NCBI GenBank assembly: GCA_965644495.1
Contig: CBFFSA010000005.1
Location: 744,001-808,000, forward strand
Source of the DNA: Perkinsela sp. CCAP 1560/9
Lineage: Eukaryota > Protista > Euglenozoa: Kinetoplastea
DNA: 64,000 nucleotides
Direction of reading: 5' to 3'
Shown in pieces: positions 1 to 64,000 of the stretch. A program made the position numbers and the translations under genes. The first letter of the stretch is position 1. Each line of letters begins with the position of its first letter. The notes under the pieces were generated by a model. That model did not search any database and had not been told where the DNA came from. It worked only from the letters and a program-made list of their open reading frames with translations.

Positions 1-330
1 AAAAAGTGGCATGGTGAACACGACCAGAGCGCACTTTCTTTCCACTCGTATCACTACTTCGTAATATGCGGGTAATGCAAATCGTAGACATACAGTGCAA
101 GTATGACAAATTCGAAACTAAAGAAAACAGTCCTAGAAAACAAAAACCAAATTCAGTGCAGGTCATGGCGACAGTGAATGTTCGACCTCATTCCGTCAGC
201 ATTTGACTTATCTTGAAAAGAATTGTTCATGAACAATAAGCTCAAAGAACAACCTATATTGATCATAATAGAGCAGCTAAAGTTTGAACCAAGTCTACCC
301 ACATTTCAAAATTTCCCCTAAAATTAACTA

Positions 331-745
331 AACCACTGTTCGGGTTAATATTCCTGGTAGGAATATTAAGAGGGTATAGGAATATTACGAGGTATAGGAG
401 TGCAACCAGGTATAAAACAAATTAGCAGAAAAGGACCAAAATAGATTGACGTAGCTCTCTAGGGAATAGTTTCATTATTATAGAGCGGGGGGGTAGGAAT
501 ATAAAAAAATAGCGAAAAAGGAGCATTTTTTTTCGCGCTGTGAAGAGGCGCGATCTTTAAGTTTTGTTCTCTTTTTGGTCTGTTTAGGGCTTGTTACACT
601 AACGTCGTTAGTGGGAAGCAATTTGCGAAGCCGGAGGGGGGGGGTATGGCGAGGGCCCGCGTGAGCGGGCCTGAGCCATACGCGGCGTCGTTAGTGGGAA
701 GCAATTGGCGAAGCCGGAGGTGGTGGTATGGCGAGGCCCCGCGTG
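331..745. mobile_element. Left end of TA-flanked MITE (TIR AACCACTGT.CGGGTT family) plus short repeats
   Basis: TA+AACCACTGTTCGGGTTAATATTCCTGGTAGGAATATTAAG matches 21071-21430. GTTAGTGGGAAGCAATT.GCGAAGCC occurs twice at 607-720 and is related to 37250-37380 (reverse strand). Confidence 0.6.
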
Positions 746-958
746 AAGGGATTAAAGGATGGGATTAAAAAAAGTTTGCACACGTTTGTTTAGACCTTTT
801 TAACACCTTTTTAGAATGAGTTTGTCCTTGTTTTTTAAGTTATATCCAACCCACATTGAATACAAAAATGGCCTAAATATTCTCCTTTAGATTTACCGTC
901 ACGTGCACACGCCCATTCTCTACCGAGGCACACATACCCCAAATACCTCTCTATTATT

Positions 959-2872
959 TTACTGCATAAAACTACGCCAATTGCAGGGACGCAAAAAGTG
1001 CATCCCTAAACTGTGACTCACACCCAATATCCCGGGAAGGGTGGGGTGAAAGCGGACCTCTTTGCCATACTGCAACCCTCCGTGCTCGAACAGCACTTGT
1101 TCAGGGACCCTACGATGCACTTCTTGCAACCACCCCGGAGGTGTGACCTCAGAATTTTCTTTTCCATCCCCCTTTTCACCTTTTTGCTTAACCTTTTCCT
1201 CTTTTTCCTTCGTATGGGGATGAAGGGCTAACGCTTGCAACTCCTCCTGGGGATCACGCTCGACGGAGAAATCATATACGGCAACTTCCCGATCAGAACA
1301 AACTGCGGCGACTGATTCATTTTGAGGCGACCAGGAAATCGAATTAATCGGATCTTTATGATAGTTTGCGATTTCTAATAACAGCGCACTGTTTTTATGA
1401 GAGGTTGTTTTAGAGTTCTTGCTTCCCTGTTTTTGTTTTTCTAATGCCGAGACGGTGCGTAAATCCCACACCCGGACACGTCCGTTGTCGTCTCCGGTAC
1501 ACAGCAAATGGGAATTTACCGAAAGCGGACCCCAACTGACGACATTAATGTCGACTTGGGGGTTCTCACTGCCCTGCCAGGAAAGCTGAGGAGTTAATTT
1601 CTGCCTCACATCCAACACGGAGAGACGGCCGCTGTGACTGGCGAGTACAAACACACCGGGCTGTGTGGGACTAGCCGCAATGTCCTCTACTGGAGCGTTG
1701 AAATGCCCAGTCAAAATTCCATTTGAGGAAACAGAATTTAAAGAGCTCTCCGTGGTCGATCCACTCGCAACCGAGATATCGGGATGATAGCCAATTTTAC
1801 CTCCATGACTTCCCCAAAGCAACGCTGCTGTATTTTTTGATGCATTCTGACCGTTTCCTGATTTTCCCCATTCCAGAGCCCAGCCTTCATCCTTTTTCCC
1901 CACCGAGAAGGAAAAAAGAGGAGAAGACGAAGATGAGGGCGAAAACGTATTTGACACGTTGGAATTTGAAAAATCCGATACAGCTCCTTTTCCCTGTGTG
2001 CTGTGGACGATCACTGTATTCCCCGACCACACAGATACCAGCGGCAGCGCACTGTGTGTCCGCACACGTGTGACCACACCCTTGGGCATCGGGTACGAAG
2101 CCACAAGCTCCACGGTGGGGTCAGAAAATCCTAACGAGAGGTCCAAGTCATCCAGCGTGTCATTTCCGAGGTGAGCGAGCGGATGAGAATGTGAAGAAAC
2201 AGAAGTTCGTGGCACTTTTTGGGTATTTGTATCGTTTTCAGATATTTGATTCTCATGAAACAGATTTGCTTCTTCATTTTCATCCTCTTCATCAGGTTCC
2301 ATTGTGGGGTAGAGATTACGAATTTTTATCAGATGGAGAAAATCGGATTCTCGTGTTTTTTTCCCGTTCGGTATTCCTGCTTGGGTGCCAAACGCTAGAG
2401 AGAGCTCCAGAGGGTAGCCAGAGGGTTTACAATTCGCATGCTCAGTCTGGGAGGGGACAGAGGGATTTGCAATCCAATCAAACGACAAGGCCGGCCATTC
2501 GAGACTTAGTGGATGCAACATTTCATACGCACTGGGGTCATAAATCATGTCCCCTTCCTCGTGGAGCGAACTAGGACCTTTTTGTGGGTTATACACAAAA
2601 GGGTGTGAAGGCTCATTGTGGTGAACGTTTTCATTTGAAGCAATTTCGTGGGAATTGTTGTTTTTACTTGGAGAGCTCTGTGGGACTGGAAATGAAGCTT
2701 CTCCACTCTGTTGTAGAGATTGCTGGATCTCATCGTATTCAGAGTCCCCATCGGATTCGGTCGTAAAGTCGGAGCTGTTTGTGTCGAAACCGGAATCGCT
2801 GTTATTGCCCTCCTCAGCGGTTTGTTTTGTGAAGGGTTTCTCGTCCTCAGCAATACGTTTCTGTCGAGGCAT
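959..2872 (-). CDS. RRB1: Glutamate-rich WD40 protein (GRWD1/Rrb1-like ribosome assembly factor)
   Basis: Acidic N-terminus, YDPSAYEMLH..LEWPALSFD motif, WD repeats (DINVVSW..LLCTGDDNGRVRVWDLR, HKDPINSISWSP), C-terminal PEQVLFEH.G...KEVRFHP. Confidence 0.8.
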   Translation of the reverse strand: MPRQKRIAEDEKPFTKQTAEEGNNSDSGFDTNSSDFTTESDGDSEYDEIQQSLQQSGEASFPVPQSSPSKNNNSHEIASNENVHHNEPSHPFVYNPQKGPSSLHEEGDMIYDPSAYEMLHPLSLEWPALSFDWIANPSVPSQTEHANCKPSGYPLELSLAFGTQAGIPNGKKTRESDFLHLIKIRNLYPTMEPDEEDENEEANLFHENQISENDTNTQKVPRTSVSSHSHPLAHLGNDTLDDLDLSLGFSDPTVELVASYPMPKGVVTRVRTHSALPLVSVWSGNTVIVHSTQGKGAVSDFSNSNVSNTFSPSSSSSPLFSFSVGKKDEGWALEWGKSGNGQNASKNTAALLWGSHGGKIGYHPDISVASGSTTESSLNSVSSNGILTGHFNAPVEDIAASPTQPGVFVLASHSGRLSVLDVRQKLTPQLSWQGSENPQVDINVVSWGPLSVNSHLLCTGDDNGRVRVWDLRTVSALEKQKQGSKNSKTTSHKNSALLLEIANYHKDPINSISWSPQNESVAAVCSDREVAVYDFSVERDPQEELQALALHPHTKEKEEKVKQKGEKGDGKENSEVTPPGWLQEVHRRVPEQVLFEHGGLQYGKEVRFHPTLPGILGVSHSLGMHFLRPCNWRSFMQ

Positions 2873-3155
2873 TTAAGCAGAAAATTGTAGTGAAATATAA
2901 GAAATGACACTTTAATAAAAATTTATTAATTATTACCAGCTATAAATGTGGGTGACCATAGTAATGGATAGGATAGTTTGGTGTTAGCGGTAAGAAAACA
3001 AAATAATGTAGTGAGCATGAAGTTTTTTGATGTTTTGAGCTTCATAATAAAGAAAAAAAATTACTGATCGGTTGTGTGCATAACATGTGGGATAATTGTA
3101 CCACGTGACACGATCCTCAGTGAAACAAAAAAGGTTTTTCAAGACCTTTTTGTCC

Positions 3156-4026
3156 TCAATGTGGCATTGCATTTTCATGCTTGCTATAGTGCTCAAAATA
3201 GGCCATGTAGTCATGATGTAGCTGTTGCTGTTTCTGCTTCACAGGTCGTGAGCGCACTTGACTTTGTCGCTTGCGAAGCTCACTTAAGGTGTCGAATGGA
3301 ATACTCGGAGAGGCCTGAGTGCGAGGTCGGGGTAAGGGCAGACGTAATTCCGGAACTTTACGGGATTGGGGTCTATTTTTCTCTTCATGTGCATGTGAGA
3401 ACGGGGCACGTCCCGAATGTTGCTCGGAAAGAATGGTGACATGACTCTCTGGAGTTCCCTTGGAGTTTGGTAAAGTTTCCTTTGTTTTTCCCGAACGTGT
3501 GAGACTGTTCCATATTCGTCGCGCAAGACTCGGAGATTTTTCGTGCGAGTGGGAAACATTCTTGACGGAAGATACGGATTTCGAAAATTTGGGATTTTTA
3601 AGAATCTGTATTTCGGGACTTTTTTCCTCGTCTTGAAACGAAAGTTTACCCTGACGACGGTTCGGATCAGGACGCATGTTTGGTCTAAAAAGTGGACGTA
3701 CGGAAGGTCGCATTACGTGCGTGTCTTCTAGATGACGACTATTCTGAATGTTGGTTGATCGAGCCACAGGATACGAGCTCTTCATCGGTGGCTTTTTAGA
3801 AAAAGATGCGTTTACACCTTGCTTGGACACCCCAAGAACAGAATGATTCGAAATGCGTGACGAAGGTTTCATAGTTGGCTTCTCACTGAGTCTTTCTCGT
3901 CCCGATTTCGTGTCCTGCTTTTGCCGAGCTTGTTGGTGAAGCCTTTCCCATGCTGGAAGAGTAGATCGAAAAGTAACTCTACCAGAATTCGTGCTACTGT
4001 GAGAAATATTCGTTGATTTAATACTA
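3156..4026 (-). pseudogene. 3' half of a hypothetical low-complexity S/R/K-rich gene split by a transposon
   Basis: Joins in frame to 6329-7904 once 4027-6328 and one TA are removed (SAKPG|SIKSTNI). Confidence 0.65.
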
Positions 4027-4585
4027 CTGTGACCCCCCCCTTTAATATGGACACTTTTTCGGCTTTTGTCCATAATAAAGGGGGGGGGCGATGAAAGGGG
4101 TGTGAAAAAAAATTCGGCGCCGCTTCGCGGCACCTTTTTTACTTATAATACGACAAAAAATCAAATTTGTAAAATCCATGTCCAGGAGAGAGGGCGAGGA
4201 GAGCAGAGGAAGAGGGCGGGGGAGGAGGGCGTCAATGAGGGGTGAAGGGGCACTTCTTCATAAGGGTGAAGGGTACATGGAGGATATACATTATTGATGT
4301 ACACTATAATTAGGAATAAAAAATTAACAACAAGCAAAAAATCATGCATGCTCACATTCAGCTCTATATTCCGTGTAGCTATAAAGGTTCCATTCAGTTA
4401 AATTGTAGATGTTCTAACGTAAAAATCGAGCCCAAACTTCCTACTCATACAAAGTTTCACACAAATGAACTAAAGGTGGAAAGAAAGAACTTACGTTCAC
4501 GACGGGAAAAAACAAGACCAACGTTAAGAGCTCACGTAAAAAAACCCACGTAAACTTATCACAACAAAATAAAATAACAGCCCTT

Positions 4586-5272
4586 TTACAATTCAAAAGT
4601 ATCATCATACGCTACTGACTGATCCCACCCCTCTGTGTCCATGTCTCCGCGGTCGTTGTCTGGATGAAGCATTAGTTGCCCTAAACAATCTTGAGTGTCA
4701 ATTATTTCCTCATCGTGAAGCTCTTCAGTGAGGGCAGGACGATGAGACAGAGCACCGGGAACGCATGGTGGCCATGTTTTTGAGATATTTTTGCGTGTGA
4801 GCTTGTTCTCCACGGGAACTAAAAAAAGCAAGTTACACAGATTGTTTACCAAATGGAGCCCGCATTCATTCGTCATTGGTTGCTGTTGCGGCACTGCGGC
4901 GTATTTAATCTTCATCTCCGCAGAGAAACCTATCAGCGGACGCATGTGAATCATGATGCTGTTCAGAAAATCAGATCGAGCAGAGGGACAATATGTTTCG
5001 TAACTGTCGAAAACAGTTTGCCCAAACCTCTGGAAATCGACAAGGATAAAATGCCCATTAAAAATTAAAGCCGCGGCTATTCGACGAACCGATGTAATAT
5101 GCTGTTTTGGCTCGCGGCCCAGGCCTAACATCAACTGCGTCTGTCCGGTATTTAGGAACATGAGATGCCTGTCTGCATTAGGCAATTCCCGATATACCTC
5201 CATTACGTTTTGGCAGAGCTGATCCACCGCGTGCTCAAAAATCTCAGTCAAAAAAATTCGCTCCGTGCTCAA
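4586..5272 (-). CDS. Ulp1/SENP-like (C48) cysteine protease domain, transposon-borne
   Basis: Ordered catalytic motifs NGHFILV, VFDSY and VPQQQPMTNECGLH (His-Asp-Gln-Cys). Confidence 0.7.
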   Translation of the reverse strand: MSTERIFLTEIFEHAVDQLCQNVMEVYRELPNADRHLMFLNTGQTQLMLGLGREPKQHITSVRRIAAALIFNGHFILVDFQRFGQTVFDSYETYCPSARSDFLNSIMIHMRPLIGFSAEMKIKYAAVPQQQPMTNECGLHLVNNLCNLLFLVPVENKLTRKNISKTWPPCVPGALSHRPALTEELHDEEIIDTQDCLGQLMLHPDNDRGDMDTEGWDQSVAYDDTFEL

Positions 5273-6113
5273 AAATTACAGTCGGGTGGAGCGGGTAAAC
5301 TTCGTCGGCCCCTAAATCATAGACGCCCGCAAGAAATGCGGTTACTGTTTCCTTTGGGTTTGTATCCACTACCTTAGGTTGCGGGCACCCTACCGGAGCA
5401 AGTGTGTACCCTTGCACCTCTCCATTGACAAACATGGCGGTTTCATCCCCGAAAAGCGCGAAACGGTAGCAACTGACTGTGTTTTGAACGTAGAGCTTTT
5501 CAGCCCAACGAGAAATTCTGAGGTTCACATCAGCGGGGGCTAAGCACTGTATTCTGCCCCACCGCCGCCACACCCAACCATAGTACCGTCTGAACTTCGC
5601 ATAAGTGTCTTCCAAAGCACTAATTGAAGTCAATCCCGTATTTTGTCGTATCATGTCGATGACGATATTTCTGGTGAGGGGACACCATAACGAGGAGGCT
5701 TGAACGCAGGAGCGGTGTACCCGTTCCATTGCCTCAGACTTATTGTAGCAAACTGCTTCGGGATCATTGTAGTCGCCTCCTCGAACGTTAAAAGCACGAT
5801 TCCTGTGGTTGCTCCCCATGGAACGATCAATGAGTTTTTGAAAGTAGCTCATACCGTGGCTACGGATTTCATATACTCCGCTTCGCGAAATTCCGCATTT
5901 TTCTCGGATTCTTTTTACCGAGAGAGTCGATCGGCAGATTTCGCGCTTCTCGTATATATTAAGCTCAGTTCGTCCCCTTTTCTCCTTTACGTGGATATCT
6001 AAAGAAGCGTGGACATTGCGCTCATTTGTAATCAACATTGTTGGATTACATACCTGTGGCTTTGGGGGTGTTGCCTTAATCCAAGAGGTTAAGGGTCCTT
6101 CCACGGAATTCAT
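5244..6113 (-). CDS. Truncated pogo/Tc1-like transposase (HTH plus first catalytic D)
   Basis: HTH-like LNIYEKREIC...CGISRSGVYEI; FRRYYGW; LFGDETAMF; lies inside TIRs. Confidence 0.65.
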   Translation of the reverse strand: MNSVEGPLTSWIKATPPKPQVCNPTMLITNERNVHASLDIHVKEKRGRTELNIYEKREICRSTLSVKRIREKCGISRSGVYEIRSHGMSYFQKLIDRSMGSNHRNRAFNVRGGDYNDPEAVCYNKSEAMERVHRSCVQASSLWCPLTRNIVIDMIRQNTGLTSISALEDTYAKFRRYYGWVWRRWGRIQCLAPADVNLRISRWAEKLYVQNTVSCYRFALFGDETAMFVNGEVQGYTLAPVGCPQPKVVDTNPKETVTAFLAGVYDLGADEVYPLHPTVIFEHGANFFD

Positions 6114-6328
6114 TAGGTTGAAAAATGACTGAAATATATGAACATGACGAACTATGTGAAAGCTGATAAAATTACCTAGCTACAGATACCCTAAAAAACA
6201 GAAAAAAAGAGACAAAAAAAAGGGTATGTCAAAAAAAAAAATTGGCGCCGCTGCGCGGCGCCCGGTCGGATTTGTCCATAATAAAGGGGGGGGATACCCC
6301 CTGTCCATATTAAAGGGGGGGGTCACAG

Positions 6329-7904
6329 TACCTGGTTTTGCAGATACCACCCTTGGTTTTGTATACACATTGGTTCGCACATTTTCAGCAATACCGCTCG
6401 ATTTTTCCTTTTCCCTAACAGGTTTCGCAGTAGACATGCCCATTTTTTGGCTTCTGTAACATACTTGTGATTCAGATTTTACCCTCATTGCGGAAGGGAC
6501 CGTTTTTTCGTACGTCCTACTTCCTTGTAAAGGTCCAGAAGAGCTTAACAACCCTCGGGGTCGTGTAGGAAGGGGCGTGGCGAGTTTCACGGGACGTCGC
6601 TCGGCGGTCCGAGTGCTACGAAAACACATTGGGGGCTGCGTAACTCTCGGAGTCGTTAAATTCTTTTTAACAGGAGGTTTTGGATAGAGTCGGTGAAAGG
6701 CTGCCTCCCTGTGTACACCCCCATGAGATAGATTTCCGTATTTTTGGGTGTTAATCTTTGGGTATATTTGACTCTCATTTAATGATGGACGCTTATTTAC
6801 ACTCAAACGCTGAGTTGTGTTTTTGCGCTCTAAATGGGTATTGCTGCGGTATAATGTCACCTCAGGTACGTCGTTAAACATGGGAACAGCATTTGGCATT
6901 CGTTTCGCCCAAGGAGAGGGACTCAACAACGGGGAGGGATTGCGTGAGGGATGAAAGGAACAGCTCCGCATTTCCTCCACAGCTCTGTGGTGCTCTTTAT
7001 GGGCGTTCGCGGCCTCACGCAATGCTTGTCGTGCCACAGAGTCCTCATGCATGCGTTCCCACCAAGGGGAGGACGGCGAAGATTCCATTCTGTTTCTTGC
7101 ATGAATAAACGATTCAGTTTCCATATTTTCAGCATCTGTTTGGAAGGAGCCTAAACCAATCTGTCCCTCATGACGGGGTAGAGATGTTTCGTATCGTTGT
7201 GCAGATAAATCTTTGTGCAGGAATTGAGATGAGAATTCCTCCTGGGGACTTTGCGCCGTAGAAGGGGGTCGGGTATTGGATGTCCAATGAGGGGGGGAGA
7301 GCGAGACGACCTCACGCGGATAATTACTCGTTGGATTCATTTCGTGATCTGTAGAGTGAGATTCGGTGCGTGAGCCCGAAGAGGTCCCGAGAATATGGGA
7401 GCTGCCCTCCGGTTGGGTGGAAAACACTTGCGGAGAACACTTCTCGACTTCGGATTGCCAATCAAGGATGTGAGTGGAGGAGGGCTGGGCGTATTTTGTA
7501 ATCGGTGAGGCGTCCTTGGGGTGCGACAGAGTGGAGGATACTAAAGACTGCATTTGATGCAAAATATCTGTGACATGATCTAATTCACTTTCGGTTAGCA
7601 TGCGCGCCATGGGTTGACAAGCGCAAGAGTAAATTCTACCAAAAAGAATACGCTGTAGTAAAGAAGAATGCATAAATGAAGACGTGGTATGTTGGAGATG
7701 GTATAGTAAAAGAAACAAGTCCCATAAATTTAGAAAAAGTGCATTCGCATGTATAAAAAAGGCGAAAAAAGAGGTATCAGTACAAAAAGAAGGTTGATGA
7801 AAAGAGTGCGTATTGGTTTGTTTTTGATTCTCATCGGTCCCCGCACGTGCGAAATATCGCAGTAAGAAAAGTTTTAAACCTTTATCATTTTGAAATGATA
7901 TCAT
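6329..7904 (-). pseudogene. 5' half of the transposon-interrupted hypothetical gene (real start may be ~7673 or later)
   Basis: Long ORF whose last residues (TVTPPFNMD...) are translated TIR; the restored ORF is 814 aa from 7904. Confidence 0.65.
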
Positions 7905-8013
7905 TGCAAAAACCCCATTTAATCCATGAATTCATTTAAGTATTGTCCGTCTCAAAGAGCAGTTTATGTAAAAAAGCATTCAAAAAGCTAAAAATATCGG
8001 CTGCAAAAAATGA

Positions 8014-8772
8014 TTAGCTACGCGACGCTGAGATTCTCTCTATGCCTGTTCCATGTATTTCCAGGATTCGTAGAGAAGAGGGCAACTTTGCGTTGTCAAG
8101 TGAACCACACAGATCTTTGTTCCCAAACAAATACATCTCAAATAGGCTTTGCGAACGGAATAGAGACTCAAAAATAAAAATGCCATTAAAGCAATTGTTT
8201 TGTAAGGCAATCGTGCGCAACTTCGCGGGAATATTTATAAAACAAGGAGTTCCACTAAGTTGGTTGTCAGAAATATAAAAAAAAACTAACGCAGCAGGTA
8301 AGGAATGAAATGCCACAGAACCGAGGAAGCAATTGTAACTTAAGTTAAGAAGATCTATCGTGTCTGGTAAATTGGTAAGATCTGGCGTTCCTATAAATTT
8401 GTTAATCGATATTGAGAGATAAGTTAATCTGGGCGGAAGGTGTGAAAAATCCGTTTCACCGCAAAGTTTATTGAGACGGAAGTTAATTGACTTGATTGAT
8501 TCGAGTAGGAACGCCCATTCGAGAGGGCCAGAAAGTGAGGCTTCAGCCCAGTACATTTTTTCTACCTTGTCCCGATCATCACAGGTCACCCAGTCCCATT
8601 CACAAGCAGGCGTGTGCGTATTCCAAGACGAGGGTGTACCTTGCACATTTTTAAGGAACTGTACCATCTGATATTCTTGCGGAAGTTGAGCACCTCGGAC
8701 TTTGTGAGACCGCATACCGGTTGAGTTTTGCTCAGTCATCCTGGGCCGAAATCTAAAGTAGAAGCCAAGCAA
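8014..8772 (-). CDS. LRR family protein
   Basis: KVRGAQLPQEY, W...TPACEW..VTC cap and LxxLxLxxNxFxG repeats. Confidence 0.85.
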   Translation of the reverse strand: MLGFYFRFRPRMTEQNSTGMRSHKVRGAQLPQEYQMVQFLKNVQGTPSSWNTHTPACEWDWVTCDDRDKVEKMYWAEASLSGPLEWAFLLESIKSINFRLNKLCGETDFSHLPPRLTYLSISINKFIGTPDLTNLPDTIDLLNLSYNCFLGSVAFHSLPAALVFFYISDNQLSGTPCFINIPAKLRTIALQNNCFNGIFIFESLFRSQSLFEMYLFGNKDLCGSLDNAKLPSSLRILEIHGTGIERISASRS

Positions 8773-8800
8773 TTTTTTTTAGTTTAAATTAGGACGGGTA

Positions 8801-9205
8801 CGTCTCTGCTTCGTTGACGGGTCAACCAATTGGCTGCCGCTTCGTTGACAGTAAATCCGACTTTCAACGAAGTGGCAGCCAATTGGTTGACCCGTCAACG
8901 AGTGTGAATTTTCTGCTCACGAAACGCAGCAATGAAAAAACTGTCTCTGAGTCGATGAAAGATTTTCAGGAATTATAATTTTCACCCAATCCTAACAGCT
9001 CCCCAATTCCATGGTTCCAAAGCAGATCCTAGGCTCCTTGTTATTAGGCTCCTTACAGATTCCCATGCGAGGAAGTCGTCATCGCTCCGCCTTCTGCTTT
9101 TTGCCCTGCGCCTCCTCCTTCCTCTACAGTTTTGCAGATCACAAATGTAACGGGTCTTAGCGTTGATCAAATCACACTCGTTGACCCGTCAACGAAGTAG
9201 AGACA
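8801..9205. mobile_element. TA-flanked MITE with internal palindromes
   Basis: TIR (C/T)GTCTCT(G/A)CTTCGTTGACGGGTCAAC; TA on both sides; hairpin at 8811-8899; internal segment shared with family B. Confidence 0.75.
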
Positions 9206-9234
9206 TAGCCAATTAGGACTGCTTTGCCGGAATA

Positions 9235-9370
9235 CTGTGACCCTCCCTTTAATACGGACAGATTTTTGGACTTTGTCCGTGTTAAGGAGGGGTACTAAAG
9301 ATGAGAAAAATACTCCTTTTCTCCGAAAAAATAAGACAAAAAAGAAATTTGGCCCCGCGAAGCGGCACCT
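9235..9370. mobile_element. Orphan terminus related to the 4027-6328 transposon
   Basis: TA+CTGTGACCCTCCCTTTAATACGGACA, subterminal palindrome and GCGAAGC hairpin. Confidence 0.6.
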
Positions 9371-10306
9371 GTTTCTTTCGAAGAAACAAGTCGAAAAGGG
9401 GTCGATCTAATGAGGATGAAAAACACATGCAGGATAAAAAAAATTACAAGATAAACGTTTTCTTCACGTAGTGAAACGTTCAAATAATTGTACGCACTTT
9501 TTCTCGATATGTATTCATAATGTTTGTCTGCGTGTCGGCACCCCTTGCGAGCCACGACAGTTCGAGCCCTTAGAGCCGCGACTTTTCTCAACTTACATTC
9601 GCGCTTCGTGTTCAGAGGTTATCCGAGAACGGGGTATCAGGGGCTCAGTGCGCTGGGGAAAAGGGAGGGACATTGTCGTCCATCGGTTCCCGCTCCAGAG
9701 GTTTCCAGTTTGAACTTCTGCCAGGTTTAGCACTCCCCCAACTCGTGTCCTAAATCCTTTACGCCCTTTAGGTCATGAAAAAAATCCAAAAAAAACATAA
9801 AAATCGAAACAAATTACATTTTTTTTCAAAACAATAAATCACAATAAAAGAATAAATCACAATAAGTCACAATAAATGTTTAATAGTCGACTCCTGAAAG
9901 CAAAGAAGTGAATCATAAAATTTAAAGATTTCATTTTACTATCGAATTCCAGTAACTAAGAAAATACATTCAAAGGATTGCTTTGGCAAAGGCAATTCTA
10001 ATAAAAATTCTAATAAAAATAAGGCAAGCGTAGGAAAGCGTGAAAGGACAAGGCCAACCATCGGAAACAAAAAAATTAGGAACAAAAAATTAGAAAGTAA
10101 AAAGCATGCAAGAACATTGCTGTTTCAAAAAAGTACCTTAAAGGAAAGAAATATGTTGTGCAAGTCATAAAAGCAAAACGCATTAGCATGTTGCATGGAT
10201 AATTGCATGGAATTATTTGGAAGTAACCCCTACAAAATGGATCAGGTAAAATCACCTGAAATGAATTAGGTGAGCAACAATTGACAAAAAGTTTTGCTGC
10301 AAAACG

Positions 10307-10969
10307 TTACATACTTTTGGACACTAGTTTTTGCAGGTACTCTCGACTGAGTTGGCGTTTTGTACTTGCTCGAGTACACCAAAATTGTCGTTGCCTTTCA
10401 GACAGACGTTTCCATCGCATCGCTGTTGCTCGAAATACTGCAATTCTGCGTATCGGAAGAAAAGGAAACTTTTGGAAGAACTTTGGACAAGCGTGTAGAA
10501 TTGGGCAAGTGTGATGGCAGTAAAGTGAATATCCTGTAAGCCAGACGGACGCAAGACACTGTTTTATAACGTTCTTGATTTCAGAGTGACGCAGCGCTTG
10601 AAGTTGACAAGATACCTTTTTTGAGGGCACTAAGGTGCGATATCGTTTTTGCAACATATGAAGTGTGTGAAGCGCATGTACAGAACGTGGTTGTAGGCGT
10701 TGTTCGCGTGACAGATGTGATTCGAATTTACGAAATGTTGGAGCAAAAGTTTTTCGAGTGTAAATGTGGACAGGATGTGTGGGATGCTTACGACATTTAC
10801 GCAATTTTGCAAGAAGAAATCGGCCAAGTATGTGTCGTGGAATAATTTTGTTGAGAGCCATTTTATAAGTAACAGCGAAATATGTAAAGAAAATATGATT
10901 TGCGTCTTTGAGAACTTCTACGACTTTTGTTTCATACTTGCAGCCAAACAATTTCCCCAAGATAGACAA
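10307..10969 (-). CDS. Basic HMG-box-like DNA-binding protein
   Basis: LTGYSLYC...FRATAMRWKRLSERQRQFW..RA fits an HMG box; a weaker earlier box at HPTHPVHIYT. Confidence 0.55.
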   Translation of the reverse strand: MSILGKLFGCKYETKVVEVLKDANHIFFTYFAVTYKMALNKIIPRHILGRFLLAKLRKCRKHPTHPVHIYTRKTFAPTFRKFESHLSREQRLQPRSVHALHTLHMLQKRYRTLVPSKKVSCQLQALRHSEIKNVIKQCLASVWLTGYSLYCHHTCPILHACPKFFQKFPFLPIRRIAVFRATAMRWKRLSERQRQFWCTRASTKRQLSREYLQKLVSKSM

Positions 10970-11100
10970 TTTTCAACCAAATAAGCTATTTTTTTTTGAG
11001 TCCAAAGGGACTCATTTTTGTCCGAAACGCGTTTACAGGGGCAACACTACATAATTTATTAATTCACATTTGCCTCGACGTACTTGTGGTTATCTGCCAA

Positions 11101-11739
11101 CTACTCTACACGTATCGCTGTGCCACCAATATCTACATAACAAACGTCCTGCGGGCTTTGACGAGGTAATAGTGATTCGCGACATACTCCGCGTAACTTA
11201 AAATTATTTGAGAGATTCAAATGCAACAGACCCGCAGGGAGCCTATCCATATTGACAAACCCCTCAAGATTGTTGCTCTTCACATCGAGCACCTCTATTG
11301 CACCTGGCAATGCTTCCAAGTCGAGTTCCCCTGAAAATTGATTGCCAAACAAAATAAGCGCTAGCATCGATCGAGGCAAATCTTTCACACTGATGCCCCC
11401 AGATTAATCATTTCGGGGTACGCTTAACCGCTCTATGGAGTCGGGGAGGTGAGCCCAGGATAGTTGCCCTCGAAGCACTCCCGTCGTCGCTCGCCACTCC
11501 GTGAATAGAAATGGACCAAAAAACTGAAAAGTTACGTAATCGTAATGTATTGGCTTTCTTGCTTCGTTACATGAAACGCCAAACCACTCACAAGCTGATG
11601 TGTTTGCACTCCATGTCGAATGCGGATTCTCAATATCCTTTATGAACAAGGCTAAAGCATATTCCGGCGGCAGTGGAGCTTTGACCTTGCCGAGACGCAC
11701 GGGTGGAGCCTGCACATCTGCTGCAGTGAATGAAAGCAT
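11101..11739 (-). pseudogene. LRR family gene with a single in-frame TAA
   Basis: Two ORFs in the same frame, PRND*SGGISVKDLP; GKVKAPLPPEY motif. Confidence 0.8.
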
Positions 11740-12185
11740 TGATAAAAAATAACTTTACTTGATCTTTTGATTACAATTTCAATCAACCACCAAGCGCTAA
11801 GCGGGTTATTAGGTAAAGAATCTATTGCAATGCAATAAAAAAACCGCCTCAAGTTTACACACATTTACTTCTAAAATATCAAACGGCATTTCAAGACATT
11901 GCTTCCTTTTTCTACAGACCACACAAGTCATGCGCATCTGCTAAAAAGCTACAAGTCTTTCACCCATTGCCATCCGCAGTAAAAACGTACTACAGTAGTA
12001 CTAGTAGTACCACTGTAGTACCATCCTATCCTATACGCTACGTACCCACAGCTCTATAAACTACTACTTTTCTCCTCCCCCTTCCCTTCTACCCACAGCA
12101 AAAGTTTAAAACCCCCTTTCCCTCCTTTCTTTATCTTTGTCCTCTTTTAAAGCCCCTTTTCCCCGTTTTTACACACCCTGCTCTT

Positions 12186-13613
12186 TTAAAAAACACCCGG
12201 CACCATGCGGTACCTTACGACCTTACACAACCGCTCATAGGTTTTGCCATATTTCGCTCGACACCGTGCCTCATCACGGTAGCACCGATCCACGAGCAGT
12301 ATCGTCAAGAAAACTGGGTAGAACAAGCCGAGAACGAGACCCTCTACGGTCCCCAGCCCCGCATAGGCCGCGGTGAGCCCCACGGCATAGGCGAACATGA
12401 GCTCGGCTAAATAGTTAAAATGGCGAACGGTCCCCCAGTACCCGCTGAGCAGCAGCCGCGTCTGTTTGCTCTGCCCATCTTCTGTTTTATAATTTGCCTT
12501 TAAATACTTGGCACGCTTTCCGGAAATGTAAAACACTTTATTTCCGGCCGCTCGAAAGGCCACTTTTTGTGCATCGGCAGCGTAGTTAAGGTACAGAGAG
12601 AAAAGGCCGAAGAGCAGAAGAGCAATCGCAAACCCAGGTGGCATAGAAGAGGTAGCCGAGGAGGACGCCGGCAACGAAGAGGCAAACAACAGACTGATTT
12701 GTGCATACACACAAGGCACCCAGTTGATACAGCCCCAGCAGAGGTAGAACCCCGCCCGGTCATGCATCATGTCGAGTGTCGCAAAGTATCCCCTCTCCCA
12801 CCAAAAAAACTTCCCGAGATAACCCATTTGCAGCAGAAACGCGACAAGATGAGAAATACGCATTTGTGCCAACCCTGCCACTTTGTATTCCGCCCCAAAC
12901 GCACTCACCACAATCAGCGCCCACAACATCATTCCAAAACGGCAATTGGTGAATTGTTTCACATCAATCCCCCCCCACGGAAACCGTGGATGGAGCTCCC
13001 GTCCGGTATAAAAATCCCCCACGACATGGTGCAGCGTACTGTAATCCGCACTCCGGGTGCTCACCCACGCACCCCGCACATACAGCCACACGCACAACCC
13101 CCAGCTCACCCCGTTGGTCCACACCATCAGCTCCGGCAGGTGCCGTGTCCACACCTCAATCGGGTACCCCGCTGCCCCCGGCACCCCGACATCCGAGAGC
13201 GCCACGAACCCCAGCACGGTGACCGCGAAGGCCGCGAAGCCGTTGTCGCGGTAGCGCGGGCGGCGACCCCCGGGGGTGACCGGACCCTCGACGACCCGCC
13301 GCGGGGGCAGCGCGACCAGCCCGCACACCGCAGCGAGCGCGAGGCCCAGCAGCGCTGCTCCGGGGGTCGCGAAGTCCCACGCGTAGGCTACGGGGCTCAG
13401 CGGGGGGTGAAACAGGGGGGCGAGCGAACCGGAGGCGAGCGCGAGACGCAGGGCGTGGAGGAAGGGGGGGAGGCGGGCGTGGAAGACGGTGTGGAGGGTG
13501 GCGAGGAGGAGAACGGTGAGGGGGCAGAGGGACATGAGGAGGAGGGGGCCGAGGGTGGTGCGGCCGAAGGAGAAGAGGCCTTGGGAGGGTTGACGGTGTT
13601 GGGAGGCCCACAT
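12186..13613 (-). CDS. DHCR7: 7-dehydrocholesterol reductase (ERG4/ERG24 family)
   Basis: GRELHPR, DVKQFTNCRFGMM, FFWWE.GY..TLD..HDRAGFY.CWGC..WVP, LLSGYWG..RHFNY, RDEARCRAKYG. Confidence 0.92.
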   Translation of the reverse strand: MWASQHRQPSQGLFSFGRTTLGPLLLMSLCPLTVLLLATLHTVFHARLPPFLHALRLALASGSLAPLFHPPLSPVAYAWDFATPGAALLGLALAAVCGLVALPPRRVVEGPVTPGGRRPRYRDNGFAAFAVTVLGFVALSDVGVPGAAGYPIEVWTRHLPELMVWTNGVSWGLCVWLYVRGAWVSTRSADYSTLHHVVGDFYTGRELHPRFPWGGIDVKQFTNCRFGMMLWALIVVSAFGAEYKVAGLAQMRISHLVAFLLQMGYLGKFFWWERGYFATLDMMHDRAGFYLCWGCINWVPCVYAQISLLFASSLPASSSATSSMPPGFAIALLLFGLFSLYLNYAADAQKVAFRAAGNKVFYISGKRAKYLKANYKTEDGQSKQTRLLLSGYWGTVRHFNYLAELMFAYAVGLTAAYAGLGTVEGLVLGLFYPVFLTILLVDRCYRDEARCRAKYGKTYERLCKVVRYRMVPGVF

Positions 13614-13895
13614 GGGGGGGAGAAAGAGGAGGTAAAAGAAGGAAGGAAGGAAGGAAGAAAAAAGAATGAATTAGGGTAAAGGATACCGTTAAGCATACAC
13701 CTCCTTAGTACGACAGTACCGTACTTAGTGCCATACTATTCGTACTAAGTACGAAAGTTCGTACTAAAAAATGTATACTCCCCCTGCCAGAATAAAATAA
13801 ATACCGTGGAAACATTAAGTAAGCGACACATTAAATGAGGGAACGCCAATTAAGGGAACACTAATTAAGGGAATACACTGCCGACTAATATTATT

Positions 13896-14385
13896 TCTTT
13901 TTTAGGCTCTTCGTTAAACGCGGTGGTTGTTTTCAACTTAGAAGTCACTCATGCTGCGCGCTTCCCGTTGAAAACTACCTCCGCGTTTAACGAAGAGCCT
14001 AAAAAAGAAAATTTAGCCTGGAAAACGGAATGATTATAGCCAAAAATAGCCGAATTTCGGGTAAAAATGGGGTGATTTTTGCGTATTTTTGCTCTCAGAG
14101 CACTAAATCCGACATTTGCGCGTGGGAAATCACTCGTAGGCATGAATGAAAGCCTACCGAACGTATTGGGTAGAGAATGCGACTCCAACCATACCATTCT
14201 TTCGACACAAAAATGCCCCTTTAGGTCCGAAAAATACTTTTTCACCTTTTTTAGTCAAAAATGGGTCATTTTTAGGGGCGCACCACGGTATGAAGAAGGG
14301 ATACCTTGTGAAAACAACTGCGGAGAAAGCTAGTGTAGGTCCCAAACTATCAAAATACAATAGGGGAAACGACTTTGGAAAAATA
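13896..14385 (+). mobile_element. Family A non-autonomous element, partial
   Basis: ~110-bp terminal palindrome TTAGGCTCTTCGTTAAACGCGG...CCGCGTTTAACGAAGAGCCTAA; body near-identical to 15322-15790. Confidence 0.8.
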
Positions 14386-14680
14386 TAAGGCAGAAGGCGG
14401 AGCCTTCTGTCTTTTTGCCGCGGCGACGACGACTTCCTCGCGTGGGAAGCAGTAAAGCGCCATAGGGAGCATGTTCGTATGGCTATGTAATCCAGGCTAA
14501 AGTGGACGAGGGAGATACCAAAGGCACCTTTGGAAAACCACCTCGAAACTGGAACGGTATCTCCCGGTTTGTAGAGCATTCTGATGTGGCAAAAGGGTCT
14601 TTAACGGGTGATACCGTTCCAGTTTCGAGGTGGTTTTCCAAAGGTGCCTTTAGTATCTCCCTCGTCCACTTTAGCCTGGT
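14386..14680 (-). mobile_element. Family B repeat (palindromic CCAGGCTAAAGTGGACGAGGGAGATAC module plus tail)
   Basis: Inverted repeats 14492-14679; homologous to 34466-34740 and 62902-63178. Confidence 0.75.
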
Positions 14681-15321
14681 TTAGAAGAGGAGTAATAGTT
14701 TTAAGCGCGGAGCCTGCGACTTTACCAGTGTCCGTCGGTTCACCCCAGGGAGGAAAGAACTCAACAATATAGGAAAAGTTGAATGTGTGTCATTCGAGTA
14801 GCAGTGCTCAACAAATCAGCGAGAAGTACGGCGTCTGATCTCGAACCATCCGCTCCATCCGGAAAAATGGTGTCGGATTTTTTCAGAAAAAGTAAATCTA
14901 TCGTGGTCGCAAGCGCGATGGGGTTTCCACAAGGACAAACGTGTCGAGATGCGAAAAAATTAACGAACTCCTCCTTAACGAACTGGGCGGGATGACAGCC
15001 AGCGCGGACATGCGCCTGCTGCAGCAAAGGCGAATGTACATCGTTTCAAAGACTGTGCCATGAAGCTTCTAATGGTCCCGACACGTATTCACTACAGCGT
15101 AGTATACAGCTTATGTTGATTGTGTGCAAGTTAAGTTAAAGTTTTTTTTTGCCCCTTTTTCAAAAATATTTGTTTCGCAGATTTTTCAAAAGGTCCGAAC
15201 CCCCCATTTATACTTTCGAGAGTCAGATCCCCCCCCTTTATACTTCCAAAAGTACCGAAACCGGCGGAAGTATAAAGGGGGGTGACAGTAATAATAAGCT
15301 CTTTCCGTTTTCCAGGCTAAA

Positions 15322-16263
15322 TTTTCTTTTTTAGGCTCTTCGTTAGAAGTCACTCATGCTGCGCTCTTCGAGTTGAAAACTACCGCCGCGTTTAACGAAG
15401 AGCCTAAAAAAGGAAATTTAGCCTGGAAAACGGAAAGATTATAGCCAAAAATAGCCGAATTTCGGGTAAAAATGGGGTGATTTTCGCGTATTTTTGCCCT
15501 CAGAGCACTAAATCCGACATTTGCGCGTGGGAAATCACTCGTAGGCATGGATGGAAGCCTACTGAACGTATTGGATAGAGAATGCGACTCCAACCATACC
15601 ATTCTTTCGACACAAAAATGCCCCTTTAGGTCCGAAAAATACTTTTTCACCTTTTTTAGTCAAAAATGGGTCATTTTTAGGGGCGCACCACGGTTCGAAG
15701 AAGGGATACCTTGTGAAAACAACTGCGGAGAAAGCTAGTGTAGGTCCCAAACTATCAAAATACAATAGGGGAAACGACTTTGGAAAAATATTTTTTTTGT
15801 CATTTTTTTCGCCCAGTTCAAATTTTTTTCAAATTTTTTTTCCTAAAAAATACGAACTCGGCGGACCCGTCCTGCGGATACGCAGGAGGGTCACCCCCGG
15901 GTAGGGGGGTGGAAAATGCGCGCCAAGACCCCGGCTACCCTTTCTGCGGTTTTTTTTCGAAAAATAATTTTTTCTAAAAAATTTGCTCGACCATGCCCCC
16001 CCCCCTGGACCCCCCCCATGGACTCCCCATTTTTTTCAAATTTTTTTTTCAGTTTTGGACCACCGGAGCCCCCTTTTATATTTTTTTCTTCTATTATATT
16101 ACTGTGTTCCTCTTTATATTTTCACTGTTTTTGTTCACTTTTTTTTCAATAATCGAGGGTAGAGCGGTAGTTTTACAACCACCGCAACAATCGAGGGTAG
16201 AGCGGTAGTTTTACAACCACCGCAACAATCGAGGGTAGAGCGGTAGTTTTACAACCACCGCAA
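15322..16263 (+). mobile_element. Family A element, ~0.9 kb, ending in 3 x 38-bp tandem hairpin unit
   Basis: Near-identical to 29406-30303 (reverse); AATCGAGGGTAGAGCGGTAGTTTTACAACCACCGCAA three times at 16151-16263. Confidence 0.85.
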
Positions 16264-17207
16264 TTGAGTTTTTAATTATTGGCGAAACTACCGTTACCCC
16301 CCCCCCCCCTTACTTAGCCCCCACTTTTTGGCCCAAGACCCGTACTTTGTGGTGAAGTAAGGGGGGTGGTGAAGTAAGGGGGGTGAATAAATGATTCAAA
16401 GTTCGATCAATTTATAGTTCTCTCGAAAATCCTCAAATTATTGAAGTACACTATGCTATCGACATTGGGCGTAATTTCCTTTTCTTGAGTGTTGTAATAC
16501 CTCGTGTTCCACATTCTATATTTTATGTTTCGTTTAGCTTGTCTACAATGTCCCATGGGCTTTTAACTTTCCCCCCATGAAAATTTCTTACATCGTGAAA
16601 TTTAAATGATGTCGCGGAACATAACCCATTGAACACCAATTTAAATTTTAGAACTACAAAACACTGTGGCGCAACTTTACGATCAAACTGACATGATGAT
16701 GAAACTGACATGGAAGAAAATCGTTCTGAATTAGAAATGGTTCAACATACTAAATCATTCCGGATAGCTCCGATCGGTAACTGGCAAGCCAGACCCTTCA
16801 CAGATAGATTTGGAAATTTCGAGGCCGAAGTCCTCTACCTGTTTTCGTTAGTACAAGGCGGCAACAACGTGCTGCTACCAACCCGTTGCGTCGACGAATC
16901 GTACGGTAAACCCAAGACAATCTTCAAAAGTTATCATTCCTGCAGCTACGAAAACTGCGTACACATGGACAAAGAGAAGTTCTTAGTAGAAGGATGGAAA
17001 AAACCCAAAATTAGGTCCAAAAGGACTTTTGACTCCCAAAAAGATTCAAGATTTTTTACGGGGAAGAAAGTAGCATTTCACCAAAAATTAGTTTTGAAAT
17101 CGTGCTGAACAAGAAGAGAAGTTACATCTTTCTAATCTTGTCAATTATTTTTCGTCATTTTTTGGTATTTTCAGGCAGTTTATAATTAAAAATTATTTTT
17201 TCCGCCC

Positions 17208-17760
17208 ATGGCCCAGGCACCCCCAACCCTTTCTGAGTCTCACTTTTGCGTCTCCCATACAGTAGTCGAAGCGGTGGAAGAGTACAACAGTAGAACTAAC
17301 GAGCGCAAGCGTCAGACTTAGAGTGCAGATGAGAGAAACGATTTTTTCACATTGCGCAACCATCATTCAATTGCAGATAGCATTCGCATATGGAATCAAT
17401 CACATCAAAAAAATGCGCAGAAGCAGCGCCTACCGCTTGCGAAATGAAAGCGATATACGAAAGCGTGGTAGGCAACGCGCTTTAACGGCAGAAGAGACCT
17501 AAGATATTTTAGATGGAGTAAAGCTACAGAATGATGCAAGCAAACCTGAAATTCTTTTTGAAAACGGGGGGCCATTTTCAATGTGCGACTCCTGGGCAAG
17601 AAATTTCTTACACAAACACGGTTTTGCTGTGCGATCAGCACCCTCTGATCGGCGTGTTTCTCCCCGTGAAATAAAATGTGCTGGAGAGCATTTTCTATGA
17701 GGATCTAAAACATTTCAGCGGTATTCGACCTGAGCTTGTCTTTAACATGGACGAGTTCTT
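17208..17760 (+). pseudogene. Degenerate pogo-like transposase 5' fragment
   Basis: MAQAPPTL...FCVS, IWNQSH and VRSAPSDRRVSPREIKCAG..FY..LK...PELVFNMDEF align to ORF 58052-59353. Confidence 0.75.
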
Positions 17761-17942
17761 AACATAAAACAAGGGAACACTAATTAATGTTCCAGGATAG
17801 GATACCTAGTAGGTATACTAAGTGGGTACGGTATACTGCCTTTGGGCGTAATTAAGTTTAGACCGGTACTTTTTTGGACCAAAATGACCCAAATGCAAAG
17901 CGCTGGTTCGGCGACGTACACCCACAGCCCCTCATTCGTCTA

Positions 17943-18797
17943 TCAGCTACTGCTCTTTGCAAACAAACTCGTATGTAGATCAGGAACACCTTTCGTATTT
18001 TCGATGTTTAAGTTCAGCATTGTTCGCGGAAGAAGAAAAGAATGAATTTCCACAGAAAGATTGATGTTCTCACGCAGATTCAGGACTTCTAATTGGGGAG
18101 GAAGGCAATTTAGCTGCACCAAACCAGAAAAATTATTGTCATTGCAGTATAGCCTCTTAAGTGAAGGGGGTAAAATCTGCAAGTTTAAGGACCCTCTAAA
18201 CCGATTTGTCGCCAAAGAAAGGCACACCAAGTTTCGTGGTAAATTTTCAAGGTGAATTTCTCCGTAGAAAACATTATTTTGTAGTTCTATCGTAATCAAA
18301 CGCGGCGGTAAGTACATAAGATCGACATTTCCTCTAAAAAAATTTACATTCAACATGAGAACTTCCAAAGTGAGCGGCAACTGTGTTAAGTCCACCAAAC
18401 CCTTCTGCTTGTTACCAGACAAACGAAGATTCTCCAGGTGGGGTGGGAGCTCCTTCACAGGGAGTGTTCCGTTCAGTCGATTGTTACGAATATCACAATC
18501 CAACACTGTACAGGGAAGTGAATCCCATCGAAGGGATCCTGTGACCGCCATACGACGCCAATCAATATGGGTGACCAGTAATTCCGGACCACACATTACA
18601 CCTGCCCATGCACATGCAGGTGTTGACTCGTTCCAAGAAAGTAGCGGATATGCAATATTTTCAGTAAAGCGAACAAGTTCGTATTCTTGTGGTAAGTTCA
18701 CTCTTCGTACTTTACTGGGAAGTCTGTGCTGTGAGTTACTATTTGAAACATCGGCAGTGTACAGTATAGGACACTTGTGTGATAAATGCGGGTACAT
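17943..18797 (-). CDS. LRR family protein
   Basis: SKVRRVNLPQEY, TPACAWAGVMC, about 8 LRRs. Confidence 0.88.
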   Translation of the reverse strand: MYPHLSHKCPILYTADVSNSNSQHRLPSKVRRVNLPQEYELVRFTENIAYPLLSWNESTPACAWAGVMCGPELLVTHIDWRRMAVTGSLRWDSLPCTVLDCDIRNNRLNGTLPVKELPPHLENLRLSGNKQKGLVDLTQLPLTLEVLMLNVNFFRGNVDLMYLPPRLITIELQNNVFYGEIHLENLPRNLVCLSLATNRFRGSLNLQILPPSLKRLYCNDNNFSGLVQLNCLPPQLEVLNLRENINLSVEIHSFLLPRTMLNLNIENTKGVPDLHTSLFAKSSS

Positions 18798-19076
18798 AAA
18801 GTAATGTACAGTAATGTATGTAGAAAATGAAGTGCAGGGGGAAATAATCTATACCACTTAAAAAACCGTTACAGATTGATGCGGTGCAGCACGCAAGCTT
18901 TGTAAAATGATATTCCTGTGGAAGGCTCGCTCCCTGTGGCTTATCAATAGACGCTTGTGCTTCGAATTAGAGCTACAGAGCATAGGACACTATGCAGTAT
19001 TCTTGTTCTATCCTGTGCCATTTCGTGCTACCCACAGCGAAGATACTACACCCCCGTTAATTAATTTTTATAAATA

Positions 19077-19254
19077 CTGTCCCCCCCGTTTAAGCGCACC
19101 TCGTTTTCCGTGAAAAGTGCGCTTAAACGGGGGGGGTCTGAATCAGTACATAAAAAAATTTGGCGCCGCTTCGCGGCGCCGGAGACTCCACCTCAACTTT
19201 ATGTGCGCTTAAACGGGGGGTCTGACCGGGTGCGCTCAAGGGGAGGGGGGACAG
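19077..19254. mobile_element. TA-flanked MITE (TIR CTGTCCCCCC)
   Basis: TIRs, TA on both sides, internal palindrome; partial copy at 24010-24146. Confidence 0.78.
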
Positions 19255-19289
19255 TATAAAACGTTTGCATTTTAACCACTGCACAGTTA

Positions 19290-21076
19290 ACCCGGGGTGC
19301 GGATTAATATGAAAATGCGCTTAAATATCCAAATAGCACTTTAATATCCAAGTAGGCACTTCAATATCCAAAATAGCACTTTAATATCCAAATAGGTTTT
19401 TTCACTTCAAAATCACATCCTGGAAACTGTCGCATCCGAATACTTGAAGCGCCATTCGGAAGAGCTGAAATGTCAAGAAACAACTTGGGAAATTATTTCT
19501 GAATGTAGTTCCTTAGAAGGTGATTTTGAGGCATCGCCGTCCGAAGAAGCGCCAAGTGGAACGGAAGACGCTCATCAAGTTTATAGGGTGGCAGAAAGTT
19601 CTGACCCAGAAGAAAGTGAAGGATCAGAAAGCAGCGAAGAAGGCAACAGTGAAGAAGAAGATGATACTGACAGTGTGGAAGAAAGCCCAAGCACCGAACA
19701 AGTGAAATTAGGTGGAGCTTCATCAAAAAATTCATTCCCCGCATACGTTTGTTCATCGCACTTTATCCACTAAGTTGTTTCGCCGTGTTTTCAATTTTGA
19801 TGAAATTCCCTTGTCCCTGCGAGGTTCCATGCGATCACTTAAGACTGTGGCAGATATTGCGGAACAAGATATTCGAGCTTCCGTCAATCCTAACGACCGC
19901 AAACGTTGCGCGACTCTTATTTGTGGTGCCGGCGTAGTCATTGACGAAAATTTGAACCCCGTGAAGCACTTTTTTACTAAACCAATGATTCTCTTCAAGG
20001 CTAAAAGCAACATTGTAATCAATGAGACGTTTGATTCTCGAACCACGCGCAGCATAACAGCGAAGGCCGTTGTCAATTCACCATTTTTCATCAAGTGCTT
20101 CATCCCGTTTCTTCGAGCAGAATTTCGCGCACATCGCGTTGAAGGCCCAACTCTTACGATTATGGATTCTGCGCGCCCCCATATTACCACAGATGTTCTC
20201 CAGGCGTTTGCAGAAAAGTTACAATCACACGCGGCTGTTCTCCCTGGTGGATGCACATGTTGGCTCCAATGGGTTGACGTTTACTATGCTTTCCACTACA
20301 AGGCAGCTCACACATCCCTATGGGAGGCAGAGCACAGTATCACACGTACTGCAAAGGAAAAGCGTACGTGGTTACACTCCATGGTCGCACGACAAAATTA
20401 CTTCTAACATGAATGTAAAGGATCAATTCGCCAAGTTGGGTTACTTGAACCCTTCACTTGCCCAGTTCCACTCCCCCAAGCTAGAAAACTATAAATACGA
20501 CCCGCCGATAATTCCTGCAGACCGCGTGCATCAGCACAAGATAAAAATTTCCCAACAGTTTCAACGCGGTGCACAGTCGGGCATTAGAACCGGGCCTCTA
20601 GATTCCTTTTTGACGATGCAGTTGACATCAACGCTCCAAGCAAGCAACACGCAAGCCATTGAAGAACTGTAAGGTCAACAACTGTAATGTGATCAAGTCG
20701 AAAGATGAAATTGAAGCCTAAGACCCAAGAAGCAAGTTGAAAGGAGGAGTTGAAACATAAAATTAAAAGACCTTGTGAACGTTATATCTTTCGTATTTCT
20801 CTTATAACATTTATAATATCATAATGTTTTTTAAAAACGTCCTGCACTGAATAATCAATATTCTAGAAACGTGATTTTCCACGTGTATTCTAACACTATG
20901 TCTCCCTCGCAGCCCCACCAATCAGCACCTTTCCCACCAATCACAGCCCCGCCATACTTCATTTGGATATTAAAATGCTTGCACTTTAATATCCAAATAG
21001 AATTTTTTTCACTTTAATATCCAAATAGCACTTTAATATACAAATCCGTATTTGAATATTAATCCTCACCCCGGGT
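19290..21076 (+). mobile_element. pogo-like (DDE_1) transposon, defective
   Basis: TIR ACCCGGGGTG.GGATTAATAT, TA TSD, subterminal CACTTTAATATCCAAATAG repeats. Confidence 0.85.
19712..20672 (+). pseudogene. pogo/DDE_1 transposase catalytic core, frameshifted
   Basis: FNFDEIP, IMDSARPH, PGGCTCWLQWVDV (D,D,D); the C-terminus apparently continues in another frame. Confidence 0.8.
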
Positions 21077-21634
21077 TAATATTCCTGGTAGGAATATTAA
21101 GAGGGTATAGGAATATTAAGAGGTATAGGAATATCAAAAAAATTAGCAGAAAAGGACCAAACATTTTTTCGCGCCGCTTCGCGGCGCGGTCTTTGCTCTT
21201 GTGCTCATTTTTGGCTCTTTAGGGACTGTGCGCGCGTTAAGCTTGCTATTTTGATGAAAAAATCATCCAAAAAAGGGAATATTGAAGGATGTGGTGTGTG
21301 GATCTCAAGCAAAGAAACGGGAGGTGTCAGGGAGAGGGGGGGGGGTAGGAATATTAAGCACCATTGGGACACTTGATATTCCTGGTAGGAATAATACGAG
21401 GGTATAGGAATATAAACCCGGACAGTGGTTTATATTTATAAATATATTTTATACAAATTATTTTGCGAAGGTACCGGTGGACGTCACCACTATCACGTAC
21501 TTTTCCCGATGATGGTGAAAGAATCAGCATTCCCAATACTTTCGGAATGCCGTTTCGACCACTTTGATGAAAAAAGGCATACAAGTTTGAAAAAAAGTTT
21601 TATAAATTATATAACGAAGCATGTTTTTTATATA

Positions 21635-21958
21635 AACCATGTTCCAGGATAGTATACCTAGTAGGTATACTAGGTGGGTACGGTATACTAAATTTTGTCT
21701 AAAAAGCAAAAAATTTTTTGCGCCGCTTCGCGGTGCGTTCCTTATCTGTAGTTGCTAGAAAAATGGTGCCTTGACCTTAAAATGCGATTTCTTGCTTGGG
21801 GATTGCTAGAAATGTTGCTCTGTCGCTTCAAAAGAAGGGACGTCTCCCGCTGCTGTTGCTGGGAGGGGGGTGGTAGGTATACTAAGTGGCCTTGGGACAC
21901 TTAGTATACCTACTAGGTATACTAAGTGGGCATGAGTATACTATCCTGGAACATGGTT
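21635..21958. mobile_element. TA-flanked MITE (TIR AACCATGTTCCAGGATAGTATAC)
   Basis: Perfect 23-bp TIR, TA on both sides; fragment at 17788-17838. Confidence 0.85.
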
Positions 21959-22313
21959 TATTAAGAAAAGTATAAAAGTCGAAAAATCACCCGTTTATAA
22001 AAATATATTAGCGAGGGTGTACGAATGAAGGAAGGACACTGGGTTTTGTGAGGCAAGCGAAGGACACAGGATTCCCAGTTGGCCGCTGGCTCCCTCAATA
22101 GATTGCGCCTCCCTTGGGAAGTTGACCCTCTCTTTGACAATTCATGGTTACCGCAAGTGCATGACGCACCCTTGGGTCGGATTCATAACTAAACCCCCGT
22201 CCGGGTTAATATACCCCCCGGTACAATAACTAGCTACAGGTACAACACGTAGCTACAGGTACAATAAAAATTCCGAAAAATACAGTAAAGTATTCAAATA
22301 CGAGTGGATTATA

Positions 22314-23198
22314 TTGCGGTGGTTGTATAACTACCGCTCTACCCTCGATTATTGAAAAAAAGTGAACAAAAACAGTGAAAATATAAAGGGGAACACAGTA
22401 ATATAATAGAAGAAAAATTTATAAAAGGGGCTCCGGTGGTCCAAAAATTTTCAAAAAAAAATCGGACCCTTGGGGAGTCCATGGGGTGGGGTCCAGGGGG
22501 GGGCATACCGCACGAAATTTTTTTGAAAAAAATATTTTTCGAAATAAAAGCGCAGAAGGCGTAGCCGGGGTCTTGGCGCGCATTTTCCACCCCCCTACCC
22601 GGGGGTGACCCCCCCTCGTGTGCGCAGGACGGGTCCAAGTTCGGATTTTTTCGGAATTTTTTTTGTGAAAAAAATTTCAACTTGAAAAAAATGGTAAAAA
22701 AAATACTTTTCCAAAATTGTTTCCCCTATTGTATTTTGCTAGTTTGGGACCTATATTAGCTTTCTACGCCATTGTTTTCGCGAGATCTCGCTTCTTGAAG
22801 CCGCGGTACGCCTCCCAAAATGACCCATTTTTGACCAAAAAAAGCGAAAAAGTAATTTTCGGACCTAACGGGGCCCATTTATGTCAAAAGAATGGTATGG
22901 TTGGAGTCGCATTCTCTACCCAACACGTGCAGTAGCCTTTCATTCATGCCTACGAGTGATTTCTCACAAGCAAAAGTCGGATTTAGTGCTCTGAGAGCAA
23001 AAATACGCAAAAATCACCTCATTTTTACCCGAAAATCGGATATTTTTGGCTATAATCTTTCTGTTTTCTTCAGCTTTCCAAGCCAAATTTTCTTTTTTAG
23101 GCTCTTCGTTAAACGCGGTGGTAGTTTTCAACGCAAAGCGCGCAGCATGAGTGACTTCTAAGTTGAAAACAACCACCGCGTTTAAAGAGCCTAAAAAA
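22314..23198 (-). mobile_element. Family A element, diverged copy
   Basis: Reverse-complement homology to 15322-16263 along its length. Confidence 0.8.
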
Positions 23199-23250
23199 GT
23201 TACGGTTATTTTTAATTACGGTTATTTTTAATTGCGGTTATTTTTAATTA

Positions 23251-24439
23251 CTGTCCCCCCCTATTTAGTGTTGAGTCAAATCCGGCAAAATTCAACACTA
23301 AATAGGGGGGTAAGAAATCTCCCCCCCCAAAAAAAGATCCCCGCTTCGCGGCGTATTGTTTTCAAAATCATGATTGTAAAGGGGCGCCCGGTTTACCATA
23401 CCCCCCGGTATGGTACGAGATCACACGTACGGTAGCAGGTCACAGGTATGGTAAGTTGGTGGGCTAAATTTGTAAAAAAGTGATTGCCAGCATATGTTAC
23501 CAGTGGATGTTAATAATATCACCAACAAAAAGTCATAGAAGTGAAAAAACGTGATAAATAGTAAAGAAAACAAACGAATAATGCTCTGTAGGGTTATGAT
23601 CTACGTGGGCCACCTCGAACAAGAAGTCGATATCATATGCTGTCTGCCTGAGTAACCAGGGGGGGTATGCTATCGGCCCCGGGTCACGATACCATACCAC
23701 CCCGGCGTGGTACCAGGTCACAGGTATGCTAAATAGCAATAGTGATGTTAAACAACCCGTTCAACCGAGAAAAAGGTAGATAAAATCTTCCATGCTGCAA
23801 AAAGAGGAATTCAGAATTGAAATTCGGACGGTGAAATTCGACAAGAGATTTGAGATGCACTGAAATCTCTTTTCCAGCCGCTTGAACGCGGTATTTTACA
23901 AAAGAGCGCCTGTAAAGAACTGTAGAATACGGCCCTGTAGAATACGGTCAGCTATCAGGGCTCCTTTTCTTTGCCAATAACTGCTAAACCGGACCCCCGT
24001 TTAGTATTACTGTCCCCCCCCGTTTAAGCGCACCTCGTTTTCCATGAAAAGTGCGCTTAAACGGGGGGGTCTGAATCAGTACATAAAAAAACTTTGGTGC
24101 CGCTTCGCGGCGCCGGAGACTCCACCTCAACTCTATGTGCGCTTGAGTATAAAGGAGAACCAATCAAGCGAAGAATGAATACAACCCCGTTCACCAAAAA
24201 TGGGACCAACGTTTATAGAGCTACGAGTCTTGCTTTTTTGTTGATTGCAAATATCACCATGCGTGATTAAAGTAAATCAGTAGAAATCAGTAAAAAACCA
24301 CAAATAACAAGCAAGGATAAGAAAAAAAGTGTTAGGAAAAAAAAATTACGCGCCGCTTCGCGGCGCCTATACGTACCGAACTCAAAATTCAACACTAAAT
24401 AGGGGGGTTGAGCACTCAATAGTAAATAGGGGGGGACAG
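23251..24439. mobile_element. TA-flanked element (TIR CTGTCCCCCCCTATTTA) with nested fragments
   Basis: TIRs, TA on both sides, subterminal AATTCAACACTAAATAGGGGGG repeats. Confidence 0.72.
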
Positions 24440-25382
24440 TAAGATTATTTTTAGCCCCGAAAAAAAATACTTTTTTTCATGTCTATCACCATCGACCTCA
24501 CTTTCATATGAAACAGAAACCTTTATAAAATGATCACAGACGAATCCAATGGCTTGGGCGCTTAAACGGTACTCAAAAAGTGTGTTCAAAAATTATTAAT
24601 TTACGAGTGGATTATGTTACGGTTAATTTAATTAAGATTAATTTTAGCCAAAAATAACCTTGAAAGCGTAATTAAATAATACCGCAATTGAATACAACAC
24701 TGTAACGAAAATAGTGCCAAAAAAATTTGGCGCCGCTTCGCGGCGCCAGAGCTCCTCTATTCTCATGTCTTCGCTGCTAAAATTGGCAAAATTGTTATCA
24801 ATCTTAAAAATAAAATCTGCAAAAAGTCAAAAAAAAAAAATTGCTCTGCTTCGCGGTGCCCTCTTTTACGCAGGGGGGGCAATAAAACCAAGCGTCCCAC
24901 TTATTGTACCCCCCCGGTACAATAGCGAGCTACAGGTACATTAGACCGGAACGGGGTTTAATTTATAAATTTGATCCATAACAAGTTATCGCGCCGATGG
25001 GTAGAGGCACTGCCTAACTGACTGGAGAGCTAGCTAACTGTGAGAGCTCTCCAGTGCGCTATTATTTTCCAAAATCGAACAAATTTTATTATTTTTGGAC
25101 CCCCCAGGTGGAAGTTTTCACCCCTGTATTTAGTCAGTATAATGCGCGCGCATAACAGTCTGTGCAGACCACCAACCTGCATAGAGCCCATGGTTACAAT
25201 AACCAGGAATATGGCTAAGAAGGAACAACGCACGCTTCTATTACATCTTTCTCGTGCAATGTACAGTGCTACACATGAAATGTCAGTTTCTGTAGGTACT
25301 TTTTTTGAAAAATAAACTCCTACAGACCATCCGTAGTTACAATACTTAAACGAATTAGATTTCAAAAGTAGAGTTCTTACTT

Positions 25383-26207
25383 TCACCCAAAAACTTTTAT
25401 TTTCGTATCCTTAACAAAAATACCATTACGGGCACGACCGGAAAGATCAGCTGTGCTTATTTCGCCACAGAGGTCTGCGTTGCCTTCCAAGTAAAGGATT
25501 TTTAAAGGTGCTGGCAATAGACTTAGGTCAACGATTCCAGTAAACTGGTTGTTGTCTAACCAAATGTATTGGATTTTCATCGGGAGTTGGGTCAAATCAA
25601 GCTCACCAGAAAAGCCGTTGTCGCTAAGGTAAAGTTTCTCAAGGTTTTGGGGTAAATTAATAAGGCAAACTTCACCGGTAAATTTATTGTAATTTAAAGA
25701 AAGCCGTTGCAAGGTGCTCGGAAGTGCAGAGAGGTTCACGGGACCTTGAAATTTATTGTCGTCCAATCTTAAGGTTACAAGCCTCGGAGGAAGATCATCT
25801 AATGACACCTCGCCGTAGAATTGATTTCCGGAGACGCTGAAATGCTTAACGCATTTCGAAAGGTACCTTAACTGCAATGTTCCCCTCAATTTCATGGCTT
25901 CCCAGCAAATTTCTTGAAGTTCATCTTGCACACTGCACTGTACACCGTGCCACGAGCAGGCAGGTGTATTAGTACTCCATGAAATAGGCGCATTCTTTAT
26001 GTCTTTGACCAATCTATCAAGTTCGTACTCCTGAGGGAGGTTTGTAGAGCTTACCTTTGCAGTACGTGATGCTGTATGCGCACCAGAAAAATCAAAAGAA
26101 TCCATGCAAGAACTCAAAAATAACTGTAAAAACAAAGAAAGACTTGAATAAACTAAAGATTGCAGACAGCAGGGGAACTCGGCGGTGACAAAGGAGTGCT
26201 TTGCCAC
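25383..26207 (-). CDS. LRR family protein
   Basis: AKVSSTNLPQEY, TPACSWHGVQC, LRRs; start may be at 26105. Confidence 0.88.
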   Translation of the reverse strand: MAKHSFVTAEFPCCLQSLVYSSLSLFLQLFLSSCMDSFDFSGAHTASRTAKVSSTNLPQEYELDRLVKDIKNAPISWSTNTPACSWHGVQCSVQDELQEICWEAMKLRGTLQLRYLSKCVKHFSVSGNQFYGEVSLDDLPPRLVTLRLDDNKFQGPVNLSALPSTLQRLSLNYNKFTGEVCLINLPQNLEKLYLSDNGFSGELDLTQLPMKIQYIWLDNNQFTGIVDLSLLPAPLKILYLEGNADLCGEISTADLSGRARNGIFVKDTKIKVFG

Positions 26208-26271
26208 TCAAAAAGTGGTGTGCTTAAGGTAAAATCAAAGGCTTAAAAGGCGTCAAAACGAAAGATGTTTT

Positions 26272-27033
26272 CTAACGCCCGTGTCCAATATTCTTTTTAG
26301 CTGAAGCTTTCTTTTGGGGATGAAATACAACTTCACGGGGAAGTGGATCCGGACCGCATGAAAGGAAAAAATTCTCCATCAGTTCCATACTTATCAAACG
26401 CGGCGGAAGATTGCGAAGGTGAAGCCTTCCACTTAGCTCATTAAAACTTACGTTTAATGTAAGCAAACCAGAAGGAAGTCCATCCAGCTGGATTGTATCC
26501 CGAAAGCGATTTCGATCAAGATACACGAACCTTAATGCTTGCGGCAACATCGACAAGTCTAACTCGCCGGAAAAAAGGTTTTTGCCCAAATTTAAGACTT
26601 CCAAGCTGGACGGAAGGTATTTGGTGAACAGTTCCCCTTCCAGATTGTTTTGTGAAATCGACAACCCTTGTAGGTTTGATGGGAGAAGATGAAAAGGCAC
26701 AACCCCAGTGAGTGCGCACGAACCTGCGTGGATTTGAGTGACGGTGGTAGGAATATCACTCCAGGAAACGTTTCCTTCTAGTCTCCACCCGGTCCATACT
26801 ATTTTTTCCAGAGTGTTGTTTTCACGCTGTACGGAGAAGCCTGACCAATCACTCGCAGCAACGTCCTCCCTCCATGTATGCCTCTTATTTCCAATGTTAC
26901 GAACAATTTTCAAAAATTGAAACTCGACCGGCAGTACTGCACGACTGACCTTGGAAGGCTTGACATGTCCTGTGGTGTCTGAGCCGAGCAAAAAGAACAA
27001 CGACGAATAGACATGCCGAAACAAGGCATACAT
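26272..27033 (-). CDS. LRR family protein
   Basis: SKVSRAVLPVEF, LRRs. Confidence 0.85.
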   Translation of the reverse strand: MYALFRHVYSSLFFLLGSDTTGHVKPSKVSRAVLPVEFQFLKIVRNIGNKRHTWREDVAASDWSGFSVQRENNTLEKIVWTGWRLEGNVSWSDIPTTVTQIHAGSCALTGVVPFHLLPSNLQGLSISQNNLEGELFTKYLPSSLEVLNLGKNLFSGELDLSMLPQALRFVYLDRNRFRDTIQLDGLPSGLLTLNVSFNELSGRLHLRNLPPRLISMELMENFFLSCGPDPLPREVVFHPQKKASAKKNIGHGR

Positions 27034-27224
27034 TGTACAGGTATAAATAAAATATTGTTGAAGGAAGGCTAAAATAATCTAAAGAAAAGTGAAGCGCACT
27101 AAAATGATACTTTTTGAGTGGTTTCCACCGATAACGTCTTGTGCTTCGTTGATTATCTTGTACAGACCCGGTTCGGAGATCACTGTTCGGAGATAACAAT
27201 ACGATGACGCAATACCACCGCTTC

Positions 27225-27775
27225 CTACAGTAGCTGAAAAGGATTCCCATGAGTGGAAAGATCTGTGAGCGATTCTGGGATGTGCCGCACGTCTGTTACT
27301 TTGCTAAATCGATTGTAACTCACCCCAAGACGCCGCAAGCGGGGTGGTAGATGACGCAAATCCAACGCCCGGATAACTAATTATAATCAAATGTTAACTC
27401 CAACATACTCTCTGGTAAAACGGTAAGGTTTACGGTACCCGTGAAAGCGTTTTGGCCAAGGTGAATAAGTTGAATTCGTAGAGGAAGTTTGTCAAAACGT
27501 AGCTTGCCTGTAAGTTGGTTACGTGCGGTATTGAATTTAACCACCGAACACGGGAGATGATGCAAACAAGGATGTCCAAGCAAACTGCGGCCTCGCCACT
27601 CAATTTTCTCTACTTCCCCCCTCCGATTACACTCGATACCACTCCACCCACAGCTAGGCGTTTCTGAGGTCCAGGAGAAATGTGGATTTCGAACACCTTG
27701 GATCAAGCGTACCAGTTGGTATTCTTGCGGCAGTAAAGTGCCACGTACCTTAGCAGGCTTTGTGCTGGTATCCAT
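27225..27775 (-). pseudogene. LRR family pseudogene
   Basis: AKVRGTLLPQEY; FDYN*LSG then a frameshift to LDLRHLPPRLRRLGVSYNRF. Confidence 0.8.
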
Positions 27776-27981
27776 GCTAATACGTACGATTTGAGATTAC
27801 AGAATATAATACAGCTGTAGCTAAGTAAGATGTTTACGCTACAAGTATAAAGCGCTACAACCACTCTCCAGTCTAAATGCCGCTGTAATAGAAACAACTG
27901 TCTTTGAAAATTTTTCTAGTGTCGGTCATCCAGCGTTAAATTGGTGCGCGCAACCCCTGTACTCCTCAAAGTACTATCCTA

Positions 27982-28297
27982 CCGTATATCCCCTCCCCAG
28001 TAAGATACTCTCCCAGTAAGAGAGATTTGGCCCTTTTTGGGCTGACCGCCAGTAAGAGAGATTTGGCTCGGGAGCCCCACAGGAGGCGTATAGGGGGTAG
28101 GGGGTGGGTGTCTGCATGTTAAGGGCCTCGGGGGTACCCAAATAAGCGTTTTAACACGTTTTCAGAAGAAAAAATAGAAAAAATAGTCAAAAACGTTGGG
28201 AGAAAAGAGGAAACTGGCCAAAAAAGCATACCCCCCCAGTAAGAGAGATTTGGCCATTTCGACCCAAAACCCATTCTCTTACTGGGGGGGTATAAGG
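27982..28297. mobile_element. TA-flanked MITE (CCGTATA..CCCCCAGTAAGA family)
   Basis: TIRs, internal CCAGTAAGAGAGATTTGGC repeats; relative at 62501-62798. Confidence 0.7.
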
Positions 28298-28363
28298 TAG
28301 TACTTTTAACAAGGCATCTACCACAGCGACCTACAAATACAGTAGAAAAAGCATTTGACAGTA

Positions 28364-29131
28364 CTAAAATTGAACAAACCTATGAGCACCCAACAAGCTT
28401 ATAAAATTTACCGGCATGATAAGTTGGTTTTTTGAGACATTAAGATGCACCAATGCCTCGGGTAAGACTTTCACGGCTAAAGTCCCGCTGAACCGGTTTT
28501 CACTAATATCTAAGTACTCCAACGTCGCGGGGAGCACGTTCAAGTCCACACCCCCCTCAAACGCATTGTGCCTGAGGTCACAGTGCCGCAGAGCGGGGGG
28601 AAATGCGTCGAACGCCACAGAACCGCACAGGGCGTTGGTCTCCAGTGGGCCTGGTCCCGTGATCACGGCCCCGAGATCCAACCATGCCAGGGAGAGGGGG
28701 AGGGCCTCCCAGCGAAGGGGTCCGGTAAGGCCTAAGCCCCCCCAGTACAGGGAGAGGACCCGGCCCTGGGCGTCACACTCCACGTGGGTCCAGTTCCCAA
28801 TGGGGTTGTCGGCCCGCCACGTGGGCAGGGGATTCCCCAGATGGGAGATGAAGTCCGACAACAGGTACTCCGGGGGGAGTGTGGTTGTGCTCACCTTGCC
28901 TCGGCGTACGACAGTGTCGTCGGTGCAGTGTAGCGGTAAGGGAAGGAACAGGTGTGTGATGTGCGGCAGGGGAACGGGTAAGTTCATTGTTTGGGGAAGA
29001 TGTGGAAAAGATACAGATTTTTCGGCAATGGAGGAGTGTAAAATGTTGGGAAGAAAATGTGTTGCAAGGAACCAAGGTTTTTTAATGATGTTGCTAACAA
29101 TAAAAGGATGATTCGCATTCTGACTCCTCAT
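28364..29131 (-). CDS. LRR family protein (start probably ~28987)
   Basis: GKVSTTTLPPEY, cap and LRRs. Confidence 0.82.
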   Translation of the reverse strand: MRSQNANHPFIVSNIIKKPWFLATHFLPNILHSSIAEKSVSFPHLPQTMNLPVPLPHITHLFLPLPLHCTDDTVVRRGKVSTTTLPPEYLLSDFISHLGNPLPTWRADNPIGNWTHVECDAQGRVLSLYWGGLGLTGPLRWEALPLSLAWLDLGAVITGPGPLETNALCGSVAFDAFPPALRHCDLRHNAFEGGVDLNVLPATLEYLDISENRFSGTLAVKVLPEALVHLNVSKNQLIMPVNFISLLGAHRFVQF

Positions 29132-29405
29132 GCTTTATCAACTATTTGATCAATTTTGGTTCCTCTAATTAATATATCGACAAGCGCAAGCCTTGGAGGA
29201 AGCTTATACAGCCAAACTCTACCGCTAAGATCGGGATTGTGGCGAAGGTCAAGACATAAAAGATTTTGAGGAAGAGAATCAAAAGTTAATTCGCCATGGA
29301 AATTATTCTCATTTAAGAATAATGCCGACATCATCTTTGGAATTGCGCAGAAATCCAATGTCCCCGAAAACTTATTTCTCGTCACGCTGAAGTGCTCAAG
29401 CCCAG
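29128..29405 (-). pseudogene. LRR gene 3' fragment truncated by a family A element
   Basis: PPGLEHFSVTRNKFSG LRRs abut the family A end; no N-terminal part found nearby. Confidence 0.72.
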
Positions 29406-30303
29406 GTGGCAACTAAAACTACCGCTCTACCCTCGATTATTGAAAAAAGTGAACAAAAACAGTGAAAATATAAAGAGGAACACAGTAATATAATAGAAGA
29501 AAAAAATATAAAAGGGGGCTCCGGTGGTCCAAAACTGAAAAAAAAATTTGAAAAAAATGGGGAGTCCATGGGGGGGGGGGGTCCAGGGGGGGGTCCAGGG
29601 GGGGGGTCATGGTCGAGCAAATTTTTTCGAAAAAATTAGTTTTCGAAAAAAAACCGCAGAAAGGGTAGCCGGGGTCTTGGCGCGCATTTTCCACCCCCCT
29701 ACCCGGGGGTGACCCTCCTGCGTATCCGCAGGACGGGTCCGCCGAGTTCGTATTTTTTAGGAAAAAAAATTTGAAAAAAATTTGAACTGGGCGAAAAAAA
29801 TGACAAAAAAAATATTTTTCCAAAGTCGTTTCCCCTATTGTATTTTGATAGTTTGGGACCTACACTAGCTTTCTCCGCAGTTGTTTTCACAAGGTATCCC
29901 TTCTTCGAACCGTGGTGCGCCCCTAAAAATGACCCATTTTTGACTAAAAAAGGTGAAAAAGTATTTTTCGGACCTAAAGGGGCATTTTTGTGTCGAAAGA
30001 ATGGTATGGTTGGAGTCGCATTCTCTACCCAATACGTTCGGTAGGCTTCCATCCATGCCTACGAGTGATTTCCCACGCGCAAATGTCGGATTTAGTGCTC
30101 TGAGGGCAAAAATACGCGAAAATCACCCCATTTTTACCCGAAATTCGGCTATTTTTGGCTATAATCATTCCGTTTTCCAGGCTAAATTTTCTTTTTTAGG
30201 CTCTTCGTTAAACGCGGCGGTAGTTTTCAACGCGAAGCGCGCAGCATGAGTGACTTCTAAGTTGAAAACAACCACCGCGTTTAACGAAGAGCCTAAAAAA
30301 GAA
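29406..30303 (-). mobile_element. Family A element
   Basis: Near-identical reverse complement of 15322-16190; further end fragment at 30718-30907. Confidence 0.85.
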
Positions 30304-32145
30304 AATTAGCCAGTAGTTAATTTGGTAAACCACAAAGCGGTTTCATGGATGCGCGCACAGCGAGGTGGAAGAATGTGTACGTTTTGTGTACTCAGCGAGA
30401 GGTGGAGTGAAGGGGTGAAAAGGCGGCGACTTGGAGGGGCGGAAAGGGGTCAGATCTCGCATTTTCATTGGAGAGTATGCAGTAGGTCTAAGTTCGTGTT
30501 GGTCCGTGATGAGCTGTGTGATAATCCGTGTGGATTCGTGTAGAATTTTTTTTGGCATTCTTTGAGAGGGCTCAATGGCTCGGCCGCTAGAAGGAAGGTA
30601 AAGTAGACCGAATTAGTTAAACCACCCTTTATGTTCCTGATCTAAGGAGTAGTTTGGCCGCGTCCATTGCGCTCGATTTCGAAAAGCAAAAAATTTGAAA
30701 AACATTTCTTGACGTATGCCCCCCCATGGACCCCCCCCACTAGACCCCCCAGTTTTTTCATTTTTTTTTCAGTTTTGGACCACCGGAGCCCCCTTTTATA
30801 TTTTTTTCCTTTATTATATTACTGTGTTCCTCTTTATATTTTCACTGTTTTTGTTCACTTTTTTTCAATAATCGAGGGTAGAGCGGTAGTTATACAACCA
30901 CCGCAATAACAAGTGTATTTGCGAATAATGAGTGTATTGCGAATAATAAAAAAATGTGAATAATATCCGTACAGTTGGTTTACTTGTAACGTACATGCAT
31001 GCATTCTTGTGTAGTCCCGTCACATCATATTTTGATGTTGTTATACTTTTATGTCATTTCTCAAAAACGTTTACGTTGTTACAGATCAATAAGGCTTGTC
31101 GTGAACTAACCGGGTACTCGCACGAAGTGGTTGAAGTACTGTCACATCGTTTACATTGTGACTTCCTCAGCGTTTGTGCCTTGGCGAAGGACCACCTTAA
31201 CCTCACGCATGCACAGGCCTCTGTTGTTCTATCTCCATAAAAAGTATGGAGGTATGTGAGGTGAGTATTTGTCCCCCACGTGGGTGTGGAAAAAGAATGT
31301 TCTTCCTGTCTTAAAGGCTTCTGATTGGGCTGGAAACTTTGCAAAAACGGAAAGACGTTATACCGTGCGAGAACCAAATTTTATATTGTGCGCTAGCATA
31401 GATGGTCTTTTCCGAAGTGCGATGTCGGGTGAGGTACCGTTTACATCATTTTCCTTATCATGAACGCTGCAAAACATGACCATATGGAACAAAAAAAATC
31501 AAAAGTCACACGAAAAAACCGAAATTAATTCATTGTTAACAATAATCGAATGTTAATAATAAATGAATTTATCGATTGTTAACAAAAAATGAATGTTAAC
31601 AATAAACGAGCCCCCCTCTGTAATGATAATTTCATATGATTTGAACATTTCTTAATTTTAAGCCTATGTAGAACTCTATTACTCTAATCTCGATCCCCTA
31701 CGTGGACCACGAACTAGTCTCCGTACTCGCTCCCTACACACTTTCTGCACCCCCGGCATCCCCCACTTGGACCCGACTTCCGCCCCATGGAACCCCCGCC
31801 CGGATCCTCCAGCGAACTCCATAGCCGAAAAAACGCCAAGTACCTTTGCCATTGGTTTCTCTTGGGACCTGACTGGGTTTGCCTGGGTTTGTATTTTACT
31901 GGGTTCTTGAATGTCAAATCTGCAACCCCCCTATAGTTTGAAAGGAAATTTTAGGGTAAGATGAGCATGAAAAAAGGATTCAGAACCGTCAGCATCCTGC
32001 CGTTCAGCTCTCTTTCTCTCTCAACCACCATATACCACGAACCTAGAATTTCTAGGCTTATGCAAAAGTGATATGAATTTCTAGGCTTGAAACACAATAT
32101 TCATAATCCTTCTCACTATTCTCCCCAACCCCCTATCTACCCCCC

Positions 32146-32870
32146 TTTCTGTACCTTGTTGTACTTTTTTTCCTAGCTCATCTTTTCTCTCCCGGAAACG
32201 GGCATATTTTTACAATGTCAATGCCCGTTTCCGGATGGCGCTAGGAGAGGAACTGTCCCTCTTGTCGCAAAGCAGGGGTGCGCCTCCCTTCCCTCATCTC
32301 CCACCACCCTGCTCGGAACACGGTGACGAGTCCCCATGCGCTGCAGGACCCTACTACGGGACCACGCGGCGTGCCTTCACTATCCGGCGACACCGGTACT
32401 GCGCGTAGGAGGCTTCCATATACCGGAAGTCTCCCACACGGCGAGCAAACACGTTGTATGCGTGTTCTAGAGGATGTTCTATGCACCTCTCTTGCTCACC
32501 AGCCGTGGCGGATTCTGTGGGACCCCGATGCCCATGATGCATCATGAACCATGACTCCATTTGCCAGCATGCATCCATGGCCCTGACCATGTTGTATCAT
32601 GAACCATGGAAGTCATTTGTAGCATGTACGATGGGAATATCACCCGCGTCCCACAAATTCGTATATCTTTCCTGGCGCACTGCGCTTACAAAACATCTCG
32701 GGACATCATATCCCGATGAGGCCGTTTCTTTTCGCTTTCCTGGGGAGGATATCCCGCGCTTTTCCCTGTGTTGCCTCGGAAGGCGAAAAGGTCCAGCAGG
32801 GAACGTTGATTGCGCTTACCCCTGCTCGACCTAATTATCTCTACAGGTACTGCCCTGTATGAACAAACAA
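32146..32870 (+). mobile_element. SL-headed structured non-coding element (family S, copy 1)
   Basis: Starts TTTCTGTACCTTGTTG; 14-bp stem 32192-32234; blocks homologous to 39068-39624 on the minus strand. Confidence 0.6.
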
Positions 32871-32876
32871 TCCCCC

Positions 32877-33713
32877 CTAAAAAGGTGTCCCCAACACCCC
32901 AGGATCCACATAATACCCCCCCGCCACCACCTCCCCCCTCGGGGCCGTCACCAGCCACGTCGGGGTCCAGGCCCCTTGCGAGGCCGTACGCGGGGCCTGG
33001 TCCCATCCCCCCATATCGGTGGCACACCACCCGGGGTGGCAGCACGTCACCCCCACCGTGTCCCACCCCGGGGAGCGCGACAGCAGCCGTGTCGCGACCC
33101 CCACCCCCGCCTTACTCACCCCGTAGGGCGTGCCGTGCCAGCCCTCCTCGGGGCGGCAGCGGTACGCAGCCATCACGCCGTTGAGGGTCTCGAGCGTGAG
33201 GTTGGGGTCCCGGAGAGTCTCCAGGGTGGAGGGGGTGGGGGCACTGTGGAGATACTCCCCGAGGAGACTGGAGAGGTTAACGACCCGAGCGGTACCGTCT
33301 CGGGGGAGGAGGGGGAAGAAGTACTGACAGACCAGGAGAGTGCCAAAGTAGTTCGTGGTGACACACGACTGGGCTTGGTCGGGGATGGGGTCCGTTTTGT
33401 TCCACACCCCTGCGTTGTTGACTAACGCTGTGATACCCTCCGGATGGGAGGATTTTACTTTTTGTGCGGCGGTTGCAATGGAGGTTTCGTTGCTAACGTC
33501 CATCTCAATAAATTCAACCGTGAGGTTCGGAAATTCTTTTTGTATTTTCTGTACGGCTACAAGCCCACGTGTGAGGTTGCGGCAAGCTAGGATGAGATTG
33601 TAGCCATGTTCTGCAAGATTGCTTGCAACAAAAAATCCAATACCCTTGTTGGCACCGGTTACAAGAGCCGATCGTCTATTCATATTTTGAACTTTAGAAA
33701 GAAAAATGAACAA
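32877..33713 (-). CDS. Short-chain dehydrogenase/reductase, carbonyl reductase 1-like (start probably MNRRS, ~33683)
   Basis: VTGANKGIG, NNAG, YGVSK, CHPGWCATDMG. Confidence 0.9.
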   Translation of the reverse strand: MFIFLSKVQNMNRRSALVTGANKGIGFFVASNLAEHGYNLILACRNLTRGLVAVQKIQKEFPNLTVEFIEMDVSNETSIATAAQKVKSSHPEGITALVNNAGVWNKTDPIPDQAQSCVTTNYFGTLLVCQYFFPLLPRDGTARVVNLSSLLGEYLHSAPTPSTLETLRDPNLTLETLNGVMAAYRCRPEEGWHGTPYGVSKAGVGVATRLLSRSPGWDTVGVTCCHPGWCATDMGGWDQAPRTASQGAWTPTWLVTAPRGEVVAGGYYVDPGVLGTPF

Positions 33714-34240
33714 TCAGTATCGAAAAAATGAATCGGTGCCAAAAGACGTAAAAAAATATTTTGGGGGAAAAGGGGTCCATATTTGGATGGCGGTAAGTCT
33801 TGAATGGGGGGTACCCAGAATCCATTGTTTTCATGAGTTTGCCGAAAATGAAACGGTTACGAACGCACTTCCTTTCTGCGATGACAAAACGAAATGGATT
33901 CTTTAACTGGGTTAAAAGAAAACCGTCGGCTACTGTAATTATAGACAATGCCCCCGGCCATGGGCATGCCCGCCGAGTCGGACGTGACATGGGAATTGAA
34001 ATCCCCGACTGGCCGGCCAAGTCACCAGATCTAAATCTTATTGAAAATTTATGGAGCATGATGGATCATATTAAGTTTCATCTTCGACCCACTAATCGTA
34101 CGGAATTACAAGTATCGATACGTAAAGCTTTAGATTATCTTTTAAAGGATATGAAGGCAGCGTATGAAAACACTTTGAAAAGTTTTCCGTCCCGAATTAG
34201 GCTTCTTAGAGAAAAAAATGGAGGTTCAATACTAAAATAG
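33706..34240 (+). pseudogene. Tc1/IS630 (DDE_3) transposase C-terminal fragment
   Basis: VHIWMAVS; IIDNAPGH...WPAKSPDLNLIENLWS. Confidence 0.8.
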
Positions 34241-34465
34241 TTCGCCCAAAAAAATCTGCAAATTCTTGAAAATCTCAATTTTGTCATGTCCAGAATTCTT
34301 CATACATAATACGTATATAATTTTTAAAATGGGTTTCTATACCGCAAAACAGCTTAGAATTTCGAGATCTGTTGAATGCCGAAGGAATTAGGTCAAAAGC
34401 TTACACGACACAAATTTTAGACCCCCCCGCGGAAATTGGTGACCCCCATGTATAGGGGGGCAGGA

Positions 34466-34740
34466 AACCCAGGCTAAAGTGGACGAGGGAGATACTAAAG
34501 GCACCTTTGGAAAACCACCTCAAAAATGGAACGGTATCTCCCGTTAAAGACCCTTTAGTATCTCTCTCGTGCACTTTAGCCTGGGTTACATAGCCATCGG
34601 AACATGCTCCATAGGACCTCTTACAGGTTCCCACGCGAGGAAGTCGTCGTCGCCGTGGCAAAAAGACAGAAGGCTCCGCCTTCTGCCTTTTGCCTTGCGC
34701 CTCCTCCTTCCTCTACAGCCTTGCGTGTCACACACTTCCA
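34466..34740 (+). mobile_element. Family B repeat
   Basis: AACCCAGGCTAAAGTG...CACTTTAGCCTGGGTT plus shared tail. Confidence 0.72.
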
Positions 34741-35229
34741 TGTAAATTTTGGACTTTGTAGGTGTATTACCGGAACAGGGTGAATAAATATTGAATTTTT
34801 AGGAAAAAACTTCATTTTCAAACTTTTTTGCCTGGGTGAAAAGAAAGGTGCTAGTCTTGTAAGGCGTTTCCTACACTTGAATAATCCATGCTTACGCCAG
34901 CAGATGTTCAATGCTGGATTTCGTTTGTGTGGAGTACCGCGCCCTTTATGCACTGTGTAGTAAGAAGGGAATGTTAAGTAGCTACAGGAATGCTACATAG
35001 CTACAGGAATGTTAATATACTTTTGAAGATTGTCTTGGGTTTACAGTACGATTAGTCGACGGGTGAAAGAAAACGCTTTTTTTATAACTTTTCAACTTGA
35101 CACTTTTCTCTTCTAAAAATATAAACCACTGTCCCGGTTAATATTAAAATATATAAGAAAAAACGAAAATGTGGCCTAATTGCAGAATTTTTCACTTTAG
35201 AAACTCAAGATTTACACGCATACACAAAG

Positions 35230-35952
35230 CTACGCAAGAATTATGGAAAGAGATACAATTACCCCAACGGCAAGTAAGGCCATATGATGTATTGGTTCAT
35301 TCGATTCATCCGCAACAACTACTCTACATGAAATATGTTCTGGAAAGGGAATAAGGTTATTACGAGATAAATCCAAATAAACAAGAGTTTCAGGCAGTTC
35401 GCGAATGTCAACATACCCTTCCAACATGTTTCTGGCTACGTTAATTTGCTGGATTCGATGTGGGAGAGAAGAAACGTCCAGCGTTCCATGAAAAAGATTT
35501 TTTTGCAATTGGAGATAAACAAGATTATGGGGAAGTGCAGTGAAGTCTAGCGTTCCTGAAAAACGGTTCCGCTGTAGATGCACGTGCGACAACCCAGAGG
35601 GTAAGGCATACAGGGGTACGGGACCATGGAGCATGTTGTTGTTCAGAGAAAGAAATTCTAGCGTTTGAGGGAGATGTTCCCAGGAGAGGTTTCCCTTTAG
35701 CTTTTGACTCCCCCATTCTAAAGCTACGACGTGCTTCCCTTTACATCGAACACTGTTCCATAACTGCGGTATATTCTCTGATCTCCAGGTAGGAGACTTG
35801 GGATGGACGTGTTCCACAAACCTACTCAAAACAACTTCCGGGGGAAAGATGGAAAGACGCGACTTTCCCAGGCGAACACTGGAATTATCGTCCATTTCCT
35901 CACAGGGAACTGATAGGAGTAGCCGTCTCATAAAACAAGAGAAAAAGAGCAA
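35230..35952 (-). CDS. LRR family protein with C-terminal hydrophobic (TM-like) segment
   Basis: GKSRLSIFPPEV, LRRs, ends MALLAVGVIVSLSIILA. Confidence 0.85.
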   Translation of the reverse strand: MLFFSCFMRRLLLSVPCEEMDDNSSVRLGKSRLSIFPPEVVLSRFVEHVHPKSPTWRSENIPQLWNSVRCKGKHVVALEWGSQKLKGNLSWEHLPQTLEFLSLNNNMLHGPVPLYALPSGLSHVHLQRNRFSGTLDFTALPHNLVYLQLQKNLFHGTLDVSSLPHRIQQINVARNMLEGYVDIRELPETLVYLDLSRNNLIPFPEHISCRVVVADESNEPIHHMALLAVGVIVSLSIILA

Positions 35953-36450
35953 CAGCTTATTGGAGCAATAGTTGAAAATATCATCTAAAATTTAAATGTA
36001 TTTTAAATGGCTCTCTTTGATGTAGCTTTTCACAAAAAGTATCAAAGAAACATTCGTTTTTCAATACATTTTATCACATTTACAGGCCTTTATTATCCAA
36101 AGTTCGTTCCTTGTGAAAGGACGAACTACGGCGCACCGCATCTATCTGCTTGGATTTCGTATCGACGACCATTTCGTATCATCGCTTAAATTATGCGACT
36201 AAAAAAATTCTCGGAGTTAATCTTGTGATCTCAACGCGTTGAATGAAAAAACATTCTTTTATCTCTCATAGTCCAAGCTTCAGTTCTGTTTAGCATGGCA
36301 AAATTCTTCTCAACACCACGTATTCCACGTTCACTATAATCTGGTGTTCTCATTCTTGAACCTTAGTACGTAAAAAAAATATGCCCATTCTTAAAATGCC
36401 CATTCTTCAAAATTATACCTATTCTTACGGGCATCGTGATACAACCTTGG

Positions 36451-37685
36451 CACCCGCACACTGATAACGCATAAAACTCGCACTGATATTGCATAATGCA
36501 CACTGATAATGCATATAGGCACACTGATAATGCATATTAGCACACTGATAATGCATATAGGCACACTGATAATGCATATAGGCACACTGATAATGCATAA
36601 AACTCGCACACTGATAATGCATAGTAACTCGCACACTGATAATGCATAATGCACACTGATAATGCATAATGCACACTGATAATGCATAATGCACACTGAT
36701 AATGCATAATGCATACTGATAACGCATAATGCACACTGATAATGCATGAAGCCTATATTAACACAAAGACTGTTTTTTTTTGATAATTTTTGTTGCGTTT
36801 TAGTATGAGTGAACCACGAAGTTAACGCATAGATTCAGAGGACCGCACCATGATTGAGGTGCTTTACAATCAACAGAATTTCACCCAAGTTCAAATTGCC
36901 GCGAAATTTTGTCTTGCACACGGGTAAACAAGGTCTTGGCTTTATTAACGGTGGGGTATGGTGGAATTGTTGGGCTTCGCAAATGGGTAAACAAGATCTA
37001 GGTTCATTGGCCCGGCCGGACCCTCCGTGCGCTCGGCCTCTCATTTCCCCCAAAACAACAACCACCTTCCCCCCATTTATCAGGGGTCGCTCGCGCGACC
37101 CCCGCTAAATAGGGGGGAAAGGTGGTAGTTGTGGGGTATGGAGGCCTCTCGCAACTCCGGGGCCTCACCGGGAACAAAGGTGAAATTATTAGCCGGACGG
37201 GTAAACAAGGTCTTGGCTTTATTCCGAGTTGGGTGTGGTGGAATTGTTGGGCTTCGCATATTGCTTCCCACTAACGTCAGACGTTTTTATCTTGCAGACG
37301 GGTAAACAAGGTCTTGGCTTATTACGGGTTGGGTATGGTGGAATTGTTGGGCTTCGCAAATAACTTCCCACTAACGTCAGACGTTGTTATCTTGCAGACG
37401 GGTAAACAAGGTCTTGGCTTCCGCCTTTTTTTCTAGAATTTTTTTTCAAGGGCCTTTCTCCAATTTTTTTGAAGGGCTCAATTTTTTTTTGAAGGGCTCA
37501 TTTTTTTTCGAAGGGCTTGCTCAAAATATGCATTATCAGTGTGCGAGTTTTATGCATTATCAGTGTGCGAGTTTTTATGCATTATCAGTGTGCCTATATG
37601 CATTATCAGTGTGCTAATATGCATTATCAGTGTGCCAATATGCATTATCAGTGTGCGAGTTTTATGCATTATCAGTGTGCGAGTG
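36451..37685. mobile_element. Foldback-like element with inverted arrays of CACACTGATAATGCATA
   Basis: 19-22-bp units at 36457-36747 and inverted at 37528-37680; CAC...GTG ends; internal CGGGTAAACAAG repeats. Confidence 0.75.
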
Positions 37686-37752
37686 GCCTTCCCCATAATA
37701 ATGCCACTTGCGATGTCCGATATAGGAACAAAAAATTCCTTATATTCTATGA

Positions 37753-38601
37753 TTATACACCTCTGTTGAATATCCCTGTTCCTTCTACCCTTAAATAGCT
37801 CAATCCCTTAGGCAGAGATGATTTTTGCACCTCACCGTAAAGTTCAGCGTTGTCGTTCAGCCATAATGAATTTAATCTTGAAGGAAGAGAATTAAAACGT
37901 ACCAAACCTGAGAACTCATTGCCGCTACAGTATAGCGCTCCCAAAGAAGACGCCAAGTGCTCCAGATCAAGAGGGCCTGTGAATCGGTTGGCACTTAAAT
38001 CAAGAACTGTAAGACGGGGTGGTAATTGGCTCAGATTCACGGTTCCTGAAAAAAAGTTGATGTTAAGCATTAAAGAAGCCAAATTGGGGGAAAGCTGCGT
38101 CAAGTCAACGCCTCCTTCGAATTTATTCGAGGGGAGTACGAGGCGCACTACGGAAGGAGGTAGATTTGTCAAATCTACACGACCATCAAACGCGTTGTAC
38201 CCTAAGTCGAAGTTCGAAAGCGAAGATGATAATACACCTAACGGTACATTTCCTGTAAATTTATTTTTTGCAACCTTAAATTCGATCACGGTTCGTGGTA
38301 ACCAATCCCACCGCAGAGATCCATAATACTTGGTGGATAGCCACTTTAGGGGATCACTCGCCCACATAATATTCGCCACGAGTAAGTTATCGCCACACTT
38401 CACTCCTTTCCACTTACACGCGGGAGTCGACACGACCCAAGTAGGGTCCGGATTGCCAACTCCTTCGACGAATTTCACCAATTCATACTCCTGAGGCACA
38501 TTCACGGCCCGCACTTTACCTAGGCGGCTCTGCGGCGCCTTTACGGGCATCTCATCGGCTGCGCGGTATAATGGAGTCATTCCTGTATAATATTTCGGCA
38601 A
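37753..38601 (-). CDS. LRR family protein
   Basis: GKVRAVNVPQEY, TPACKWKGVKC, LRRs. Confidence 0.88.
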   Translation of the reverse strand: MPKYYTGMTPLYRAADEMPVKAPQSRLGKVRAVNVPQEYELVKFVEGVGNPDPTWVVSTPACKWKGVKCGDNLLVANIMWASDPLKWLSTKYYGSLRWDWLPRTVIEFKVAKNKFTGNVPLGVLSSSLSNFDLGYNAFDGRVDLTNLPPSVVRLVLPSNKFEGGVDLTQLSPNLASLMLNINFFSGTVNLSQLPPRLTVLDLSANRFTGPLDLEHLASSLGALYCSGNEFSGLVRFNSLPSRLNSLWLNDNAELYGEVQKSSLPKGLSYLRVEGTGIFNRGV

Positions 38602-38815
38602 CCAAAAACAGACAAAAGCTATTTAGGCGCAGCAATCGAAAGAATACAATATTAAAATATGCTTTCACCACCAATTTATACTCCAGAAAGGAACACCCAT
38701 TTGAAGTAGCTTTTGCCCTTAATAATTCCACATAAAAAACCTTGTTTTGCTTAGAGAACATTTTTTTGTGACATTGAACCGAAAATTTAAAACTTATTGA
38801 TTAGATGTATGTAGT

Positions 38816-39067
38816 TTATTGAGTATACCGCGGAACTACCGCCGTATTATCGTATTGCACACCAAACAATAAAGAAATAGGAAGATGCTCATAGTCCAGC
38901 TCTCCTTTTAAGTCAACGTTATTTCCCAAAGTTAATGACTCGATATGTGCCGGTAAACGTTTTAAATCAACCTCACCGCCAAATTGATTATTGTGTAGGT
39001 GAAGCTGTCGCAGAGCGGAAGGAAGATTGCTCAAACTAAGTGATCCTGAAAATTCGATATTGTGGAG
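38816..39067 (-). pseudogene. Probable 3' part of the LRR gene split by a 2.8-kb composite insertion
   Basis: Joining to 41896-42567 gives MTHLY|LHNIEFSG, which keeps LRR register. Confidence 0.65.
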
Positions 39068-39624
39068 CTGTTTTTTCATGCACTTATAGTGCAGAGATTT
39101 GCCTCACTACATGTCCTTACCCCGTATACGACGGGCGGATCACGTGAGGGTTCGCCTTCGCCTATGGCAAGTGGGTGCAGAGAGCTGGCGTCCCAGGTGC
39201 AGAGAGCTCGGTTGCCATGTGCAGGTGCAGAGATCCGGATGCGTAATCCCCACATTACAGTTTCGGGGGCAATCCGGGTGCAGAGAGCTGCGACAGAGCC
39301 GAGGTGCGGAGAGCTGGGTGACCGCCAGGTGCGGAGAGCCGGAAGTCGTAGCGAAGGACACGTCTAGTGGTCCTCAAGGGAGGCCACCGTGACGCATTGC
39401 CTCCTCGGAAAGGTAGACACGAGAAAGAAAAGCCGAGAGAGGGAAGCACACTCACTCCAGGAGAGTGAGTCTGGGAGGGGTGAAGGGTGAAAGGTGCGTC
39501 CCCTGCTTCAACAAAAAGAGGGACAGTCCCGACCTTAGTGCCGGCCAGCAAAGGGCATATAATTACAGTAAGACTATGCCCGTTGCCGGGGAAAGAAAGG
39601 ATGAACAACAAGGTACAGAAACTG
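39068..39624 (-). mobile_element. SL-headed structured non-coding element (family S, copy 2)
   Basis: Minus strand starts CAGTTTCTGTACCTTGTTG; CCGG.AACGGGCATA stem; ACTGTCCCTCTT..AGCAGGGG; ends TGCATGAAAAAACAG. Confidence 0.6.
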
Positions 39625-39625
39625 A

Positions 39626-41028
39626 GGGTGTTGCTAATCCCTGGACAGTATGCTGCCCAGGGACACAGCAACTCCCCATTATCTCGGCGTAGTAAACACG
39701 CCTTGGCTTGCCTGACACTGTGATCGCCGAGAGAGAAAAAAAATATTTCTCCCGAGTCATTTCACAGCCCAGAATGCTTCCCACTTAAGGGGCCCGTTTC
39801 CGTATCCGAGTGATCTCCCCGGCAACACGTCTTTCGACGTGCGTCAAGAAGGCTGGGATACGGAACCAGGGTGTGCAAGTACGTGCTGTACTCGCACGTT
39901 TAATAAGCTCTTTTTTTTTACGGATTTCCTTTTTTTTAGCACTGATCACAAAGATCACGAAGGCCACAAACGGTGGGTCACAAAGATCCCAAACACGAGA
40001 TAACAAATAATGGGTCATTAAGATTTCAAGTGAACCGATCACAAAGATAACAAACAAACAAACAAACAAACAAACCAATCAGGTAATATACACATCCGAT
40101 TACAAAGATCCCGTGCAATGAATCATAAGGACTTCATAGATACCAAACAAACGATCACAAATATCCTAAGTAAGGGGTCGAAAAGATCACAAAAAAAACA
40201 GATCACAAAGATCCCCATACAACCAATCCTCAACAACCGATCAAAAAGCTCCTGAACAATGGGTCACAAAAACCCCAAAATAACGTATATCAAAGATCCC
40301 AAACAACGGGTCACAAAGATCCCCAAATAACCGATTAAAAGGCTCTTTTTATAATGGGTCGCAAAGATAAATACCACAAAAAACAACAAATAAAAACAAG
40401 ATTCTAAACAAACGATCGTTAACATTCTAAACAATAGGTCACAAAGATTTCGAATAACGGATCACAAAAGTCACAAGCAATCTGTCATAAGGCTGCGAAC
40501 ATTATAAAGATCCAAAATCCTGCATCTTAAAGCAAACTTCTAATATTTGCCTTGTGATTTTTTTTCCCTTTTCTATCAACGCGACCCGCGCAATGCATCC
40601 AATAATGCGGCGTTGGCAATATATTTACAACCTACAACTTACTCGCTTACTCGTCTCCCATAGCGGGATGTAATTTACCAACCCTTTTTTTTTCTTTTCT
40701 TTTTTGCAGAAGCGACCAAGGCGAGATCTTGCTTCCCCTCACGGGACTTTACATATTCTCGGGGAGGCCCCCCACACAAATTCTTTCAAGCAGATCCAAA
40801 TCATTCGTGCGTACTTCGCACCGGATCTTCCGACTTCTGTTCAGCCTGCTTCTTCTCGTGCCACGAGAGGCGCGAGAGCTGGGCATTTGCCTAGAGCGGC
40901 ATGATCACGTTTTTTTCTCTCTCTCGGCGATCACAGTGCCAGGCAAGCCAAGGCGTGTTTACTACGCCGAGATAATGGGGAGTTGCTGTGTCCCTGGGCA
41001 GCATACTGTCCAGGGATTAGCAACACCC
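39626..41028. mobile_element. Element with ~120-bp TIRs (GGGTGTTGCTAATCCC...), possibly PIF/Harbinger- or Mutator-like
   Basis: Near-perfect inverted repeats 39623-39742 and 40910-41031; internal degenerate GATCACAAAGAT repeats; flanks TGA/TCA. Confidence 0.7.
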
Positions 41029-41626
41029 TCATTATCACAGACTTCATAAGCACCTTGGAACCGGAACCAAGCCCAGTACGCCTGGCAAGCCATGGCACCG
41101 AATAGCTCTTCTTTTTTCTCCTTCTTTCTTCTTCTTATCCCTCAAAAGTGGGACCATATGCTTGCTCACATCGTTCGAAGATCAGTTTCGGACGTCATAT
41201 CCCGAGTCACCTACCGTTCGTAAAGCACACTAACATCCCACTAAACAATCGTAGCAAATGTTTCACAAAGACCACCGCTACTAAAAGCTCTAAACTGCGG
41301 TACGTTTGACGGCGCGCTGGATCAAACAGCGAGGCGATCACATTTCGAAAAGTAGACTTCCTTATTTCTATGCCCCCTTTTCTTCACGTTTTCAAAAGTA
41401 ACAATTCGAAACAAAAGCTTCTTTTTTTCTCTGTGACAATCGTAGGAAATGTTCACACATTTCCAGAGCACCTTCATCCTACAAACATCAGTCAAGCTAT
41501 GGATGGTGCCACCAATCCTCCTCTTCTTCCTTCACCTCAAAAAGGACTTGAAACAATACATTAAAAAACAGCATCAAATCGGATCTGAATCTCCGATATT
41601 CCGGTCGAAATCTCCTCATCGCGCAA

Positions 41627-41850
41627 ACAAAGTCCAAACCTCACTACACCAATTGTAGCGGAAATAGAGCCATAAAAGGCATCGGATCATAAAATCCGGA
41701 ACACAAAACAAGTCCAAAGGACCTCACTACACCAATTGTAGTGGAAATGGAGCCATAAAAGGCGTCGGATCATAAAATCCGGAACATAAAACAAGTCCAA
41801 AGGACCTCACTACACCAACTGTAGTGGAAATGGAGCCATAAAAGGCCTCT
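41627..41850. repeat. ~82-bp tandem repeat, about 2.7 copies
   Basis: AAGTCCAAA(GGA)CCTCACTACACCAA.TGTAG.GGAAAT.GAGCCATAAAAGGC three times. Confidence 0.8.
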
Positions 41851-41895
41851 TTTATAATAAATAGCCATAAAAGGCCTCTTTATAAATGAGTCTTT

Positions 41896-42567
41896 GTATA
41901 AATGAGTCATGGCACTCGGAAGGTTGTCGAGATTGACTTCACCAGAGAAGGAGTTAAAGCTGAAGGAAACAACCAACAAATTTTGAGAAAGCACTGTTAG
42001 ATCCACAACACCATAGAATTGATTATTCTCCACTGATATTTCTTTTATCTTCTTAGGAAGTTGCGCAGTTTTAAATGTTCCATTGGCCGCGTTATTACGC
42101 AAGTTAAGTACTTTCAAAAAAGGAGACAACTGAAAAAGTGGTACTTCCCCGCAAAGATTGTTTCCAGGAATCTCAAGTCTAAGAAGCGAATGAGGTAGGT
42201 ATTGCCATTGTAGCGATCCAGCTGTGCAAAAATATTCCCAATTGATATGTATCACTTCCGATTGCTCATTGCATTCAACTCCTTTCCAATCACAAGCGGG
42301 GGTAGCATCATTCCACGACGAATGCTTCTCCTGCACATTTTCAATAAGCCGCGTAAGGTCAAACTCTGCAGGGAGTGCTACACCACGAACTTTTCCCCTT
42401 ACAGCCGGAAGAGAATGCCGGTTATTCTCTCGCATCGACATGTGCATACCCTCTTTTTTACGTTTCTTAGCAAGGGGTTGATGAGGATCTGATGAATTAA
42501 CAGGCATACAAAATACCCAATAAAATGTGAGAAAACGTAAAAGCATTTTCAGCCATAGAGAAAACAT
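41896..42567 (-). pseudogene. 5' part of split LRR gene
   Basis: GKVRGVALPAEF, TPACDWKGVEC; LRRs stop abruptly at THLY. Confidence 0.75.
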
Positions 42568-42666
42568 TAATGCTCTGCAGTGTTTCTCAAATGTACGAAA
42601 AGTGCTAAACAGTGTTTACATCATATTGAATTTCACATGAGGTCCAAGCGTTGTACCAGTAAGGCT

Positions 42667-43962
42667 TCACGACATCACCTCTCCGATTTCATGGTTATTG
42701 ACGCGTTGCTCAATGATCTGATTCTCCGACACTCCTGTGCAACAACTTTCTTTCGGATGGGCCAAGCCTTCAATAGATTCCAGACTCGACTGTACGAGTT
42801 TCTCTATGTAGGAGTCCGTGTTTTGATCCTGACGTACGGGATCGCAGGGCACCCCCATAAGATCAAACGGGCTGTAGAACGAGGAAAAGTCATGTTCGGG
42901 AACCGCATCGTAAGGGTGTACAGGAATCCCACACAGCAGTGCCGTCTCGGCCGCCCATGTTCGGGCCACGTGGGTGAGTGTGTAACCCCCACCCCCAAGA
43001 AACAGCGTGGGGATTCCCAAATCCCGTACTTTCCGCACACACTTTGCGTGTCCCCCAAGCGAAGAGAGGTTAAAGGTGCCAATACGGTCCCCCGCCACCG
43101 AGTCCGCCCCGCACTGCATTACAATTGCCTCAGGAGCGTACACCCGTATGAGGGCCTCGAGCAGTGGACAGAATACCCGATGGTAGAACACCTCATCGCG
43201 TATTCCATCACGTAAGGGGAGATTCAGCGCGTACCCTGCTCCCTCTCCCACCCCCCTATCCCCGCGGCACCCCGTACCCGGAAAAAACGCCCCTCCCTTA
43301 TGCAGGGACAGCGTAAACACCCGATCCGTCGTGTAGAACGCCTCCTCCACCGCGTCCCCGTGGTGGATATCAATATCCACATACAGCACCCGTCGATGGA
43401 CCTTCAGCAACTCCAGGATCGCCACCACGACATCGTTGAGGTAGCAGAACCCGCTGGAGGCCCAGGCCCGGGCGTGGTGCATCCCGCCCCCCCAGTGCAC
43501 CGCGCAGGTCGTGAGGCGCGCGTTCAGCAGCACCGCCCCCGCGAGACTCCCCGCCACGACGCGCGCGCTGTAGGGGAAGGCCCCGGGGAACGGGGGGCAG
43601 TCCGCGTTGAACCGCAGCAGCCGGCGCGTGGCGCTCTCCCCCTCGTGCAGGCGGGACCCCCCCGGGACCCATTTCGGGGGGAAGTAGGGGGCGTAGGGGG
43701 AGGGGGGAGGCTTTGGTGAATTCGTGAGAGGGGACGCGCTGGAGGCTTGGAGAAAATCAATATACGGAGCGGCGTGGTAGGTCTCGAGGAGGTGGTGGGG
43801 GAGGGGCGGGGGGGTGAGGACACGCATGTGTTTTAAGAGTCCCATGGACTCGATGAGGGTGTGGGTCATGCGGAGTCGGAGGGGTTTCATGGGGTGGGTG
43901 GCGACCTCGCCGTAGCTAAAGGCGCTGACGGTGGGGTCCCAGATGTAGACCACGTCGCTCAT
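42667..43962 (-). CDS. Class I histone deacetylase (RPD3/HDAC1-like)
   Basis: HPMKP.R, DCP.F.G, GGMHHA, SGFCYLND, YVDIDIHHGDAVEEAF, CGADS..GDR.G, GGGGYT. Confidence 0.95.
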   Translation of the reverse strand: MSDVVYIWDPTVSAFSYGEVATHPMKPLRLRMTHTLIESMGLLKHMRVLTPPPLPHHLLETYHAAPYIDFLQASSASPLTNSPKPPPSPYAPYFPPKWVPGGSRLHEGESATRRLLRFNADCPPFPGAFPYSARVVAGSLAGAVLLNARLTTCAVHWGGGMHHARAWASSGFCYLNDVVVAILELLKVHRRVLYVDIDIHHGDAVEEAFYTTDRVFTLSLHKGGAFFPGTGCRGDRGVGEGAGYALNLPLRDGIRDEVFYHRVFCPLLEALIRVYAPEAIVMQCGADSVAGDRIGTFNLSSLGGHAKCVRKVRDLGIPTLFLGGGGYTLTHVARTWAAETALLCGIPVHPYDAVPEHDFSSFYSPFDLMGVPCDPVRQDQNTDSYIEKLVQSSLESIEGLAHPKESCCTGVSENQIIEQRVNNHEIGEVMS

Positions 43963-44789
43963 GGTGGTCGGCGTGGGGGGGAATTCGTGTGTGAAGAAAT
44001 ACGAGATGGAAAACGAGATTTTCGCGAAAAAGGGGGTAGATTCTCATAAAAGTGCGGTACACGTGTGATACCACCGAAGAGGAAAACCACCCTAAGTCCT
44101 CGCAAAAATTTATGAACAAAGAGAATTTGTAGAATGTACAGTGCGGGATTTTATTACGGGACACATAAATTACGGGACAACTCAATTACGGGACACTTAA
44201 TTAAGGGACACTTGGGCTTTGGGAGTGAGTTTCGCCCCCACTGCCTGGAACGAAGCGCGGTGGATCGGGCTAGGCCGGCGTATTCTCAGTAAAACAGTTT
44301 TACACGCCCAAATAAGCGGTGTATAAACATAACAAAAAATATAATAACAGAACCTGCAGTACAATCACTCTCTACATTTCACAGGTCATCTCAAAGACCA
44401 AAGCCAAGGAACACTTACTGTGCCCCCCCACTTATAGTGCCGCGGGGTACCCCTCCCCTACTTATAGTGCCATTTTGAAAAAAAATTGTCCGAAAAAAAA
44501 TGACCAATTTTGACCAAAAAGTACAGTAAACATGGTGGAAATTTCTAATATTGAGTGACTTCGTTAAACATGGTGGTTGTTTTCAACTTAGAAGTCACTC
44601 ATGCTGCGCGTTTAGCGTTGAAAAATACCTCCGCGTTTAACGAAGCCACTAAAATTTCATTTTATATAATTTTTATATAATTTTTATATAATTTTATATA
44701 ATTATAATTATAATCTATAAACCTTTTTAGTTTATAATTATAATTATAGTTTATAATTATTAATGAGATTCGGTTCTGTGACCTTACTT

Positions 44790-46392
44790 TTATTGTGCCC
44801 AACTTTCAGACAAAAGTTGTTTTTTTTGCGGAAACGGTATCTTTATCTTTTGAGTAGCTTTTCTGCTCCCCTCCTGCGCGTACCAGGGGGGTACCCCCAA
44901 GGGAAGCATAGTACTGTTGGCAACTTCCTCTCTTTTATAATACCGAATACGGACTAATTGATGGTTAATGTTGTCTGCAATTGAGGGAAACATTGTCTTG
45001 AGCTGCTCTGTGATAGCTGTGAAAAGAGGTTGCTTATTACCTTTCCAACAACGTTGATACTTTACACTTTTTTGAAAAAGGTAATCGACAGCGTCACAAA
45101 CACTTTGCTTTGTCGACCAAGGAAGCTGTTTTTTGGCTGTTTTACCCAAAAGAGGTGAAGTTTCCGTTGTAATCTCAGTCTCGCCAGATGCGACATCAAT
45201 AGGTGTAGAAATCTTCCACTTAGGAACAAAACCATCGAGAGAAAATAACATCTCCTTATCATCGTCCCAAAATATCGGCATACCATCCTGATTTATGGAG
45301 AAAAGCAAACTATACAGTCCAGGTACTGGTTTCCCCCCCCAGGCTCCAGAGCACACCGTAAGAGCTTTTGACCTAATTCCTTCGGCATTCAACAGATCTC
45401 GAAAAACTAGAGCGTTTACCGCCGTTTGCGTGCCTATCAAAAATATTTAGAAAAAAGTAGCCTGTCAAAAATATTTAGAAAAAACACGAAAAAAAACCAT
45501 AAATTTACTAAAAAATCCCAATATTTCGAAAATTTGGGAGTTTTTTATTCAAATATGGTTTCTCATTCTATGAATTTGATGGATACTCCCGCCAAATCTA
45601 CTAGACCAGTACTAAAGGCCAGTACAACTCGACGAAAAGCAAGATACCCCCTATTACCCATAAAACGTCACGATGTGCACTCGCAGAGCGCCTTGACCGA
45701 ATTGTTAAGGAAAATTTGAAACCAGAGACTGAAAAACAGCTCCGGAAGGCGCTAAAGAAAGCCTTTATGATGCTCAAGCGTAATCCTTATGGACGCCAAT
45801 TCTTAATTTGCATAAATTCAGTTCCTAAACGCTTGCGAATTGTGCGGAGCGTTCAAGGAGACCATTGTAGGTACTAAAATATAGGAATCTATACACATTC
45901 TTTTCATTTCTCCCTCCTCTCAAAAATACTTTTTTTTGAATTTTGCCAACTTTCACCACGCCCACCTAGGACCCAGGGGGGTGACAGGCAAAGCAACTTT
46001 GGGAAACGCACTAGTTTTTCGAGATCTGTCGAATGCCGAAGGAATTAGGTCAAAAGCTCTTACGGCGCGCTCTGGAGCCTGGGGGGAAAACCAATACCTG
46101 GACTGTATATACGACTTTGCAAGAAAATGCGGGAAATTCGCTCCTCCTCCAAGAGTTTGTTAAAAAAGGAATCAACCATTTCATTTGCAGATAAAGTAAG
46201 AAGGTTTTGTAACGCTGAGTAGTGTTGAGAAATTATTTCCCTATGATTTTCCAAAACCGCCGGATCAAGACCTTCGGATGTGAAGACACTAGCGAACCAT
46301 GCCAATTTTTTCTTTTCCCAGTGCTCAGAGGGCCGTCCGCCAACCGTTGCGAACTTATCCATCGTTCCGAGGGGTCGTTTTCGGGAGCTCAT
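44790..46392 (-). pseudogene. TE-associated ORF (269 aa restored) split by a MITE
   Basis: MITE removal gives QSRIYSLLFS in frame; TIR-like TAATGAGAGGGGGAGTA near 46518-46534. Confidence 0.55.
45315..46105. mobile_element. ~790-bp Tc1/mariner-type MITE with ~100-bp TIRs (family C)
   Basis: TIR CAGTCCAGGTA.TGGTTT.CCCCCCAGGCTCCAGAGC..., TA TSD; second copy 57443-58222 in opposite orientation. Confidence 0.9.
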
Positions 46393-46774
46393 GATAATTC
46401 AACTAAAACTGAGTACCTAAAATTGAGGTTTATAATTTCGACAGTGAGTTTAGAATTATAATCCTAAAATTTTTTACTAACTTTTACCAACTAACTTTTT
46501 TAGAGGTTTATAATTATTAATGAGAGGGGGAGTACCCGCACCGACCCGGTCATAAAATATTGTGTAAAATATTGCGTAAAATATGTGTAAATTTCGTATA
46601 ACTTGACCAATGTTGGAATTCGTAGCCCATTCGGGAGCTTTCGCAATGATATAAATCAATGCAAAGCATGTTCACAGAAAATCAATCAGATGTGATGCAC
46701 ATAATCCACATTTACAATGTTCGGTACGAAATATTTCGCGAGATCAAAACCAGGATACTTCGACGATAAAGGTG

Positions 46775-46793
46775 CAGTTTCTGTACTTTGTTG
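46775..46793 (+). other. Spliced-leader exon 3'-end-like motif CAGTTTCTGTACTTTGTTG
   Basis: 18/19 match to the kinetoplastid SL 3' end CAGTTTCTGTACTTTATTG. Confidence 0.65.
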
Positions 46794-47770
46794 AATTCTA
46801 CTGTATCTCCTTTCTTTCCTTATTTCTCCCCCCCCCCCCCCCCATGGCGGAACTCCCTCTCAAGGGGCTTCTGTTCTGCGCGTACTGTGGCTCGAAATAC
46901 GACCCACCCACCCCTTCACAACAGACTTTTACCGCGGAGGATAGTACCGCGGCGTTGCCTTTCTGAGCAGCAACATTAATAGCTTGTAGTGCATGACACA
47001 GGAAACCTTTCGTGTCATGCGTATACCTTGCGATCTCCCTTAGGAGTACAGTGCGCTTCCCTGCCACACCAAAAACGGTAAATACAAGGGGGTAAAAATG
47101 CATACCCTTTTAGTCGCCATGTCACTGTGCGCCTTTTCTTTTATGCTTTCCACCCTTTCTAGAGTGTTGCCAGGCGCTACCCATTCGGCCTTAACATAAG
47201 AAGGGGCGAGGGGGTTAACGACGGTTACGTCCACCAGACATACCTTCCCTCCCAGCATAAGTTAAGGTTTGCTTTTAGATGTCCTTAGATTTTCCCGATA
47301 AATGTTTATAACCCCGAAAGGCCTTTGGGTAAAGTCGATCGATGGCTTTAGTGATTTCTTCAGTAGACAGCGGTTGTCGTTCCTTTGCCTCTAGCGCTTT
47401 TGCTTTCCCGATCGCACCAAGTTTAAGCAGTGCCTCTGCTCGGCCTAATTTTGCCACACTCTTGGTTGCAGGTGAGGGGGTGAATTCTGGTTCTTGCTCG
47501 GCCATCTGCTTTCGTAGTTCATACGCCAGTTGCCGATGAGTCAGTTGACTTTCAGGCAGGAATAAGAACTGCTTCACTGCGCATAATAGGTTCCATGACA
47601 TCTTTGCTTTTGCGTCTGTGTGTTGTATTTCAAAGTCTCTGCATATTCCACCGCATAATTCCTTCCAGCACGGTAATTGAATGTGATACAATTTACGCAG
47701 ACTAGGTCGTGTAATCAGTTTTGTGTATGTTTCCCACAGGCTTTGTATTTCGTGGAGGCGGAAGATTTAT
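46794..47770 (-). mobile_element. CRE/SLACS-like non-LTR retrotransposon remnant (RLE endonuclease kept, RT deleted)
   Basis: LVDVTVVNPLAPSY...E..K; FYPLVFTVFG...INVAAQKGNA; upstream RAEALLKLGAIGKAKAL. Confidence 0.68.
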
Positions 47771-48473
47771 CGTATTACACAGTTTCTGTGAGATATGCGA
47801 TTCCGATTGAACTTCTTGGTTGAACACAAAGATGTACTTATTTCCCAATGAAAAGGTTCAAAAAACAGATGTTTATGTGTCTTCATAAGACGACGAGTCA
47901 GTGCGGGTCGGTGCGGGTAACTAGGTCGCCGACCCGGGTAATTACCCATTTACCCGGCATAATTATAAATTATTATAATGTGCAAGCAGGTTATTATTAC
48001 AATTGAAAAATGAAGTACCAAAATTTTTCTCGTAATCAACAGAAAACTCCGACGTAGATATTCGTTTTCCGTACTTCGAGCACCCCATAGGTTCTACTGT
48101 GTAATCCAATTTTTTTGACCAAAATCTCTTTTCGAAGAAGCGCTTGATAATTCCTGAGAATTCTTTCTATTGTTCAAGGTCTCTCAGAAAATCGAAACGG
48201 TCGGTGCTCTCTCGATGTTTTTCACCGAGAAACATTCTTTGTCTTCTTCAACCGAGAAGGCATATCATGCACTACATTTCTTTTGAATCAAATGCAATCC
48301 GCAACGTACAATGTATGACTCGGTAAGGTCATTCATTCCATGAAGCACCTTGAGAAACCCAATTATGATAATAATGTGAAATGTGATAATAATCCGAAAT
48401 TTGATATTAATCCGCCCCCCGTTTTACAATTACTGGGTGTAATTAGTTGACATTTTCTAAGTTGAATCTCTCC

Positions 48474-49505
48474 CTAGCTATTCGAAAGAGTGTTCAAGGA
48501 CTTGATGCGCACGCCCGTGCGCTGAAAATTAAATTCATCCATTGTCAACGGAAGGGATTGATCGACTTCACCGTAAAGGCCAAGGTTGCCATCACCGGTT
48601 AACGTTGTCAACGAAGTGGGGAGCTTGTCAAATAATACAAGACCGCTAAAACAATTGTTTCGACAAAGAAGTTTTTCAAGAGAGGCAGGCAAATGCTGCA
48701 AATCAAGTGGTCCTGCGAAATTGTTGTCCGATATACTAAGCAATCTGAGTTTGAGCGGTAACTTCAGCAAATCTACGTCCCCGGATAGTTGATTGTTTCT
48801 GATGTTTAGAACTTCCAAACTCGGTGGTAAATGGGCTAAATCCACACTTCCCTCAAACTTATTCGCGTGCAACTCAATTACGCGCGAAACTCGGGGCAAA
48901 TGCCCTAATTCAAGTCCACCGGAAAGCCTATTCCAGGCAAGATACAAATCCGTAAGTAATGGAGGCAATAAATCAAGTTGTATGGTTCCTGAGATCATCC
49001 ACATACTAAACACTTGGAGAGTTTCCGGAAGCCACTGCCAATGTATTGATCCGTTGTATCTGCTAATCCCCGAATCGATTTTAATTATGCGCTTTCCATC
49101 ATCACAAGTTACACTTTGCCATTCACACGCAGGAGTCAATGTGCTCCAGGAGGTGTGAGGATTTTCGATACCTGCCATAAGCTTTGCAAGTTGATATTCC
49201 TGTGGAAGGTTTGCCCCTCGTACCTTACCAGATTTGTATTGAACATCTGCGCTTCGAACCATGGCAACGTCTACGCGTCCAACTGCGGTTTGAGGATGAA
49301 GTGCACGCGAAAGTACCAAAGTTATGAAGATCATGTCAATTTGTGCGATAAAATAGTTATTCTTTGTAATTTTTGGACTGCCGGAGAAACGATTATTAAG
49401 ATTTAAGTAAGAAATGGCGACAATGTTCCGCACTACGAGAACGAAAGCTACGTATCTTTTGCGAAAAATGAGCAAAAACGGATAAAACCAGATAAAAAAG
49501 TACAC
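48474..49505 (-). CDS. LRR family protein (start probably ~49334)
   Basis: GKVRGANLPQEY, TPACEWQSVTC, LRRs. Confidence 0.88.
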   Translation of the reverse strand: MYFFIWFYPFLLIFRKRYVAFVLVVRNIVAISYLNLNNRFSGSPKITKNNYFIAQIDMIFITLVLSRALHPQTAVGRVDVAMVRSADVQYKSGKVRGANLPQEYQLAKLMAGIENPHTSWSTLTPACEWQSVTCDDGKRIIKIDSGISRYNGSIHWQWLPETLQVFSMWMISGTIQLDLLPPLLTDLYLAWNRLSGGLELGHLPRVSRVIELHANKFEGSVDLAHLPPSLEVLNIRNNQLSGDVDLLKLPLKLRLLSISDNNFAGPLDLQHLPASLEKLLCRNNCFSGLVLFDKLPTSLTTLTGDGNLGLYGEVDQSLPLTMDEFNFQRTGVRIKSLNTLSNS

Positions 49506-49582
49506 TTTGCTGAAGGGGGGCTACTTACATGACCAACATTGCATCATACGCCCCGCCGTCTTTTCAATCCCTTTCTTTATCA

Positions 49583-50986
49583 TTACCCCCTCTCCACCCC
49601 CACCCCCGGGTCCATCCTAAACCCCCTTGCCACCTCCCGCAATGTCTCCCTGGTGTCCAGATTCACCAACACCCTCCCCATATGGACCTCCGACCGTGTG
49701 GAGCGAAAATCCCCCTCCGCGGTGTACTTCGGGTACATCTCCGTGAACCCAAACGTGCGGTACAACCGGCTACTCGGGACGCTGGGGGCACAGCTCACCC
49801 TCCCCGTGTCCCTCTCCCAGCGCTGTCGTAGTGCCATATTCAGGTAGCCCCGATAGGACCCCTGGGCCGCACGCCAGGCCAACACGTACAGCAGCAGCAC
49901 ACTGGCGTAGCCCTTTCCCCGGACACTCGGGTGGGTCACGACGAGATTGACATGGAATAAAGAATTTTTACTTTTATTACTCGCATTTGTATTTGTATTT
50001 TTACTTTTATTACTTTTGTTTTTATTCTTATTGTTATTGTTTTCCCCCTCGAGTGCCTCACAGATTTGTCGCATCGAGGAGGTGAGGGCTTCCGGGGCGA
50101 GGCGGCGACGGGTGCGCAGGGCGTTCAGGGTGGCGCTGAGGTTTCGGCTGTCGTCGTCGCCGTGGGTGAGGACCCAGCCGAGCACGCGGGAGGTGGGGGG
50201 GTGGAGGAGTGCAGCAGCGTGGAGGGTGGGAGGGGGAGAGCGGGTGATGGGGGGGAGAGCATCGGAAACGGTCGATTCCGAGGAAGAGGGGGGGAGAGAA
50301 AACAAGTCGTCGTAGAGGTCGTGGGTAGGGGGAGGTGAAGGACGGAATGGGTTTTTGGGGTTGGGGTTGTGGAAAGAATTTTTGGGGGTTATGGCGTCAG
50401 GAGAGGGGGATGCTGTGTTCTTGGAGGTGTATTTTGTGGTATTCTTTTGTGGTTCACTGTAGAGAAGACGTAGGCAGTGGAGTGGGTATTCCGCGTCAAA
50501 GGTGTGGTCGTGGATCGCATCGGAACATGCTTCCACACACTCGGACAAAGTACGTTGGCTAAGCTGGTATCCGCGTAACTCGACAAGGGAAACATGAAGT
50601 CGAGTGGAAACGTATTGAATAATTTGATTTATCACACCCTCATAGGGGGTTCCCCGAACGTAATCTAAGGGGTCGCCAAAAGTAGAGTGGGCCGGTAGTG
50701 GGCGCTCTAACCCTAAAGCTCGAGAGTAGAGATCAATACCCGTATTTTTGTCCTCTTGTATGGTTGAATTGCTTTTTATATTTTTTCTTAAAATTTTGAC
50801 CGAGGCGCCCGATAGTTTCGAGTCAGATGTCCGAAGAACGTCTTTCTTGGCAAAGGATGAATCCATTGTTCTTTTCTCTTTACTTCGGGACCGAATCTTA
50901 ATTTTCAAAGTGTTTTCTTCCGTTGGAGTTGCCGATGACCGTTTTCCCAAATTTCTGATTGTCAGGTTCATCCTCCCGCTCGACAT
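49583..50986 (-). CDS. GNAT-domain acetyltransferase-like protein
   Basis: LVVTHPSVRGKGYASVLL (motif A), SRLYRTFGF. Confidence 0.7.
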   Translation of the reverse strand: MSSGRMNLTIRNLGKRSSATPTEENTLKIKIRSRSKEKRTMDSSFAKKDVLRTSDSKLSGASVKILRKNIKSNSTIQEDKNTGIDLYSRALGLERPLPAHSTFGDPLDYVRGTPYEGVINQIIQYVSTRLHVSLVELRGYQLSQRTLSECVEACSDAIHDHTFDAEYPLHCLRLLYSEPQKNTTKYTSKNTASPSPDAITPKNSFHNPNPKNPFRPSPPPTHDLYDDLFSLPPSSSESTVSDALPPITRSPPPTLHAAALLHPPTSRVLGWVLTHGDDDSRNLSATLNALRTRRRLAPEALTSSMRQICEALEGENNNNKNKNKSNKSKNTNTNASNKSKNSLFHVNLVVTHPSVRGKGYASVLLLYVLAWRAAQGSYRGYLNMALRQRWERDTGRVSCAPSVPSSRLYRTFGFTEMYPKYTAEGDFRSTRSEVHMGRVLVNLDTRETLREVARGFRMDPGVGVERG

Positions 50987-51337
50987 TGTAGTAGTTGCTA
51001 CCCAAGCTTCGGAGCCTACCCGCTTATCTCATTCCGTCAAGAATATTGATGGAGTGCATGCACAAGAAAATGATCGTGGGAAAGCGCACTACGCTTAGAT
51101 CATCCAAAAGAATCGTAAGAATACGCTGAAAATGACGATTGGCCAGAAAAACGTTACATAAAAATATTGTTTCACTGACTTAATTTAAACAACCAAATTA
51201 GACCCCCTTCTACTTGCGTAGAACATTTAGTCAACTTAACTTGATCATAGAAAATTTGAGTGAAGGTGCAAAACATTAAACAAAAGTAGCAAGAAGCAGC
51301 TTTTCCAGAGCAACAAAACCCTCTTGAAGACCTATTC

Positions 51338-52693
51338 TCAGAGCGACACAAGGAACGCTTTCAACTCCTCTCGACGTTCGGGAGCTATTTCACGCGGAAA
51401 TTTCACGTTCAGTGTGACGTGGAGTGTACCCCGTTCCGAAGGCTGACCATGCTTTGGCATTCCTTCCCCAGGTACAGCCAAAACTGTGCCTGCAGGAGTA
51501 ATAAGATCCCGCGACAAGGGAACCAAGTGTCCGTCCATATGAGTGAGAGTAACGTTAAACCCAACTAGGGAATCCAGCAGCGAGATCGTGTGTGAGGTGT
51601 ATAAGTCATCCCCCTCTCTGCGGAACCTCTCATGGGGGGCGGTTTGTACGACAAAGATCACATCACCCGGAATTTGGTCCGGCACCTGGTCTCCCTCCAT
51701 CTCAAACACCAGGCGGTGTCCCTCCGGAAGCCCGGGCTCGATCTCGAGTTCCAGTTTCTGGGAAACTTTCGTCACACGTGCTCCCTCACATGCGGGGCAC
51801 TTCTCCTTTATCCTACGACCCTTCCCTCCACACGCGGTGCAAGCCTGCTGCACTTGCTGGGTGAACATCCCCCCCAGGGAGACACGTTGCAGCACAACCC
51901 CCTCCCCCTTACACTTCTCACACAGCTGCAGCGCTGCATGCGAGGCCGCCCCCGACCCCTTACACCTCCTACACAGCTTCTGTTTCCCAATCGCAATCTC
52001 ATGGGTGGCTCCTGAATAGAGCTCCCCTAAAGGGATACGAAGTGCAATTTGGGCGCTCTGTCCTTTACTGCGGTCCCCTCCCCCGAACCTACTCAAGAAG
52101 TCAAACAGGGAGCCCCCGGGGCCGGTGCCCGTGGCGGCGTCGCGCTGCTCGAGTTGTCGCACCCCCGCCTCCCCGCGCATGTCGTACATGGTGCGCTTGC
52201 GTCGGTCGCTCAGGACCTCATACGCGCGCTGTATGGTGCGGTACCTCTCCTTGGCTGCGGGGCTGGGGTTGTGATCGGGGTGGAACTGCTTGGAGAGCGC
52301 CCGGAATTGTGTTTTGATTTCCCGGTCCGTCGCGTCCTCCGCGTTGGGGAGTTCCAGCACGTGGTAGTAGTCGGGTTCCTCCTCGAGGGAGGTCTCGGAG
52401 GGGGAATCATAGGGGTCTTCGTGGGTCTCGCTTGTGGCGTCAAAATCGTTTGGAGGATCAGGGGGTGTGGAATTCTCGTGTGTGGCTTCCTTTGGATTGT
52501 CCGTGGAGCAAAAAAAGGAGGGGAGAGGTGGAGTTATGGACTTCAAATGGGTTGTGCTCGCTGTATACTCGGATAAGCCTGAAAAGAGGACCAATAAAAC
52601 GGTTGTAAAAAGATAGAGGGGTGATGGACAATGCCGAAAATAAGGTGAGCGCTCGCGTTTCGTATGCAATTTCATGGGTGTAGCATGGGACAT
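51338..52693 (-). CDS. Type I DnaJ/Hsp40 with N-terminal hydrophobic segment (ER Scj1/ERdj3-like)
   Basis: J domain with HPD, CxxCxGxG repeats, DnaJ C-terminal domain. Confidence 0.92.
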   Translation of the reverse strand: MSHATPMKLHTKRERSPYFRHCPSPLYLFTTVLLVLFSGLSEYTASTTHLKSITPPLPSFFCSTDNPKEATHENSTPPDPPNDFDATSETHEDPYDSPSETSLEEEPDYYHVLELPNAEDATDREIKTQFRALSKQFHPDHNPSPAAKERYRTIQRAYEVLSDRRKRTMYDMRGEAGVRQLEQRDAATGTGPGGSLFDFLSRFGGGDRSKGQSAQIALRIPLGELYSGATHEIAIGKQKLCRRCKGSGAASHAALQLCEKCKGEGVVLQRVSLGGMFTQQVQQACTACGGKGRRIKEKCPACEGARVTKVSQKLELEIEPGLPEGHRLVFEMEGDQVPDQIPGDVIFVVQTAPHERFRREGDDLYTSHTISLLDSLVGFNVTLTHMDGHLVPLSRDLITPAGTVLAVPGEGMPKHGQPSERGTLHVTLNVKFPREIAPERREELKAFLVSL

Positions 52694-54352
52694 TGGAATA
52701 AATAGAAGAAACGAAAGAACTCACTGTGCACTGTGCGGAAAAACAGTAGCTTTATACGAATGAGGCTTACTCCCCCTCTCATTAATTTTTATAAATATAA
52801 ATTAACGTCCGATCCATAATTAAGGAATTAGGCTCTTCGTTAAACGCGGTGGTTGTTTTCAACTTAGAAGTGGTAGAGTATACCGCGGCGATAATTTTCC
52901 ACCCCTCCCCCTGGTACGCGCAGGTGGGGTTCGACAAGGCCAAATTTTCCGAAATTTTTGGGGTGACCAAAACATTTTTTTTTTGACCCAAAAAAAAGTA
53001 AAAATATTATTTTTCCAAAATCGACTCCTAAAACGTGTTTGGAGAGTTTGGGACCCCAGCTACCATTCTACGACGTTTTTTCCGTCAGATTCGCCTCCTG
53101 CCCCTACTGGTGAAGCATCAAAAACGGCCCAAATTCGGGTTAAAATTTCGCATTTTTTGCCGAAAAATCGAGGTTTTTCCCCGAAAAAAATAGATTATGC
53201 GTGATCTTTTCGCGATTTTTCTTTTTTAGGCTCTTCTTTAAACGCGGAGGTAGTTTTCAACGCGAAGCGCGCAGCATGAGTGACTTCCCTGCGCTCGATT
53301 TTGAAAAGCAAAAAATTCGAAAAAAAATTCTTGACTCAGAATTTCAAGATGGATCACTTTTTTCCGTAGAGCAAGTACTTCATCCCGCAATTCTCCGACC
53401 TCTCTTTGCACCTTCTTGAACTCTACAAGAATCTCACCCGTGCGGCTACAAGTTTCTTGCACCTTCTCCTTAAGATTTTTACTGCGATCGCGGTGCACTC
53501 TGCCGTATTCAATAGTCCCACCTCGTAGACCACGCCACATCGTCGGGCATTTCCGCTTCCTTCACGCCATGTATTTCCGACTTTTCAGCGTCTTAAAAAA
53601 AAAGAAGTCCTGCTTCTCGCGCCTTCGTCAAAAGGAGGAGTCCCTGCAACAAAATGTCAATGTCGATTGGGACATTGCATAATGACTTGAGAACATTGCT
53701 CTCCGGATCAGAGAGTTGGCGAATGCGCGTAGTTATCCACTGTGCGCACATCTCAATGATGTTATCCTCCATTCGCTGGGTAACATCAGGGGGAGGAAGA
53801 CGGTCCGGGGCGTATTTGATGGCATTCTTCTCGACACTACTCATGCGTAGCCATTCGAGAGAAGTTTCTGACCTCTTCAAGGGTATTCGAAAGGTATGTC
53901 GTATCGCATACGACACCCATTTCCGCAGGGGTGCATACTTTTCAGAGTCAGGGGAGTCGATTCCTTCCTCAATGTACTCATCGTCCCCCGGAGGAAAGTC
54001 ATACTCCAACATGATCACTTAGTTTGAAAGAAATGAATACGAACTATCAGTCATATAACGCCATTTCATATATTCCGCTAAGTTCGGATACTTTCCGAAA
54101 AGAAAAACAAATCAACTTCGCAAAAACCATGACGTAAAAAAGAGTTTTTCAAAATCGTTTCACATATTGTGTCTTGAGAGTTTGGGACCTTTACTAGCTT
54201 TCTACGCCGTTGTTTTCACAAAATACCCCTTCTTGAAGCCGTGGCACGCCTCCCAAAGTGATCCCCCCAAAATAGGTGTCCAGGCAAAACCTGGCAAAAC
54301 CTGACAGGTTTCAACCCTCTAAGTGTGCACTAATTAAAAGCTGAACTGTATC

Positions 54353-56769
54353 CATAGCTGTCATTCGACGTCGAAAATTGCAATTCGACGTCTTCGAATG
54401 CCTTTCGACGTCGAAAAAATGGGTCTTTCGACGTCGAACGAAGGAAAAAAAATGGGGGATTCTTGTGTTCATGTGCAGCACTTGAAAAAATGTTTCGATC
54501 GACGGATTCTTTTCACTACAGTAATTTGCTATGGTATTCGGACGAATAGATGACTACTAGAGAATAAGAAAGTAGCAACGTATGGTTGTCGTCAGGTTGT
54601 TCGTCAGACCGCTCGGAAGTTCTAACCGTGTTAAATGCGTCACCTTTTATTTGAAACATGTTCAGAAACGTAATTAATGAAGTTTAATAAAATAAAGATA
54701 CGGAAAATTATGACTGTACTAGTCATTATCATAGTATAAGCTTATGGCGTTTACTGTTGCCGTATAGCTAAGCACAAAATATCTCGCGTTGCAATAATAC
54801 AAGAAAATTTTAAGTGTGGGGAAAAAGTTTAGCCTTAATGGTCCTGAAGTATGAGACAAAACATGGAAAAAACCCCAGAAAATATCAGTTTCCGAACAAT
54901 ACATGAAACATCCATACATAAATATTCCGCCAAAATTATATCAGCTTCATCGGGCGCATACTGTTTCAAAATTTGTACGCTGCTGCGAAGCTGACACACC
55001 AGCTCTGTCTGATATTCATCGTCCAGTTTATTGCTAGACAGCCCCCCATACCATTGAGTGAAAAATTGTTCCGCTTTGTTAGTTTCTTCGTCGAAAGATC
55101 CAAGAAGAACGTCTAGGGCCACACCACGATACCCCCCCTTCTTCGTACAGATCTTGTCATGTCCATAAAATGTTTGTCTGAAGAGCTTTTTAAGTTCAAA
55201 AAGGGGTGTTTCCTGAAAGGTTTTCATCGCATCCATCGCGAGGTTATTGAGAAAATGACCAAAGCAAGATAGTAAGGAGACGTGTGGCATCATGTCCACG
55301 GCCCGGTTTCCGAAGTTTATCCAGTCTGACTCCCCAATTCTTTGAACGCGATCATATATTCTTTTTAATTCTCCTTCTGCCTCATCACGGGCCACGTGGT
55401 TAACGGCACAGCCATCCACCATTAAAAACCTCATTTTTCGTACCAGCGTAATGCCGAGAATAGAATTCAATGTATTAACCAAACTCTCAGCTGTTTCTTT
55501 GCCGTTGAATGCCTTCCGCTTCGGATGATACATGGGTGGTAATAGATATTGCTCATCTGAAACATACACTACCCCTACTAATACGTGCTCGTTGAGCACG
55601 GAATCAACCCCAGCATCCACAGCTACCCCGAAGAAAGGATGAATATCGATTTTTGAAATCATTTTTTCCCATATTTCGTTGGCCAAGTCCTTCTCCCAAT
55701 CACGCATGACCCTGTGATTGTTGCCGAGTGCATTGAGAATTTCTTCAGTATTTGCTCGCTTGGGGCGTAATTCTTCATAGTTACGAAATAAAGCGTGTGC
55801 AGCTTTGCATGACAAGTTCGTCTTTGCCACAAGACAGGGAACGCAGCGACGAACAAAAACATTTACACTCATTGAATTGTCGTTCGGGGTCAGTGAAAAA
55901 AGTTCCAGTTCGTTTGCGATTCTCTGTCCCTCGCGCACTAAACAAGTGTGATTGATATGGTGATAGTAATGGTTGTTATGGAGCGAATGACTCCACCACG
56001 GACAGTCGCGACATTTTATGTGAGTCCGCTGGCCCATGGTATTCACGAGATGGGGCCGAGGATATTTCTCGGCGTATTCGCGACACTCTTTGTTTTTCTT
56101 CTCCAAATCTTTTGTTCTACCAGGCGGGGTATCCATTCCCAAGCAGCGTTCACGAAAGAATTTTGTCGAAATACGGGGAAACCGCATTGGGTCCTGTACA
56201 AGCTGTTTTCGAACTACTTGCCTTACAGAGCTTGCCTGTTGTGATGGAGAGGACGACATTTCCTCTTCAAGCCTCGCGGTACACTCTCGTCGTACTGAGA
56301 CAGGAACATAACTCCCTGACGGAACGTTATCGGAAATTTCAAATCTGCTCTGGGTGGGACCATCTGCTGCTTCCGTGGAAGCATCTCTCTGCATGGCAGT
56401 TCTATTCTTCTTCGCCGAATTGGTTCTCTTGGCACGAACCGAAGTAACTGAAGGAGTAGTAGATGAAACAGATTCGGAAGAATTTGCTTCAGCTAAAGTT
56501 GGCACGATTGCATCTGATGAAAGAGCTGGGGGAGAAGGTATGCGGATAGGAATCATGCGCCCCCTTCCTCGAACAGAGGTGTGCATTGTGAAAAAACAAG
56601 TAAATTAACACAAAAAAGTAGAAGACTGGTTGCAAATACATTTTTTAAACATTTTATAAACATATATTCTGTTGAAAAAAAATTCTTTCAGAAACCACAC
56701 AAGCACTCAAAATGTTTCGACCTTTCGACCGTCGAACGACGTCGAATTCGACGTCGAATGACAGCTATG
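54353..56769 (-). mobile_element. hAT-like transposon with 6-bp TSD (TGTATC)
   Basis: 23-bp TIR CATAGCTGTCATTCGACGTCGAA; TGTATC on both sides. Confidence 0.85.
54835..56586 (-). CDS. hAT-like transposase, C-terminally truncated
   Basis: CRDC...H..H zinc finger, FFGVAVDAGVD, FLMVDGCAVN, CFGHFLNNL (CxxH). Confidence 0.75.
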   Translation of the reverse strand: MHTSVRGRGRMIPIRIPSPPALSSDAIVPTLAEANSSESVSSTTPSVTSVRAKRTNSAKKNRTAMQRDASTEAADGPTQSRFEISDNVPSGSYVPVSVRRECTARLEEEMSSSPSQQASSVRQVVRKQLVQDPMRFPRISTKFFRERCLGMDTPPGRTKDLEKKNKECREYAEKYPRPHLVNTMGQRTHIKCRDCPWWSHSLHNNHYYHHINHTCLVREGQRIANELELFSLTPNDNSMSVNVFVRRCVPCLVAKTNLSCKAAHALFRNYEELRPKRANTEEILNALGNNHRVMRDWEKDLANEIWEKMISKIDIHPFFGVAVDAGVDSVLNEHVLVGVVYVSDEQYLLPPMYHPKRKAFNGKETAESLVNTLNSILGITLVRKMRFLMVDGCAVNHVARDEAEGELKRIYDRVQRIGESDWINFGNRAVDMMPHVSLLSCFGHFLNNLAMDAMKTFQETPLFELKKLFRQTFYGHDKICTKKGGYRGVALDVLLGSFDEETNKAEQFFTQWYGGLSSNKLDDEYQTELVCQLRSSVQILKQYAPDEADIILAEYLCMDVSCIVRKLIFSGVFSMFCLILQDH

Positions 56770-56858
56770 TGTATCTCTTGGAAAACTAGAAAAAGGCAGA
56801 AAACTAGAAAAAGGCAGCAAAACTAGGTCGCACACGAATGAATCTCAAAAGAATATCG

Positions 56859-59353
56859 TTAATCAATGTCTTCGATACAAGTTTTCTTTTTCAGACTTTC
56901 CAAGATGCTAATCCCCAGACGGGAGCGTCGAGCAACTCTATTGCGGTGCAACAATTTCCGTTCTGCTACACTGACGTACTGAAGGTTGCGTTCTTGTGGC
57001 GGGCGGCCAACTCGAGCTGCACAAAGGACATAATTTACGCGATTTGGTTCTTGTAATGAATTTTGGGATAATTCTTCGTTGGGTGCTTCTTGGTTCGACG
57101 CATGATCCCGAACTTCCGCCTCTTCATTTACGGTTACTTCTTTCAAATTTTCAACGACGTTTTCATTATCCGATGCCACTACATCCTCATCAAGAATCAA
57201 TGTGTAAGTGCTTTCTTCGCGCCGAACTATGGCATCAAAAACAATGTCGTTAGTATAATCTTCGTTGGCGTACAATGCGCGTAGTTTGCCCGTGATTCCG
57301 AAGGAGCTTCGTATACTTCCTTTTGATAGAGCATCTATAGCGCTCGACAGGAAACGATACTTTTGTGCACGAAGTATGGGCAACGAAGTACTTACAATTC
57401 GAGCCGTAGCTTCTGCAATAGTTGAAGTTGCATCGGAATATACAGTCCAGGTATTGGTTTTCCCCCCAGGCTCCAGAACACACCGTAAGAGCTTTTGACC
57501 TAATTTCTTCGGCATTCGACAGATCTCGAAAAACTAGAGCGTTTCCCACAGTTGCTTTGCCTATCACCCCCCTGGGTCCTAGGTGGGCGTGGTGAAAGTT
57601 GGCAAAATTCAAAAAAAAAAAATTCAGGGGGGGTAAAAACTGAAGAAAATGTGTATAGATTCCTATATATTAATACCTACAATGGTCTCCTTGAACGCTC
57701 CGCACAATTCGCAAGCGTTTAGGAATCGAATTTATACAAATTAAGAATTGGCGTCGATAAGGATGACGCTTAAGCATCATAAAGGCTTTCTTTATCGCCT
57801 TCCGGATCTGTTTTTCAGTCTCTGGTTTCAAATTTTCCTTAACAATTCGGTCAAGGCGCTCTGGGAGTGCACATCGTGACGCTTTATGGGTAATAGGGGG
57901 TATCTTGCTTTTCGGCGAGTTGCACTGGCCTTTAGTATTGGTCTTTAGTAGATTTGACGGGAGTATCCCTCAAATTGATAGAATGAGAAACCATATTCGA
58001 ATAAAAAACTCCCAAATTTTTGGGATATTTGGATTTTTTAGTAAAATCATGCTATTTTTTCGTGTTTTTTATAAATAGTTTTGACCCAGGGGGGGGGGGG
58101 CTAGGCAAACAAACGGTGGTAAACGCTCTAGTTTTTCGAGATCTGTTCAATGCTAAAGGAATTAGGTCAAAAGCTCTTACGGTGTGCTCTGGAGCCTGGG
58201 GGGGAAACCAGTACCTGGACTGTATGCTTTGCACCCAGCCTCGCCATGCGGTACGAGAATGTTTTTTTATATTACTGATAGCGTACTGATTGCACGGCTG
58301 AAATATGTGAGTCATTTTTGGGGGAATAAATTCCACTGAGCACCCGGTATCAGATAGAAGCGTCAAGATTTCTTTGTGTTGTGACGCTTGATCAATTAGC
58401 AATAATGCCGGTAAGGTGGAATCTCCCAGTTTTGTTCGGATTTCTGCTAATACCTCCTTGAAATCCTGAGTCCATTTTTTAAAAGACTCTGCATCTTGAA
58501 AATGCGACGCTGCACGATGATCTTGTATGATGCGCTTGTTATGTTCTTTGTGAGGAACTTTGGCATGCACACCATCCGTCACCCCCTTCCACAAGAAATG
58601 CGCGCGGTGAAGTACACAATCAGCAGATACAAGTATTGTTGATGTAAATCCTAGACGCGTCCCTGCAAGCTGAATTGACTTTCCCTTTGATGCACGTACC
58701 CATGTCCATTCGCGGTTTGTTTCATCAAGCTTACTGAAAAATTCATCCATGTTAAATACGAGTTCTGGGAGAATGTGGGAATATTTTTTTAGCTCATCAT
58801 AAAAGGACAAACCAGCCTTCTTCACTTCAGGAGGGGAAACCGTGCGATCGGATGTAGCGGCTCGGACAGTAAATCCGTTGTCATGCAAGAATCTGCGTGC
58901 CCAAGAGCAGCTTATGACGTAGGGGCCTCCATTCTCAGAAAGAAGTTCAGACCGATCTCTACCCAATATCCCTCGAGCCATGCTTGCAACCAAGGATGCA
59001 TCAACAGGTTTGTTTAACACATTGTACATCTTAATGCCATCTAAAACATCATTCTTTTCTGCATCCGTAAGCATATCTTTTCGGCCACGCTTACCGGAAG
59101 GAGCATGGTCTTTTAAAGCATAGGCACTTCGTTCAGACATTTTCTTACCGTGCGTTTGATTCCAAATCTGCATGCTAGTCAAAACGGAACGACTCTCACA
59201 AAGTGCTTGGAATTCACGTACTTCTTCATCACTCCACGTATTTCTCTTTGCTTTGCGCGATGAGCGTTTAGCCTCAAGTTTCTCCACAAGATCTGCCACA
59301 TGCCGTGATACGCAAAAATTGTTTAAGGCAAGCGTCGACTGCGACGGGGCCAT
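56859..59353 (-). pseudogene. pogo/DDE_1 transposase (570 aa restored) interrupted by a family C MITE
   Basis: SWARRFL HTH, FNMDE, LLIDQASQH, FQPCN; in-frame join WVQSIYSDA. Confidence 0.85.
57443..58222. mobile_element. Family C MITE
   Basis: Same TIRs and TA TSD as 45315-46105. Confidence 0.9.
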
Positions 59354-60139
59354 AGCAGGAAAAAGTAATCAAAAATGAAGAGTTTCTCCACAAAAAAAAA
59401 AAAATTAATTATTGCACTAATTAAATGTGCAATGATTTTTCACCGCAGTAATTATGGATCGGTAATTATGAAAATTTATAATTATATTTATATTTATAAA
59501 AATTAATGAGAGAGGGTAGGTGGAAAGACGTGATATACAACACTAGCTGATAGGATGAACCAATTTGTTTCACTGTAAGGATAGATTGCGGGTAAACGAA
59601 GATGATAATTATGAGATGTTAACGATAAATATTTGCTTACGCACCCATAGAGTAATGAAGGGAGAGCTAAGGTACGAAAGGCAGATCTGCACTTTCTGGA
59701 GAAAATTCTTCCTGTCCCTTCGTCTCCACAAACGTGATTATACGCCGATTTCTACGAATTTCTTCTTGATCAGCGATGCGCTACGGGGAAAAATAAAAGC
59801 CAAGCCCCTTGTCCGAGGTGGGGTCCAAATGTTTCAGGGACATAGAAATAATGTACTTCAGAAAAAGTTGAAAGGGTATGACTCTGAACGAAATCATAAT
59901 TTTTTGCAAAAAAATACCAAAGGTCATTTATAAAAATTAATGAGAGGGGGAGTATGCCGCGCAAGCCATACTGACATGTCCGTTTTATTTTAATGACAGT
60001 AAACGATGGAATGTACAATATTGAATAAAATAGATACAGTAGTAGTAAGACAGGGATTTCCGTTCAGGACACGGTTTTAGGTTAGGAAACGGCAACAAAT
60101 CACGATGACGTGACCTTGGCGGATTTCCTTCCATATTCT

Positions 60140-60658
60140 TTATCCCCATATCTCTGTGGCATCAATCACAGGTTTGTAAATTCCACGACTGCGGATGTTA
60201 TTCTGACGACACCACACCGCACGTTGCTGCTGCACCGTACGGAAGAAGGACCAGTACTCCTCTTCCCTTTTCACACGACGCATTTTTCGCTCCATCACCT
60301 CGGTGCGACGCTCCAGGGCCTGTCGCTCCACCTTCCCCTCGTACTCGGTACGCGCCAGGGAGGCACGAATCGGAAGTGCCCGGGTGTCACGCTGGGGCAA
60401 CTCTTGTTTCACGGTGCGGTGGGTACCGCTCTGGTAGGTCCCGGGCTCTGGACTCGAGGGGATCGGTCCCTCGTAGTCCCTTCCCGTGGCAATGAGGTAG
60501 CGATGCTGAAAATCGCTGACCCAGAAACTGGGGCGACGGTAGTAGGGGTTGAGTGCGTCGCGCATGGCGTGGGCTCCCCATGGGCATCTTGTTGGAACGG
60601 CACCGACGTTTGCGGGCGGAGGACACCCAGGGGATGCCAGGCTTACCATGGGGTCCAA
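60140..60658 (-). CDS. Hypothetical protein
   Basis: 172-aa GC-rich ORF on the gene strand with a charged helical segment and AT/pyrimidine-rich upstream flank. Confidence 0.5.
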   Translation of the reverse strand: MDPMVSLASPGCPPPANVGAVPTRCPWGAHAMRDALNPYYRRPSFWVSDFQHRYLIATGRDYEGPIPSSPEPGTYQSGTHRTVKQELPQRDTRALPIRASLARTEYEGKVERQALERRTEVMERKMRRVKREEEYWSFFRTVQQQRAVWCRQNNIRSRGIYKPVIDATEIWG

Positions 60659-61654
60659 TGTGCCGCGAGGTGTACATTGAGGGTTAGGAAAAATGTAAAG
60701 AAAGGCGGGGGATAAAAAAGAAGGATAAATTTACTGTTAAAGGTTGGGTAAAATATAAAGAACGGAATGGAAATCGTAACGAAAATAAAGAAAACATAAC
60801 GAAAAAGGAGGGCAAATAACCTTCTCGAGATTAGTAACCCGGGATACGATTATTTATTCACATATTTATTTGAATATGCAACAAGTGAAATGTGCAGGAC
60901 AGTATGCAGTTATCCTGTGCCATTCGGTGCTATCCTGTGCCATCCAGAGCGAAGATTTTTGGCACAATGACCACCTATGGCGCTCGTCTTCATGTGGATC
61001 TTGGTACCCGTTTACCAGAAAAGGTAGGGTGGTTCCAAGCACTATACCCCTCCTGCTTATGAGTTCCCCGGTTTTGAGAAAAAGGAGCTCATAAGCGTAC
61101 CAGACCAGAATTCGAGCCATAAAAACGCGAAAAATCGGGCCCACGGCGCGAAGCGTCGCGGGTTCTCCTTGACAATAATACTGGCGCTAAAATGATTATC
61201 CGCTCAGTGAGCGAGTCTGTAGAGCAGCCGGACGTACGGTTGTTGGGATTTTTATGAATTTAGGTTCTGTGCAAAAAAATGATCGCTTCGCGAAAAGTGG
61301 GTACAAAAACATTCGCCTTAGAAAAAGGAACTCATAAGCGCACCAGAATTGGGGGAACTCATAAGCAGTAACAACTATCAGTACAAGTTTGTAGTCGCTC
61401 CATTAAACGCGGTGGTTAACGTTTTTTTATATTACGTTACTTCTCTCCCATAAGTTCAAATGAGTTCATGACTCGAGGATAGTGAGGTGAAGAGAATCAG
61501 AAGAAGCCGTTCTTTCCGTACAATTCTTATCATAAACAATGAAATGGTCTAAGATAGTTTGCTTCAATTCATCATCACTACGACCGCGCCTTTTTCGCAA
61601 GAGAAGATTAGGGTAGCTGGAAGATTGTGCTTACTTACCTCCCCACTCGTGACG

Positions 61655-62377
61655 TCTATGGGGGGGTCCATGGGGGGGGCATACCGCACGATTTTTTTTT
61701 TTTTGAAAAAATTACTTTTTCGAAAAAAACCCGCAGAAGCGGTAGCCGGGGTCTTGGCGCGTATTTTCCACCCCCTTACCCTGGGGTGACCCCCCCGCGC
61801 ATCCGCAGGACGGGTCCGCCAAGTTCGGATTTTTTCTGATTTTTTTTTTGAAAAAAATTCAACTTGGCGAAAAAAATGGCAAAAAAAATGTTTTTTAAAA
61901 ATCGTTTCCCCTATTGTAATTTGATAGTTTGGGACCTATACTAGCTTTCTCGGTAGTTGGTTTCGCCAGATATCCCTTTTTGTAGCCGTGGTATGCCCCT
62001 TAAAATGACCCATTTTTGACCAAAAAAGGTGAAAAAATATTTTTCGGACCCCAAGGGGCCTTTTTGTGTCGAAAGAATGGTATGGCTAGAGTCGCATTCT
62101 CTACCCAATGCGTTCGGTAGGCTTTCATTCATGCCTACAAGTGATTTCCCACACGCAAATGTCGGATTTAGTGCTCTGAGAATACAAATACCCGAAAATG
62201 ACCCTATTTTTACCCGAAATTCGGCTATTTTTGGCTATAATCTTTCTGTTTTCCAGGCCAAATTTTCTTTTTTAGGCTCTTCGTTAAACGCGGCGGTAGT
62301 TTTCAACGCGAAGCGCGCAGCATGAGTGACTTCTAAGTTGAAAATAACCACCGCGTTTAACGAAGAGCCTAAAAAAG
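61655..62377 (-). mobile_element. Family A element, partial
   Basis: Homologous to 29580-30300, including the terminal palindrome. Confidence 0.8.
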
Positions 62378-62871
62378 ATTCAGAAACAATTTCCCAAGTG
62401 GTTTCTTGACATTTCATCTCTTCCGAATGGCGCTTCAAGCATTCGGATGCGACAGTTTCCATGATGTGATTTTGAAGTGAAAAGACTTATTTGGATATTA
62501 CCGTAGACCCCCCCAGTAATAGAATCGATTTTGGGTCAAAATGGCCAAATCCTTATTACTGGGGGGGTATGCTTTTTGGGTGAGAAAAGACATTTTTTGT
62601 ACATGAGTGCGTTGATTTTCAGTCCATCCAACCCCGCAACCACGCCATTCGCTCCCTCGCAACCGCCCTCACCCCGCCCAGCCACCATCACCCGCTCAAA
62701 CACCCCCCCCCCCTCCAACGACCCTCCCGAGCCAAATCTCTGTTACTGGGGGTCAGCCGAAAAAGGGTCAAATCCTTGCCACTGGGGGGGATCTACGGTA
62801 AAGTGCTATTTGGATATTAAAGTGCTATTTGGATATTAAGGCGCATTTGGATATTAAACCGCACCCCGGGT
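62378..62871 (-). mobile_element. Left-end fragment of the 19290-type pogo element with nested MITE 62501-62798
   Basis: Reverse complement of 19290-~19500; MITE TA+CCGTAGA...TCTACGG+TA inserted in a TTGGATATTAAAGTG repeat. Confidence 0.78.
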
Positions 62872-62901
62872 TAGAATACACGTGGAAAATCACATTTCTA
62901 G

Positions 62902-63178
62902 AACCCAGGCTAAAGTGGACGAGGGAGATACTAAAAGCACCTTTGGCAAAATACCACAAACGTAGAACATTATCTCCTGTTAAAGATTCCTTTTTCGCAT
63001 CAGAACGCTTTACAAACCGGGAGATACCGTTCCAGTTTTGTGGTAGTTTGCCAAAGGTGCTTTTTGTATCTCCCTAGTCCATTTTAGCCTGGGTTACATA
63101 GCCATCGGAACATTCTCCCTAGGACTCCTTACAGATTCCCACGCGAGGAAGTCGGCCTTGCGTGTCACACACTTCCTG
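62902..63178 (+). mobile_element. Family B repeat
   Basis: Homologous to 34466-34740 and 14386-14680. Confidence 0.72.
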
Positions 63179-63538
63179 TTGAAGTGTGGCCACCGCAGGT
63201 GTACTAACAGCACATGGGGAAGAAGCATCGAATGAAGCGACAGTGTATACAGGTACAGTAACTAACAAAAGTGTTCAAATGTTTTCACAAATTTTAATGT
63301 TTTTATATTTTACAAAAGAGATGCAGAGGATAATGCAGTAGTATATTACAGTAGTGTAGGCTGGAGTAGTGCTTACATTCCCACGTACTTAGACTTCATC
63401 AACGATCTTACAATAAAAAACTATGAAAGATATAATGCGATCCCAACACTTGAACACTTTTTTCACTTTTTTGAGATTATTTTTTTTTGACCAAAACTTT
63501 GCCTTACTTCACCCTTACCAAACCAAAATGACCAAAAC

Positions 63539-63907
63539 TTAATACTTCGTAAGTCCCCCCTTCGCCCTAATTACTGCCCTTAAACGACGGGGCATGCTGC
63601 GGACAAGAGGAAGACATGCACTCGGAGGAAGGCCTGCCCACGCTTTTTGGGCGCGTTCCCAAAGTTCCAACATTCCTACGGGAGGATCTGAATGATCCGC
63701 AGTCGGCTTTTTGAGCTCGCCCCATAGGTGCTCTATGGGATTTAAATCGGGAGACTGCGGGGGCCAGTCTAGGACACACAATTCTTGTAAACGAAGGAAT
63801 TCCCGGGCCTTCTTACTCGTGTGCTTTGGATCATATCTTGTTGGAAGATGATCCGATCCTTCATGACTTCCAACTTGTGGAGGGAAGGAGACAAATTCGG
63901 GCCCCAA
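63539..63907 (-). pseudogene. Tc1 transposase C-terminal fragment (element end probably at 63256)
   Basis: DPKHTS...LDWPPQSPDLNPIEHLW...AVIRAKGGLTKY; TA+CAGTAACTAACAAAAG downstream. Confidence 0.85.
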
Positions 63908-64000
63908 ACCATTCGGGTTTCCCTTCGGAAGCGTGGTTTGAAGGGAAGAAGAAATTACGGAAACCCCACCTTACGAAGCGTCACAAAGCTCTACGTCTTG

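What the first reader, a model, noticed from the sequence alone, without database searches (positions are those of the whole stretch)
32146..39624. Spliced-leader-headed, structured, non-coding mobile family (two homologous copies)
Seen: 32146-32870(+) and 39624-39068(-) both begin with an SL-3'-end-like motif ((CAG)TTTCTGTACCTTGTTG) that stops at the exon boundary with no GT intron after it. They then share a pyrimidine tract, a CCGG.AACGGGCAT...ATGCCC.TT stem, ACTGTCCCTCTT..AGCAGGGG, GGACCAC...CGTG.CCTTC.CTA, an internal tandem-repeat zone of different sequence, and a common 3' end ATCTCT.CA...TG.ATGAA.AAACA. No convincing ORF. Known: SL exons are added to RNA by trans-splicing, so genomic SL-junctions outside SL genes imply reverse transcription. 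Inference: a possibly undescribed SINE-like retroposon that is SL-capped or SL-primed.
Basis: partly seen in the sequence, partly recalled or inferred. Interest (0 to 1): 0.82.

Follow-up and report, generated by a model that had tools for sequence, protein, structure and literature searches.

The report
Spliced-leader-headed SINE-like retroposons
The two copies belong to two related families of short, non-coding jumping elements in a kinetoplastid-type genome; each begins with a DNA copy of the cell's own spliced leader, so they spread through trans-spliced RNA, probably copied by R2-like LINEs that aim at one codon boundary of leucine-rich-repeat genes.

Summary
Window 32146-32870 (+) and 39622/39624-39069 (-) each begin with the last 16-17 bases of the genome's spliced-leader (SL) exon. 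The SL RNA genes found elsewhere in the assembly confirm where that exon ends.

Copy A belongs to a dispersed family of about 725 nt. It has at least 13 near-full copies at 90-98% identity and many 5'-truncated copies with a fixed 3' end. Copy B belongs to a sister family of about 557-572 nt, with at least 40 copies.

- **Shared parts:** an SL relic of variable length, a pyrimidine tract, a conserved 5' hairpin, and a 3' module (ATCTCT, hairpin, ATGA, A-rich end).
- **Missing features:** no poly(A), no regular target duplication, no selected ORF, no Rfam match.
- **Likely partner:** R2-like LINEs in the same genome (RT, CCHC knuckle, restriction-like endonuclease). They carry SL relics and the same tail architecture.
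- **Target:** LINEs and SINEs land at the same codon boundary of LRR genes (9 of 29 SINE flanks, p about 1e-18).
- **Evidence for trans-splicing:** junctions lie exactly at internal polypyrimidine-AG sites, and nine double relics occur genome-wide.

No RNA data could be obtained. I found no paper describing this in kinetoplastids. The scan has already noted the same phenomenon on other DNA of this genome.

The parts
32146..32870 (+). Copy A: full-length member of SINE-like family A (~725 nt)
   Evidence: Genome search finds >=13 near-full copies at 90-98% identity and many 5'-truncated copies, all ending at query 748-755.
32146..32161 (+). SL relic of copy A (last 16 nt of the SL exon)
   Evidence: Identical to the exon end of the SL RNA genes. 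Other A copies carry 10-36 nt of SL.
32192..32234 (+). 5' hairpin of copy A (14-bp stem, CCGGAAACGGGCAT / ATGCCCGTTTCCGG)
   Evidence: Predicted in the MFE fold. Conserved in 22 heads, with one compensated pair, A-U to C-G.
32837..32870 (+). 3' module of copy A: ATCTCT, hairpin ACAGG/CCTGT, ATGAACAAACAA
   Evidence: Fixed 3' end of all A copies. The stem co-varies between subfamilies and families.
39069..39622 (-). Copy B: member of SINE-like family B, in the sub-lineage whose SL is joined directly to TTCATCC
   Evidence: >=40 copies at 82-97% identity, ending at 39069. 16 copies share this junction type.
39606..39622 (-). SL relic of copy B (17 nt), cut short upstream by the TIR element
39545..39589 (-). 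5' hairpin of copy B (CCGGCAACGGGCAT / ATGCCCTTTGCTGG)
   Evidence: It carries the C-G version of the compensated pair.
39069..39098 (-). 3' module of copy B: ATCTCT, hairpin GCACT/AGTGC, ATGAAAAAACA
38816..39067 (-). Downstream LRR gene fragment. The flank starts at the Leu codon of an LRR unit (LHNIEFSG...).
   Evidence: Nine of 29 A/B copies have this same insertion phase.
41770..42567 (-). Upstream (N-terminal) part of the LRR gene that the composite insert splits
   Evidence: ORF list and sequence.
39623..41031 (.). 1.4-kb element with 126-nt terminal inverted repeats, inserted into copy B's SL relic. It is not part of the SINE.
   Evidence: Inverted repeat I1, 97% complementary. Ends defined.
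46763..46793 (+). Third SL relic in the window (31 nt, 3 mismatches), heading a degraded LINE 5' end with a zinc-finger ORF1 start

Best explanation
Copies A and B are members of two related families of non-autonomous, non-coding, SINE-like retroposons.

Proposed mechanism:
1. Element RNA is made by the host's polycistronic transcription.
2. It receives the host spliced leader by trans-splicing. This step is inferred from the DNA junctions.
3. Its 3' module (ATCTCT, stem-loop, ATGA, A-rich end) is recognised by the protein of R2-like LINEs in the same genome (RT, CCHC knuckle, restriction-like endonuclease). This step is inferred.
4. The RNA is copied by target-primed reverse transcription, preferentially at one codon boundary of LRR genes, just before the Leu codon of LxxNxFxG. 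The target preference is shown.
5. Reverse transcription runs to or towards the SL 5' end. The result is SL relics of variable length and 5'-truncated copies, with no poly(A) and no regular target duplication. These features are shown.

Copy A is an off-target insertion next to a dehydrogenase gene. Copy B sits in an LRR gene and descends from an RNA that was trans-spliced at an internal polypyrimidine-AG site of the family head.
For: **Families**
- Family A has >=13 near-full copies and many 5'-truncated copies with one fixed 3' end.
- Family B has >=40 copies.

**SL identity and relics**
- The 16-mer occurs 726 times in 21 Mb, against 2 for the control.
- Only 4 occurrences are SL RNA genes, where the exon is followed by GTATGAG.
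- Relic lengths in 29 SINE heads run from 36 downwards. None extends past the SL 5' end.

**Trans-splicing signatures**
- Copy B's SL is joined exactly after the CTTTTTCCTTAG of the canonical B head.
- 16 copies share that junction, on both the TTCATCC and the TTAATCC body variants.
- Nine double relics are joined at the CAG inside the SL, against 0 in the control (example L062).

**LINE partners**
- The LINEs have SL relic, ORF1 and ORF2 with RVT_1 and zf-RVT.
- The best solved relative of ORF2 is Bombyx R2, E = 2e-32.
- The ORF2 C-terminus shows a CCHC knuckle, RHD and PD..E..K.
- A LINE tail reads ATCTCT GTAGAA..TTCTAC ATGATAACA.
- At least 5 different, fully complementary stems lie between ATCTCT and ATGA across families.

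**Target**
- 9 of 29 A/B 3' flanks start at the Leu codon of an LRR unit. Background is 0.09% per position, p about 1e-18.
- A LINE flank has the same phase, and SINEs stack directly behind LINE or SINE tails.

**Non-coding and other features**
- pN/pS in the 96-aa ORF equals that of the out-of-frame controls.
- No Rfam match.
- No regular TSD.
Against: - Trans-splicing of element RNA is therefore inferred from DNA only.
- No LINE was found whose tail matches the A or B tail in sequence. Only the architecture and the flanking motifs match.
- No source locus with an AG directly before the canonical GTAC head was found. How the commonest SL|GTAC junction is renewed remains unexplained.
- Junction variants (TAC in four A copies; TTTTTTT in one) look inherited rather than re-made each cycle.
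- Only about a third of copies sit at the LRR site. Copy A does not.
Confidence: 0.78

Rival explanations
1. The SL is not added to the element RNA by trans-splicing. The reverse transcriptase acquires it by switching template, from the element RNA or from a read-through transcript containing an old relic, onto abundant SL RNA or any SL-capped RNA. Homology with the relic guides the switch. The products are chimeric retrocopies, comparable to U6-L1 chimeras.
For: - It would explain how a full-length SL can be regained from parents with truncated relics.
- It would explain why junction variants (TAC against GTAC) look inherited.
- It fits the failure to find an AG|GTAC source locus.
- R2-type enzymes are known to jump between templates (general knowledge).
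Against: - All junctions lie exactly at the exon end. None includes SL RNA intron sequence.
- The copy-B-type junction falls exactly after a polypyrimidine-AG site.
- The double relics fall exactly after the CAG inside the SL.
- Splicing predicts these positions; template jumping does not.
Confidence: 0.1
2. The families are SL RNA-gene-derived SINEs. The head would be the 5' part of unspliced SL RNA (exon plus splice donor GTA), in the way tRNA or 7SL heads found other SINEs.
For: - Most copies read TTG|GTAC, so a GT follows the exon end.
- A hairpin begins with CCCCGG about 30 nt downstream in both the SL RNA gene and the SINE head.
Against: - Local alignment of the SL intron to three SINE heads scores no better than shuffles.
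- Protein-coding LINEs carry the same relic joined to unrelated 5' UTRs with no GT.
- Copies A and B themselves lack the GT.
- The SL RNA promoter lies upstream of the gene in trypanosomatids and would not travel with the copy (general knowledge).
Confidence: 0.06
3. The SL piece is target DNA, not part of the element. On this view the elements insert into SL sequences, as SLACS/CZAR/CRE do. Alternatively, the repeats are duplicated gene heads or an assembly artefact.
For: A different element, the TIR element at 39623-41031, does sit inside SL relics.
Against: - The flanks of A/B copies are LRR codons or unrelated DNA on both sides.
- SL sequence is only at the 5' end, and its length varies.
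- The copies are dispersed over many contigs, 82-98% identical, and show classic 5' truncation.
Confidence: 0.03

Closest known systems
SL-relic retrogenes of dinoflagellates ('recycled' cDNAs; PMC5585692, PMC6050394, PMC12014239)
   Same: - Genomic copies begin with a DNA relic of the host SL.
- Stacked, truncated relics arise by renewed trans-splicing at an AG inside the relic. There are nine double relics here.
   Different: - Here the carriers are mobile elements (LINEs and SINE-like families), not cellular genes.
- The A/B copies lack poly(A).
- The SL is of kinetoplastid type.
- Integration is by an R2-like enzyme with a preferred LRR codon site.
R2 / CRE-clade (restriction-like endonuclease) non-LTR retrotransposons and their non-autonomous partners
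   Same: - The partner LINE has RT, CCHC knuckle and PD-(D/E)xK endonuclease.
- The 3' end is structured rather than poly(A).
- There is no regular TSD.
- Integration shows a sequence-specific target preference and 5' truncation.
   Different: - The target is a codon boundary of a protein-coding LRR family, not rDNA or SL RNA genes.
- The 5' end is made with an SL, not with a self-cleaving ribozyme as in R2.
- The SINE bodies are unrelated to the LINE bodies.
RIME / NARTc / SIDER, non-autonomous partners of ingi/L1Tc in trypanosomatids (PMC2323293, PMC1874656, PMC8190864)
   Same: Short, non-coding retroposons of kinetoplastids that depend on a LINE.
   Different: - Those share the Pr77 5' signature, which drives unspliced transcripts (PMC1874656). 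They also have A-rich tails and TSDs.
- A/B start with an SL relic, end in a hairpin module, and lack TSDs.
SLACS / CZAR / CRE1-2 (PMC12278014)
   Same: An RLE-clade LINE in a kinetoplastid with a link to the SL.
   Different: SLACS-type elements insert into the SL exon of SL RNA genes. Here the SL is part of the transposed copy, and the flanks are LRR genes.

Membership tests
SINE (classical definition) | Short, non-coding, dispersed, multi-copy, with 5'-truncated copies | tested here: met
SINE (classical definition) | Head derived from tRNA, 7SL or 5S RNA with an internal Pol III promoter | tested here: not met
   No Rfam family matches at gathering threshold or at E<=1. The head is an SL relic plus a family-specific hairpin.
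SINE (classical definition) | 3' tail shared with a partner LINE | tested here: inconclusive
   The architecture and flanking motifs are the same (ATCTCT, stem-loop, ATGAT/A..ACA). No LINE has the same stem sequence.
Non-autonomous partner of an RLE (R2/CRE-like) LINE | A LINE with RT, CCHC knuckle and PD-(D/E)xK endonuclease is present in the genome | tested here: met
   RVT_1 and zf-RVT. Best PDB relative is R2Bm, E = 2e-32. Motifs are visible in the translation.
Non-autonomous partner of an RLE (R2/CRE-like) LINE | Same target site as the LINE | tested here: met
   9 of 29 SINE flanks, and the LINE flank in L067, start at the same LRR phase. SINEs stack behind LINE tails.
Non-autonomous partner of an RLE (R2/CRE-like) LINE | No poly(A) and no regular TSD | tested here: met
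   mean flank match is 2.9 nt, the same as the shuffled control.
Non-autonomous partner of an RLE (R2/CRE-like) LINE | Mobilised in trans by the LINE protein | not testable with these tools
   Needs a binding or TPRT assay, or a retrotransposition assay.
SL-relic retrocopies (dinoflagellate type) | The relic equals the host SL exon and ends at the exon boundary | tested here: met
SL-relic retrocopies (dinoflagellate type) | Stacked relics from re-splicing at an AG inside the relic | tested here: met
   Nine double relics, control 0. L062 is an example.
SL-relic retrocopies (dinoflagellate type) | Poly(A) remnant at the 3' end | tested here: not met
   A/B copies end in ATGA plus a short A-rich run. 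Other SL-headed families in this genome do follow poly(A) runs.
SLACS/CZAR/CRE | Inserted inside the SL exon of SL RNA genes, with SL gene sequence on both sides | tested here: not met
   Flanks are LRR or unrelated DNA. SL sequence is at the 5' end only.
ingi/L1Tc-dependent RIME/NARTc/SIDER | A-rich tail and about 12-bp TSD | tested here: not met
ingi/L1Tc-dependent RIME/NARTc/SIDER | Pr77 signature at the 5' end | not tested
   No tool supplied a reference Pr77 sequence. The 5' end here is the SL relic.

The most novel reading that the evidence does not exclude
The families would be a SINE type with no promoter of its own. They would live entirely on the kinetoplastid way of making mRNA: polycistronic transcription, with SL trans-splicing supplying the 5' end and cap. 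Because they land at one codon boundary of an LRR family, noted elsewhere in the scan as having over a thousand members, they could also act as mobile gene heads. Each carries a polypyrimidine-AG splice acceptor. In family A and in copy B, each also carries an ATG in frame with the downstream LRR codons. Such heads could re-start truncated LRR genes and so reshuffle a surface-protein repertoire.
Probability: 0.12. Interest if true: 0.85.

Novelty: new variant of a known kind. Interest (0 to 1): 0.66.

Why it matters
- **A new route for retroelements in kinetoplastids.** The known trypanosomatid retroposons (ingi/L1Tc and their partners) carry their own Pr77 promoter and give unspliced transcripts (PMC1874656). 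Only four TE clades are recognised in that family (PMC12278014). Here, SINE-like elements and R2-like LINEs carry the host spliced leader as a heritable 5' relic.
- **A built-in marker of retroposition.** The relic tags retroposition events in a kinetoplastid-type genome, as DinoSL relics do in dinoflagellates.
- **A possible new kind of SINE.** These elements may depend on host mRNA processing instead of a Pol III promoter.
- **A protein-coding target.** A restriction-like-endonuclease LINE system aimed at a protein-coding repeat (one LRR codon boundary) could continually break and reshape a very large gene family.

Tried and rejected
- **Genome letters.** Most family B copies and the three B heads without an SL prefix could not be read. 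I did not try to obtain those letters another way.
- **Regular TSD.** None. The mean flank match is 2.9 nt, equal to the shuffled control. Only copy A has a 7-nt flanking repeat (CCCCCCT).
- **Known RNA families.** None in A or B.
- **Derivation from the SL RNA intron.** The alignment is no better than shuffles.
- **Coding potential.** The 96-aa ORF of family A survives in 9 of 11 copies, but pN/pS (0.49-1.03) is no lower than in the two other frames.
- **LINE with an identical tail.** The specific A tail (17 hits) occurs only in family A. The generic A/B tail (39 hits) occurs only in these SINE families, apart from one unrelated hit.
- **Source locus.** None found with AG directly before the canonical GTAC head.
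- **Tandem repeats in copy A.** TRF finds none.
- **Literature.** The SL 16-mer is in no indexed paper. No paper on SL-headed LINEs or SINEs in kinetoplastids was found.
Full report
**1. Observation**

The motif TTTCTGTACCTTGTTG is at 32146-32161 (+) and 39621-39606 (-). A one-mismatch copy is at 46778 (+). Shuffles of the window predict 0.07 matches.

The window lies on contig 5 of a 21.0-Mb, 110-contig assembly. With up to one mismatch the motif occurs 726 times there, against 2 for the reversed control.

Only four of these are SL RNA genes. There the sequence ...CTTTAACGATAAAGATACAG plus the 16-mer is followed by GTATGAGAAGC and a stem-loop. Two of the genes form a 297-bp tandem. The 16-mer is therefore the 3' end of the spliced-leader exon. 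From my own knowledge, the core CAGTTTCTGTAC is the conserved core of kinetoplastid and diplonemid leaders.

In both window copies the exon end is not followed by the intron.

**2. Two real families**

A genome search with copy A returned at least 13 near-full copies at 90-98% identity. It also returned many copies that start at query positions 36, 83, 133, 140, 242, 390, 470, 519, 556 and 567. All of them end at the same place. This is the classic 5'-truncation pattern of non-LTR retroposition. The shared boundaries are exactly 32146 and 32870.

Copy B gave at least 40 scored copies out of 191 candidates, at 82-97% identity. Their boundaries are 39624 and 39069. Canonical B copies are about 572 nt long.

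A and B are related mainly through the first ~133 nt (69-80% identity) and through the 3' module. A third related family (C) appears in loci L003, L009, L011 and L065.

**3. Anatomy**

*5' end.* In 29 SINE heads the exact SL relic is 36, 31, 29, 28 (x4), 27 (x2), 26 (x2), 25, 24, 22 (x2), 21 (x2), 19 (x2), 17 or 16 nt, or shorter. None runs past the SL 5' end into foreign sequence.

*Head.* After the relic come a pyrimidine tract and a 10-14-bp hairpin. The hairpin is conserved in all heads and has one compensated pair, A-U in families A and C and C-G in family B. This is weak covariation evidence.

*3' end.* The order is ATCTCT, a 4-6-bp stem-loop, ATGA and a short A-rich run. The stems differ but stay complementary:
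- ACAGG/CCTGT and GCAGG/CCTGC in family A
- GCACT/AGTGC in family B
- GCGC/GCG[CT] in family C
- GTAGAA/TTCTAC in a LINE

These stems are good covariation evidence for a functional 3' hairpin.

*Other properties.*
- Copy A folds far better than shuffles (z = -6.2). Copy B does so only modestly (z = -1.9).
- There is no poly(A) and no Rfam match.
- Flank matches are no longer than in a shuffled control.
- A 96-aa ORF persists in most A copies, but its pN/pS equals that of the out-of-frame controls. The elements are non-coding.

**4. Partner LINEs**

The genome holds more than 1000 reverse-transcriptase candidates. I read four LINEs, in L065, L066, L067 and L068.
- Each starts with an SL relic joined to its own 5' UTR.
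- Three of them (L065, L067, L068) also show a separate ORF1 upstream of the RT ORF.
- The three RT ORFs scanned (L065, L066, L068) have RVT_1, and two also have zf-RVT.
- The best solved relative of the L065 ORF2 is the Bombyx R2 protein (8gh6, E = 2e-32). The alignment runs past the RT domain.
- The L065 ORF2 C-terminus shows a CCHC knuckle, RHD and a PD..E..K motif. This is a restriction-like endonuclease, not an AP endonuclease.
- The L067/L068 LINE ends ATCTCT GTAGAA..TTCTAC ATGATAACA. This is the same architecture and flanking motifs as the B tail.

No LINE has the identical stem. The pairing of specific SINEs with specific LINEs is therefore inferred.

**5. Target**

In 9 of 29 A/B copies the DNA just after the element starts with the Leu codon of an LRR unit (L-x-x-N-x-F-x-G). 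In this LRR-rich window that phase occupies 0.09% of positions, so p is about 1e-18. Where it can be read, the upstream flank ends in LP..L..L.x of the preceding unit.

The LINE in L067 has the same phase. One LRR unit further on sits a B copy. SINEs also lie directly behind LINE or SINE tails, with the LRR flank after the last one (L065, L066, L068). This pattern suggests that recognition depends on sequence 3' of the cut.

Copy B follows the rule. Its flank reads LHNIEFSGSLSLSNLP and runs to the natural stop at 38816. The N-terminal part of the gene is at 41770-42567.

Copy A is off-target. It lies 6 nt from the stop codon of a dehydrogenase gene on the other strand and is flanked by CCCCCCT on both sides.

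**6. How the SL got there**

Three DNA signatures point to trans-splicing of element RNA.
- Every junction is exactly at the exon end, in SINEs and in LINEs with unrelated 5' UTRs.
- Canonical B heads read SL|GTACTTTTTCCTTAG TTCATCC. Copy B and 15 other copies read SL|TTCATCC, so the SL is joined exactly after a polypyrimidine-AG site. The junction occurs on both the TTCATCC and the TTAATCC body variants, which also exist in the canonical form. The site was therefore probably used more than once.
- Nine loci have the SL end joined to the 16-mer that follows the CAG inside the SL (control 0). This matches the recycling signature of dinoflagellate retrogenes.

Similarity of the SINE head to the SL RNA intron is at chance level, so an origin from the SL RNA gene is unlikely.

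What remains open is how the commonest junction, SL|GTAC, is renewed.
- No locus with AG before GTAC was found.
- Small junction variants look inherited.
- Possible answers are a master locus that is missing or diverged, or template switching onto SL RNA guided by the relic.

**7. Comparison and novelty**

SL relics on retrocopies are known for dinoflagellate genes (PMC5585692, PMC6050394, PMC12014239). Trypanosomatid LINE/SINE systems use the Pr77 promoter and give unspliced transcripts (PMC1874656). Only CRE, INGI, TATE and VIPER clades are listed for that family (PMC12278014).

Five searches found no report of SL-headed LINEs or SINEs in kinetoplastids. I rate this a new variant of known kinds.

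The scan has noted the same phenomenon on other DNA of this genome. I re-tested on my own data:
- the LRR codon site
- the R2-like partner
- the double relics

**8. Limits**

- No RNA data could be obtained.

Noticed in passing
window 39623-41031: A 1.4-kb element has 126-nt terminal inverted repeats (97% complementary) and internal ~23-nt repeats. It has no long ORF. It is inserted into copy B's SL relic, between ...GATAA and GTTTCTG. In the loci I held, 5 of 6 of its ends abut GTTTCTGTACC, but that sample was selected by the SL motif.
   Followed up: partly
L013, L015, L016, L018, L024, L028, L060, compared with the SL RNA genes at G000:C1:661312-661655, C2:801571 and C25:23935: All eight full-length relics read N-T before CTTTAACG. 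The four SL RNA genes in the assembly read A-A or A-G there. No assembled SL gene templates the T. It may reflect reverse transcription through cap-adjacent modified bases, or an unassembled main SL array.
   Followed up: partly
G000 whole assembly: Only four SL RNA genes are found: one 297-bp tandem pair and two singles. This is very few for a kinetoplastid-type genome. The main array may be collapsed or missing.
   Followed up: no
window 46763-47100 (+): A third SL relic (31 nt, 3 mismatches) is followed by a 5' UTR, a C-run and an ORF start, MAELPLKGLLFCAYCGSKYDPP. This resembles the zinc-finger ORF1 starts of other SL-headed LINEs (L010, L028, L029). It looks like a degraded LINE 5' end.
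   Followed up: partly
L013, L015 (G000:C1 about 1.44 Mb): Full SL relics lie directly after poly(A) runs of 12-22 A. These look like head-to-tail stacks of poly(A)-tailed, SL-headed elements of other families.
   Followed up: no
window 32859-32870 and 39069-39083; loci L032, L034, L036, L039, L043: The ATG of the family A tail (ATG plus 9 nt) is in frame with the downstream LRR codons in all five precise A insertions. The same holds in copy B, where it opens an 88-codon frame running to the gene's natural stop. Canonical B tails (ATG plus 8 nt) are out of frame.
   Followed up: partly
window 32877-33713 (-) and 33800-34240 (+): A GC-rich short-chain dehydrogenase gene (54% GC, against about 43% around it) sits between copy A and a Tc1/mariner-like transposase remnant.
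   Followed up: no
window 41037-41890 (-): About 850 nt of unidentified sequence, including three 83-nt tandem repeats (41638-41886), lies between the N-terminal part of the LRR gene and the TIR element. It may be an older member of the stack at the same LRR site.
   Followed up: no
window 36421-37685: A foldback-like structure has inverted arrays of 20-21-nt minisatellite units around a ~0.9-kb centre.
   Followed up: no
L002, L065, L067, L068 (LINE 5' UTRs): Different SL-headed LINE families share the motif GTACTAAC 20-30 nt after the SL relic. This looks like a branch-point consensus.
   Followed up: no
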